Origin: Malacoraja senta
Taxonomy: Eukaryota
NCBI GenBank assembly: GCA_038087875.1
Contig: CM075993.1
Span: 8,558,001-8,622,000 of the forward strand
DNA: 64,000 bases
Reading direction: 5' to 3'
The notes beneath the pieces are model-generated. The model saw only the letters and a program-made list of their open reading frames with translations. It was not told where the DNA came from and did not search any database. The position numbers and the translations under genes were made by a program. Shown here in pieces: positions 1 to 64,000 of the stretch. Numbering within the stretch: position 1 is the stretch's first letter; each line of letters starts with the position of its first letter.

Positions 1-82
1 AAAGATTAGCGTCTTCTGATGCCTCCCACTTTACCATTCAGCAACCTTCATCCTCTCTAAACCAGCACAAAATTGATTTAGG

Positions 83-371
83 CTTTAGAGATACAGTGCA
101 GAAACAGGCCCTTCGCCCACTGAGTCCACGCAAACTAGCGATCAACCCATACACTAACACTATCCTACACGCAAGGGACAATTTACAGAAGCCAATTAAC
201 CTACAAACCTGTACGTCTTTAGAGTGGGAAGAAACCGGAGCATCCAGAGAAAACCCACGAGGTCACAAGGAGAACATGCAAACTCCGTACAGACACCACC
301 TGTCGTCAGGGTCGAACCCGGGTCTCTGGTTCGGTAAGGCAGCATCTCTATCGCTGGGCCACCGTGTCACC
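83..371 (-). mobile_element. tRNA-derived SINE (HE1/V-SINE-like)
   Basis: The reverse complement has a tRNA-like head (B box GGTTCGACCC), the central GGAGTTTGCATGTTCTCC...GTGGGTTTTCTC core and a CR1-like 3' tail. Same family as 1461-1757. Confidence 0.85.
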
Positions 372-1460
372 TGAGTTCTGAAAACTCTTCCAACATTTCT
401 CTCATCCTTGGGACAAAGTGCAAGAACGAGCCTGTTACCCGATTCCTTTCTCATCTCTAAACCCTTGCTTGCTTCTCTGTCACCTCTAAAGTCCTTCCCT
501 ATTTCTAATACAATAATCTGATTTCACCCCCTCACCCTCCATTGCTGTCCTCATACCCTACGCTGTCTTCTCCACCCACCATACTCACACTGATGACGTA
601 TAGATGTGTGCTCTTTGGTTCGTATTCTTTGATGGTGCCAATGTAACACTTTACCTACAGCCTTGGAGAATCTTATCCAAGAATTATTTATTTGGTGCTG
701 GCTCGAAGGGCTGAATTGTCTATTGTTGTTCAGAAATCCTATTCAACTTTCAGTTTTATCGTTAACCTCTCAAGTTAGAAAATTCTGTGGGTTTTTTCAG
801 AATCTGTTCAATGTTGGCGGCATTTTAGTCTACAGATGTAATTTTTTAAAAACATTTATTTACTAATGTGACTGGTGACATCTTGCTCCAGGCTCTGATA
901 GGAAACCCATCTGTCTCACTGCCTCAGTAATGAGGCTTTTTGGTGTAAAGGTGTTGACTCAATCTCAAATCATCAACCTCCAATTGTTAGAGTAAGATGC
1001 ATTATCTGCCGACGTGATGTCCGCAGAATGTAGAATTAATAAAGCCAAAATCCCAGCCTTGCCGTTGCTCTCAAACTGTCATTAATTCAGACCTCGTACT
1101 ATAAGACCATATGGTCACTGGTTTGGAATTTGATCAAGCAGCAGATATGAGAAAGGCAAAGTTTTTGGCTAATGCCAGGGGTGTGAGGAGAGAAGGTGTG
1201 CCCCATGATGTGGGAGTGTGTACCTTTATAATGTTATAATGTGAGTAATACAAAACCGAGCTGAGATCACTTTTGTGTTGTGAGGGAACAGCTTTACCTT
1301 TTGTACACAAATGCCGCTCATCTTGGGAATCTGTTTGAATCCAGCATAGACACGCTTTTAACTAATCTATGCACATGGATTCAAAACTAATTTCCAATTG
1401 AAGTAAATGGAAATTGCCTACAGTGGTTTTGAAGGACAGAAGTTTAAAATGAGGAATAGT

Positions 1461-1757
1461 GGGGCGGCACGGTGGCACAGTGGTGGAGTTGCTGCCTTAC
1501 AGCATTTGCCGCGCTGGAGAACCGAGTTCGATCCTGTTTAAGGGTGCCATCTGTACGGAGTTTGTACATTCTCCCCGTGATCTGCATGGGTTTTCTGCGA
1601 GACATTCGGTTTCCTCCTACATGCCAAAGATGTGCAGGTTTGTAGGTTAATCGGCTTGGTATAAGTGTAAAATAGTTCCCAGTGCATGTAGGATAGTGTT
1701 AATGTGTCATCGCGGGGCCGAAGGGCCTGTTTCCGCACTGTATCTCTAAACTAAAAA
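1461..1757 (+). mobile_element. tRNA-derived SINE (HE1/V-SINE-like)
   Basis: A box TGGCACAGTGG, B box GAGTTCGATCC, central core, and a 3' end GGGCCGAAGGGCCTGTTTCC...CTAAACTAAA shared with CR1/HER1 LINE tails. Confidence 0.88.
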
Positions 1758-2734
1758 CGAAATATCTTTGAGCCACGATCTTTAGGAAACACAGCACACT
1801 CCTCTGCCAGCTATAATGATTCAATGAGGAATGTGTTTGGGTTCTGTTGGCCTGTTCTGTAAATGTTCAGGCATCATACTATGGAACCACTTATTAGCTG
1901 GTTGGAAATAAGATCATATAGCTAAATGCTTAATATAGTTTGCTTTTATAATAAAAACCAAAATGTGCAGCAGGTCAGGTAATGAGGAGGAAGAAAGAGA
2001 AATCATATCTGGTTGATGATTTTCCGTCAAACCTTGCAAAGGTGGTCACCGTGAAATATAAACTCTGCTTTCCTCTCCCGAAGTGCTGTCTAACCTGCTG
2101 ATTATTTGCAGCACTTTATTTCAGGCTCCCAGTATCGGAGGTAATTTTGCCTGTGATAGTTAATCGTCCACTATTAAAATTGTTCTCAGCACCCCCAATA
2201 AATGGAGCCAATATATTTCTTGCTCTAATGAGGCCGAGGTGAAAGTAGGCTTTTGTAGCATATCTGGTCATACTACAGCACAGCTGGGAGAGGACTGTAA
2301 AATATACTTCTAAATGCAAATTAGAAGAGCTATATGATGCTCTGCAACTGTGTGGTGTGTTGAACACTCCAAGCTGCCCCTCCAGATATAGAGGTGATGG
2401 TTGTGGAACCTCACTTGGAGTGCAGTCTGTGGCTGGTTGGTACGATGCACACACTTATTACCATGCAGAGTGGAAAATACGTGACTTCAGTGCCCGACCA
2501 TGTCCTTCAATTAGCTTCCCAACTAATTAATTGTGAAGTGTGCTCACTGTTCACATGTTGCCAACTGCGGTTGCTTATTTGAAAACAGCAGGAATTCAAA
2601 GGCAGCAGCTGAGATGATTGACGCGTCAGCCAGTTTATTCGGCAGGATACACAGCGAACCTCCTGCTCCACTTCCAAAGAGCTTCAAAAAATCTTTTGTG
2701 CTTTCGTTGACAGGTAGCTGGGCCCCAGTGAATC

Positions 2735-3745
2735 TTCAGAATGGCAGGCAGTGACTAGTTGGGTGCCGCAAGGCTTGGTGCTGGGATCCCAGTTATTTAC
2801 AATATATATTAACGATTGAGACAGGTGATTTTAAATGTGACATCTCCAAGTTTGCGGATGACACAAAGCTGGGTGGCAGTGTGAGCTGCGAGGAGGATGC
2901 TATGAGGCTGCAGGGTGACTTGGATAGATTGGCTGAGTGGGCAGATGCATGGCAGATGCAGTATAATGTGCATAAATGTGAGGTTATCCTCTATGGTGGC
3001 AAGAACAGGAAGTCAGATTATTATCTGAATTGCGTCAGGTTAAGAAAAGGGGAGGTGCAATGAGACCTGGGTGTGCTTGCACATCAGTCACTGAAAGTAA
3101 GCAGGCAAAGCTAATGGCATGTTGGCCTTCATTGTGAGAGGATTTGAGTTTAGGAGCAAGGAGTTTTCAAAGGAGCAGGGCTACAGCAGTTGTACAGAAC
3201 ACTGGTAAGACTGCACCTGGAGTATTGTGTGCAGTTTTGGAAATACATTATTGCTATTGAGGGAGTGCAGCGTAGGTTCACCAGGTTAATGCACGGGATG
3301 GCGGGACTGACATATGATGAAAGAATGGGTCGACTGGGCTTGTATTCACTGGAATTTAGAAGGATGAGAGGGATCTTATAGAAACATATAAAATTCTTAA
3401 AGGATTGGGCAGGCAGGAAAAATGTTCCTGATGATGGGGGAGTCCAGAACCAGGGGTCACAGTTTAAGAATAAGGGGTAGGCCATTTAGGACTGAGATGA
3501 GGAAACATTTTTTCACCTGGAGAGTTGCGAATCTGTGGAATTCTCTGCCACAGAAGACAGTGGAGGCCAATTCACTGGAAGTATTCAAGAGAGAGTTACA
3601 TTTAGCTCTTAGGGCTAAAGGAATCAAGGGATATGGTGGAAAAAGCAGGAATGGGGTACTGATTTTAGATGATCAGCCATGATCATATTGAATGACGGTG
3701 CTGGCTCGAAGGGCCGAATGGCCTACTCCACCTATTTTTCAATAT
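2735..3745 (+). mobile_element. 5'-truncated CR1/HER1-like LINE (RT C-terminus and 3'UTR), degenerate
   Basis: Frameshifted pieces KFADDTKLGG, LQGDLDRL, LVRLHLEYCVQFW, RTRGHSLRI, and the conserved 3' end GGCTCGAAGGGCCGAATGGCCTACTCC. Confidence 0.92.
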
Positions 3746-4240
3746 TTCGTCTCACCAGGGAGGAGGTGAAGTAGCAAGACTTGCACCTCCTACGGTTGCA
3801 GGGGGACAGGGAGTGGGGCCAGGGTGGGGAGAGACAAATAGACTCGGGAATCATGGAGAGAGTGGTCCCGGTGGAAGGTGAAGGGGTGGGGAGGGGACGG
3901 TGTGGCTGCAGGTGCAATCCCATTGCAGCCAGTGGAAATGATGATGGATATGCATAGGAAAGGTTTATAGGGATGGGGGCCAAATGAGGGCAAATGGGAC
4001 GAGCTTAGATGGGCATTTTGGTCTGCATGGACAAGTTGGGCCGAAGAACCTGTTTCCATATTGTATTCCTCTATGTCTCTACAAAAGGCAACACCTCTGA
4101 TGGTGCAGCACTCCCTCAGTACTGCACTGGATTGTCTAATCTCAAGCTTAATGCCAGACGAGTCAATTTGAGGCATACGTGCTTAACCTTGGCTAATTTG
4201 TGTGTGATAGTAAGGAGTACTGTTTCTCTTTCAATTACAG

Positions 4241-4400
4241 ACGAGTGAAAAGCCGCCTCATGAAAGGGAGCGAGGGGATCGAGACATCGATAAGGAACGG
4301 CCCCGTTCTTCCCCATCCCAGCGACAGATCGCCTCGCATCATCATCTTGGAATGGGATACCCATTGCTTCCAGGCCAATATGACCTCCCATATGCAACAG
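4241..4400 (+). CDS. ZNF609: ZNF609-like zinc finger protein, penultimate coding exon (160 nt, phase 0 to phase 1)
   Basis: Pyrimidine tract plus TTACAG acceptor before 4241 and CAG|GTAGGT donor after 4400. Translates to [53 protein letters not shown], matching the recalled ZNF609/ZNF608 C-terminal RPRTSPSQR...HHH.LGY.LLP.QY.LPYA motif. This frame is absent from the ORF track. Confidence 0.88.
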
Positions 4401-5015
4401 GTAGGTCGAGGAGGAGACACTTTGCATTTACAATAAAATGATTCAATTTCAGTAGTTGTGCGTACACGTGGGGTGCTGCATCAAGCAGGTCTGTGGAGTG
4501 AGCAACTTTGCTGCACTTCCCACTTTGTGTCAGCTGGGGATACATGGTGCAAACCTTGAGCTGCACTCCCTGAAGGAAGGATGAGATAATTATGCAAATT
4601 ACAGCACAATTGCATAACTGCGTATCTCATTATACTTTGCTGTCGTGCAGTCTGTGGAATATTTTCCCCTTTGTGATGTTTTACAATTTAAAAGATGTTA
4701 AATTATTTAAAATGTTCTTACATATGTCACTAGTTGTGCATTTACAATAACTTATTATCCCAGCCATTAAATTAGGTGAGACCCCTAAATAACACAGTAT
4801 TATAATCCGTGGCACATGAAGTGTAGCGTTATATTAATCCAGTCTCCGGGTGCCCGGGCAGAGTGCCTCAAGGGACATCCACTTTAGGAGGGAGGTGATG
4901 GCAGGGGCTACTCCTCTGCTGCATTCCAAGCTCCATCTGTGCAACAATGTCCTGACACATTGTCATTGAGTGTGTTGCGTAACATATTTCACAAGATCCT
5001 TCCTAACACACCCTA

Positions 5016-5328
5016 GTGACACAGCAGTAGACTTGCTGCCTTACAGCACCAGAGACCCAGGTTCAATCCTGACTGTGGATGCTGCCTGTTTGGAGTTTGT
5101 ACGTTTTGTGACCCGTGGGTTTTCTCCGGGTGCTCCAGTTTCTCCCCGCACTCCAAAGATGTTTGTAGGTTAATTGCTGGTTTGTAGGTTAATTAGCTTT
5201 GGTTAAAAAAGGTTTGTAAATTGTCCCTAGGGTGTAGGATAGTGCTAGTGCATGGGATGATCGCTGGTTGGCGAGGACTTGGTGGGCCGAAGGGCCTGTT
5301 TCGCGTTATATCTCTAAAGTCTAAAGTT
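5016..5328 (+). mobile_element. tRNA-derived SINE (HE1/V-SINE-like)
   Basis: B box GGTTCAATCC, central core and CTAAAGTCTAAAG tail; short internal duplication GTTTGTAGGTTAATT. Confidence 0.85.
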
Positions 5329-5553
5329 AAAGACCTGGTCCATGTAATGCTCTGGACAAGATATTACAAGATCATCGAGACAAATCCATCACAGTATTTT
5401 TCTTGTTGTGTTAGATCTATTTATTTTTCCCTTGCTGGCTAGAAGTGGGGGGTTGGTTGCTGGAGCTCATGTGTGTAGGGAGGAAGGTGCCTGCTCACCG
5501 CACTGTACATTATTCTCTCTCCTAATCCCAGGACTGTCCACCTTCATTTACAG

Positions 5554-5639
5554 GCCTCTCCTCCCCAGCCATTGTCGCAAGCCAACAGGCTGCAGCACAA
5601 GCCTCGGTGTCCAACCTGTTCCCACCAACCAGAAGGTGA
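5554..5639 (+). CDS. ZNF609: ZNF609-like last coding exon, containing the stop codon (exon continues to donor after 5644)
   Basis: TTTACAG acceptor. The phase-1 join to the previous exon gives G-LSSPAIVASQQAAAQASVSNLFPPTRR*, matching the recalled ZNF609 end GLSSTAIVASQQ...PPPRR*. TGA at 5637-5639, then GAATG|GTAAGA donor. Confidence 0.88.
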
Positions 5640-6799
5640 GAATGGTAAGAGAAATCAAAGACTATTTTTCCTCTTTTATGTTGTATGTTTACTGAAGGCA
5701 TGCAGGGAAACACACAGGATGGTGAATGAGGTTGGTAAACGGCTGGGACAAATATCTGAGTGTGGTATGATGTTGGGGTGGGATTTGAAGCACATCTCAA
5801 GAGAAAGGCTCTGGGAGTGGGAACTCGGGGGCTGCACAGTGTCGCACCTCACAGCTCCAGACACAGCACCAGGCTCCATCCTCACCTCTGGTGCACTCTG
5901 TGTGGAGTTTACACGTTCTCCCTATGACTCTGTCTGCTCCCACATCTCAAATATGTATAGGTTAATGGGCTGCTGTAAATTTCCCCTGGTGCAGGGGAGT
6001 GGTAAAATCTGGGGGAACTTGATGCGAATGTGGAGAAAATAAAAGGAATCAGTGGTAAAAGGGCATGTTTCCATGCTAACTATGAATGATAAGGTGTTCA
6101 GAAGTGGAAGACAAAATGTTCTTGGCCTCGTGGTAGCATTACTGATTCAGGCAGCTGTTAGAGCTCTGGTGAGTCAATGTCCTTGTGGGGACAAAATCCA
6201 GCGGGTTAAAATTCAGAATCATGATTGGACCAGATAATCCACTGAGGGTATTGTAAGGTAAGAGGGGAAAGATTTAATAAGAACCCAAGAGGCAGCTTTT
6301 TCACACAGAAGGTGGTGGGTTTATGAAAGTGAGCTGCCAGAGGAAGTAGTTCAGGCAGTTCCAATAACAACATTTAAAATACATTGGGACAGTTACATCG
6401 ATAGGAAAGGCAAACAATAGATAAATGGACAAATTGGGCCAAAAGGGCTGTTTCCATGCTGTATGACTCTAAGGAAGTATTATTTAGGGATGTAAATAGC
6501 TGGTGGTAAGAAAAGAGATGGGGCCAAGGATTTTCTGGAGCTTAGTGATTACTTTTAAAGGCATTTACCAAGGAAGAGGATGCTACCAAGAAGGGGAGGC
6601 GGTGGAGATGATTCAGGGGGGTGGATGCTATTATGGAGCTATCAGAGAGCTGTGCTTAAAACAAAATAGAGGGGAAGGGCCTGGGCCTGACTGCTGGGGA
6701 TTGTGCTAGAGGTTGCGATGGACTTGCCACGACTACCACTTCTTTGGTGTGGAGGAGGTGACAGAAGTAATTGGCAAGTGTGACGCTCACAGCCAGGTA

Positions 6800-8127
6800 C
6801 AGGGCCCTCCATAATGTTTGGGACAAGGACCCGTCATTTATTTATTTGCCTCTGTACTCCACAATTTGAGATTTGTAATAGAAAAAAAATCACATGTGGT
6901 TAAAGTGCACATTGACATCAGCCAAACCTTAGGCTTACCAAAATCAACTGTTTGGAACATCATTAAGAAGAAAGAGAGCACTGGTGAGCTTACTAATCGC
7001 AAAGGGACTGGCAGGCCAAGGAAGATCTCCACAGCTGATGACAGAAGAATTCTCTCTATAATAAAGAAAAATTCCAAAACACCTGTCCGACAGATCAGAA
7101 ACACTATTCAGGAGTCAGGTGTGGATTTGTCAATGACCACTGTCTGCAGAAGACTTCATGAACAGAAATACAGAGGCTACACTGCAAGATGCAAACCACT
7201 GGTTAGCTGCAAAAATAGGATGGCCAGGATACAGTTTACCAAGAAGTACTTAAAAGAGCAACCACATTTCTGGAAAAAGGTCTTGTGGACAGATGATACG
7301 AAGATGAACATATCAGAGTGACCAAAGTATGGAGGAGAGAAGGAACTGCCCAAGATCCAAAGCATACCACCTCATCTGTAAAGCACGGTGGTGGGGGTGT
7401 GAAGGCCTGAGCATGTATGGTTGCTGAAGGTTCTGACTCACTTATCTTCATTGATGATACAACTGCTGATGGGAGTAGCATAATGAATTCTGAAGTGTAT
7501 AGACACATCCTATCTGCTCGAGTTCAAACAAATGCCTCAAAACTCATTGGCCAGTGGTTCATTCTACAGCAAGACAATGATCCCAAACATACTGCTAAAG
7601 CAACAAAGGAGTTTTTCAAAGCTAAAAAATGGTCAATTCTTGAGTGGCCAAGTCAATCACCCGATCTGAACCAATTGAGCATGCCTTTTATATGGTGAAG
7701 GGAAAACTGAAAGGGACTAGCCCCCAAAACAAGCATAAGCTAAAGATGGCTGCAATACAGGCCTGGCAGAGCATCACCAGAGAAGACACCCAGCAACTGG
7801 TGATGTCCATGAATCGCAGACTTCAAGCAGTCATTGCATGCAAAGGATATGCAACAAAATACTAAACATGACTACTTTCATTTACATGACATTGCCGTGT
7901 CCCAAACATTATGGTGCCCTGAAATGGGGGGGACTGTATAAACACTGCTGTAATTTCTACATGGTGAAACTAAACTGTGTAAAAATTGCCTTTATTAAAA
8001 TCTGACAATGTGTACTTTAACCACATGTGATTTTTTACAAATTTCAAATTACAAATTTCAAATTATGGAGTACAGAGGCAAATAAATAAATGTCGGGTCT
8101 TTGTCCCAAACATTATGGAGGGCACTG
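6800..8127 (+). mobile_element. Tc1/mariner DNA transposon, defective (5' deletion, frameshifts), in a ZNF609 intron
   Basis: TA flanks at 6798-6799 and 8128-8129. TIRs CAGGGCCCTCCATAATGTTTGGGAC / GTCCCAAACATTATGGAGGGCACTG. Transposase pieces GRPRK, WTDDTK, QQDNDPKH, WPSQSPDLN and GYATKY lie in shifting frames. Confidence 0.95.
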
Positions 8128-9399
8128 TAGGAAAATAGGAACAGGAGTGGATGGATGTGGTAAGCTGAAGGGCATGTTTCAGTTCAGTACAGCTCCATGA
8201 CTCTGAGTCGATCACTTGGCCGCTCAAGCCTGCTCTGCCATTCATTATTACCATCGACAGTTGTGTTTAACACTTCTGTCTCAGACAAGATGATGGTAGT
8301 CAATGTAGTTTCTCAGGGTCTATGCAGGGACCACTGGTTCTAATATACTGCGGATATGGCCGTGTAAACTAATGTTTCATGATTTGCAGCTGACGCAAAA
8401 AGTATCCTAAACAGTGAGGATAAGGAAGGGCGGAAGAAGACATAAATAGCTTTTCAGAAGGGCAAGCAAACAACAGATGGGATTTATGTTTTGGCAGGAG
8501 GAAGGAGGCGAGGCAGTATTTACACAGTTGCACAGTTCTAGTGTGTGTGGGAGCCGAGAGAGCGGAGTGTGTGTGTGTGCACAGGCATGAAAGTGGCAGT
8601 CTGTTGATAGAGTGAAGTAAATGGGCTTGGGTACAAACATCAAGGTGTCGGGTACACAACCAGGAAGGTTGCATAGGACCAATATTTAAACAAAACCTGG
8701 TTGATTTACAGCTGGGGAAGTGCGTCTAATTTTGGTCACTGCTAAAGAAACGAAGTCAAGCTCCGAGAGAGGGTGCAGAAGAGTGATGCTAGGGGCAAGG
8801 AATTTCAGATGTAATAGAATGGAGAAACCTTACCTTGGAGCAAAGGTTGAGAGAGCATTTAATAGAGGTGTACATGTTAAAGTTTCTATGGGTTGTAGCC
8901 TTAGTTGTGTTGTGAACAATGAACCCAAATGTAATGTCATCTGGAGGTCAATGCCCCTGGTAGGGTTACTTATATGGGGAAGTCAAAGGGAAGGTTATCA
9001 GACAGATAATGTTACAACTTTTAATAACTCAGCAGTAATGGAGGCAGATGAAGAGTCCCCAGTTCTGAAGAGCTTTAGCAGAGGAAGCTCTTTATACCTT
9101 GTATACCTTGCGTTAGATTTGGATTCATCGTCCACCAGGGCTTGTGAGGTTACTGGTGTGCAGTGATTGTGCTGAAAGAACTCGCAGGCAGCTCCTTCCA
9201 AACTGCCATTCCCTCCACCACAACAGAGATGGGGTTGGGTGCTCTGATCATTGATCATTCAGTCACAAATTCACATAGGCGGCCTTCATACAATGGTCAT
9301 CTTGCACTGGGGAGTGAGGATGGATGTGAAATAGGATAGTGCAGGTGTGTCTGAGATTCCTCCTTGAGATGTCTTCTGCTCAAAGCAACATGATAAAGT

Positions 9400-10720
9400 G
9401 TCCCGTTCATCCCAGGTGGATATCAGTCTGGATAAACCAGATTACTCCCAAACAATAGCCCAAAATGCAACATCACGTGCAACCTTGGAGCTGTTATGGA
9501 TAATGCAAGCAGCGGCTGACCTGAGGGAAAGCTGTCAGTAGGTGCATAAGAACTTGCTGGTCAGAGGATCAGCATTGCAGCACCTCGAGAGACAGGGTGT
9601 GCTGGGAGGGATGACTGATAGGGCAGCAGCCACACTGACTGGAGAGCAGAATCTGCACATGAGAAACATTGATGGCGTTGATTTTGCCATTAAGAACACT
9701 CTCCGCAGAGAGAGATTTATAAAGCCTTATGATTGAACCGTCTGCAATGGTGCCAGTGTACATTGGTGCAACTTTTGATTCAGAGGAAGAACAAAAAGAA
9801 CAGTTTTATGTCAGTCATGATGAGGAAGACAAGAATCATTTTACTTAGCGATGACTATGCAAGAGCAGTAAGGACCAGCACTGCTGGCAACGAGGGAGAT
9901 GCCAATTCCAGTGCCTTTCTCCCTTCTCTGCAGAAGTGCTGAATATGACCTTGTGATTTACAACAAAGTATTTCGTTCACATGACCCATAAAGAATCGGG
10001 TGCAAACTGCTAGCAATACATCACATGGGGATGAGATCGGAAGAACCTTTACCTCACCAGAGATACAAGGAGTGCTGGCCACTTCCCCACTGACCAATGG
10101 CTGATCGAACAATGCCTAAAATCAAAATTCAAAAATCAAGGGTAGTGAATCTGGAATTCTTTGCCACAGATGGCTGTGAAGGCCAAGTCAATAGATTAAG
10201 GCAGAGATAGAGAGATAGATTCTTGATTAGTATGGGTGTCGGGTTATGGGAGAAGGCAGGAGAATGGGGTTAGGACGGAAAGATAGATCAGCCATGATTT
10301 AATGGCAGAGTAGACTTGATGGGCCGAATGGCCCAATTCTGCTTCGATCACTTATGATCTTATGACTTTGAATGAAGTCTGCTGCTGCAGGGTCCGTGGA
10401 AATGCACAGAATGAGAAGAAAGCACAGCTAAAGAATGCACCCTCCCCCTGACCAATAATGAAGACCAGAACCACTCAGCAAGGCCCTGAAATCTGCCATC
10501 TAGAGTCATGAACGTTTAACACTAAATATCGTCAGGTTTGGGTTGACGGAAGAGAAATGCAGCTCAAGTACTTGCTCTGAACAAAAGAGGAAAGCCCACT
10601 GTGATTGCAAAGACAAGTATGATAATCTAGAAAAATACCAAGCCCTCCAACAAATCAAAGCACAAACATAAGGACTTGAGAAAATGCATGCAATTGGTGA
10701 GGGAAAGCTGCCAACTTGTG
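9400..10720 (+). mobile_element. Old RTE-clade LINE relic (APE endonuclease region), interrupted by a CR1 3' fragment at about 10139-10367
   Basis: Degenerate motifs DGVDFAIKN (cf. HGVGFAIKN), GATFDSEEEQKEQFY (cf. APT..EEKEKFY), IILLSDDYARA (cf. IILGDFNARV) and KCAEYDLVIYN. Confidence 0.6.
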
Positions 10721-11164
10721 GACAGCCATGATATGTAGACCCTCTTCATTGCATAGTTTCCTAACCGCAGGAGGCTATTGAGCCCATCAAGTCTTTGCCA
10801 GCTCACCGAACCATTCCATTCCCATCAATTCCTGCCAGTTTCTACCAACTTGCACACTGGGGGAAACTTAGTGATCAGTTAGTCTACCAACCCACGCATA
10901 TTTGGGGTGTGGGAGGAAACTGGAGCTCCCAGGGGAACCCACGTGGCCACAGGGAGAACCTGCACATTTTCCACATGACAGCACCTGAGTTCAGAATCGA
11001 ACCTGCTGGTGAGTGGCAGGGGCTGTACTATTTGTGTCACTCTGCCACCCATCTATTGTACGATACATTGCATATTTCTGTAAATTGCAGCTTATAGCCC
11101 TGTTGACACATAGAGATTGCTGAAAGCTTCGCTAGTTTCTAACCCTGTACATTTTCTGTTTCAG

Positions 11165-14100
11165 GGTGTGAGAGGGAGTGATTACTTTGTTCAAAGTCAT
11201 GTGACTGGATCACATGAGGATGCTCAGCATTTTTATGACATCAGTTCAATGGTGTTCCTGGTTCCTGCCGTGAAGTCGGGCAGACTATTGTAATGTTTCT
11301 CCTGCGGACTCAGACATTTGTGTTGGAGACCTGATGCCTATTATGTATGTGTCTCGGAGGCTATGAGCAAAAGCAGCCTGCCTTTCTCGCAGTGTAAATA
11401 TCTTGTAGAATATGCCACCCTTACCCCTCAATGAAAGAAGTTTCCAATATTGACTGTACATTGCTATTTGTTGAGTTCACTGCATCATACGGATGGAGGG
11501 GCACTGTAAAACTGGTCCCTGTTGTAATTCTGACTTGTCCCTTGCATGCTGTCTCGTGGCCCGGCCACACCTGGATGGGACATGGTGAACTCCTGTGACT
11601 CTCATTGTTGACGTCCTGAACCAAGTGAGCAAGTTGTTTTTAAGTGACTGGATGAAGATGTTTGGGCAATGTTGGTGCTTTTAACCCCCAGTGTCTTCTC
11701 ACCCCCAGTTCCTTTTCATCGCAAACCCTGTCCAAGAATCACCATCACGACAAATACGTTTTTTATTGCCACTTGCATAAAGCAGCTGGGTCATCCTCGA
11801 GGGCGAGAGATTCATCATGTTAGTTTGCCACCACTGTAGGTTTAACGGGTTGACAGGCCTTTTTTGTACCCAGTGGGCAATGCTAGTGTCTGCCCAGAGT
11901 TGATTTAAATACATTGGCAGTGCAGACAAAGCTAGCTTCTCAGACTGAAGGATGTCAGTACTGGGCCATGCCCCTTCAGTTACCTGCTGTTAGCACCAAG
12001 CACTTCTAGCTCAACAGTAGCATGTCAAGGCCAATGGAGCAGAGTAGCTCCCTCTCCACCGCAGTGATATCTTATCCATAGCTCACACCGGCATTCCACA
12101 GACCTTACCCGTCCCAGCATCGCATCAACCTCTGGGCCAGTCCGCCGATGCAACAGAGGGGAAGCTGCTGGTCATCAGTGTGGGCTGAGTTTGCATCCAG
12201 ATCCGAGATCACAACACACCAGCCAGTTCCACTCTCAATATTTATTAGTCGATCATAGAAGGAGCACTTGGCACTGCCTCACCTCACACGTGAAGGACTT
12301 GTAGATGTGCGAGGTGGCAGGAGAGCAGTTGTATACACAGGTAGCTGTGCTATGAAAGAAGAAAAATGGTTCCAATTATACCGTTCTCCAACTTTGCATA
12401 TTGCACTTGTACGTGTACACACGCCACGCTTTCCTGCACACAATCGGAGCTGGGAAGAGCACGGATCATTCTGACACGAGCTCCAAGCACAATGGATGAT
12501 CCGAGCACTCTGGTCGTTCTGATCCACCTCTGGCTCCAAGTGAAGGCACTTAAAGATATAGTTTGTTACTTTGGAAACTTTTTCTGAGTTAGTGCAGTGG
12601 CACACAGATCTTGCCTCCCTATTAATCAGCGCCAGATCTATCATAACTGTCGGAGCCATTGACTCCCTTGTAAACATGTTGCATATGAAGGACATGCCTG
12701 ACTGGCTAAAGAGAGGCAGAATTGGTATCCCAAGGCCTTGAGAAATGTAAATAGGATATTTTATAAGTTGAGAGCAGGACCAGAAGATGACATCAAGACA
12801 TTTAGGAATAAGATCAACAGCTGTAAACCACTTCATTTCCCTCTGCTATTTCTACCAAACCTGTCAACAAAGCAAAGCAGGCAACTCTGCTCATCTGCAG
12901 GATACTGAACCGTAGGATAAGATTTTAAGCTTTCACTCCTTGTCACTGAACCTCTGTACATTCTGGGACAGTTAGAAATCCTGACATGTTTTGTCTTGTT
13001 ATAATCTCCTTTTGATGAGAATGTGAGGAGATTCGGAGCCATGCTGGCTGGCCAGGAGTGAGGGCGTCCAAACTGGAATGGTTTTCAGTACGCTATATCA
13101 ATATTCCATCACAAATTGTCATACTTTTAGCGAGTGAACTGAGCTGCCTTCTGTGCAGAACATGCTGGGGTTGCCCAGGGTCAGCTGATCTTTTCTCCAC
13201 TTCAAACATCTTTTATCCAATTTGGAAATATTGGACACGAGTGTCTAAATGGGCTACTTTCCAAATTCTCAAGAGTGTAATTAACTGAGCTTTCAGAGTG
13301 GGTGACTTTAAAACTTGTTGACTCAAAATGCTGATCCCTTCGCTGGAGCAACCAGGATAAATAATGTTTCCTCCTACACAATTCTAAGAGCAGGGCTGAT
13401 GGATAGGGCTGGGTGTGACCCCAGCAATGAGTTCCTCGTGTGGCTGCACGACATTGAATCGCTCTGCCCCCTTCCAAACAGCAACCTCCAGTCAGTGCTG
13501 CATTTGCATTGCAGCCTGCACCCTCCACCTGCCACAGTCCACACTTCAACCAGGTTGTAACCAGCTTGTTGGGCTGCAGGGTGGGGACTAACTTTGGCCA
13601 TAGATTTGCAACGAACGTTAAGTTTGGGGGAAGAGGAGAGTGGAGGTGAAGTTTGCTGAAACGCTGACCGACATTTGAGATTGGTCATCAAGCTTTCCCC
13701 CAGAATGGTGAAGTGTGGGCTTCATTCATATCCAGTTTAGGCATGGCCATGAGAGTGTGTCAGGGTGTTACACTGCACGTAAAGGAACATGGCAACTCTG
13801 TCTGTCATCACGTTGTCAAAGAGGGAAGTGTTCAACAAACGCATCACAGTTCATTTTACAACCTGTTTTCACTGTTTTGGGGTTTTTGGTGTTTTTCCCG
13901 CGACGCCTCACTTTGATCGTCTCGGCATTTCTTGGCTTTTTTGCTGCCTTTATTTCCCGACACCTGCCCAGCTCTCTCGCTCTCCCTCTCTCTCACATCC
14001 TTGTCCTTCTCCCACCACCAATACGTATTGTCCCCACCTCTCATGTGCAGAACCTCTTCACTGTTGCCAGGTGCTGTTTGCTGTAAATATTGTACAGAGA

Positions 14101-15965
14101 AACTATTGTAAAATGTTTAATTTTTTTTTAAATGAAAAATGTCCAAGATTCTGGTTTCTGGAATTTTTTGTTTGTGGGTGAATTTGTTTCCAAAATCCTA
14201 ATTATGTGATATTTACCTTTCTTGAACACTGCTGTTTGGTACTGGTGAATCCAACAGCATCCTTGGGTTCTTCTTTGGAATGACTAGATTCAGTGCTGAG
14301 GTTGGATTAAAAACCCGGTGATTCTGGAGTGCACGCCTCTTTGTACAAAACACCTCACCTGTAATACTCCCTCAAAGGCCAGAGTTAAATTCCTGATCAT
14401 TCCAAGGAGAACAGTCTATTGTATCAACTCGCTTCCTGAGCTATTGATGGAACTCTGAGCACCACAAACATCTCTTGTTTCTGACCCAGCCTCACAGTCA
14501 CCCACACTCACTCCCATGGTCATACAGAGATGTGTGGTTACATCCTTAAATGAGTAACCACTGGTAGGAACACAGAGTGCTGCCTTAGATCTGTTCTTCC
14601 AGATCAGTCTCCTTAAATCCATACCATCTTAAAGCCCTCATTTAACTGAAGCAAGAACAGAGGCGTTTCCAGGAGTTGTGTCTTACAGATTGGTGCGGAC
14701 CTCTGCCCAGCTGATGGACGCTGCCTGAGTCTGTGCCATCCTCTGACTAATTAGCACTGGTGCTGCCCTTGGATGCTCAGTCATGTTGCGTGGCATGCTT
14801 CACGTTTGGAACGTGCATTAGATGAGTTGAAGAGGGATGCCCCTTCACTATGACCTGAACACTGCTCTGGGGAACGACCCACACACTGACCCAGCTTAGT
14901 CAGTCCAGGATGGTTTGGATGATGCACTTCTTGACACCACGTCAGCAGTCCAGGGTCAGAGAGTTCCTGTTCATCTTTCCATCAGGTCTGCCGAAGCTCC
15001 AGTCCCTGTGGGTCACAGGTCAATATCCAGCCCAGCTGGGACCATCTGTTCCAGCGCAGAACATGGCAAACACTTGGTTCTGCAATTTACTGAGAGTTTC
15101 AATATAAAAGGGAACACTGAAGGGCAGAAACAAACTCTTGCTCCCTGCATCATCCGAGCATTTGGAAATAGCAACCACATTCTTTGAAAGCTCAGATACA
15201 AAATCCCAGTCACCACAACACAGACTTGCAATCCTACCCATAAATAGTCCACCCCTGGCATCTGGCGTCCAACCATACCACGTGGAACTGTGCCGGGCTG
15301 TCCCCTCTCCATCCTGTGGGCTTTAGGAACTGATTCCACAGGAGGTTATCAAACCTGACCTGTCGGTGACTTGTTGACATCAATAACCAGACTGGTCACC
15401 CGCCCGCTTGTGGGGATGATCCATGATAATGTTGAGAATCCATTGGTAGTTCCACCAGTCTCTGCTGCCGGGACATTCTCTCTCCGGGATGTACCTCTCC
15501 CAGAGCTCCGTGTCTCTGCCATCACAGTAGCCCTGCCACCATCCTTCACAGATCACGAGGGAGCACTGACCCCTTCCTCCCCAGCCAGAGGGGAAGGTCT
15601 GGCCATTCTTTCTCTCACTTGTATAGTTTCCTGAACCCACTCCCCTCCCCACCCCGTGAATGTAGCTGTGCGTCAGACTGACGGAGCCTCACGGTACTTG
15701 TATAGTTTCCTGAACCCACTCCCCTCCCCACCCCGTGAATGTAGCTGTGCGTCAGACTGACGGAGCCTCACGGTACTTGAAGTGTCGACGTTTACAACCT
15801 CTTTTTTTTGTTGCTGCGTTGGATTTGGTTTCTTTAAGTGAAATGGAAGCTCTTACTGGTGTATCACATGTAAAGTGTATATTAAGGAGTTCTTTTTTTA
15901 TACAGTACTGTACCTTGCCTTGTGCATTTAGGCAAAAAAAGTAATAAATCTTTTTATGAGACAAT
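11165..15965 (+). other. ZNF609: Probable terminal non-coding exon (3'UTR) of the ZNF609-like gene
   Basis: Branch-like CTAAC at about 11139 and TTTTCTGTTTCAG acceptor ending at 11164. About 4.8 kb with no recognisable TE in a TE-saturated locus and no long ORF. Three UGUAAAUA motifs (11393, 12746, 14082) and a poly(A) signal at 15943. Confidence 0.65.
15617..15779. repeat. Exact 79-bp tandem duplication bounded by ACTTG
   Basis: 15617-15695 equals 15696-15774; ACTTG occurs at 15617, 15696 and 15775. Confidence 0.95.
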
Positions 15966-15990
15966 CACAATCCTTGTTTGGTCTCTTTCC
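15943..15990 (+). terminator. Polyadenylation signal AATAAA with downstream GU/U-rich element
   Basis: AATAAA at 15943-15948, upstream TGTA elements, and CCTTGTTTGGTCTCTTTCC about 25-40 nt downstream. Repeats resume shortly afterwards. Confidence 0.65.
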
Positions 15991-17204
15991 TCAGGAGTTA
16001 GTTTGAGGATTAGTGAATGCTTACAGAGTATGTGTGGTTAGGATGGCTTTTAGAGGACAGGGAGCAATGCTGGAATCTGGAGCAAAAAAAAGGAGAGCTG
16101 TTGGAAGAACTCAGTGGGTCAGGCAGCATCTGTGGAGGGATACCGTTGGTCACCGTTTCAGGTTCTGATGCAGGGTCTCAGCCCGAAATGTCAACTATTT
16201 CCCTCCACATATGCTGCCCGACCCACGGAGTTCCTCCTGTGGCTCAGGATTTGGGAGGGATCTGCCTGCCTCGCACTGCCCAAGAAAGGTGTGAGGGGCA
16301 TTCACTGACCTTTTGGTGATGGTGATTGCACCACCTCGCCTCTGCCACCTTGATTCAGTTATTGGGCTCCAAGACATTGGGCACTGCAAGGATAAGGGGA
16401 GCACCCTCACCAAGTGAAGCCTAAAGTGTGCCTGTGGAAACTCCCACACTAGGAAGTGAACAGGGAGGTCTTGACAGGGAATAACCAATCACAGCAGGTC
16501 ATTGAAATTGGATCAAAGCAAATATCTCATTATCCAGTACAGTAATTGATGACCTTTTCAATGTTATAGAGTGCCAGATCATTTTCAAATAAATTGGGAA
16601 GGTAGGATTAATACCAGCAGTCAGCAAGGACTTGGGGGGGGGGGGGGGGGGGGGTTTGTTTCAATGGTGTATGCCTAATTCCTTATTAACAATCATTCCT
16701 TCACTGGATAGATTTCTCTTTCTGAAATTCATTTGAAGGAATTCAAAGTCAAAACATATGATAGGATTGCAATTTCTGAATAGTGAATGTCCTGAAAAAA
16801 GCTGTGACTAAATTACGGACCCAGCAGAGGATTTGACGGGCTCAATTCCCCCGACTGTTCAGCACTTGACAACAATGAGCCTGACATCTGCAAATCCCAG
16901 GCCAGACTGAAATGGCATGTGAGGCCATCCATTCTCTGAGAGAATAATCCGATTCATTGCTCTTCCATGCTCAGGATAAGTTTTCATCTGGTTGTTTTTT
17001 GAATCATGTTATTGAACCTGCATGTCTTCAGACAGTACAGTCACAATCACAATGACTTGTGAACACGATTCTCATTTCCCTGATGAAAGCTTTTTCCAGT
17101 GAGTGGTTACTGCAGGTGAAATTGCAGTGGTAAAATTAAGACCCAATTCATTAATCTTAAATGCTTGGTTTCAAAACCAAGACGATGAACAAAAATCTAT
17201 TGAA

Positions 17205-17395
17205 AGTGTTTAGGAGGGAACTGCAGATGCTGGTTTACACCGAAGATAGACACAAACAGCTGGAGTAACTCTGGAGTAAAGGCTGGACAGGCAACATCTC
17301 TGAATAGAAGTCTAAAGAAGGGTCTCGAACTGAAACATCACCCATTCCTTCTATCCAGAGATGTCCCACTGAGTTACTTCAGCTTTTTGTGACTA
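17205..17395. mobile_element. Palindromic non-autonomous Penelope-derived element
   Basis: The arms (GAACTGCAGATGCTGG...GGAGTAACTC / GAGTTACTTCAGCTTTTTGTG) are inverted copies of the PLE 3' terminal sequence at 28790-28920. Similar copies at about 16060-16250, 51545-51727, 55055-55237 and 62583-62755. Confidence 0.7.
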
Positions 17396-18889
17396 ATTGC
17401 AATTGTTGCTGGGTGTAACCCAGAACAAGTCGATGAGAAGAAACCGCCTATTTCATCAGGATCTTTGAGCTGTCACCTCACCCAACACTGGATTGACATT
17501 TTGGTGTCACAAGATACATGCCCCAAGTAAACCACGGCAAGCAACACATGGCTGGGTCTGCATCACAACTCCACATGTTCTCTTCCCCTCCCCACCACTT
17601 TATTTTGATGTTTCATAACAAAGAACAGACTGTGTGTGTTCTCCCTGTGACTGTGGGTTTTATTCGGGAGTTCCAGTTTCCTCCACATTCCAGAGATATG
17701 CAGGTTTGTAGTTTGATTGGCTTCTGTAAATTGTCCCTAGTGTGTAGGATGCAATAGTGGGATAACAACAAACTAGTGTATGGGTGATCATTGGTTGACG
17801 TGGACTCGGTGAGTTTCACTCTGTGCCTTGAATGAATGTAAACAAAACTCGCCTTCCCCTCCATGGGTCCAGAGTGACACACACCATCCATCCACTACAA
17901 GACTACACACAGACCAGTCTCACTGAAATTCCCCAGCCTTGGAGTCTGGATTGGACTGATTATCATTTCCCCGAGGAGTTTAAGACTGAGGAAGGTGTTT
18001 TTAATCATTTTGTAAATTTGTGTCAGTATTGATTTGCAAGTTTTTATACTTTAATAACTTTTTTGTTTTTCAATTTTCATGGATTTTTGTTAATTATTTA
18101 CATTGCTTTTAACAGTCTTTAATTAAATATCTGAATATCACAGGCAATTTAAAAATTATAAAAAGGCTGACTGGCTGTGAGAGTGTGTGCCCCAGCTCCT
18201 CACGTCCGGGCACTCTGGGGCAAGGCTTGCATCCCATCATTAAGACCACACCGTGTGACTTATATCAGCAAGATCACCCCTCTATACGTGACCCTGGTTT
18301 GTACAGGGGGCTGGGCAACGTCGCGATTGACCGGATTCACCCCATAGACCCTCTCCACAGAAGCTGCCTGACCGGCTGAGTATTTCCAGCAGCTCCTGCG
18401 TTTTTTTTCCATCATTTGCAGTACTTTACTCTTGCGGCTTGAATGTGTTACCGGTTCACATTTACAGAGTCAGGGTACTGATGGAATAAGAGTAAAGTGA
18501 AGCAGATTTCATTGACTCTGTCACACTGAATAACGCCCTCGCCTTTCGAGGCGCGCTGGCCCCATCTGGTGGTGGGTGGCTGCTTCAGCGACACAGTTGG
18601 ACATCACACCACATGAGGGTGACACAACTCAACACCAATTCATTGGATGGAAGTTTTGGATCCATGTTTATAACATTCTAGATATAAGAAATGGTGAAGC
18701 TGGAAAGGGTAGTGTTCAATGCTGAATTATGAATACTTTTTTCCTTTTGGAATTGAGAAGAAATGTTCATGACACTCTTACTAAACGAGGTATCCAAAAT
18801 CTCATGTTCTATAGCCATAGGTGTATTATAATGTCACCTCATTAATAATAAATCTACAGTTATTATTGGCAGCCTGCAGCTGTAATGTA

Positions 18890-20280
18890 AATCAAAAAAA
18901 CACAAATGCTGGATATCTGAAATTAAAAAGGGGGCATGTTTGGAAATAGCATCTCAGACAGCATCTGTGGAGATGGTGGACAGATGATGTTTCAGGTCGG
19001 GACCCATCTTCAGACATGCGTAGGAGGGAGGAAGAGGCTCGAGAAGAGGGGCAAAGTGTGGTGATAGGCAGATACAGGAGATACAAAGTCTAATGGTAAA
19101 AAGCCAACAAAAGGTGTAAGATAAGGAAAGAAGATGCGATGTGAAACCTAAAGTTGGAAGGAAAAATATGGGTGGAATGGGTCAAGTGAGGAAAAGTGGA
19201 TAAAAGGAAAATATGGACAGGGGGCAATGGTTTGTCGAAATGGTCATCTCGGTCCTGCCGATGTTAAAAAGGTCACTTCAGGAGCACTAGATGCAATAGA
19301 TAGGTTGGATGAACTTTGTGCAGGTGAACTTTGAAGAACTGCTGGGGTCCCTGGAGAAGGCATGGATACAGATGTTACATCTCCTGCGGTTGCAAGAAAA
19401 GGTACCTGGGGAGGGGCGGGGTGGATAGCAGATGAGCAAATGAAGTTGTGGAGCGAGCGGTGTCTACGGAAAGGGGTGGGGACGGGAAGATGTGCCTGAC
19501 AGCGAGTCACATTGAAGATGGTGCAAATTTCAGAGTTACATTGGATGCGGAGGCTGATGGAGTTAAAGGTGAGGACCACAGGAATTCTATCCTAATTCCA
19601 TTTGGGGGGAGGGAGAGCAGAACTGTGGGACACAGAGGAGACGTGGGTAAAGGCTGCATCCACAGCAGCAGGGGAAAGCCACGTTTTACTGAAGAAAGAA
19701 CATCTTTCACGTATAGTCTTTCCACTGACTGGATAGGAAGCAACAAAAAAAGCTTTTCATTATACCTCTGCACACATGACAATAAACTAAACTAAACTAA
19801 TCTCAGATGCCCTGGAGTGAAAGCCTCATCTTGGAAGATATAGCGGAAATAGAGAAATTGCAAGTGTGATGCTGTCCTTGCAAGAGGCATGGTGGGAGGA
19901 GTTGTAATCAATGTAACTGTGGGTTGGTAGATTGGTAGTAGATGTCAGTTGATAGTCTGATCCTTTCACCCATATTCCTCCCACTGGCTTTATATTTCAC
20001 ACCACTCTTCTTTACCTATTGTCTCCTTTTCACCTCTACCCCTTTTTACTTACATCCATCAGCCAATTACTCCCCCCCCCCACTTTTGAATCCATTTATC
20101 ACTTGCCCTGAACCCACCTCTCTTTTCTAGATTCCTCCCACTACTCAAATGAGTCTCAAGAAGAGTCCTGACCCAAAACATCATTTGTTCGTGCCCTCCA
20201 CAGATACTGTCAGACCTGCTGAGTTCCTCCAGCAGTTTGTTTTTGCTCAAGACTCCAACATCTGCAGTTTCTTATGACTC
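18890..20280 (-). mobile_element. Degenerate Penelope-like element with inverted terminal-repeat arrangement
   Basis: Minus-strand GIY-YIG-region remnants at 19244-19650, homologous to 28117-28683. PLE terminal sequence on - at about 18895-19012 and on + at about 20150-20280. Confidence 0.65.
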
Positions 20281-20482
20281 CATGTACCTGTCTAATTTAT
20301 TGGAAAGATTGGCATTGGAACCACCTCTACAGCTTGTTCCATGTACGCACCACCCTCTGGGTGAAGAAATTGCTGCTCGGGTCTCTTAATATTTCCTCTC
20401 TCACCTTAAACTGACTCCTTCTAGTTCTGGACTCGACCCTGGGAAAAATAACTTATCTATGCTTCTCATGATTTTGTACATA

Positions 20483-21741
20483 CAGTGCATTCAGAAAGTA
20501 TTCAGACACCTTCACCTTTTCCACATTTTGTTACGTTACAGCCTTATTCTAAAATTGATTAAATTCTTTTTTTTTTAATCATCAATCTACACACTATATC
20601 TCATAATAAAAAAGCGAAAACAGGCATTTAGAAATTTTTGCAAAGTAATTAAAAAGAAATAACTGAATATCACATTTACATAAGTATTCAGACCCTTTAC
20701 TCAGTACTTTGTTGAGGCACCTTCGACAGCGATTACAGCCTCAAGTCTTCTTGGGTATGACGCTACAAGCTTGGCACACCTGTATTTGGGTAATTTCTCC
20801 CATTCTTCTCTGCAGATCCACTCAAGCTCTGTCAGGTTGGATGGGGAGCGTCGATGCACAGCTATTTTCAGGTCCCTCCAGAGATGTTCGATCGGGTTCA
20901 AGTAGTGGGTTCAAGTAGGGTTTGAGTAGTGGCTCTGGCTGGGCCACTCAGGGACATTCACAGACTTGTCACGAAGCCGCTCCTGTGTTGTCTTGGCTGC
21001 ATGCTTAGGGTCATTGTCCTCTTGAAAGGTGAACCTCTGCCCCAGTCTGAGGTACAGAACATTCTGGAGCAGGTTTTCATCAAGGATCTCTCTGAACTTT
21101 TCTCCGTTTATCTTTCTTGGTCACCTCCCTGACCAAGGCCCTTCTCCCCCGATTGCTCAGTTTGGCCAGGCGGCCAGCTCTATGAAGCGTCCTGGTGGTT
21201 TCAAAGTTCTTCCATTTAAGAATGACGGAGGCCACTGTGCTCTTCAGGACCTGCAAAGCTGCAGAAATTGTTTTATACCCTTCCCCAGATCTGTGTATCG
21301 ACACAATCCTGTCTCGGAGGTCTACGGACAATTCCTTCGTCTTCATGGCTTGGTTTTTGCTCTGACATGCACTGTCAACTGTGGGACCTTATATAGACAG
21401 GTGTGTGCCTTTTCAAATCATGTCCAATCAATTTAATTTACCACTGCTGGACTCCAATCAAGTTGTAGAAACATCTCAAGGATAATCAATGGAAACAGGA
21501 TGAACCTAAGCTCAATTTTGAGTGTCATTGCAAAGGGTCTGAATACTTATGTAAATGTAATATTTCAGTTATCTATTTTTAAATACTTTGCAAAAATTTC
21601 TAAACACGTGTTTTTGCTTCTTCATTCTGGGGTATTGTGTGTAGATTGATGATAAAAAAAAATCATCCATTTTAAAATAAGGCTGTAACGTAACAAAATG
21701 TGGAAAAAGTGAAGGGGTCTGAATACTTTTTGAATGCACAG
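20483..21741 (-). mobile_element. Tc1 DNA transposon with internal deletion
   Basis: TA at 20481-20482 and 21742-21743. About 210-bp TIRs starting CAGTGCATTCAGAAAGTATTCAGAC. The N-terminus MKTKELSVDLRDRIV...AGRLAKLS and the C-terminus NPIEHLWRDLK...GASTKY are present; the middle is deleted at about 21116. Confidence 0.95.
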
Positions 21742-22771
21742 TACATATAACTTTATATATTCTATATCATTTGTATTTTACCTGCCATAACACAAAAGTT
21801 TTGTTCCTAAGAAACCTTGTGCCATAGAAAATTGAGTTATAAAAACAATTGAGGAAAAAGCAGTTTGAGGCTCAAGTTTCAGACTCGCAATAACAGTTAC
21901 TTTTTCCCCCACAGGATTTCCAAAATTAAAGGTCTTTATAGGTTTATTTTTGATACTGCAAACTGAAAATACTAAAGGCTGCATGTTACATTGTTTAATA
22001 TAGTATCATTGCACAAGCATCAATAGAAACAATTGCTAGTCAATTTCAATGATAATCCGTGGTGAAACTGACAAAAAAAAACGGTGCTTTTAAGACATAA
22101 TGGTGTCGGATTACTACAGGAATATTGGTGTTTTTCCTACACTTTTTTCCCCAAGCAGCTTTTTCCCTACTTGCCAATTTTCAAAGTAATTTTTTAAACG
22201 TTTCCAATCAAAATTGCCTTATAACCAATTTGGCACACATGTTCCCCTATTCATCAACAGTGTTGTATTCAATTCACAGTATGGAAACGCCCTATATAGC
22301 AGAACCACCTCGATCTCCATAAGGTCACCGCTCAGCCTCCTACGCTCCATGGAAGAAAATCCCAGGCTAAACAGCCTCTCCTTATAATGCAAGTACTGGC
22401 AACATCCTGGTGAATCTTTTCTGCATGCATTCCAGCTTGATGACATCCTTCCTCGAACAGGGCAACCAAAGGGTGTATGAATCTCAGGGTGCAAGGAATC
22501 TACCAGGGTTTAGGAATCTCTCCGAGTGCGGGGATCTTGGGGTTCAAGGACCTTTGAGGTGCAAGTATCTCAGGGTGCAGTGATCTTGAGGTATCCAGTG
22601 CAGATAAGAGATCAGTTCACTCTCCAGAATCCCACAACCCTTCTGTCAGGAGCATTGAATCCAAATAATCACAGGTCGTGTACATATAACTTTATATATT
22701 CTATATAATTTGTATTTTACCTGCCATAACACAAAAGTTTTGTTCCTAAGAAACCTTGTGCCATAGAAAAT
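21742..22771. repeat. 91-bp direct repeat pair (21742-21832 and 22681-22771)
   Basis: TACATATAACTTTATATATTCTATAT...GCCATAGAAAAT occurs twice, with one mismatch and an offset of 939 bp. Confidence 0.9.
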
Positions 22772-23409
22772 GACTGTGTGTAGCACACATGTTTAATGTG
22801 CCCTTCCCAAAGTGGTCTGATTGAATCTCCCTCCAGTAGGGGGAAGAGTTTCTCTGAGACACCTAAACCTTGTTCAGCACTCCAGTTTTAAACTTTTAAG
22901 CTCAAAGGCTGGATAATGCATTTCTCCATCTCTAGAAATCTTCAAATCCTGAGTAAATGATGCAGATTACAACTTGTTATTGAAGCTCAGCATTCCTGTC
23001 ACACATCATTAACTGTGGCTGAATAAATCCATGGAGAAGTGTTTTGATATTTGGAACTGGTAAACAATAGTCCCGTAGCAAGTGGGGCTCACGGTGCAAA
23101 GTCAGCAGTGTGTCAAAGCCCAGCCTGTTGACAGTCCACACTACCGTTATCTATTGGCATTACATTTTTGCAATGTTTTTTGATCAGATTTGAAGATCGT
23201 GGGTGTAGATTGATGATGCATGTGAATCAATCACACTTAGCCAGCATCACTAACTCTACCCCATTATAACATTTATACTAATGCCCATTCCCAGCACCGT
23301 TAGTTGAAGCAGCTAGGATGTACTGACAACACCTCGTTTTGTAATGCTGCCAAGTTACTGTGCTGATTAAAGATGTGTGTAAATCTTATACAGTTTGAAG
23401 TGATTTACA

Positions 23410-23428
23410 TGGTGTCAGAAGTGGGATT
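23410..23428 (+). promoter_or_regulatory. Primer-binding site complementary to the tRNA-Leu 3' end
   Basis: TGGTGTCAGAAGTGGGATT directly follows the 5' LTR. Its reverse complement AATCCCACTTCTGACACCA is the recalled vertebrate tRNA-Leu(CAA) 3' end. Confidence 0.85.
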
Positions 23429-24125
23429 AATGCACAGGCGGATTTCATCCTTTCCCTTCTTGACTGTGGCAATCATGGTTGAGACCCAGTCGGTGGGGTC
23501 GCTGACTGCTTCAATTACGCCTTTGGAGACCATGTCCTTCAGCATAGAGTGAACCCTGTCAGTCATGGCAAATGACAATCGGTGCAGGGCTCGGATTACG
23601 GGTGTCACATCGGGGTCAGTAATAATCTTGTAGGACACAGGCAACTTGCCTAGGTTGTTGTCGAAGAGACCAGGGAATTCATTCAGTGGATCAAAAGAAA
23701 CTTGCAGTTTGTGGACAGTTTTATCAAAGGAAATCAGCCCCAGTTCCTGACAGGCACGATTGCCAAGCAGAGTAACTGAATTAAAGTTCAACACATAGAA
23801 GGTCAATTCCCTCGTTGTTTTCTTCAGTACACATTTCAAGTTGATTTTGCCCAGAGGAACTAGTACCTCCCCACCAAAAGCATGTAAAGTGGACGCGTCC
23901 TTGACAAGTGGCTCGTTAGCTCTAATCTTGTTAAAAAGGTTGATTGACATTGTGTTAACCTTCACGCCAGTATCCAATTTCGCGCCAAAAACAACATTGT
24001 TTACAGATATCGTCACTGTAGGATCAGAGTTCTTGGCAGCAGCACGCTGTAACGTGTAAACAGTCGGGTCGTCTTGCGAGTTAATTGGAATATATTCGGG
24101 GGCGGCTTCGAGCTGGAAATGGGGA
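23423..24125 (-). pseudogene. Inverted Gypsy protease and RT N-terminal segment
   Basis: The minus-strand ORF contains aspartic protease KLDTG and the RT start GVIEAVSDPTDWVS...EIRLCINP, in opposite orientation to the LTRs and the rest of pol. Confidence 0.9.
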
Positions 24126-24231
24126 GTCAGTATGTTGCCGTCTCCTGAGATGGCCAGAGTTATCGCTCGAGGAAGCGGTGCACGCATGTAGAACAGCTGA
24201 ACTTGTCGATCCCATAGACATTTCGCATGAA

Positions 24232-26429
24232 AGCTCAATCCTGACAAGTGCAAGTTCAGGGTTCCAGTGGTCTCCTACGTCGGCCACATCTTCACCCCTG
24301 ATGGCCTCAAACCGGATCCGAAGAAAACTACTGCCATCACAGAAATGCCTGCACCCACTGACGTGAAAGGCCTGCAACGTTTCCTGGGCATGGTAAACTA
24401 TCTAGGAAAGTTCATACCAAACCTCAGCGAACTAAGCTCCACACTGCGGCAGCTGACCAAAAAGGACACTGCATGGTCATGGTTCCAGCAACATCAGGTT
24501 GCCTTTGATGTTCTAAAATCCAAACTGACCAGTGCACCGACCCTGACGTTTTTCGACCTGAAACGTCCGGTGGTGATCACCTGCGATGCCTCAAAATTCA
24601 GGCTCGGCGCAGCCTGCCTGCAACCGTCTGATGATGGCACCCTACTACCTGTCGCATATGCCTCTCGCACCATGACCGACACGGAGCAGCACTACGCGCA
24701 AATCGAAAAGGAACTGCTGGCTGTTGTCTTTGCCTGCTCCAAATTCCACGACTTCGTCTATGGCAACACGTTCACGGTTGAGATGGACCACCAACCACTG
24801 GTGACAATCCTGAACAAGCCTATCCATGCCGCTCCAGCTTGTTTGCAGCGCATGATGATGCAGCTGCAGCGGTACGACTTCTCTATTACCTACACAAAGG
24901 GTAAGGACATGCATGTCGCTGACACACTCTCTCGTGCTCCTCGAGCATCTTGCGAACAACACCTGCATGAACGGGAGAATTTCACGGTTCTCGGTGTCGG
25001 TCTAATCTCCAGCAAGCAACTGCGCATTCTAGCCGCGCACACTGCTAATGATGATACGTTTCAAGCCCTCTCATCCATCATCAAAACAGGCTGGCCAGAC
25101 AAACAATCCAACACGCCCACAGAGGTGCAGCCGTACTTCTTGGTCCGTGATGAACTGGTGGTACAGGATGGTGTTGTCGTTAAGGGTCACAAGGTAGTGG
25201 TACCTTCATCGCTACAAGACGAGTACTTCAAATAGGTACACAGCGGTCACCCAGGAGCCGACTCCACACTGGCACGCGCCCGGGATCTGTTCTACTGGCC
25301 CGGAATGGCCACGTACATCCGGGACCGCGTAGCCTCCTGCCCCACTTGCAACAATCTTGTGCCTCATCAGCAGCGGCAACCCCTTCTGCAACAACCTCCA
25401 CCAGCACTGCCTTGGTTGTCGCTGGCTGCGGACATTTTCGAATGGTGCGGTAAGCACTACCTCGTTCTGGTCGACTCATTTTCCAACTGGTTTGAACTTG
25501 ACCAACTGACCTCCCTCACGTCCGAGATGGTCATCAAGAAGCTGAAAAGACATTTCTCAGACCATGGCGCTCCTGTCATTCTGAGAACCGACAACGGTCC
25601 ACAGTTCACCAGCCACTTGTTCAAGCTTTTCGCAGACCGATGGAACTTCCAGCACGTCACAAGCAGTCCCCAGTATCCACAGAGTAATGGACTCGCTGAA
25701 CGCGCTGTCAGAAGCGCCAAGCACTTGCTGGAGGGAGCGCGCATTTCAAAGTCAGACGTCTATCTCGATCTCCTGAATCTCAGAAACATCGCAAGAGACG
25801 GAACCTTGGGGTCACCAGCACAGCGGCTGCTGTCGAGGGTGACGAGGTCTCCGGTCCCCGTCGCACAACAGCAGCTGGTCCCTCGGGTGTTGAAGCCCGC
25901 CACTATCCAGCAACGTCTCCAAGAGAAGCACGACATCCAGAAACGGTCATATGACAGTTCCAGCAGACCACTCCAGCCTCTACTGCCGGGCCAGGTCGTC
26001 TGTCTACGAACTTCAACTGGACATTCTCGTCTGGGCGTTGTTGTACGCCCGACTGATGAGCCACGATCGTACCTTGTGGACTGTGAGGGAGCAGTATACC
26101 GGAGAAGTCGACAACACCTGCTTGCTGTGAAGGAGCCCCGACCACCGCCTGCTGATCCCTATGCTCCGCCGCTCCAGTTCCAGCCGCCTTTCGCAATGTC
26201 ACCCGCCCGTCCCCGCATGCCTTGCACCCCCCCACGTCCCTCGGTCTCCACTAACCACGGGGTTACACCCACCGCATGTTTCCCCCCTCGGTCACCACAA
26301 TCCTCTCCCGTGCGATTTTCACCTTCAGCCTCTCCGTCTAATCCTTCAGTGGAGGGAGGGGATGGTTGGGTCCGCACGCGCTCGGGCCCTGTGAGTAGAC
26401 CACCAGACAGGTATGGCGAGTATGTTTAA
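24232..26429 (+). pseudogene. Gypsy pol remnant: RT C-terminus, RNase H and integrase, with one in-frame stop at 25233-25235
   Basis: Motifs LNPDKCKF, FLGMVNY, CDAS, YAQIEKELLAV and ADTLSR; HHCC zinc finger (HSGH...CPTC); integrase D-D-E (AADIF, TDNGPQF, GLAERAV). Confidence 0.93.
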
Positions 26430-27701
26430 TACACTTCCTTTCCACATTTAATCTTTAGGGGGAAGGATGTAGATTGATGATGCATGTGAATCAATCACAC
26501 TTAGCCAGCATCACTAACTCCACGCCATTATAACATTTATACTAACGCCCATTCCCAGCACCGTTAGTTGAAGCAGCTAGGATGTACTGACAACACCTCA
26601 TTTTGTAATGCTGCCAAGTTACTGTGCTGATTAAAGATGTGTGTAAATCTTATACAGTTTGAAGTGATTTACAGTGGGAACTGAACGTTCCTTGTGATGT
26701 GCTTGCGATTGGAATGAGGGAGCCAGTGGCTTCATGTATGTCAGCATTGTGTTATTTTGGATCTTGGCCACGTTGTGTTTGAAGCACCCACATGACCAAG
26801 AGCCCAGCCCTGTTGTTGACAGGCAAAGAGCAGACTGAGTGAGCGATGCAGAAACCAAACCTGGGCTTGTGATCAGGCAACATAAAGGCATTGGTCTGGA
26901 AACAGATGAAATGGGGCTGAGATGTAACCAAAACTGGGAGAGAAATCCAGCAGGAGCAATTTTCATTCATTCTGGGAACTCACATTCTCAGCCTCCTTAA
27001 GTTGTGTGAACAGCTTATCCACACAACCCCCGCCATTAGCCACTGAGGCAGACAAGGTGTAGAGCTGGAGTGGGAGGAATGAGGCCATGCGAAGACCAGG
27101 AGATGAGGGGGTGGGGGGGGGGGGGAGGGAAGGGAAGTTAGAGGGGGATTGAAGTGAGGAAACATGGCAGGTTTAAACCCGTGAGCCAGTGTGTTGGATG
27201 AGGGACAAGAAAGGTGGTGTTGGAGAATGTGTGAAAGTCTGAGGAGAGGTTGAAAGTTTTGAGGAGGGTGACAGAACTTGACCCTGAGAAATCCAACTCA
27301 GGAAAGGGTAATTTCCGGTTCTGTGCAAATAATCCAACCATGGAGAATCATCGTGGGAGATGTGATGAAGGACAGGCAACTCCTTGGTCCACTGGGTCAG
27401 TCCATATCTCACCGCCCTCACTCCACCACGTTTTGTGCTCCTTAGTTTGCATTTTCACTCATTAACTGCCCTCAGTAACCAGCTCATGACAACTTATCTT
27501 GAAAGCAACCCTGGCCTCTCCCTTCATTTCTGATTTCATTAAGCACCAGGCCTTAATCTCAAACACCATTACTGAATTCATCACTTCTGGCTGTCTGCCT
27601 TCCACAGCCTCCAACGGTATCATTTCCCGGCCCCGCACAGCCCGTTTTTACATTCTCCCCAAAATCCACAATCACAACTGCCCTGGCAACCCATTGTTTC
27701 T

Positions 27702-28922
27702 CAAATACACTCAAATACACCTGGACCATTTCCGACACTTCCCTACCATTCCTTGACCTCACTATCTCCATCGCAGGTGATAGACTTCTTACCGACATCC
27801 ACTACAAACCTACCGACTCCCATGGCTATCTGGACTACACTTCTTCCCACCCTGCTTCCTGTAAGGACTCCATCCCCCACTCCCAATTCCTCCGTCTATG
27901 CCCCATCTACTCCCAGGATGAGGCGTTCCACACCAGGGCATCCGAAATGTCCTCATTCTTCAGGGAACGGGGGTTCCCCTCCTCCACCATACATGAGGCT
28001 CGCACCAGGGTCTCTGCCATACCCCGCAACACTGCTCTCTCTCCCCATCCCCCACTCACAACAAGGGCAGAGTCCCCCTAGTCCTCACCTTTCACCCCAC
28101 CAGCCGTCACATACAAGTGATCCTCCGTCAGTTTTGCCACCTCCAACGTGACCCCACCACTCGCCACATCTTCCCATCTCCCCCCATGTCTGCCTTCCGC
28201 AAAGACCGCTCCCTCCGTAACTCCCTTGTCAATTCTTCCCTTCCCTCCCGTACCACCCCCTCCCCGGGTACTTTCCCTTGCAACCGCAAGAGATGCAACA
28301 CTTGTCCCTTCACCTCTCCCCTCGACTCCATTCAAGGACCTAAGCAGTCGTTCCAGGTGCGACAGAGGTTCACCTGCATCTCCTCCAACCTCATCTATTG
28401 CATCCGCTGCTCTAGATGCCAGCTCATCTACATCGGTGAGACCAAGCGGAGGCTTGGCGATCGTTTCGCCGAACACCTCCGGTCGGTCCGCAATAACCAA
28501 CCTGACCTCCCGGTGGCTCAGCACTTCAACTCCCCCTCCCATTCCGTATCTGACCTCTCTGTCCTGGGTCTCCTCCATGGCCACAGCGAGCAACACCGGA
28601 AATTGGAGGAAATCCACCTCATATTCCGCTTGGGCAGTCTACATCCTGGGGGCTTGAACATTGAATTCTCCCAATTCTGCTAGCCCTTGCTGTCCCCTCC
28701 CCTTCATCAGCCCTCTGGTTGTCTCCTCCCCTCCCCCAGCCCTCGGGCTCCTCCTCCGCCTTTTTTCCTTTCTTCTCCTCACCCCCTATCAGTCTGAAGA
28801 AGGGTATCGTCCCGAAACGTTGCCTATTTCCTTCGCTCCATAGATGCTGCTGCACCCGCTGAGTTTCTCCAGCATTTTTGTGTACCTTCGATTTTCCAGC
28901 ATCTGCAGTTCCTTCTTTAACA
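27702..28922 (+). mobile_element. Younger 5'-truncated Penelope-like element with an open GIY-YIG endonuclease region
   Basis: ORF 28117-28683 has NLIYCIRCSRCQLIYIGETKRRLGDRFAEH and ends GLNIEF. Flanked by the 15-bp duplication CAACCCATTGTTTCT (27687-27701 and 28923-28937). Confidence 0.92.
28790..28826 (+). ncRNA. Minimal type I hammerhead ribozyme motif in the PLE terminal repeat
   Basis: CTGAAGA (28794-28800), stem II GGG/CCC, GAAA (28814-28817), then CGTT. Matches the CUGANGA...GAAA core with the short palindromic stem III known from Penelope elements. Confidence 0.7.
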
Positions 28923-31899
28923 CAACCCATTGTTTCTGCCTGCTCCTGTCCCATGGAAATGATTTCCACGTACCTCGACTGCATCCTATTCCCCCTGGTC
29001 CAATCTCTCCCAACCTATGACCAAGATACCTCACATGCCCTTCGTCTCTTTAATGACTTTTGCTTTCCGTGCCCCCACTCCCTCATCTTTACTATCGACG
29101 TTCAGTTACTCAACACCTCCCTCCCTCACCAGGAAGGCCTTAACGCCCTCTGTTTCTTCCTCGACCACAGAACCATCCAATTTCCCTCTACTAACAGTCT
29201 ACTCTGCCTAGCAGAGCTGGTCCTCCCCTCAATAACTTCTCCATTGACTCCTCCCACTTCCTCCAAGTCCAAGGCGTGGCTATGGGCACCCGCATGGGCC
29301 CCAGCTATGCCTGCCTCTTTGTACGGTACGTTGAACAATCCCTGTTCCAGGCATACACTGGCCCTATCCCCGAACTCTATCTCCGTTACATTGATGACTG
29401 CATTGGTGCTACCTCCTGCACCCATGCAGAACTCATGGACTTCATCAACTTCATCACCAATTTTTATCCTGCACTCAAATTTACTTGGACATCTCCGACA
29501 CCTTCCTCCCCTTTCTTGATCTCACAGTCTCCATTACAGGTAATAGACTATTGACTGACGTCTATTACAAACCCACTGACTCCCACAACTATCTCGACTA
29601 CACTTCTTCCCACCCTGCTTCCTGCAAAGACTCTATCCCCTACTTCCAATTCCTCCGTCTACGCCACATCTGCGCCCAAGATGAGGTGTTCCATACGAGA
29701 ACATACATGATGTCCTCATTCTTTAGGGAACGTGGGCTTCCCCTCTCCCATCACAGATGAGGCCCTCACTCGTGTCTCCTCGGTACCCCACAGCCTTGCT
29801 CTTGCATCCCCTCCCCCTAGTCACAATAGAGACAGAGTCCCCCTAGTCCTTACCTTCCACCCATCAGCCGTCGCATACAACACATAATCCTCCGAAATTT
29901 CCGCCACCTCCAACGGGATCCCACCACGAGTCACATTTTCCCATCTCTACCCCTATCCACCCGCAGAGACCGTTCCCTCCGCAACTCCCTGGTTTACTCA
30001 TCCCTTCCCACCCCCTCCCCAGGTACCTACCTCTGCAACCTCAGAAGATGCAACACCTGCCGCTATACCTCCTCCCTCGACTCTGTCCAGGGACCCCGAC
30101 AGTCCTTTCACGTTAGACAGAGGTTCACTTGCACCTCCTCCAACCTCACCTACGGTATCCGTTGTTCAAGATGTGGACTCTTATACATCAGCAAGACCAT
30201 TCGCAGACTGGGCGATCGTTTCGCGGAACACCTTTGCTCAGCCCGCCTGAACCAACCTGATCACCCTACAAACAGCTTACAATGGCCTGTTTCCTTTATC
30301 ATCGTTACTTTTTTGCATTCATTGTTCTTTATCTCTCCACATCACCGTCTATATCTCATGTTTCCCTTATCCCTAACCAGTCTGAAGAAGGGTCGCGACC
30401 CTAAACGTCACCCATTTCTTCTCTCCAGAGATGCTACCTGTCCCGCTGAGTTACTCCAGCTTTTTGTGTCTATCTTCAGTTCAATGGGATCTGGCTTCAG
30501 AATCCGGTCTATGGGAATCCCTCCCTTTCTCCCTTTGCCTGTTCCCATTGACCAGAAGATGTGTTCCACAGAGATGGCACTGGGATAACAAGGCTGGTGA
30601 GTGACAAGCTCCAGCTGGAACCCTGGAAACACCTCAGCAAACAACTTGTACACAGACAAACGGAAATGTTGTTGCTCCATCCCTCTTCTCCTTTATTAGG
30701 ACCCATGGGCAATTCCTTGTAGAACAATTGGGAGGCAGGAAATTACACAACAAAGAGCCAAGGGACAAATCAACCAACACCTCATCATCAACACTCAGTA
30801 TTCATTTATCTTCTCTTTCCATCAACATCATAGAAACATACCCATTATCCTTTCAAAACATATCTTACCCTCTCGAGGCTGCATCCAATCATCCTCGAGA
30901 AAGCGGTGCCAACTTTTATGAACAGCTTACATGACAGGAGTGCCACAGGGATTCCTACAGAGCCTAAAGCACATTGTGATAGTCACATGGCACAGAAACA
31001 GGTCCTTTGGCCCACCAAGTCCCATGCCTAAGATTGAACACGCTTCGAACCCAATGTGCCTAATGATAGGTGATCTCATGCCACAGATGGTTTCATTGTT
31101 CCTAATATATAGAATGGAGGCAAAGGCCAAAATGTTGTACACTCTCCCTTAAATAAAGCAGCTCGATAGGTCATTTAAAACCTGATTATTGGATAATTGT
31201 TGAGTGGATAAAAAGAAATGGAATTAAAGCAGGTGAACATACTTGAGAAAGACAGGCAGGAACGGGGTACTGATTGGGGATGATCAGCCATGATCACATT
31301 GAATGGCGGTGCTGGCTCGAAGGGCCAAATGGCCTACTCCTGCACCTATTGTCTATTGTCTATTGTCTAAGACATCGGCCCTGAACTCACTAAATTGTAA
31401 ACAGGAATGAGGAAACAATTACCCTGCCTCTGATTCTATTTTCCTAATAGCTGATTTGTGTTGCATTTGAATTTAAACAAAGCACTGTGTGCAAGCATTC
31501 TTTTATATATGAATGCAAATGCAAGGCATAGACAAATTTCTCTGCCAGTGGATTCACCACAAGTCATGTTTCAGAGTGGACCAGTGTCAAGTGAGATTGC
31601 ACTATGCTTGATTTTAATCTTTCCCGGTGCGATGGTGCTCTGCATCTCCAACAAACATCCTGATGGAGCGGTGCTAATCCACAGGGTAAGTAGGAAATTG
31701 ATCAACTGTAGCAACTCCCCTTCAGAATCACAATCAGCCCAACCTCACTGTACCGACTGTACATGGATGGGGTGTGGCTGAAGGATGGGGTGTAGCTAAA
31801 GACCCTTCCCATATTTTGTAGCTACCTCTGGGCAAAAAGCAGACATCAGCGATCAGAGATACTGAGAAATGTCAGAAATGTGAGTTGCTGAAATTATGA

Positions 31900-33100
31900 A
31901 AATTAGATGTTGTGTATGAACCACTGGATGCGACCCTCAGAATCAGAATCAGAATAAAATACGAACATTGAGCAAGGTGGTTCAATCAAAAGAGTCTTTG
32001 GTATGACCTGGCTAAAGAATAGAGGGTGGGTGAAAAGATTATACTATTCATTGAGGTGTCTAGCAGATTAACCAGATCAAACAAGAAGGTGCCATTATAT
32101 CTGATTGATAAAATGGAGGGATTGTTGTACCAACCTCTGGAGAAGGAAGTTGATGTGTTCCAAATGGGTTGCAACCTGCCCAATTCCCAGTTCTTCACCA
32201 GCACTCAATGGCAGGGAGAATTCTTAGATAGTTTCTCGAGAAATATGACTGAGATGTTGCTGGTTTGAAAGACTCACTGGTCAGAGATTGGGTGGTTTGC
32301 AAGATCCAGGAACCCAGGTTGGGGCAGGGGTGCTGTTTGCGACAGATGCCACTCCAGGAAAGTGCACTCAGACATGCAGAGCTGTGGAACTCTGGAAAGC
32401 CAGGTTGGAAATGTTGCCGGTACGTGCGGTAAGGCAAGTGGCAGAACGGGCTACAGGCAATGTAGCCTGAATGTAATCCGTATTTGGATAGCAGTTAAGA
32501 CCTGAGGAAGAAATGCCCCATGTTGGAAAGTTTGGTTTGATGTGGATTGAAACATCTTCCCTACAAACAGAGCACAGTGAAGGAGGTATCAAAAATCCAC
32601 AGAGAGGGTGAGCTGTGTGGGACAGTTAGCAGCTCGGGAACAGAACACAACGTGAAGATAATGTACCTGGTACCAATCAAGGTTGACTTTGAGAAAGGAA
32701 CACCTACTAACAGTAATTTCCACGACTAGTGACATTCCAACCTGATCCAGGAATAACTCACTAGAAACCAATGATCCATGTGTTATGAATACACCAAGAG
32801 AGGGTGGGAAATGGTCTGTAAAAGTGGAGAACATCAGGCTTCAAGCGAGCAAGGGCATGGATATCATTGCTGGGACCACAACACATTGACATCATGATCA
32901 GATCACCAAGGTTGCTTCAACCCAAGTAATGACCAGCCATCCAGCTCAAAGATGAATGTCCATATTGTTTATGGAACAGGGAAGTACAAGAAGCAGGAGG
33001 GGAGGAGAAGCTGGGATCAGTTGAAGAAAAGACAGGCACACCATTGTCTAAGGTTGAGCACTGTCAAACGTTGGAGACAATATGAGATTGAAGCCCAATT
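31900..33100 (+). mobile_element. Possible ancient Gypsy gag/protease relic
   Basis: GLQD...PGKCTQTCRAVE resembles the gag motif (L.LEKA..ICRA.E) also seen at 24130-24205. Heavily decayed. Confidence 0.35.
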
Positions 33101-34002
33101 CCAACCAGTGATGGTAGTGAGAGAAGGTGGTGGTAATGTGACACAAAAATGAGTCCGACCTGCTTCCACAAGGGTAAATCTTGGAAAGCAGCTGGACCGG
33201 ATGGAGTCCCTCTATAGGTTCTGAAATCATGCACCAATCAACTGGCCACAGTCTTCGCTGCATCTTCAACCTCTCATTTCAACAGTCTACTATCCCAATC
33301 CACTTGAAAGAAACCTCCATCATGCCAGTTGCCAAGAAAAGTAAAGTGATCTGTTTCAATGACTACCACCTAGTATCTCTAATATTAACCATGATGAAGT
33401 GCTTTGAAAAATTTGTACTGGCCCACATCTGCACAAGCCTCTTGGATAATCTAGACAACTTGCAATTTGTGCACAGGAAAAATAGGTCAATGTAGTACGT
33501 CATCTCCCTTGCATCACATTGAGCTTTGGATCACCTTGTTAATCTGAAAACCTATCTGAAAATCAGGATGCTATTCATTGAATGTAGCTGAGCCTTCAAC
33601 AGCATAATCTATATTACTAAAAGTCTGATATTGACCACTTCCTGTTGTTCTGTATATTGATTTTAGAAAAAACGCTGCCACTTACGGCTGTGATTTTTGG
33701 GCCATCTTACTCAGAGTCCCCCTCTTCTGCACAGGACAAGAGGATTTTTCCCATCGATTAAAAATAAAAGAGTTATTAGCGTTTAAATTTTTTTTGAGAT
33801 TCTCTCTCCTGAAGGCCACGCCCCTTCCGGAGGGACTATAAAACCTGGAAGTGTTGAGTGCCTCAGTCAGTCTCTGCAAGATGGGGGGAGCGAGAGGGTC
33901 ACGTCCCTCAGTCTGAGCTGTGAATAACACTGAACACATGTCTACTAAACTGTGAGTGGTTTTACTGACCTGTCAGTGCCCTTAATGTGGTTTGAAAATA
34001 TA

Positions 34003-34260
34003 GTTTGGAAATGCTAAAGCTGTCTTGCCTTTGGTTTGGAAATGCTAAAGCTGTGTTGCCTTTGATTTGGAAATGCTAAAGCTGTGTTGCCTTTGGTTTG
34101 GAAATGCTAAAGCTGTGTTGCCTTTGGTTTGGAAATGCTAAAGCTGTGTTGCCTATGGTTTGGAAATGCTAAAGCTGTGTTGCCTAATTAAAGTTGCCTT
34201 GCCTAATTAAAGTTGCCTTCTCTAATTAAAGTTGCCTTGCCTAATGAAAGTTGCCTTGCC
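34003..34260. repeat. Minisatellites: about 6 x 31 bp followed by about 4 x 19 bp
   Basis: Units GTTTGGAAATGCTAAAGCTGTGTTGCCTTTG and AATTAAAGTTGCCTTGCCT. Confidence 0.92.
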
Positions 34261-34586
34261 TTCTATATAATTAAAAGTCTAATCTTGACTTCTTGTTTGC
34301 GCTTTATATTGATTTTAGAAAGAACGCTACCACATACGGATGTGATTTTTGGCCATCTTACGCAGAGTCCCCCTCTGCTCATCAGGTGCCGAGGATTTTT
34401 CCCATCGATGAAAAATAAAAGAGTTATTAGTGTTTAAAAAATGTTGAGATTCTCTCTCCTGTCAATCATGCCATGAAGACCACGCCCCTTCTGGTGGGAG
34501 GGGGGGGACTATGAAACCCAGAAGTGTGGGCATGGCTCAGTCTCTGCAAGATGGAGGAGGGAGAGGTCACGACTCGCTGTCTTTAG

Positions 34587-34705
34587 TGGCCTTGCACCCT
34601 GCTTGAAATGGTATGAAACTGCACTTGAATTTGGTGGCCTTGCACCCTGCTTGAAGTGGTAAGAAACTGCACTTGAATTTGGTGGCCTTGCACCCTGCTT
34701 GAAAT
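34587..34705. repeat. 48-bp tandem repeat, about 2.5 copies
   Basis: TGGCCTTGCACCCTGCTTGAAATGGTATGAAACTGCACTTGAATTTGG repeated. Confidence 0.9.
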
Positions 34706-36129
34706 GGGTAAATTCAATGGGTGAGTCAACTGCCAGCCCACCAGCCGTGAGTGAGTGAGCTGCCAGCACAACAGGCTTGAGTGACTGAGCCCCCAGCCTA
34801 AGAATCCATTCGGCCCACAATGTCCATACAAGCCCTCTGGAAACCAGTCCCTTCAGCCCACAACACCCATACTAGCGCTCCAGAAAGCCCCTCCCCCCCC
34901 CCCCCCCACTGGCCACCTCGAATTGGTGGAGAGGTGGAATATTGCGTTGGGGACCAGCCCTCCCGTGTGATGCTGGTCACATATAAACGCATGCCTAAAC
35001 TTCTGGACCTTAGCCTTGGGCATCCATCTGCATCTGGCTTTTTGACTTCTTGACTGATAGATCTGTTTGTTAGAATTGGTCATATTTCCTCCACTCTGAC
35101 CCTCACCACTTGTGCACCTCAGTGTTGTGTGCTCACTCCTCTGCTCACCAATGACTGCATGGCCAAGTGCAGCGCCACCACAAACTTTAAGTTTGCCAAT
35201 GTTGTCAGCCGGATCAGCATGAATAATGAAACAAAGTACAGGAAAGAGATCGAGAACCTTGTATCATGGTGTCAGAACAACGACCTAATCACTAACGTCA
35301 GCAAGTTATAAGATTAGGTTGTTGACCTAAGAGAGTGAGGAGGTGAACACAATACTGTCATCATCAACAGAGCTGCTCTAAGATTAACAACAGCTTCATG
35401 TTTCTAGGCATCCATATCACCAGCAACACAATCCCATTCCCTCATACTAATGCAGTAATAAAGAAAATGATCAGCACATTTTATTTCTTTGGCATCTGAA
35501 AAGAATTGGCATATTCACGGGGATTCTGTCAAACTTCTACTGATGCGCTATAGAATCCGTTTTGATAGGATGCTTCTCAGCACGGTATGGCAACTGCTCC
35601 ACTCCTGAACTCATTGAAACTACAGAGAGTGGTGAACACAGCCCAGTCCATCACAAGCTCGGTATTTCCTTCCCTCCAGACCAGATTCACAGTGCACTGC
35701 ATCAGGAAGCTTGGATGTATCGTCAAGGATATCTGCCGCCCTGGCCATTCCCCTTTTGTCCGTCTTCTACCTTCCGGGAGAAGATACAGGTGTTTGAACG
35801 CTAGGACGTCCAGATTTAAAAACAGCTTCTTCCCTACGGCTATCAGACTCCCTAACCAATCACCTCATTCACATTCCCTTCCTGATGGGGCTACCACATG
35901 TATCATGTATCTATACACTGTAAATGGCTCGATTGTAATCATGTATTGTCTTTCTGCTGACTGGATAGCACACGACAAAAGCTTTTCAGTGTACCTGTGT
36001 ACACGTGACCCTAAACTTAACTGAAACTACTCTTACTCATAATTCTACCACATATGGATATTCTGTTATGTACTTCAGTAATTTTTTCGCACTACTTCTG
36101 ATTGCAGTACAATCTAAATACCATTCTAC

Positions 36130-36795
36130 AGTTTAGAGATACAACATGGAAACAGGCCCTTCGGCCCATTGGGTCCACGCTGAAAAGCCAATTAGGATCT
36201 AGACACAAAATGTTTCTCCAGAGATGCTGCCTGATCCACTGAGTTACTCCAGCATTTTGTGTCTATCTTCGGTGTAAATCAGCATCTGCAGTTCCTTTCT
36301 ACACATTTAACCTACAAACCTGCTCGTCTTTGGTATGTGGGAAGAAGCCGGAGCACCCAGAGAAAACCCACACGGTCACTAGGAGAATATACAAACTCCG
36401 TACAGACAGCACCCGTAGTTAGGATTGAACCCGGGTCTCTGACACTGTAAGGAGGCAACTCTACCACTGTGCTACTTTTAGTTTAGTTTAGAGATAGAGT
36501 GCGGAAACAGACTCTTCGGCCCACCGAGCCCGCACCGACCAGCGATCCACGGACATTAACACTATCCTACACACATTAGGGACAGTTTACACAAACACCA
36601 AGCCCATTAACCTACATACCTATACATCCTTGGAGTGTGGGAGGAAACCGAAGTTCTCGGAGAAAACCCACGAGGTCATGGTGAGAAAGTACAAACATCG
36701 TACAGACTTCACCCGTAGTTGGGATCGAAATCGGGTCACTGGTGCTGCAAGCACTGTAAGGCAGCAACTCTATCACTGTGTCACTGTGGCCGCCC
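36130..36795 (-). mobile_element. Two adjacent HE1/V-SINE-like SINEs; the first is interrupted by a PLE-derived fragment
   Basis: Two reverse-complement SINE bodies at about 36130-36475 and 36480-36795, with a PLE terminal piece at about 36200-36305. Confidence 0.8.
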
Positions 36796-39576
36796 TTTTG
36801 CATTCATCCTATTTATAGTTGTATCTATCTTTACTCTTGTATGCTATTTACTCTATGAGCTTTGTGCAAACAAGAAATTTCAATGCTTTCTGCTGTACAT
36901 GACAATAAACCAATCTGAATCATACACTGTCACAATGCAGGAATGTGCTCCTTACTGGAAGATCTCGTGAGGAATATTGGGATTAATGTAGGATTAAAGT
37001 CAAGACTTGGCACAGTCTTGGTGGGCTGAAGGGCGGTGAGGCGCCATGACCTTTGTGCGAGTATCTGAATGAGTATGCAGAAATGAAGAATAGAGCTATA
37101 AATAGAAAAGGTCAGAAAAAAATTGGCAGGTCTGACAACAACTGTGCAAAGAGAAACAAAGTTAAGGTTTCAGATCAATGATCAGAAAAAAACGTCATAA
37201 CTCAATCATCTTTTCAAGTGCAGGGAGGCGTGGAGGGAATGTGTGTGGAGACCAAGACATTACATTACTGAAAAACCTCAGAGGTGGTGGTGCGAGCTGA
37301 GATGGCAGATGTTAATCAGCTCTTTCTACTTGCATCTCCCTGAGCAGATCACCTGTGATTTATCCTTCCGATTATTAAAGGCAGAATGTGGCATATAATA
37401 TACAGTAATTGTACCACTTTAAGATTTAAGCAACCAACTGCTCCCCATGCAAATATTACAAGAATATTGAGGCAGAAGATTCTGGAAAGTCTGTCTCTGT
37501 AGAGAAAGCTCCTGTCTGCCTGGGTTTAGCATGCACGCCCTAATAAATTACTGCTTGTCTTGGTAAGTTATTTTGTTTAATAGAGCACTTTGCTAGTTTA
37601 AATCTTGAGTTATCTTCTGAAGAAGGGTCTCGAACCAAAACTTCACCCATTCCTTCTATCCAGAGATGCAGCCTGCCTCACTGAGTTACTCCGGCAATTT
37701 GTGTCTATCTTCCCCTACTTGAATTTGGCTTGATTGTATTTTAGTACATATTATCTGATTTGATTAGATAACATGGAAAACAAAGTGTTTCACTGTACCT
37801 CAGCTCACGTGAGAATAATGTACCTTAACCTAAACTTTTTCACCTCTTATTCTGCTTTGATAGCTTACAACCCAACGTTATGAACATTGAATTGTCCAAT
37901 TTCAGGAAATACCTCCCTATTCCCTTTCATTCCTTGCCCCCCTCACGCCGTGCGCACCCATTTCTCCCAGTCTCCAACCTCTGCAGTCACCCTGCTCCTT
38001 TGCCCTTCGTTGTAGAATCTTATCCCATCCCCAAGTCTCCTATTTCCCTTTTATCCCTTCACTGTCCTCTTCCCCCCCGTCCTCTTCCACCTATATCCCT
38101 TCCTCTGGCTTTAAATTTCCCTCCCCCCCCCCTCACCTCTATCTCTTGTCATGCTTTGTCCAGTCCCCACCTCTCTTTTTGTTTCCTCCTCTCTACTACA
38201 GTCAGTCTGTAGAAGGCCCCTGACCCAAAACATCACCTGTGCATTCCTTGCCTGATCTGCTTACTTCCTCTGGAACTTTGTATTTTGCTCAAGATGACAG
38301 CAGCTACAATTCCTTGTGTTCCCCTTTTCTCCTGTTCCCACGTGAAAGAGTTGGGGCTGAGCTAGATTCTCGGTGTTTTATTCAGTGAGACTCTAGATGA
38401 AAATTATGAGCTTCTGTTAATACTCTTGGTTAAGGAGCGGTAGACCTTAGCTAAGTTTTGCCCGTGGAATGTCTGGCTGGTTTACTGCTATGAAAACAAT
38501 CAGCTTGCAAAACTGAGACCAACAGAGAGCTTTGCCTGAAGCAACATTACTCGGCGAACTGTCTGCCCTTCTTGTAATTATTGTAATCTTACTTATAGTG
38601 CAACAACGTAAAAATGTATTAACAACCGTCCTGTTGCCAAACTATAGGTAGAGATGTCTCCCTTAGCGCCTGATCATGCACACTGATCGTGTTGAAGAGT
38701 GGTGAGACCGAGAGAGCAGCAGGGCAAGTGGAAATGTTGTGATAGTCGGTATTATCACAGCCATTAACGACTCTGCCAGTGCCGAGGGCTATTGTTAGAT
38801 GCCTCTAGAGTATCAGGACATGATTGGACGCAGGTGGCAGTTTGCTTTGTTATCCCTGTCTCCGAGAATAGAGGGAGGGATCCCTTGTCCTGAAGAGTTA
38901 ATTTTGACTGGCTTCAAGGTCTACTCCCTCCATTTTGTTTAATCACCACCCTCAGCAAATCAGGGCTTTATCCCATGGGCAGGGGATGTGCCTGCTAAAA
39001 GGGGAGATGGTGAATGGGACAAGGGAATTCTCAAGCCCTCACCTTAAGAATATAAGAAACAGGAGCAGGAGTTGGCCATCCAGTCCATCGAGCCTGCTCA
39101 CCCTCCTTCAGGATCATGACTGATCTACCAATACCCTGCACTGTTCCCATGTTCCTCGATTGTCTTCACATTCAGCCTCCACATCCCTCTGGGTTTTACT
39201 GTTTTGTACATCTTAGTAGACCACACATCCTAGTAGATGTTCCCACCCACTCACTTGGCTTGATCATTTCCCCCTAAAACCTCTCTACATCCTCCTATTT
39301 GTATCACCAGCAAATATGCTAATATGACTCTTTGACATATGCCATTTTGTGCCCTCTGCCAAATTGTTAATATAGATCATGAAGTGATCATGCAGTGATT
39401 GCCTCCCTACAATCCATATGATCTCAGGGAAGATGTGTTCCTCTCGCTTCCAAAAGACGTTCGGGTTGGTGGGTTAATTGCTCCCAGTGTGTAAATGAAT
39501 GGTACAATCTGGGGGAATTGATGGCAATGTGGGAAGAATAAGATTAATAAGGAAGGATCAGTATAAATGGGTACTT

Positions 39577-39935
39577 AGAGTCATAGAGTGATACAGCATG
39601 GAAACAGGCCCAACTCGCCCATACATGTCCCAGCTACACTAGTCCCACCTGCCTGTGGTTGGTCCATATCCCTCCAAACCTGTCCTATCCATGTACCTGT
39701 CTAACTGTTTCTTAAACATTGGGATAGTCCCTGCCGCAACTAGCTCCTCTGGCAGCTTATTCCATGCATCAAGCACTCTTTAAGTGAAAAAGTTAGCCTT
39801 TGTGTGAAAAAGATTCCTATTCTTTTTTTCCCCCTTCACCTTAAACCAATGTCCTCTGATCCTCGATTCACCTACTTTGGGCAATAGACTCTGTGCATCT
39901 ACCTGATCTATTCCTCTCATGATTTTATACACCTG
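39577..39935 (-). mobile_element. CR1/HER1-like LINE 3' fragment
   Basis: Near-identical in layout to 58932-59300; tail reads TAGAGTCATAGAG on the + strand. Confidence 0.85.
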
Positions 39936-40534
39936 ACGGTTGGTAGCTGAAGCGCCTGTTTCTGTGTTGTATCGCTCGGTAGTTTTGGAAATTTGGTTGT
40001 TTCATAATTATTTTTATGAAGACTAACTTGTTAACGTGATTCCAAATTTTATTTAATTACTTTAATTTAAATTCCCAGCTGCCATGGTGGGATCTGACCT
40101 GGATAAGTAGTACAAATCTCTGGCTGCTGAACCTGTGAGTTAATCACCATGCTACCATATCCTTTCAGGTACAGAACATCTTACTGAAAGCTAGAGTAAA
40201 CCGGAGGACCAAGTGACATTCCCTGCCCCTTTTTTATATTTCTTTTTCCAAAGAAACATTTGCAAATACACAATATAGTGCATTGATAAGTTGCCATTCA
40301 TAAGATCTTGTGCAGCTGTGACAAGTTGGATGTGGAGAGCATGTTTTCTCCTGTGGGAGAATCTAGAACTAGGGAATCAATGTTTAAAAATAAGTGTTCA
40401 CCAATTTAAAATGGTGATGAGGCAATTTTTTTAACGCTCTTCCCCAAGTGGAAGCAGAGTGTGTGAATATTTTTAAATAGACTAATTCTTGATAGGCAAT
40501 ATGCTAAAACGTTAGCGTGGGTAGATGAGGATGT

Positions 40535-40812
40535 CTTCTTCTTCTTCTGTCGTATGTCTTTTAGACCTGCAGCTCCGTTGAGGCGAGCCAGGTCAACGTG
40601 TCATTGTCCAGGTCAATCAGACCTCGTTCACCATTCGGTGGCCGGTGTTTGGGGCAACTGGTGACTATGTGCTCCACTGTCTGTGTTGGGTCTCCACACT
40701 CGCTGGAGGTGCTGTCCACGAGGCCCCACCTCTTCATCGCTACTCCATAGCGTCCGATGCCTCTCCTCAAGCAGTTGAGGGTTGTCCACTGTCGGTAGAG
40801 GGTTGTCCAATA
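40535..40812 (-). mobile_element. Vingi/Ingi-like LINE 3' end with (GAA)n tail and 7-bp TSD, inserted into a CR1 fragment
   Basis: ORF GIGRYGVAMKRWGL...ECGDPTQTVEHIVTSCP (C-terminal zinc-knuckle-like). TSD AGGATGT at 40528-40534 and 40813-40819. Confidence 0.7.
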
Positions 40813-42499
40813 AGGATGTGAAGTTGAAGTTACAGTTCAATCAGCCATGATCTTACCGAATAGCAGAGCAGGGAGTGTGGTGCTGAATGGCCTATTCCTG
40901 CTTCTAATTCAGATAGTTGCATGTTTAAAACCAAAATCTGTTTTCAAGATTTACATCACATCAGGATGATAGCAATTTTTCTACCACAATCAATTCCTGA
41001 GTATTTAATCTGCTTCCAACCCTTGGAGAAACCATGACCTTTTTCACTTTTTCATATGTTTTAATATAATTGGAAATCCAAGCTGATCCAGTTTTAAACC
41101 TGAAGCTTGACCACAAATAGGAGATCTATCAATGAAGGGCTCTCAGAAGACACGGAGCATTGTCCTTGCAGGGAGTCTGTGCCAATAGACATGAGGAGAA
41201 GAGAGAAGTAGAATCAGAGTTAAATGATCAATGGTTATAAATACTGTCAGGTGAAACTGTTGGATCCCAGTGAAATATTGGTGCTCAAGGAAGTTGGAGG
41301 TATTTGTATCACACCTTGTATACTTCCAGACACTCCAAAATCCTCGGGTTTATGGATTGATGTATTATAAGGTGTAGGAGCAGTCTGAAAGTTCAGTAAA
41401 TAGCAGCCTGTTTGCACAAAGCAACCTAAATGTACTCATGGTCAGAAGGTTTGTTACAGAATTTACTTTCTACTTTTCTTGAGTTAAACCATTGGAACAT
41501 TTCCATCCCATCTATGCGATTAGTTTAAGTGCCAGGGCAGGACAGTGCAGCAGGCCCTCGGTGCATAGCTTATGCAGGAGTTAAGTTGTACCTCTGCCAT
41601 TTGGTTACTGAGGCAGTAGGCACTTGTACCTTCAAGCATTGAAAGATCAAGCATTGTCCACACTAGTGATAGGTATCAAGAGGAGACTGGAAGCTGTGCC
41701 ACAAACGTATTGCATGAATGGTGGGATAAACCTTCACTTTAGTCAAAAGATTATGAACCGTAAAAGAGGATGGCAAATTTTCCAGTCCTTAATGGGCTGA
41801 TAATTAAGTGAGTTCCAGAGCAGTGGGTATTCCTGATTGTTGGATAGTCATAGATGGTGAGCAGTTGGTAAAGCAAGAAAAACAAGAGAAGTAGCCACAA
41901 GGCACACATGACTGGTCAGGACTGGAACGGCCACATGTGCTCAAAATTTGATGTGGAAAGCGAAACAGCCAGTTGCAGAAGCAGGAAGAAATGGTTTGTG
42001 TGAAAGTTCAGTTATCGAAGACTGAGACAGAATTAACTTTTTAACAATTACATCAGGGACACGGAAGCTTGTAAAGAGGTTGTGATTTCTGTTGAATGAG
42101 TGCCCATTGTTCTTGGCTAAGGAAAGCAAGCTCTTCTACCATTACATCTGACTCAAGAACAGCCCCACAGAGGTCAACCTAAAGAGTTTTGATGGAGACC
42201 AGACAATTAAGAGCCTGTCACGCATAAGCCTACCCACGAGTCTGGAGAAGGAAATAATGATGCCAGGACTCTAGCTCAAGGGAGGAAGAGGACAAACAAG
42301 CAAGTGGTTGGAAAATGAGAATTATTTTATGTTTCATTAAAAAAATGAACATTTTATCAAGGAAGTAATTAAGGTAAAACTGAACCAGTGTATAATTGAG
42401 AATGATGTAGCTGCGCTAAAATTAATGCTTCTCTTAAGACATTTAAATTAATAATACCTTGTTTTATTAAAGTTATAAAAACTGAAATCACACAACAGA

Positions 42500-43025
42500 T
42501 GTTAGTGAGACTGCACCTGGAGATTTGTGAGCTGTTCTGGTTGCCATACTATAGGAAGAATGTGATATAGCCAAACAGGATGGAGAAAAGATTCCCGAGG
42601 ATGTTGCCAGGACTGGAGAGCTTCAATTATAAGGAGAGACCGGATACGGTGGAACTGTTTTCCCTGGAGTGAAGGAGGCTGAGGAGTAACTTTTATAAAG
42701 GTTTATAAAATCATGAGGGGCATAGATAAGACAAATGGTTACAGTCTCTTTTCCACATTAGAGGAGTTTATAACCAGACAGCATAGTTGTAAGGTGAGAG
42801 GTTAAAGATTTAAAGAGGATCTTGGAATGATGTTTATCACGCAGAGGAAAAGCAGGTATATGGAACAAGCAGCCAGAGGAAATGGTAGAGGTGAGTACAA
42901 TTATGACATCTAAGAGACATTTGGATAAGAAAGTTTTAGTGAGATATGAGCCAATAGCAGGCATATGAAACCAGCTCCGGAAGGCATCTTAGTCAGCATG
43001 TCTGGGGCCTGTCCATGCTGTACAT
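42500..43025 (+). mobile_element. Older CR1 LINE 3' fragment
   Basis: GTGAGACTGCACCTGGAG...TCCCTGGAGTGAAGGAGGCTGAGG pattern of the CR1 RT C-terminus. Confidence 0.75.
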
Positions 43026-43614
43026 AGGAAGATCAGGAAATTCATGTTTGCTCTTGTTCCATCCATGTTTGACGTGAACCAAAACTTGAAACTGAAAGAC
43101 TAATCAAAGCTAGCATCCTGCCTTGACACGCTCGTCCAGCCAAGAGGCATTCTCAGCAGAGCAAAGTGCAAGAGATGAGCCCTGAGTTGGATTGACTGAA
43201 ACTGAAGCAGTCAGGAATCTGCACAAGAAAGCAGCAAGATGGGGGTCAGAAATAAAGGGGATGTCCAACTTGGTCCTTTCAAATGAACAATGTCTCGAAC
43301 AGTTATAGCAAATAAATGAACTGTTGACAGAAACTGGGATGCAGTTGACAGAAACTCTGTGCAGTGTCACAAGGAAGACTGACCAGAAAGACTTCAGCAA
43401 ATGTCCATGGACTGACTACAACAAAGAATGGATGCAGAAGGGGAAGAATGTGGCAAATGAACCATCCTACTAGAGAGTGGTCCTGAGCTACCATCTATGT
43501 CATTGGAGACCCACAGACTATCTTTGATCGAACTTTACTGGACTTTATCTTGCACTAAACCCTATCACCTTTATCTTGCATCTGTTCACTGTGGACGGCT
43601 TAATTGTAATCATG

Positions 43615-44475
43615 ATTTGATTTGATTTGATTTGATTTAACTTATTGTCATTGTCTTCAATTTAGAGACAACAAAATTCTCTTTCCCTTACAGTCATACA
43701 AAAAATAAAATTAAAAAAACACAAAAACACGGAACACAGTAGTCCACAACACAAACATCCCCACAGCGGCACCAAAGTTCCCCACTGTGAGGGAAGGAAC
43801 TAAAGTCCAGTCAACCTCCTCACTGATGTTCCCCAATGTTCACCCGTGGTCGGGGCCTCCCGAGCACCCTGTAGTCGCCGGGAACGATGGAACCCCGACG
43901 TCGAACAGGAGAGATTTTAATCCTCAGCGGCCTGGACCTCTGAATCGGCCACCCTCCACGGCTCCCGATGTCCACAGGCCGCGCTGGGCGGAGATTCGCA
44001 CTGGCGACCCCCGGCAAAGGGTCCCAGGACTTCGCGATGTTAAAGTCAGGGTTGGGAGCTCCACACCCACAGCTCCGCGATGTTGGAGCAGCGGCCCAAC
44101 ACTCCGGAGCTCCAAGCGGCGATCCCAGGTAAGGCCTCGCCCGCTCCGCGATGTATCGAGCGCAGCGCCGCAGCTGCTGAAGCTCTGGTCCGGTCCCGGC
44201 AGGAAAGGCCGCGCCAATCCAGTTGGTAGGCCGCGAGGGGGGGGGGGGGGAGGCGAGGACGCGACTCGGATAATAGCCACATCCTCGCCAGGAAGCGACT
44301 GAAGGACGGTTTCCCCCTTACCCTACCCGCTTCCCCCCACATAAAATACTGAAAAAAACTAAAAAAACACTCTAAACATAACAAAAAATAAAAAAGACAA
44401 CCAGACCGTGGGCGGAGGCAGCCAGTAACAGCTCCACCGGATGTCCATAATGAGAAATTGTGTACCGTGTACCGA
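43615..44475 (-). mobile_element. GC-rich non-autonomous retroposon with (AAATC)n tail, inserted into a LINE 3'UTR
   Basis: (ATTTG)n plus TTATTGTCATTGTC at the left end, which is TGACAATAA plus a microsatellite tail on the - strand. The host LINE tail TTGTAATCAT|GTATAGTCTTT is split around it (intact version at about 35930-36020). Confidence 0.6.
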
Positions 44476-45496
44476 GGTATAGTCTTTCTACTGACTGAAT
44501 AGCACGCAACAAAAAAGCTTTTCACTATACCTCGGTAAACGTGACAATAAACAAAACTAGACCTCTCGTATGCAAAGGGTGAATTGCCCGATCTCCCTAC
44601 GTACCTCATTGCAGTCTATGCATTTTTTTTACCTGCACTTTCTTTGTATCTGCAACATTATATTCTACACTCTGTTTATTTTCTCTTTTCACTACCCGAT
44701 GTATTCACGTAAGATATGATTTGCCTGAATAACACATAAAACAATTTTTTTTCATTGTAAATCAGTACACGTGACAATAATAAACCAATATCGATAACCT
44801 GTGATCCTCCGCTCTCTAAGCAGTGTTGAAGTCCCTCATGCCAGGAATCTTTTTTGGTAAATTCCTTGTCCTTTAAAAAACTTTCATTTATTTTGTACAA
44901 TCTGGCATCCAGAATGAGATGTTTCTGGACTAGTGTTTTATGAAGATTTATTGTGATTTCTTTGCTGTTGTACATTTTGCTTGCTAAAGGCCTGAGGTCC
45001 TATATCCTATCTCAACCTGCCCTGTCATTTTCAAGGACTAGTATACATTTACAAGCAGATGTCTGTTCTTGTACCTTTTTTCAGAATTCTGCTCTCTGGT
45101 TTATATTATCTCATTCCGTTATTCCCGCAAAAAAATAACACTTTTAAGTTCCCAGCATTAAACTTCATCTGCAATCTACCTGACCCTTCCATGAGTCTCT
45201 ATAACTCATTTATTACTGTACTCATATAGTGTAAGTGGTACTAAACATGGATGATAGCATAGCAGAGCACATAAAGTATTCTTCCAATTATGTACAGCAT
45301 AATTTTTGTTTATGTGAGTTATTTGCCCACCAACCTTATCTATGTCTGTGTTTTCCCGTTTATCCTGTGGCTGTTTTGCAGGTAGTTAAACAGTGACATG
45401 CTCTGAGATCCTGTCATAACCTGTGGTATTCTCCACCTTCCATTCTCTCTCATTATCCCAGCACCAGACAGCAGCCTAAACAGGAGCTGCCTGATA

Positions 45497-47110
45497 CAGT
45501 GGCTTGCAAAAGTTTTCATACCCCTTGAACTTTTCCACATTTTGTCACGTTACAACCACAAACGTAAATGTATTTTATTGGGATTTTATGTGATAGACCA
45601 ACACAAAGTGGTGCATAATTGTGAAGTGGAAGGAAAATGATACATGGTTTTCAAATTTTTTTACAAATAAAAAACTGAAAAGTGTCGCGTGCAAAAGTAT
45701 TCAGCCCCCCTGAGTCAATACTTTGTAGAACCACCTTTCGCTGCAATTACAGCTGCAAGTCTTTTGGGGTATGTCTCTACCAGCTTTACACATCTAGAGA
45801 CTGATATTTTTGCCCATTCTTCTTTGCAAAATAGCTCAAGCTCAGTCAGATTGGATGGAGAGCGTCTGTGAACAGCAATTTTCAAGTCTTGCCAGAGATT
45901 CTCAATTGGATTTAGGTCTGGACTTCGACTGGGCCATTCTAACACATGAATATGCTTTGATCTAAACCATTCCATTGTAGCTCTGGCTGTATGTTTAGGG
46001 TCGTTGTCCTGCTGGAAGTTGAACCTCCGCCCCAGTCTCAAGTCTTTTGCAGACTCTAACAGGTTTTCTTCCAAGATTGCCCTGTATTTGGCTCCATCCA
46101 TCTTCCCATCAACTCTGACCAGCTTCCCTGTCCCTGCTGAAGAAAAGCATCCCCACAGCATGATGCTGCCACCACCATGTTTCACAGTGGGGATGGTGTG
46201 TTCAGGGTGATGTGCAGTGTTAGGTTTCCGCCACACATAGCGTTTTGCATTTAGGCCAAAAACTTCAATTTTGGACTCATCTGACCAGAGCACCTTCCTC
46301 CACATGTTTGCTGTGTCCCCCACATGGCTTGTGGCAAACTGCAAACGGGACTTCTTATGGCTTTTTTTCAACAATGGCTTTCTTCTTGCCACTCTTCCAT
46401 AAAGGCCCGATTTGTGGAGTGCACGACTAATAGTTGTCCTGTGGACAGATTCTCCCACCTGAGCTGTGGATCTCTGCAGCTCCTCCAGAGTTACCATGGG
46501 CCTCTTGGCTGCTTCTCTGATCAATGCTCTCCTTGCCCGGCCTGTCAGTTTAGGTGGACGGCCATGTCTTGGTAGGTTTGCAGTTGTGCCATACTCTTTC
46601 CATTTTCGGATGATGGATTGAACAGTGCTCCGTGAGATGTTCAAAGCTTGGGATATTTTTTTATAACCTAACCCTGCTTTAAACTTCTCCACAACTTTAT
46701 CCCTGACCTGTCTGGTGTGTTCCTTGGGCTTCATGATGCTGTTTGTTCACTAATGTTCTCTAACAAACCTCTGAGGCCTTCACAGAACAGCTGTATTTAT
46801 ACTGAGATTAGATTACACACAAGTGGACATTTACTAATTAGGTGACTTCTGAAGGCAATTGGTTGCACTGGATTTTATTTAGGGGTATCAGAGTAAAGGG
46901 GGCTGAATACTTTTGCACGCGACACTTTTCAGTTTTTTATTTGTAAAAAAATTTGAAAACCATGTATCATTTTCCTTCCACTTCACAATTATGCGCCACT
47001 TTGTGTTGGTCTATCACATAAAATTCCAATAAAATACATTTACGTTTGTGGTTGTAACGTGACAAAATGTGAAAAAGTTCAAGGGGTATGAATACTTTTG
47101 CAAGCCACTG
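45497..47110 (-). mobile_element. Full-length Tc1 (IR/DR type, Passport-like) DNA transposon, 1614 bp
   Basis: TA duplication at 45495-45496 and 47111-47112. 213-bp TIRs (45497-45709, 46898-47110) with 4 mismatches counted by eye; outer and inner direct repeats TGCAAAAGTATTCA. Confidence 0.98.
45715..46734 (-). CDS. Intact Tc1 transposase, 339 aa, DD34E
   Basis: Uninterrupted ATG-to-stop ORF. Paired-like HTH region, GRPPK linker, basic ARRKPLLKK, and WSDE / QQDNDPKH / SPDLNPIE with 34 residues between the second D and the E. Confidence 0.96.
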   Translation of the reverse strand: MKPKEHTRQVRDKVVEKFKAGLGYKKISQALNISRSTVQSIIRKWKEYGTTANLPRHGRPPKLTGRARRALIREAAKRPMVTLEELQRSTAQVGESVHRTTISRALHKSGLYGRVARRKPLLKKSHKKSRLQFATSHVGDTANMWRKVLWSDESKIEVFGLNAKRYVWRKPNTAHHPEHTIPTVKHGGGSIMLWGCFSSAGTGKLVRVDGKMDGAKYRAILEENLLESAKDLRLGRRFNFQQDNDPKHTARATMEWFRSKHIHVLEWPSRSPDLNPIENLWQDLKIAVHRRSPSNLTELELFCKEEWAKISVSRCVKLVETYPKRLAAVIAAKGGSTKY

Positions 47111-47179
47111 TAGGTATATGAAAAAACTTGTAATGATGGGGAAGGGCGGGCTGTGCTTTTGGCTGGATTATTCATGTAT

Positions 47180-48083
47180 AGGGGGGTTGCACGTAAGGTC
47201 ACCGGGTCATAGGGCTTGACGCACGGAGCCGCTCAATCCATCTGGAGGACATCCGTCACTTCCGGTTTATGTTATTAATACAAGAAACGCGTACTTTCCT
47301 ACCTGTTAAAAACCGCCAAAATGTTGGATTTTTTCGCTGTAAAAAATTGTGGAAGTCGGGGTAAGTGTGAGAGACATGTACCCAACTTCAGAATTCCAAA
47401 AGTGAAGCGAAATGAAGGTAAAGAGAAGCGAGAGCTGGAGGGACAACAGCAGCTAAACTGCTTGGCGAACATTGGCCGTGCAGATATCGGAATTGGAAAT
47501 ATTGGGAATTATCGCGTTTGCTCACTGCATTTCATCAACAGTAAGGCATTATTTGTGTTTTTTCTTGATTCCTTTGGTATCTAAGAAGTCTCAGAAGTGA
47601 TAAATCTGGCTGTAAATTTTGCTTCAGAGGGGTTTTCTTTTTGTATGTAAAAACCCACTTGAGAACCATGGGCGATTTTAAAATTTTACAGCCAGATTTA
47701 TCACTTCTGAAACTTTTTAGATGCCAAAGGAATCAAGAAAACCCCCACAAATAATGCCTTTCTGTTGATGAAATGCAGTGAGCAAACGGCCAAGGTACGC
47801 CAAGCACTTTGGCTGTTGTTGTCCCTTCAGCTCTCGCTTCTATCTACCGTTATTTCTACTCACTTTTGGAATTCTGAAGTAGGCTAAATGTCTCTCACGC
47901 TTATCCCGATTTCCATAATTATTTACAGCGCAAAAACTGACAATTTCGGCGGGTTTTAACGGGCCCGCTACGCTGGAAACAATGGTAAGTGCTTGCCTTC
48001 AGTTCATCGCGTGTACTCCACTTGGCGTAGCGTAGCAACAGCACGGGTCATGGGTCGTGACCCGACTGCCGTGAAACCTCCCT
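47180..48083. mobile_element. Palindromic MITE-like element with THAP-domain remnants (ISL2EU/Harbinger-like)
   Basis: AT flanks at 47178-47179 and 48084-48085. Termini AGGGGGGTTGCACG / CGTGAAACCTCCCT. Long internal inverted arms at about 47300-47620 versus 47675-47960. ORF 47321-47584 reads AVKNC...FRIPK...RVCSLHFI. Confidence 0.8.
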
Positions 48084-48599
48084 ATAGAGCTAGCAGAGAC
48101 CATCCCTAAATTCCGTGCCTGTTCACGAGTTTGTCTAAATACCTCTTTAAATTGCTTTAGTAAGAGGGAGAAGTTAGTATTAGATGCTTCAAAATGGAGG
48201 CAGTTAACTTCTGCAAGCTGATCTCTCAATTGGGGCCGTTGAGTGTGACTCCCTGCATCCTGTTGAATTTCTCATTGCCTCTGGGATTAGCCACAAGTAG
48301 CTAAATCCCGCATCATAAACGCCCTGATCAATGCCGAATGTAATGGGCTTTGGTATGGTGCTCTTTCTACAGGGAATGGTCCTCGGGATACTCTCTTGAA
48401 TCCCATTTAGTTTGGGATTCCCACTTCAACTATCACTCTTTTAAAGATAGTAATTTCTCGTCAGACCGTCAGATGTGGTGCGAAAAGTCACGCAAGATTC
48501 TCCCTGGTGTGAGACGGATGTATATAGTGCTCTGAGGTTTATGCCTGTAGCTTTGTGGTTTGGTGTGGGAGGTGGTTTGAATATTTTCTCTTAACCACA

Positions 48600-49400
48600 C
48601 CCTGCCATGGTGCGCTGCTGAACTCGGATCGGATTTCCTTCCATCTTTCTCCAGCTGCCACACCGGTTGGGCTGCGCTGCGCTGCGTGCGGAGGGGAAGG
48701 CCGGCGCTCTCGGAGGATGGAATGACTGCTCTTAGAAGTCGAGGCAAGATGAGCAGCCACAGGTGAGTGGCGGCCGCCTGTCCTGTCACCGGCTGCCGCT
48801 CGGCCGGCCGTGCGCCGGGTACATTCGCCCGCTCTCTCCTCACTCCCACCTACCGCCGGAGTTCACCACCGAGGCCGCCAACCCGCAGTAAAACCCCGTT
48901 GTTGATTAGTTTTCCTTCGAAGGCTTCAGGCGAAACTTTGGCGGCGGGACCCAGGCTGAGGTAAAAGTGCGGGGATCGGTGGCAGCGTTGTTCCGAGCAT
49001 GACAGCCCCCCCCCCCCCCCACTTCAATGTGGTTGCTACGGCAACGTGCCCGGCTACGACCACGATTAACTCTTTAACTCCTCGAAAATGGTATCATCCT
49101 GTCATTTGAACTTTAGAAATAAAAAATAAACCCGCAGATGTTGGGTGTTCCGAGTGTGAGGAACAAAAGCCGGCGATGTTCAGCTGGCCGGCAGCGTCTA
49201 TGGAGGGAGAGAGAGAGACTGAGGTGACGTTGCGGGCCCCTGGAGGGGCGCCCGTGCGACCCCGTTGCCGTTGCCCCGGGACGGAGGGCAGGCGGGCCTT
49301 CCCCTTTAAGGGGGCTTTTCTGTCGGCAGAACAAGAGCGGCTGCAGAGCACGTGACCACATGTCGACAGGGCTGATGGCGGCCCCCTAGCAACGGGATGG
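48600..49400 (+). promoter_or_regulatory. CpG-island-like promoter / first-exon region
   Basis: Abrupt GC and CpG enrichment with no TE hallmarks. Contains a strong CAG|GTGAGT donor and the RFX X-box-like palindrome GTTGCTACGGCAAC (49032-49045). Confidence 0.7.
48722..48762 (+). CDS. Putative first coding exon (41 nt, MTALRSRGKMSSH-), tentatively GRAMD2A-like
   Basis: ATG in the CpG island followed by consensus donor AG|GTGAGT. The MTAL start resembles the recalled GRAMD2A N-terminus, but the peptide is too short to assign a symbol. No downstream exon was identified. Confidence 0.45.
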
Positions 49401-49704
49401 AGAGTGAAGGGAGAGGGCAGGCTGGCTGGCTAATGAATTCAACTGGAGATGGAGGACAATGGGGATAGAGACCTGTATAGCCGGGGGCCCCTGAATGGGC
49501 GGGAGGTCCGCCTGCAGTCAGGGCCCCACGGATGGGCAGCTGTCTGCCTATAACCAGGGGCCTCTTTGGTTGCCTGTAGCCAGGGGCTCCTGAATCGGCA
49601 GGGAATGTCTGCTGTAACCAAGGGCCCACGAAAGGGCAGCTAGACACAAAATACTGGAGTAACTCAGCGGGTCAGGCAGTTTCGGATCGGAACCCTTCAT
49701 ACCC

Positions 49705-50500
49705 TTCATTGGTAGCAAAAACAGGAAGGCAGATTACTATCTAAATGGTGTCAAGTTGGGAAAAAGGGAAGTACAATGGGATCTGGGGGTCCTTGTACAT
49801 CAGTCTATGAAAGTAAACATGCAGGTACAGCATGCAGTGAAGAAAGCGAATGGCATGTTGGCCTTTATAACAAGAGGAATCGACTATAGGAGCAAAGAGG
49901 TCCTTCTGCAGTTGTACAGAGCCGTAGTGAGACCACACCTGGAGTATTGTTTGCAGTTTTGGTCCCCTAATTTGAGGAAGGACATTCTTGCTATTGAGGG
50001 AGTGCAGCGTAGGTTTACAAGGTTAATTCCCGGGATGGCGGGACTGTCATATGCTGAGAGAATGGAGCAGCTGGGCTTGTACACTCTGGAGTTTAGAAGG
50101 ATGAGAGGGATTCTCATTGAAACATATAAGATTGTTAAGGGCTTGGACACACTACAGGCAGGAAACATGTTCCCGATGTTGGGGGAGTCCAGAACCAGGG
50201 GCCACAGTTTAAGAATAAGGAGTAAGCCATTCTGAATGGAGACGAGGAAACACTTTTTCTCACAGAGAGTGGTGAGTCTGTGGAATTCTCTGCCTCAGAG
50301 GGCGGTGGAGGCAGGTTCTCTGGATGCTTTCAAGAGAGAGCTAGATAGGGCTCTTAAAAATAGCGGAGTCGGGATATGGGGAGAAGGCAGGAACGGAGTA
50401 CTGATTTGGGATGATTAGCCATGATCACATTGAATGGCGGTGCTGGCTCGAAGGGCGAAATGGCCTACTCCTGCAACTATTGTCTATTGTCTATTGTCTA
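49705..50500 (+). mobile_element. 5'-truncated CR1/HER1-like LINE
   Basis: ORF 49756-50235 contains DLGVLVH, VRPHLEYCLQFWSP and RTRGHSL; (CTATTGT)n tail. Confidence 0.93.
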
Positions 50501-53399
50501 AAAGATAGAGATGGGGGGGGGGGGGGGGAAGACTGCAGATGAGAAAAACCTGAACTTAGGCCTGTCTGTGGCCCATGGGCCCCTAGAGTCTGTGGCCCAT
50601 GGGCCCTTAGGATAGGAGTCGCCAGTAGCCAGGGCCTCTTGGAGAGGCAGCTGTCTGATAGTAGCTAGGAATCTCTGGCTGCCTGTAGTCGGGGCCCTCG
50701 AGGATCAGGATGTCTGACTAACTAATGATGTCTCTGGCAGCCTGGAGCCAGAGGCCCAGGACCAATTGCCTGTTATGGTGTGACACGATAGGTGCTGTAT
50801 CATCGCCTCCAAGAGCAGAGTGAAGTTAGTTATACAATAATCTATTTGATGGTTACAACACAGGAGACCATTCATCCTATCTTGCCTATGCCATTACTCT
50901 GCCACTTTGTAGTCCACCCCTGGCCTTGTAAATATCTTTCCATTATGTTTTTCCAGTTCGCTCCGAAAAGCCACAATGGAACCTGCCCTTGCAACATCTG
51001 CAGGCAGATGCCAATCACACCGTGTGTATATATAAAAAAGATTTATCCTCCTGAAACTCAGAATTCTCCTTTCTATACCTGTGCCGTCTGGTCTCAGAAG
51101 GTTTTTTTCTGTCAACTGATCGTGTTCCTACTAAGGTTAACGGTCCAAAGGTGCGTCACAATGGAAGGTCGCGTGGGATCTTAGTGCATCATTCAGATGA
51201 GACAAAGCCCCGGTGCTTTATGTTGGAACACTGTACGCTAGATAGGATTACTGCTCACGGACAGCCACTTGGTTATATTCTGTTTCTCCCTCCCATCCCC
51301 CACACTCTGTCTCTCTTATTGCGACAGCAGTTCAGTGCATTCCACTCTCGCCTCGGGTTAAGTTGTGGTGTCATGTCTGCCCAGGACGTTTACATCAAAC
51401 TGGTATTCCAGTGCAGGAGCTGGAGGAACACCACAATGTTGGAATTGTCCCCTTCATGATCTGATGCCACCCTGAAGGGAGTAATTCCCACAGCAATCAT
51501 TTGAAAAGAGCAGGGCTGCTCTGGCTATTTCTGTACTACTGTAGATACAAGGAACTACTGATGCTGGATTGCAAAAAACACACAAAGTGCTATAGTAACT
51601 CAGTGAGTCAGGCAGCATCTTTGGAGGATGTTTCGGATCAGGAACCATCTTCGTAGAAGGGTCCCGACCCGTAATGTTTTCCAGAAATTCTGCCTGACCC
51701 TCTGAGTTACACCAGCACTTTGTGTTTTAAAAAAAAATCATACTGCTGTTTATGAAATCATTACTTGGTGGTTGTGTTGACAATTGTGGCCATACCTGAG
51801 GTGTGGTCCATAGAATATAGGCCTTTTCTCCCTGCGAGTAGCTAGTGGATGTTTGCCAATCTTTTTGTTTTATACATTAATTGTGGGAGTATTAGGTTTG
51901 TGGGTTAATTGCCCCTAGCGTGTAGGGAGTGGATGCGAAAGTGGGCTAATATAGAACTAGTGTGAACGGGTGGTCGACGGTCGGTATGGATTTGGTGGGA
52001 CGAAGCGCCTGTTTCCATGCTATATCTTTTGATCAAACAATCAATTAGCATCACTGGGGAGTCCCTGGTTTATTGCCTTTTTGCAGTGCTCGTCTTCAAA
52101 TATAGTTTTTATGGATATATTGTTCTTCTAGTTATTTTGTCCTCTCTCCCTCCCTGCTCCTCAAGGTGCACTCTTCACTTCTTCTTATCTCTGCATGAAA
52201 TTTAGTGTAAAATTTTATTTGCAAAATGTCCGGTTGAAACACCTTTGGTCTTGGGTTGTTAAAGGTGTCATAAAATTCAGATCTTCATTGCTATCTTCAG
52301 ATTTTGTTTGGTACAATGTTATTGTGGTTAAAAATAGTATTTGACCCAAACATGCGTCATTGTGATATATAGCTTACTTATGTAGGGCAGTGTGTGTCAA
52401 AAGAAAAACACACATCCTTCATAATGAATCAAGAAAAAGTCTAACCTCAGCACAGCCTGTGAGTGGAGAGTTAGCCTTGCACTTTATCTGCCATTTAGCC
52501 ACCATTACAACTATGGATGTATCAGTTTATTGCAAAAGTTAACAGAGAGATAAGAGAAACGGTGCTTTATAACCAGGAAATGCATGCAAATGTAAGATTT
52601 ATAGAATGATTTATTGGTTTACATAGTGTATTGATGGTTTCCTACAAGCGGTTCAGTAGTTCCATAAAATACGGAGAATCCGCACGGGAGATGATTGGGT
52701 CCATTGTAGCTGTTGGCTTTTTAGAGACCTGTCTTAATCAACTTCACTCTTACCTCGTACCTTTGGAAATCTTTTGAAGTATTTACCTCATTCTTTTAGA
52801 AAAGGTTTACCGCTATTGAAAGTTAAAAGTTTACGGAGGTGCTGCAGATTGTGCATCTGCCTCGCAACCCCAGCGACTTGGGTTCCCCTTGGTCTAGTAA
52901 CCATTAATGTGCTGAAGCTCGTGAAACCCATGACCTCGGGCGACCACACATTTCACTGTACGAATTGGTATATGTGACAAATAAATGTATCTTGCATCTT
53001 GTCTGTGTGGAGTTTGCATGCTCTCTCAGTGGCAATGTAGGATTGCCCTTTACTGCTGTCTTACGCAGCACCTCAAGATTGTAACATTTCTGTGCATATA
53101 AATAAAACTACTGGCTATTTCTTCCTCTGGCCAACTTACTCTCCTTCCAAAGCACTTAATAATTCTCAACATCTGTCTTAAATCTTCCCTAACCGGCTGT
53201 TGAAGTGTGAACACTCGCCCAACAGAATCCCCATATCTTTGCACCAGACTAGTAAATCTTTTCAGCATCTCTCCAAGGACCCTATCCTTCCTAAAGTGTG
53301 TACTTAGAATTGTACATATTCTTTGTAGGTGCAAATCAGAGATTATGCCATCTGCGCATAGGTTACTAGGTTTCACGAGCTTCAGCACATTAATGGTTA

Positions 53400-53640
53400 C
53401 TAGACCAAGGGGGACCCGTTGGGTCCCGTCCCCTCAACTCGCGGTTGCAGTGGGGGGTGTCTGCAGCATCACACACACACACATTAACCACCTCCACACA
53501 CACGGGGGGGGGGGAGAAGGGGAGGGGCTTGTAATGATAAATAAAGAAACGGTGGAGGAAGAAAGTGCAATAAAAGAGTCTGACGCATTAGTAAACTGGA
53601 GGTCTAGCGATAATAAAGAATGCAGCACTGATTGAAACGC
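53400..53640 (-). mobile_element. Helitron-like 3' end
   Basis: On the - strand: subterminal hairpin GGGACCCAACGGGTCCC followed by CCTTGGTCTAG|T. Confidence 0.6.
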
Positions 53641-54620
53641 ATAGGAGAAGAGATGGCAAGGTGATAAATCTCAAGGTCCCAAAGTTCCACCCAAGAGTTT
53701 TGTAAGAATTTACTTTGGAGGTAGTGAATGCCCTGGTGTCATCTTCCAAACTCTATAACTGCTGGAATTGTCCCTATGAATTAGAGTGTGTTGTGAATGT
53801 TAAAGAAAGGAGAGAGGAAGAGAAGATGGAGAACTGTTGGCCTAATGTCAATAGTAAGAAAACTGCTGAAATTAATAATGAAGGATATAATAACAGAACA
53901 ACATGGAGAGTAGAATCAGCTTGGGCAATTATGCCTGACTTAATCCTCAGAACTTCTTTTGAAGGTGTGATAGGTTGAAAAGATAAGGGGGAACAAGCGG
54001 ACATGTAGCATTTCTGAAAGCTTTCGAAAAGGTCTCACATAGACGGTTGTTCAGCAAAGTTAGAGTACATGGAATCAGGGATCAATATATTGGCACATTG
54101 AGAATTAGTTATTGGAAAGGGAGAAAAAATGAATGAATGAAAGAAAAGAAAAGATTGGGAATAAACATGTCTTTCTCAGGCTGACAAGCAGGATTTGGTT
54201 CTTGGGCCCCTGGCTATTCGTGATCCGTTTCAGCAATTTGGCAGAGGGGTTTCTCACATGAGATGGTGAGTTGACCTGGCCTGTATTCTCTAGAGTTTAG
54301 AATGAGATGTGATCTTAAAGGACTCAACAGGATGGATGCAGGGATGGTGGCTGAAAAGTCTAGAAACTAGAAACATGGTTTGAGAACAAGGGGTAGATCA
54401 ATTAGGACAGAGATAAGGGCAAATGTCTTCTCTTGGAGATGGTGAATTTGTGGAATTTTCTTCCCTGAGAAGTTGTGGTTCTCATTGAATTCAATCAAAA
54501 TGGAGATTCTTAGATCTCTGGGTATGTAGGGAATCGTGTGATACAGGATAGTGTGGGGAAAATGACAGAGATGGAAGATCAGTGACGATCTTTATGAAGG
54601 GCGAATGGCCTATTGTCCCT
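53640..54620 (+). mobile_element. Old degenerate CR1 LINE fragments
   Basis: Recognisable CR1 segments AAAGCTTTCGAAAAGGTCTCACA, TATTCTCTAGAGTTTAGAATGAG and GAAGGGCGAATGGCCTA. Confidence 0.65.
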
Positions 54621-55509
54621 AATTATCTTTTAAAGCAGGCAATAATAAGAACTGTAAAAGCTCATATCTAACCAGAGAACGACTCTATTTGCCATGAGCC
54701 TGTGTTACCAAAGTACCACACACAAGCAACACAAATCAAATGACAGAGGAGGTTTATTGTCCGAAAAGGCCCTGAAATCTTCACTTCGGGAAGGGTGGAG
54801 AATTGTACAGTGTGATTCAGCTCAGGCGGTGCCATGAGCTCATCCACTGTGCGAAATAACAAGTTATGGTCTTGTTCAAACTGGCTGACAGAATCTGTGG
54901 CCAGATAAGCTATGGTGAAGTGTTGCCACACACAACCAACGTGTGGATTTCTAAAAACTGTATTTTTTACATTATATTTCAACTGTACTGAAAGGCATTT
55001 TAACATGTCTATGTAGAATCAATGACTACTTCATTGACTTTGTCACTGATTGTGTAAAACACGAAGTGCTGGAGAAACTTCGGATCAGGCAGCATCTGTG
55101 GAGAGAATGGACAGGTAAACATTAAGGTTGGACCCTTCCGAAAAAGACCCCCAACTGAAACGTCCACAGATATTGCCTGGAGTTCCTCTAGCATTTTGTG
55201 TTTTGCTCATGATACCAGCACCAGCAGTTTATTGTGTCTCTCTTAATTGTCTGTAATGTGTTGATGTGAAATGTGATACACATTTCATTCTGAGCTCACA
55301 ATGCGTTCTCCACATTGGAGAAGCCAGACACAGATTCAGTGACTGCTTTGTGGAGCATCCGCACTCAGTCCGTAGAGGTGTCCATGAGCTTTCTGTGACC
55401 GGCCACTTTAATTTTCCATCTAGCTCCCATTCTGAACTATTTGTGGTCTCTTGTACTGTTATTATTCCCATGACCAGTTCCGTCAGGTCAGGCAGCATCT
55501 CCAGTTGAG

Positions 55510-56088
55510 GGTCCTAAAGGAGAGATGGTAGCAGGAGGATACAGAACGAAGTATTTTGGACCACGTCTGTACTTTTCGGTCTAGACTGAAGAGGGCATGT
55601 GAACTGGCAATGGGTAATCTTGCTTCTACTCAGTCTAGGATGAAGGGGTGGTTCGACAGGAAGGCTTCTGGTAGGAATTTTTCTCCTGGTGACAAGGTCC
55701 TGGTGTTGCCTATTCCTGGTTCCAGTCTGCAGGCTCGGTATAGCGGTCCCTATCAGGTGGTTACGAAGGTTGGTGAAAGGGATTATGTTATTGGTACCCC
55801 TGATCGAAGGCAAAAGACTCGGCTCTGTCATGTCAACATGATGAAGCAGTACCATGAGCAGGAGCCTGTGGAGGTGGATGGGGAGGTGCTGTGTCCTTCG
55901 GTTTCATCTAAACCTGTTTTGGCTGCAGTGCTGCTGCCCCCTGACACGGGTGGTGATGTGGGTGAGGCACGGTTGTCGGTGCAGTGACGCAGGGAAGGCT
56001 GTGTAACTCTGAGGCTTTGGAGTCGCTTCCCTTGCGGCTGTCGCATTTGACTGAAAGTCAGCGGGGTGATCTGCTTGATTTGGTAAAG
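55510..56088 (+). mobile_element. Gypsy (Gmr1-like) fragment: integrase C-terminus leading into the pre-RT linker
   Basis: QSRMKGWFDRKA...FSPGDKVLVL...ARYSGPYQV...CHVNMMKQY (GPY/F module), followed by LSHLTESQRGDLLDLV. The latter is typical of the segment preceding RT in integrase-first elements. Confidence 0.7.
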
Positions 56089-56179
56089 TCTTTGTACTTT
56101 GTGTCTTTATTTGTAAACCAGCATCTGCAGTTCCTTGTATCTCCAACTTTCTCTGTTGTATGGAAATGTAGGAAGGGTA

Positions 56180-57354
56180 ATCGACAAGGTCCCACATAAG
56201 AGATTAGTATACAAACTTAAAGCACATGGTATTGGGGGTTCAGTATTGATGTGGATAGAGAACTGGCTGGCAAACAGGAAGCAAAGAGTAGGAGTAAACG
56301 GGTCCTTTTCAGAATGGCAGGCAGTGACTAGTGGGGTACCGCAAGGCTCAGTGCTGGGGCCCCAGCTATTTACAATATATATTAATGATTTGGATGAGGG
56401 AATTGAATGCAACATCTCCAAGTTTGCGGATGACATGAAGCTGGGGGGGAGTGTTAGCTGTGAGGAGGATGCTAGGAGGCTGCAAGGTGACTTGGATAGG
56501 CTGGGTGAGTGGGCAAATGCATGGCAGATGCAGTATAATGTGGATAAATATGAGGTTATCCACTTTGATGGCAAAAACAGGAAAGTAGACTATTATCTAA
56601 ATGGTGGCCGATTAGGTAAAGGGGAGATGCAACGTGACCTGGGTGTCATGGTACACCAGTCATTGAAAGTAGGCATGCAGGTGCAGCAGGCAGTGAAGAA
56701 AGCGAATGGTATGTTAGCATTCATAGCAAAAGGATTTGAGTATAAGAGCAGGGAGGTTCTACTGCAGTTGTACAGGGTCTTGGTGAGACCACACCTGGAG
56801 TATTGCGTACAGTTTTGGTCTCCAAATCTGAGGAAAGACATTCTTGCCATAGAGGGAGTACAGAGAAGGTTCACCAGATTGATTCCTGGGATGTCAGGAC
56901 TTGCATATGAAGAAAGACTGGATAGACTCGGCTTGTACTCGCTAGAATTTAGAAGATTGAGGGGGGATCTTATAGAAACTTACAAAATTCTTAAGGGGTT
57001 GGACAGGCTAGATGCAGGAAGATTGTTCCCGATGTTGGGGAAGTCCAGGACAAGGGGGCACAGTTTAAGGATTAAGGGGAAATCCTTTAGGACCGAGATG
57101 AGAAAAACATTTTTCACACAGAGAGTGGTGAATCTCTGGAACTCTCTGCCACAGAAGGTAGTTGAGGCCAGTTCATTGGCTATATATAAGAGGGAGTTAG
57201 ATGTGGCCCTTGGGGCTAAAGGGATCAGGGGGTATGGAGAGAAGGCAGGTACAGGATACTGAGTTGGATGATCAGCTATGATCATATTGAATGGCGGTGC
57301 AGGCTCGAAGGGCCGAATGGCCTACTCCTGCACCTATTTTCTATGTTTCTATGT
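56180..57354 (+). mobile_element. Young 5'-truncated CR1/HER1-like LINE with an open RT C-terminal frame
   Basis: About 360 uninterrupted codons: DKVPH, GVPQGSVLGP, KFADD, RPHLEYC. (CTATGTTT)n tail. Confidence 0.95.
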
Positions 57355-57574
57355 AATCTTTGTTATCCGAGAAGGTTTGAAGCATTACAATATTGGCCTA
57401 GGGTATCTTCTAATGTGCAAAATATGTGAAATTGGGAAACAGACATAAAAGAGCATCTGCAAAAGCATGTGCCTGGTTCAGTCAGTGACCAGTCCACAGT
57501 ACATGTGTTGTCCTGCAGACCGCACACTTTAAATTATTAAGAAAAGGCTTTATTCTTTGCAACTTTTCAGAAGT

Positions 57575-58585
57575 TTAATCCAAGCAAGTGTGAGGCATTA
57601 CACTTGGGAGGTTGGATGTAATGGGAGCGTATACAGTTAATGACAAGGCCCCTAACAGCATTGATGTGCAAAGGGATCTTGGAGTCCAAGTTCATAGCTC
57701 ATTGAAGGTGGCAGCACCAGTAGATGGGGTGATAAAGAAGGCATAAGGTATGCTGGCCTTCATTACCAGGGGCATTGAGTATAAGAGTCAGGAAGTCATG
57801 ATGCAGCTCTGTAAGACTTTGGTTAGATCACATTTGGAGTAATGCATGCAGTTCTGGTCGCTCCATTACAGGAATGGTGTGGAGGTTGGAGAGGATGCAG
57901 AGGTGGTTTACCAGAATGCTTGCTGCCTGGATTAGAGGGTTTCAGCTATAAGGGGACAAACTTGGATTTCTTCTCTGTAATATTGCAGGTTGAGGGGGGA
58001 GCCTGCAAGTATATAGAATTATGAGAAGCATAGATATGGTAGACAATCAGGGCCTTTGTCTGAAGGTGGAAGTGGCTAGCACTAGAGGGCATAGTTATTA
58101 GGTAAGAGGGGCTCAGCGGGTGAGACAGCATCTATAGTAGTTTACACCCCAGCGGTATGAACATTGACTGCTCCAATTTCAGGTAGTCCTTGCAAGAAAG
58201 TCCTTGCAAAGAAAGCAAGGACTACCTGAAACTGGAGAAGTCAATATTCATACCACTGGTGTGTAAACTACCATAGATGCTGCCTCACCTGCTGAATTTC
58301 TCCAGCATTTTTGTCTACCTTCGATTTTTCCAGCATCTGCAGTTCCTTCTGAAACAGAAGGTAAGAGGGGGGACGTTTAATGCAGATGTACGGGGCAAGT
58401 GGTGAGGGCCTGGAACGTATTGCCAGGGGGAGTGGTGTAGGCAGATAAGACAGTGACATTTAAGAGGTTTTTAGATAGCTTGGAAATGCAAGGAATAGAG
58501 GGATATAGATCATGTACAAGCCTGAGATGAGTTTAACTTGGCATCATATTCAACATAAAATTGTGCGCCGAAGGGCCCCGTTCTT
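57575..58585 (+). mobile_element. Older CR1 fragment interrupted by a PLE-derived piece (about 58110-58350)
   Basis: Degenerate KCE..H, DLGVQVH and YKTLVRSHLE motifs; the PLE terminal sequence is embedded. Confidence 0.7.
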
Positions 58586-58931
58586 TGTTCTAGAGGCTTG
58601 GGTCGTCTTTAAGCTGAAATACAGCATTGTGTGATACAACATGAAATTAGATCTTGCAGCCCACTGAGTCCACACCGACCATGGTATGTGGGAGGAAACC
58701 AGAGCACCCAGATGTAACCCATACAATCACAGGGGGAACATGCCATCTCCACACAGACAGCACCTGAGTTCCGGATCGAACCCGGGCCTCTGGCGCATTG
58801 AGGCAACAGCTCTGTCAGCTGCGGCACTATGCCACTCCTTTGCCTCTGCGATGCATTGTTGTAGGAAACATAGACGGTAAGTTGTGCACAGCAAACTTCC
58901 GGAAACAGCAATGAGGTAAAAATCCCCAATC

Positions 58932-59930
58932 TAGAGTCATAGAGTGATACAGTGTGGAAACAGGCCCTTCAGCCCAACTTGCTCACACCGGCCAACATGT
59001 CCCAGCTACACTAGTCCCACCTGCCTGCGCTTGGTCCATATCCCTCCAAACCTGTCCTATCCATGTACCTGTCTAACTGTTTCTTAAACATTGGGATAGT
59101 CCCAGTCCAAACTACCTCATCTGGTAGCTTGTTCCATACACCCACCACCCTTTGTGTGAAAAAGCTACCCCTCAGATTCCTATTAAATGTTTTACCCTTC
59201 ACCTAGAACCTATGTCCTCTGGTCCTTGATTCCCCTTCTTTGGGCATGAGACTCTGGGCATCTATCCAATCTATTCCTCTCATGATTTTGTACACCTCTA
59301 TAAGATTACCCCTCATCCTCCAGCGCTCCAAGGAACAGAGACCCAGCCTACTCAACCTCTCCCTATAGCTCACCCTCTAGTCCTGGCAACATCCTTGTAA
59401 ATCTTCTCCGAACCCTTTCAAGCTTGACAATATCTTTCCTATAACATGGTGCTCAGAACTGAACACAATATTCTAAATGCGGTCTCACCAATGTCTTATA
59501 CAACTACAACATGATCTCCCAACTTCTATACTCTGACTGATGAAGGCCAATATGCCAAATGCGTTTTTGACTATCTTATCTACCTGTGACTCGACCTTCA
59601 AGGAACCATGCACCTGCACTCCTAGATCCCTCCGCTACCCGCTCTACAACACTCCCCAGAGTCCTACCATTCACTGTGTAGGCCCTGCCCTTGTTAGACG
59701 TCCCATAGTGCAACATCTCACACTTCTTTGTATTAAATTCCATCAACCATTCCTCAGCCCAACTGGACAATCGATTCAGATCCATGCATACAACATCTAC
59801 AGCTCTACCCTCATCGACCTTTTTGGTCATGTCTTCAAAAAACTCAATCAGATTTGTTAGACACGACCTCCTCTGTACAAAACCATGCTGATTATCCCTA
59901 ATCAGCTCTTGCCTGTCCAAATGCCTGTAT
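58932..59930 (-). mobile_element. CR1/HER1-like LINE fragment (second subfamily)
   Basis: Minus-strand NQHGFVQRRSCLTNLIEFFE and FFTQRVVGVWNKLP motifs; CR1 tail. Confidence 0.9.
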
Positions 59931-61169
59931 TTAAGGACGACTCGTAAATTTAGTGATGTTAGTAGTGGGATATGTGTCAACTTGGGAACCGGGATAAACT
60001 TCGCCTGGGAATGAAGCAATCTGACTGGGAGGTGAGACTATTACCAAGCTGTGGGCGAGCCTGTCATTATTGTGCCTAATTGAAGGATGCTTAGAAATAC
60101 AAGTCAACCTCTCACCACTTTGTCCAGACCACACAACCTGGGAAACATTGAAGGCAAAGACCCATTCTGCTGGAGGAGGGTGGGGGAGATTCACAAAGCG
60201 CATCTTGATTTTGAATACCTGCCCATTGTCTGAGAATGAGCAGGTATGTAAATTCTGTATATGATGTGTGAATGATCTGGGTTGGGGTGTGACTATTCAC
60301 TGTATTTATTAACGCTTTGGATGATCTAGAGGCACATGCTGTACACCATCTTGTAGAGGTGACAGTAACTTGAATTTCCTTCTGGCTTGCTGAAATGATA
60401 GATGTTGGTTTTCTTTGACCTCTGCCTCTTTCCCCTATGTATTGGAGCTGTCACCTCATCCATTTCCACATGAATAACCGTGCCAACTTCAGGCCCCACA
60501 AACTATCCCACTTTCTGGAACAGTTTCTTCCCACCCTGACATCAGCTTAGTCACTGAAAGTAAGGAATTCTGGCATTGGTACAGAAATGTGTCACTCTTG
60601 GTAGTTGGGAAACAGGGGTGAGAGTGTGTGAGAACATCATGGGGAGGGGCTGGAGCCTGACTAAGAGGTGGATGTTGCCCAAGGCTTGGAGAGAGAGAAA
60701 ATGAGCAACTGATTCATAGAGTGGAACAGCATGGAAATGGGCTTTACTGCCTATCGAGTCTGTACTGGTCACCAACTACCCATTTACATTATTCCTTTTT
60801 ATTCCCACATTCTCATCACCTCCCCACATTCTACCACAACCTTGCATGCCAGGGGCAATTGGCATTGGCCGATTAACCTACCAACCCACACATCCCTGGG
60901 GTGTGGGAGGAAACTTGAGCACTCCTGGGAAAACCCCTACAATCACAAGGAGAACGTGCAAACCTCAGACAGCAGCTGAGGTTGGGTCTCTGGCGCTGTG
61001 AGACGGCAGCTCTATCTGGTGTGGAGCTAAATTCATCCATGCAAGTGGGGACTATTCCTTCATGCTTCTGGCTTATAAATAGTGGAAAGGTTTTGGCTAT
61101 CAGAGACTGGTCATTTACCACAGGATAGCCAGCATCTGACCTGCTCTTGTCGCCGTGATATTCATGTGA

Positions 61170-62495
61170 CGGACATTTGGATAGCAGTAAAAGGATTAGT
61201 CGAAGTCAACATGGATTTATGAAAGGGAAATCATGCTTGACTAATCTTCTGGAATTTCTTGAGGACGTGACAAGTAAAATGGATGAAGGGGTGCCAGTGG
61301 ATGTAGTGTATCTAGACTTTCAGAAAGCCTTTGATAAGGTCCCGCACGGCAGACTGGTGATTAAAATTAGAGCACATGGTATTGCGGGTAGTGGTGTTGA
61401 CATGGATAGAAAATTGGTTGGCAGACCGGAAGCAAAGAGTAGGAGTGAACGGGTCCTTTTCAGAATGGCAGGCAGTGGCGAGTGGAGTGCCGCAAGGCTC
61501 AGTGTTGGGGCCGCAACTGTTTACCATATATATTCATGATTTGGAAGAGGGTATTAGGAGCAACACTAGCAAGTTTGCGGATGACACAAAGCTGGGTGGC
61601 ATTGTGAACTGTGAAGAGGATGTTAGGAGGTTGCAGGGTGACCTGGACAGGTTGAGTGAGTGGGCAGATGCGTGGCAGATGCAGTATAATATAGATAAAT
61701 GTGAGGTTATCCACTTTGGCGGCAAAAACAAGGGGGCAGATTATTATCTCATTGGGGTTAGGTTAGGTTAGGGGGAAGTACAGCGAGACCTGGGTGTCCT
61801 TGTACACCGGTCACTGAAAGTTGGCGTGCAGGTACAGCAGGCAGTGAAGAAAGCTAATGGAATGTTGGCCTTCATAACAAGAGGATTTCAGTATAGGAGT
61901 AAAGAGGTTCTTCTGCAGTTGTATAGGGCTCTGGTGAGACCACATCTGGAGTATTGTGTACAGTTTTGGTCTCCTAATTTGAGGAAGGACATCCTTGTGA
62001 TTGAGGCAGTGCAGCGTAGGTTCACGAGATTGATCCCTGGGATGGCGGGACTGTCATATGAGGAAAGATTGTAAAGACTAGGCTTGTATTCACTGGAGTT
62101 TAGAAGGATGAGGAGGGATCTTATAGAAACATATAAAATTATAAAAGGACTGGACAAGCTAGATGCAGGAAAAATGTTCCCAATGTTGGGAGAGTCCAGA
62201 ACGAGGGGCCACAGTTTTAGAATAAAGGGGAGGTCATTTAAGACTGAGATGAGAAAAAACGTTTTCACCCAGAGAGTTGTGAAATTATGGAATTCCCTGC
62301 CACAGAGGCCAAATCACTGGATGGATTTAAGAGAGAGTTAGATAGAGCTCTAGGGGCTAGTGGAGTCAAGGGATATGGGGAGAAGGCAGGAACGGGTTAT
62401 TGATACGGGACGATCAGCCATGATCACAATGAATGGTGGTGCTGGCTCGAAGGGCCGAATGGCCTCCTCCTGCACCTATTTTCTATGTTTCTATG
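61170..62495 (+). mobile_element. 5'-truncated CR1/HER1-like LINE with frameshifts
   Basis: SQHGFMKGKSCLTNLLEF, YLDFQKAFDKVPH, GVPQGSVLGP and KFADDTK; tail TTCTATGTTTCTATG. Confidence 0.94.
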
Positions 62496-63057
62496 GTCCA
62501 GTTTTGTAAGTCGCGTTCCTGCTATAATGTGGGAAGTAGAGCAACCAGTTTGAAGGCTGTGTAGTCCCATCTGTTTTGGGTGGAGACACAAGGAATTGCA
62601 GATGCTGGAACCTTGAGCAAAAAATAATGAACTAGAAGAACTCAGAGGCTCTGGTAGCTTCTATGGAGGGAATGATTCCTCAATAGGAATGGATCATAAA
62701 AGTCTGAAGAAATGTCCCAACCCAAAAGATCATCTGTCCATCTCTTTTAGATGTTGACAGAAGGACAAGCACTTGGACAGAGCCTCCCTGTTCTCTGCAG
62801 AATAGTCTCACTGGATCATTTATGTCCTTCTGAGAGAGCAGTTGGAGCCTCAAAATAATGCCTCATCCAAAAGAGAGTACACCTACCTCACACTGTGGTG
62901 TACTCAGCCTCCCACTGAGCCATAGCAGATGCTGACTGGTTGACAGTGGGACACTGAAGGCTGTGGATTCACCCCTGTAGGACATTCAAGAACCAGCTGG
63001 GTTTGTATCCCAGGTTTATAGATTTCATTTACTTTAATCTTTACTTTTCATCTATAG

Positions 63058-63625
63058 CAGGGGTTGGCAACCTTGTTCTGCATAGGGGCCAGGACGCATG
63101 TCTGTGAGCGGATGGCGGGCCACATCTACCACGTGTACACATGGATCCCACCCCGAATGGCCGGCGTCAAATCACGTGTTCACATAGATCCCGCCCCTTC
63201 AAGGACGCCACCCGGACCACTGGCCCCTAGTTACGGGCGCTCACGAACATGGCGCACCTACGGACCATTGCCTTGGCTCTGTCCTGAAGGCGGTGGCTCA
63301 ATTATCACACTCACTCATCCCCGGCCTTTTGACAACCTCGATCCCGACAGTGAAGTCCAGACACAGAAGGTGCGTGGCCGTGCCGGCGGCTTTGCGCAGG
63401 ATGCGGTACAGCCAGAGCTTGACCGCGCTCGGTGCCCCACCGCGGCCTCGGGCCCGGGAGGAGGAGACGGCCTCACCCAACCCTCGGTCCGAAATCACCT
63501 TCCAGGTACCGGAGATGATGGAAGTCTGCGGGCCGGATGATTACGGATAAAAAAACGCCTGCGGGCCAGATGATTTCAGGTTACGGGCCGCATTTGGCCC
63601 GTGGGCCATAGGTTGCCGACCCCTG
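63058..63625. mobile_element. hAT (Charlie-like) MITE, 568 bp
   Basis: TIRs CAGGGGTTGGCAACCT / AGGTTGCCGACCCCTG. Perfect 8-bp TSD ATCTATAG at 63050-63057 and 63626-63633. Confidence 0.95.
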
Positions 63626-64000
63626 ATCTATAGGAAGTGGTGCTATCGGCAAGGCCAGCATTTGTTGCATGTTGCCATTTGCCTCTGGAAGGTGTTGGCA
63701 ATTTGTCACCTCAAACCAATACAGTTTGTCTGCTGAAGATACTCTTTAAATTGCTGTGAAGTAGAAAGTACCAAAATTTAGTGTTGTTGAAAGCTGTGCT
63801 CACCAAATCAAGCAGGGAATATTCCATCACAGTCCTTGTCTGTTAGTTGTAAATGGTGGAAAGGCTGTGTTTCCCAGACACTGGGTGGATTTGCATTCTG
63901 GACTTCATGGTTGTCTGCTCTGTGCCATCAACTGCAAATTTGATTTGGATGAAGTACAGCGAGAAATTATTTTTATCTGAGTGAGCTGCATTGAATCGAT

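What the first reader, a model, noticed from the sequence alone, without database searches (positions are those of the whole stretch)
45497..47110. Complete Tc1 element with an intact DD34E transposase: candidate active vertebrate transposon
Seen in the sequence: TA TSD, 213-bp IR/DR TIRs with only about 4 mismatches, and an unbroken 339-aa ORF with all catalytic residues. Established: nearly all vertebrate Tc1 copies are defective, and the protein closely resembles my recollection of the flatfish Passport transposase. Inferred: a recent invasion, possibly by horizontal transfer, and a possible natural gene-transfer tool. Some residues look off-consensus (ESK vs ETK, PSRS vs PSQS, CVK vs CAK) and one outer DR has a substitution, so this copy may be impaired.
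Basis: partly seen in the sequence, partly recalled or inferred. Interest (0 to 1): 0.7.

Follow-up and report, generated by a model that had tools for sequence, protein, structure and literature searches.

The report
Skate Tc1 transposon, likely horizontally acquired
This is a complete but already mutating copy of a cut-and-paste transposon that is very abundant in skates and closely matches elements of bony fish and frogs, so the family likely jumped between species, but nothing here shows that this copy still moves.

Summary
In detail: 1,614 bp, TA on both sides, 213-bp IR/DR arms with 4 mismatches, and an open 339-aa DD34E frame.

The host is a batoid, likely a skate. A neighbouring CR1 protein is 90-94% identical to Leucoraja proteins but 51-53% to a frog and a teleost. 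The transposase is 89-94% identical to teleost and Xenopus proteins, and an amphibian-labelled RNA run holds the element about 96% identical in DNA. Horizontal transfer is therefore likely.

It is not Passport itself (86%). It sits in Passport's sister clade, probably Eagle/Glan.

The family is highly repeated in all six skate-like organisms laid, with lineage-specific variants. This site is likely empty in related organisms B and C.

This copy carries 8-11 private changes, including four missense changes (T154S, T239N, Q270R, A316V) and one in a direct repeat. It looks like a neutrally decaying copy, millions of generations old at a shark mutation rate. No insertion polymorphism was seen, but only one sample was informative.

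Verdict: a new member of a known kind in a host lineage for which my searches found no report. Present activity is not shown.

The parts
45495..45496 (.). TA target-site duplication, left
   Evidence: the matching flank of organism B stops aligning exactly here
45497..45709 (-). 3' terminal inverted repeat (213 bp); outer DR about 45499-45526 with the odd base at 45514; inner DR about 45684-45711
45666..45696 (+). Inward-facing AATAAA (45666-45671) and a poly(A) addition point near 45693-45696; present in both arms
   Evidence: 40 RNA reads of organism J end in poly(A) behind 45696; hexamer position
45715..46734 (-). Transposase ORF, 339 aa: paired-like HTH, GRPP motif (58-61), second HTH, catalytic D152/D243/E278; private changes at codons 154, 239, 270, 316
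46735..46897 (-). Spacer between the 5' arm and the ATG; a 3-bp TCT length variant segregates among copies at 46828
46898..47110 (-). 5' terminal inverted repeat (213 bp) with outer and inner DR; deviant bases at 46995, 47025, 47072
47111..47112 (.). TA target-site duplication, right

Best explanation
This is a full-length, already mutating copy of a DD34E Tc1 transposon of the Passport-like group in a likely skate genome, from a family that likely entered skates by horizontal transfer from a bony fish or amphibian lineage and then multiplied by cut-and-paste. Shown: the anatomy, the very high repeat depth in six related organisms, the lineage-specific variants, and the private changes of this copy. 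From established Tc1 biology: transposase binds the four direct repeats, cuts the element out and inserts it at a TA, which is duplicated. Inferred: this copy was inserted after its host split from organisms B and C, has since drifted neutrally, and kept its frame open only because few mutations have struck it. Its own enzyme is likely weakened or dead (Q270R, T239N, one DR change), though untested.
For: Host: the CR1 frame at 56249-57262 has best named hits Leucoraja 85-94%, Mobula 86%, Hypanus 73-83%, Callorhinchus 72-74%, against a teleost at 53% and a frog at 51%. Transposase: Pangasianodon 93.9% over 196 aa, Pangasius 89-92%, Oreochromis 90.0%, Xenopus tropicalis 89.7%, Cynoglossus 89.1%. 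Amphibian-labelled RNA run X16 covers the 20 element bins of 30, with 62 majority differences (about 96%) and zero depth on both skate flanks; synonymous difference is at most 32 of 231 sites. The two host lineages split about 473 My ago (tree file of PMC7070016). Copy-private letters: at 45788, 45926, 46019 and 46275, 98-100% of depth shows the other letter in all 7 contig runs and in 239 of 241 RNA reads. The window has its own terminal branch of 0.014 against 0 for database protein P0336. Site likely empty: organism C contig (611 nt, depth 2.58) leaves the left flank at 45494, and a contig of the same depth is laid at 47133-47136; organism B stops aligning at 45496. 4 missense of 5 coding changes fits neutrality (77% expected, P=0.68).
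Against: The host of run X16 is known only by the label 'amphibian metagenome', and it is one RNA run holding a mix of subfamilies (616 of 7,201 contigs under 90% alike). No donor is identified: the skate clade sits in an unresolved fork with catfish and other groups. The direction of transfer is inferred, not tested with a rooted topology test. I had no shark or ray genomes to test a patchy distribution directly. The empty-site joint row was not among the joints displayed (21 hidden in each lay call), so it is read from contig coordinates and equal depth. S154 is common in distant intact Tc1 proteins (22 of 34) and position 316 is variable, so two of the four changes may be harmless.
Confidence: 0.8

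Rival explanations
1. This copy is a currently active autonomous element, still transposing in its host.
For: Open frame, complete triad and 98% arms. Organism A has its own sub-lineage variants (C45686, G46921, G46224 at 63-89% of depth in A and about 1% or less in B, C, E, F), so the family moved after A split off. Element reads of both strands occur in RNA of related organism J. Passport, 86% identical, is active in native form (PMC2651795).
Against: 8-11 private changes (0.5-0.7%), equal to about 7-10 million generations at 7e-10 per generation (range 3.5-49 million; PMC10587355). R270 occurs in 1 of 241 close relatives and 1 of 34 intact-like distant ones; N239 in 0 of the six commonest residue classes of 250 close relatives and 1 of 34 distant ones. 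No daughter copies share its private letters (about 0.2% of depth or less in A). Sample X1 shows no empty allele.
Confidence: 0.08
2. The family was inherited vertically from the jawed-vertebrate ancestor and kept similar by selection, as Clark et al. proposed for Eagle/Glan among bony vertebrates.
For: PMC2651795 reads the Eagle/Glan distribution as vertical. Cartilaginous fish evolve slowly (PMC10587355).
Against: Non-coding arms and spacer and synonymous sites are also conserved (at most 45 differences in about 594 non-coding bases against run X16). The CR1 control is about 52% identical across the same split. A Xenopus protein is 97.6% identical to a tilapia one. [quoted passage not shown] Sharks and chimaera hold only 0.14% and 0.03% Tc1/mariner against 3.28% in skates (PMC12361510).
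Confidence: 0.04
3. The copy is a domesticated host gene, or an assembly contaminant from a bony fish.
For: Only the open frame and the teleost-like protein.
Against: A contig of organism A joins the unique flank to the arm with 0 differences. The element is highly repeated in six related organisms. Arms and TA are retained, the site is likely empty in relatives, and the changes are mostly missense.
Confidence: 0.02

Closest known systems
Eagle (Xenopus tropicalis) / Glan (rainbow trout) subfamily of Passport-like Tc1 elements (PMC2651795)
   Same: The window falls in a 99/99 clade with X. tropicalis, Oncorhynchus, tilapia and catfish transposases, sister to Passport; about 90% aa identity to Xenopus proteins.
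   Different: The host is a cartilaginous fish. The nearest named proteins are from pangasiid catfish. The database does not label its proteins Eagle or Glan; that name is inferred from the paper's host list.
Passport / PPTN of plaice (Q9PW00)
   Same: 339 aa, DD34E, IR/DR arms, TA target; similar element ends by the paper's primers.
   Different: 86.4% aa (46 differences) and a separate 100/100 branch. Passport was shown active in cells; this copy is untested.
Sleeping Beauty SB100X (PDB 5CR4)
   Same: Same catalytic domain, E 2.5e-87, triad aligned.
   Different: A more distant family; engineered; it has T, V, Q and G where this copy has S154, N239, R270 and V316.
ZB-like element of Callorhinchus milii (PMC9777934)
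   Same: An intact DD34E Tc1 of about 1.6 kb in a cartilaginous fish.
   Different: ZB-like is a separate clade from Passport in that paper's tree, and the host is a chimaera, not a skate.

Membership tests
DD34E/Tc1 | D-D-34-E catalytic triad | tested here: met
   D152, D243, E278; 34 residues between; aligned to SB100X
DD34E/Tc1 | TA target-site duplication and terminal inverted repeats | tested here: met
   other copies also break off at the TA (loose ends at 45494-45495)
DD34E/Tc1 | Bipartite HTH DNA-binding domain with GRPR-like motif | tested here: met
   PF25787 residues 1-51, PF01498 residues 68-138, GRPP at 58
IR/DR subgroup | Arms of about 200-250 bp, each with two direct repeats | tested here: met
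   213 bp, DRs 185 bp apart
Passport proper | 98-99% identity to the plaice element, flatfish host | tested here: not met
   86.4% aa; separate branch
Eagle/Glan subfamily | Transposase groups with the X. tropicalis and trout elements, sister to Passport | tested here: met
   99/99 clade; subfamily name inferred from PMC2651795 host list
Eagle/Glan subfamily | Diagnostic arm and DNA-binding residues of Fig. 5 of PMC2651795 | not testable with these tools
   Only the figure legend is held
Currently active native transposon | Insertion polymorphic among individuals | tested here: inconclusive
   1 of 2 samples of organism A was informative and shows no empty allele; it may be the assembly's own source
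Currently active native transposon | Copy equal or near to the family majority, with daughter copies | tested here: not met
   8-11 private changes that other copies do not share
Currently active native transposon | Excision and integration in cells | not testable with these tools
   bench assay needed

The most novel reading that the evidence does not exclude
One horizontally acquired Eagle/Glan-type Tc1 lineage seeded much of the skate-specific Tc1/mariner expansion. It burst separately in sister skate lineages from different founder variants, and cleaner copies are still mobile in skates today, which would make it a native active DNA transposon of a cartilaginous fish.
Probability: 0.2. Interest if true: 0.55.

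Novelty: new member of a known kind. Interest (0 to 1): 0.33.

Why it matters
Skates carry far more Tc1/mariner DNA than sharks (3.28% against 0.14%; PMC12361510), and in the passages I saw that paper does not say where it came from. The 307-genome vertebrate transfer survey held only two cartilaginous fishes, neither a skate. This family offers a concrete, testable source: a transfer across about 470 My of host divergence, followed by lineage-specific bursts. It also argues against the published view that Eagle/Glan was inherited vertically. As a gene-transfer tool it adds little: Passport, ZB and Sleeping Beauty exist, and this copy is a poor candidate.

Tried and rejected
No host genome is held, so there was no direct copy count or age landscape. 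Summed contig depth ratios (2,600-47,000 at chosen positions) are not copy numbers; I use them only to say 'highly repeated, likely thousands'.

The metagenome scan gave 20 loci from 203 candidate stretches; the best DNA segments were 91-93% over 136-465 bp, hosts unnamed, with no donor found. The exact protein is not in the collection.

Earlier scan notes held no look-alike by sequence and no Tc1 note for this genome.

Sample X2 broke off at 45357 and says nothing on polymorphism.

PMC12400950 main text had no hit for skate, shark or related terms. The xlsx tables of PMC9777934 could not be read and its alignments are cut, so I could not compare sequences. I considered linking Q270 to the DNA-contacting Y276 of Mos1 (PMC5481204), but the positional match is recalled and not aligned here, so I do not count it. 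No structure prediction was run, because the fold is known.

Full report
Observation. The element spans 45497-47110 (1,614 bp) between two TA dinucleotides. Its arms are 213 bp with 4 mismatches, each with two direct repeats 185 bp apart. The minus strand carries an open 339-aa frame with D152, D243 and E278. Pfam gives the Sleeping Beauty HTH, the Tc3-type HTH and DDE_3, and the catalytic domain aligns to SB100X at E 2.5e-87.

Host. No genome was held. I used a CR1 reverse-transcriptase frame in the same window as marker and control. Among its best 120 hits, named ones are Leucoraja erinacea 85-94%, Mobula 86%, Hypanus 73-83%, Callorhinchus 72-74%, a teleost 53% and a frog 51%. The host is therefore a batoid, likely a skate.

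Family. Of 265 transposases compared, the closest full-length ones are unnamed database proteins at 97.9-98.5%; P0336 differs only at 154, 171, 239, 270 and 316. The closest named ones are Pangasianodon (93.9% over 196 aa), Pangasius (89-92%), tilapia (90.0%), X. tropicalis (89.7%) and tongue sole (89.1%). Passport (Q9PW00) is 86.4%. In a tree of 41 hand-picked proteins (40 database proteins plus the window), the window lies in a 99/99 clade with Xenopus, trout, tilapia and catfish proteins, sister to Passport. By the host list in PMC2651795 (I read parts 1, 3 and 4 of 5) this is likely the Eagle/Glan subfamily. The position of the skate group inside that clade is unresolved. No named cartilaginous-fish protein was among the best 120 hits, which may only reflect repeat masking.

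Abundance and lineage structure. Of 24 runs listed, 23 hold the stretch or part of it; I laid 8. Five organisms sequenced as contigs (A, B, C, E, F) carry pieces of the orthologous flank, 3-4% diverged where measurable (B 29 of 687, C 19 of 625, E 7 of 222). Organism J (RNA) shares the neighbouring skate repeat. Depth on the element is three to four orders of magnitude above the flank; the tool warns this is no copy number, so I say only that thousands of copies are likely. Variants sort by host. C45686, G46921 and G46224 make up 63-89% of depth in both samples of A and about 1% or less in B, C, E and F. A further variant at 46659 (K26Q) is 44-49% in A and 0.4% in B. G46365 (K124Q) is 100% in E and F and 0.02% in C. 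Much of the amplification thus happened after these hosts split, from different founder variants. This fits the three expansion rounds and 3.28% Tc1/mariner content reported for skates (PMC12361510, passages), though I did not measure this family's share.

Age of this insertion. In sample X1 of organism A one contig runs from the flank 24 bases into the arm with no difference and no branch at the TA. The junction is real and no empty allele is seen, but X1 may be the assembly's source. In organism C a 611-nt contig of depth 2.58 leaves the left flank at 45494 with 267 letters to spare, and a contig of the same depth is laid at 47133-47136 in the right flank: a likely empty site. In B the match ends at 45496 with at least 15 unmatched letters. 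The joint rows themselves were among those not displayed, so this is read from coordinates. The copy has 8-11 private changes (6 shown directly, 2 inferred from arm mismatches, up to 3 uncertain), or 0.5-0.7%, about a third of the per-lineage flank divergence. At the epaulette-shark rate of 7e-10 per generation (PMC10587355, passages) this is 7-10 million generations, range 3.5-49 million. The rate is borrowed from a shark, so this is only a rough scale. The insertion is young in evolutionary terms, not recent in years.

Is this copy functional? At codons 154, 239, 270 and 316 nearly all other copies read T, T, Q and A. Four missense changes of five coding changes is the neutral expectation, and five random substitutions leave the frame open 76% of the time, indels not modelled. 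Among 34 intact-like proteins out of 150 distant representatives, S154 is common (22 of 34) and 316 is highly variable, while N239 and R270 each occur once. Two changes are therefore likely harmless and two are suspect, as is the A-to-T change in one outer direct repeat. Activity is possible but not indicated. Intact frames are not rare in this superfamily: ZB has 19 intact copies of 20 full-length (PMC7913693, passages), and by my reading of Table 2 of PMC9777934, 183 genomes hold intact ZB-like copies.

Horizontal transfer. Run X16, labelled amphibian metagenome RNA, covers the whole element and neither flank nor the adjacent skate repeat. It shows 62 majority differences, about 96% identity, or about 97% after removing this copy's own and A-specific letters. 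Of 17 coding differences displayed, 8 are synonymous; even if all 24 hidden ones were too, synonymous difference is at most 0.14. Cartilaginous and bony vertebrates split about 473 My ago in the tree supplied with PMC7070016, and the CR1 control is about 52% identical over that distance. That paper also reports that DNA transposons evolve neutrally inside genomes and that Tc1/mariner dominates transfers in fish (passages). Vertical descent cannot easily give these numbers. Against over-reading: it is one run, the host is known by label only, and neither donor nor direction is established.

What is in print. Searches found no paper describing a Passport-like Tc1 in skates or its transfer. The 307-genome survey held only Callorhinchus and Rhincodon (supplement search). 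The ZB/SB survey's single cartilaginous fish is Callorhinchus, in a different clade (passages, part 2 of 6 and supplement parts 1-2); its spreadsheets could not be read and may bear on this. The library lacks most subscription journals and repeat databases such as Repbase and Dfam, where this very abundant family may well be catalogued. Tc1 transfer between teleosts and lampreys is in print (PMC3516227, search listing only).

Verdict. A real, well-formed Tc1 copy of a known kind. The family story (likely transfer into skates and separate bursts) is moderately interesting; the claim that this copy is an active element or a tool is not supported.

Noticed in passing
window 45666-45696 (and its mirror in the other arm): An inward-facing AATAAA with a CA about 21 bases downstream; 40 RNA reads of organism J carry poly(A) there. 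Host transcripts running into either end may be cut short before reaching the transposase. A further 53 reads show poly(T) before 46362, likely internal priming on transposase-sense RNA.
   Followed up: partly
window 6798-8129: An older Tc1 relic with 127-bp arms (88% alike) and a frameshifted transposase 30-44% identical to the main one.
   Followed up: partly
window 20481-21743: An internally deleted Tc1 relic with 219-bp arms (86% alike), 49-61% aa to the main transposase and similar termini.
   Followed up: partly
window 47177 to about 48085: A repeat with a long internal inverted structure (72% alike arms at 47302-47963), abundant in the skate-like runs, 66 bp from the element; possibly a non-autonomous DNA element.
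   Followed up: no
window 23201-26673: An LTR retrotransposon with 209-bp LTRs 97.6% alike and RNase H and integrase frames; a frame at 23405-24187 runs on the opposite strand, suggesting an internal inversion.
   Followed up: no
window 27708-30266: Two degenerate repeats, one with a GIY-YIG match, likely Penelope-type retroelements.
   Followed up: no
P0172 against P0130, P0169, P0197: A Xenopus tropicalis transposase is 97.6% identical to a tilapia one and about 96% to a bichir protein and a lizard fragment, which contradicts the vertical reading of Eagle/Glan in PMC2651795.
   Followed up: partly
P0056: A 68% identical Tc1 transposase labelled Escherichia coli IS630 on a 1.4-kb contig; likely contamination from a fish.
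   Followed up: no
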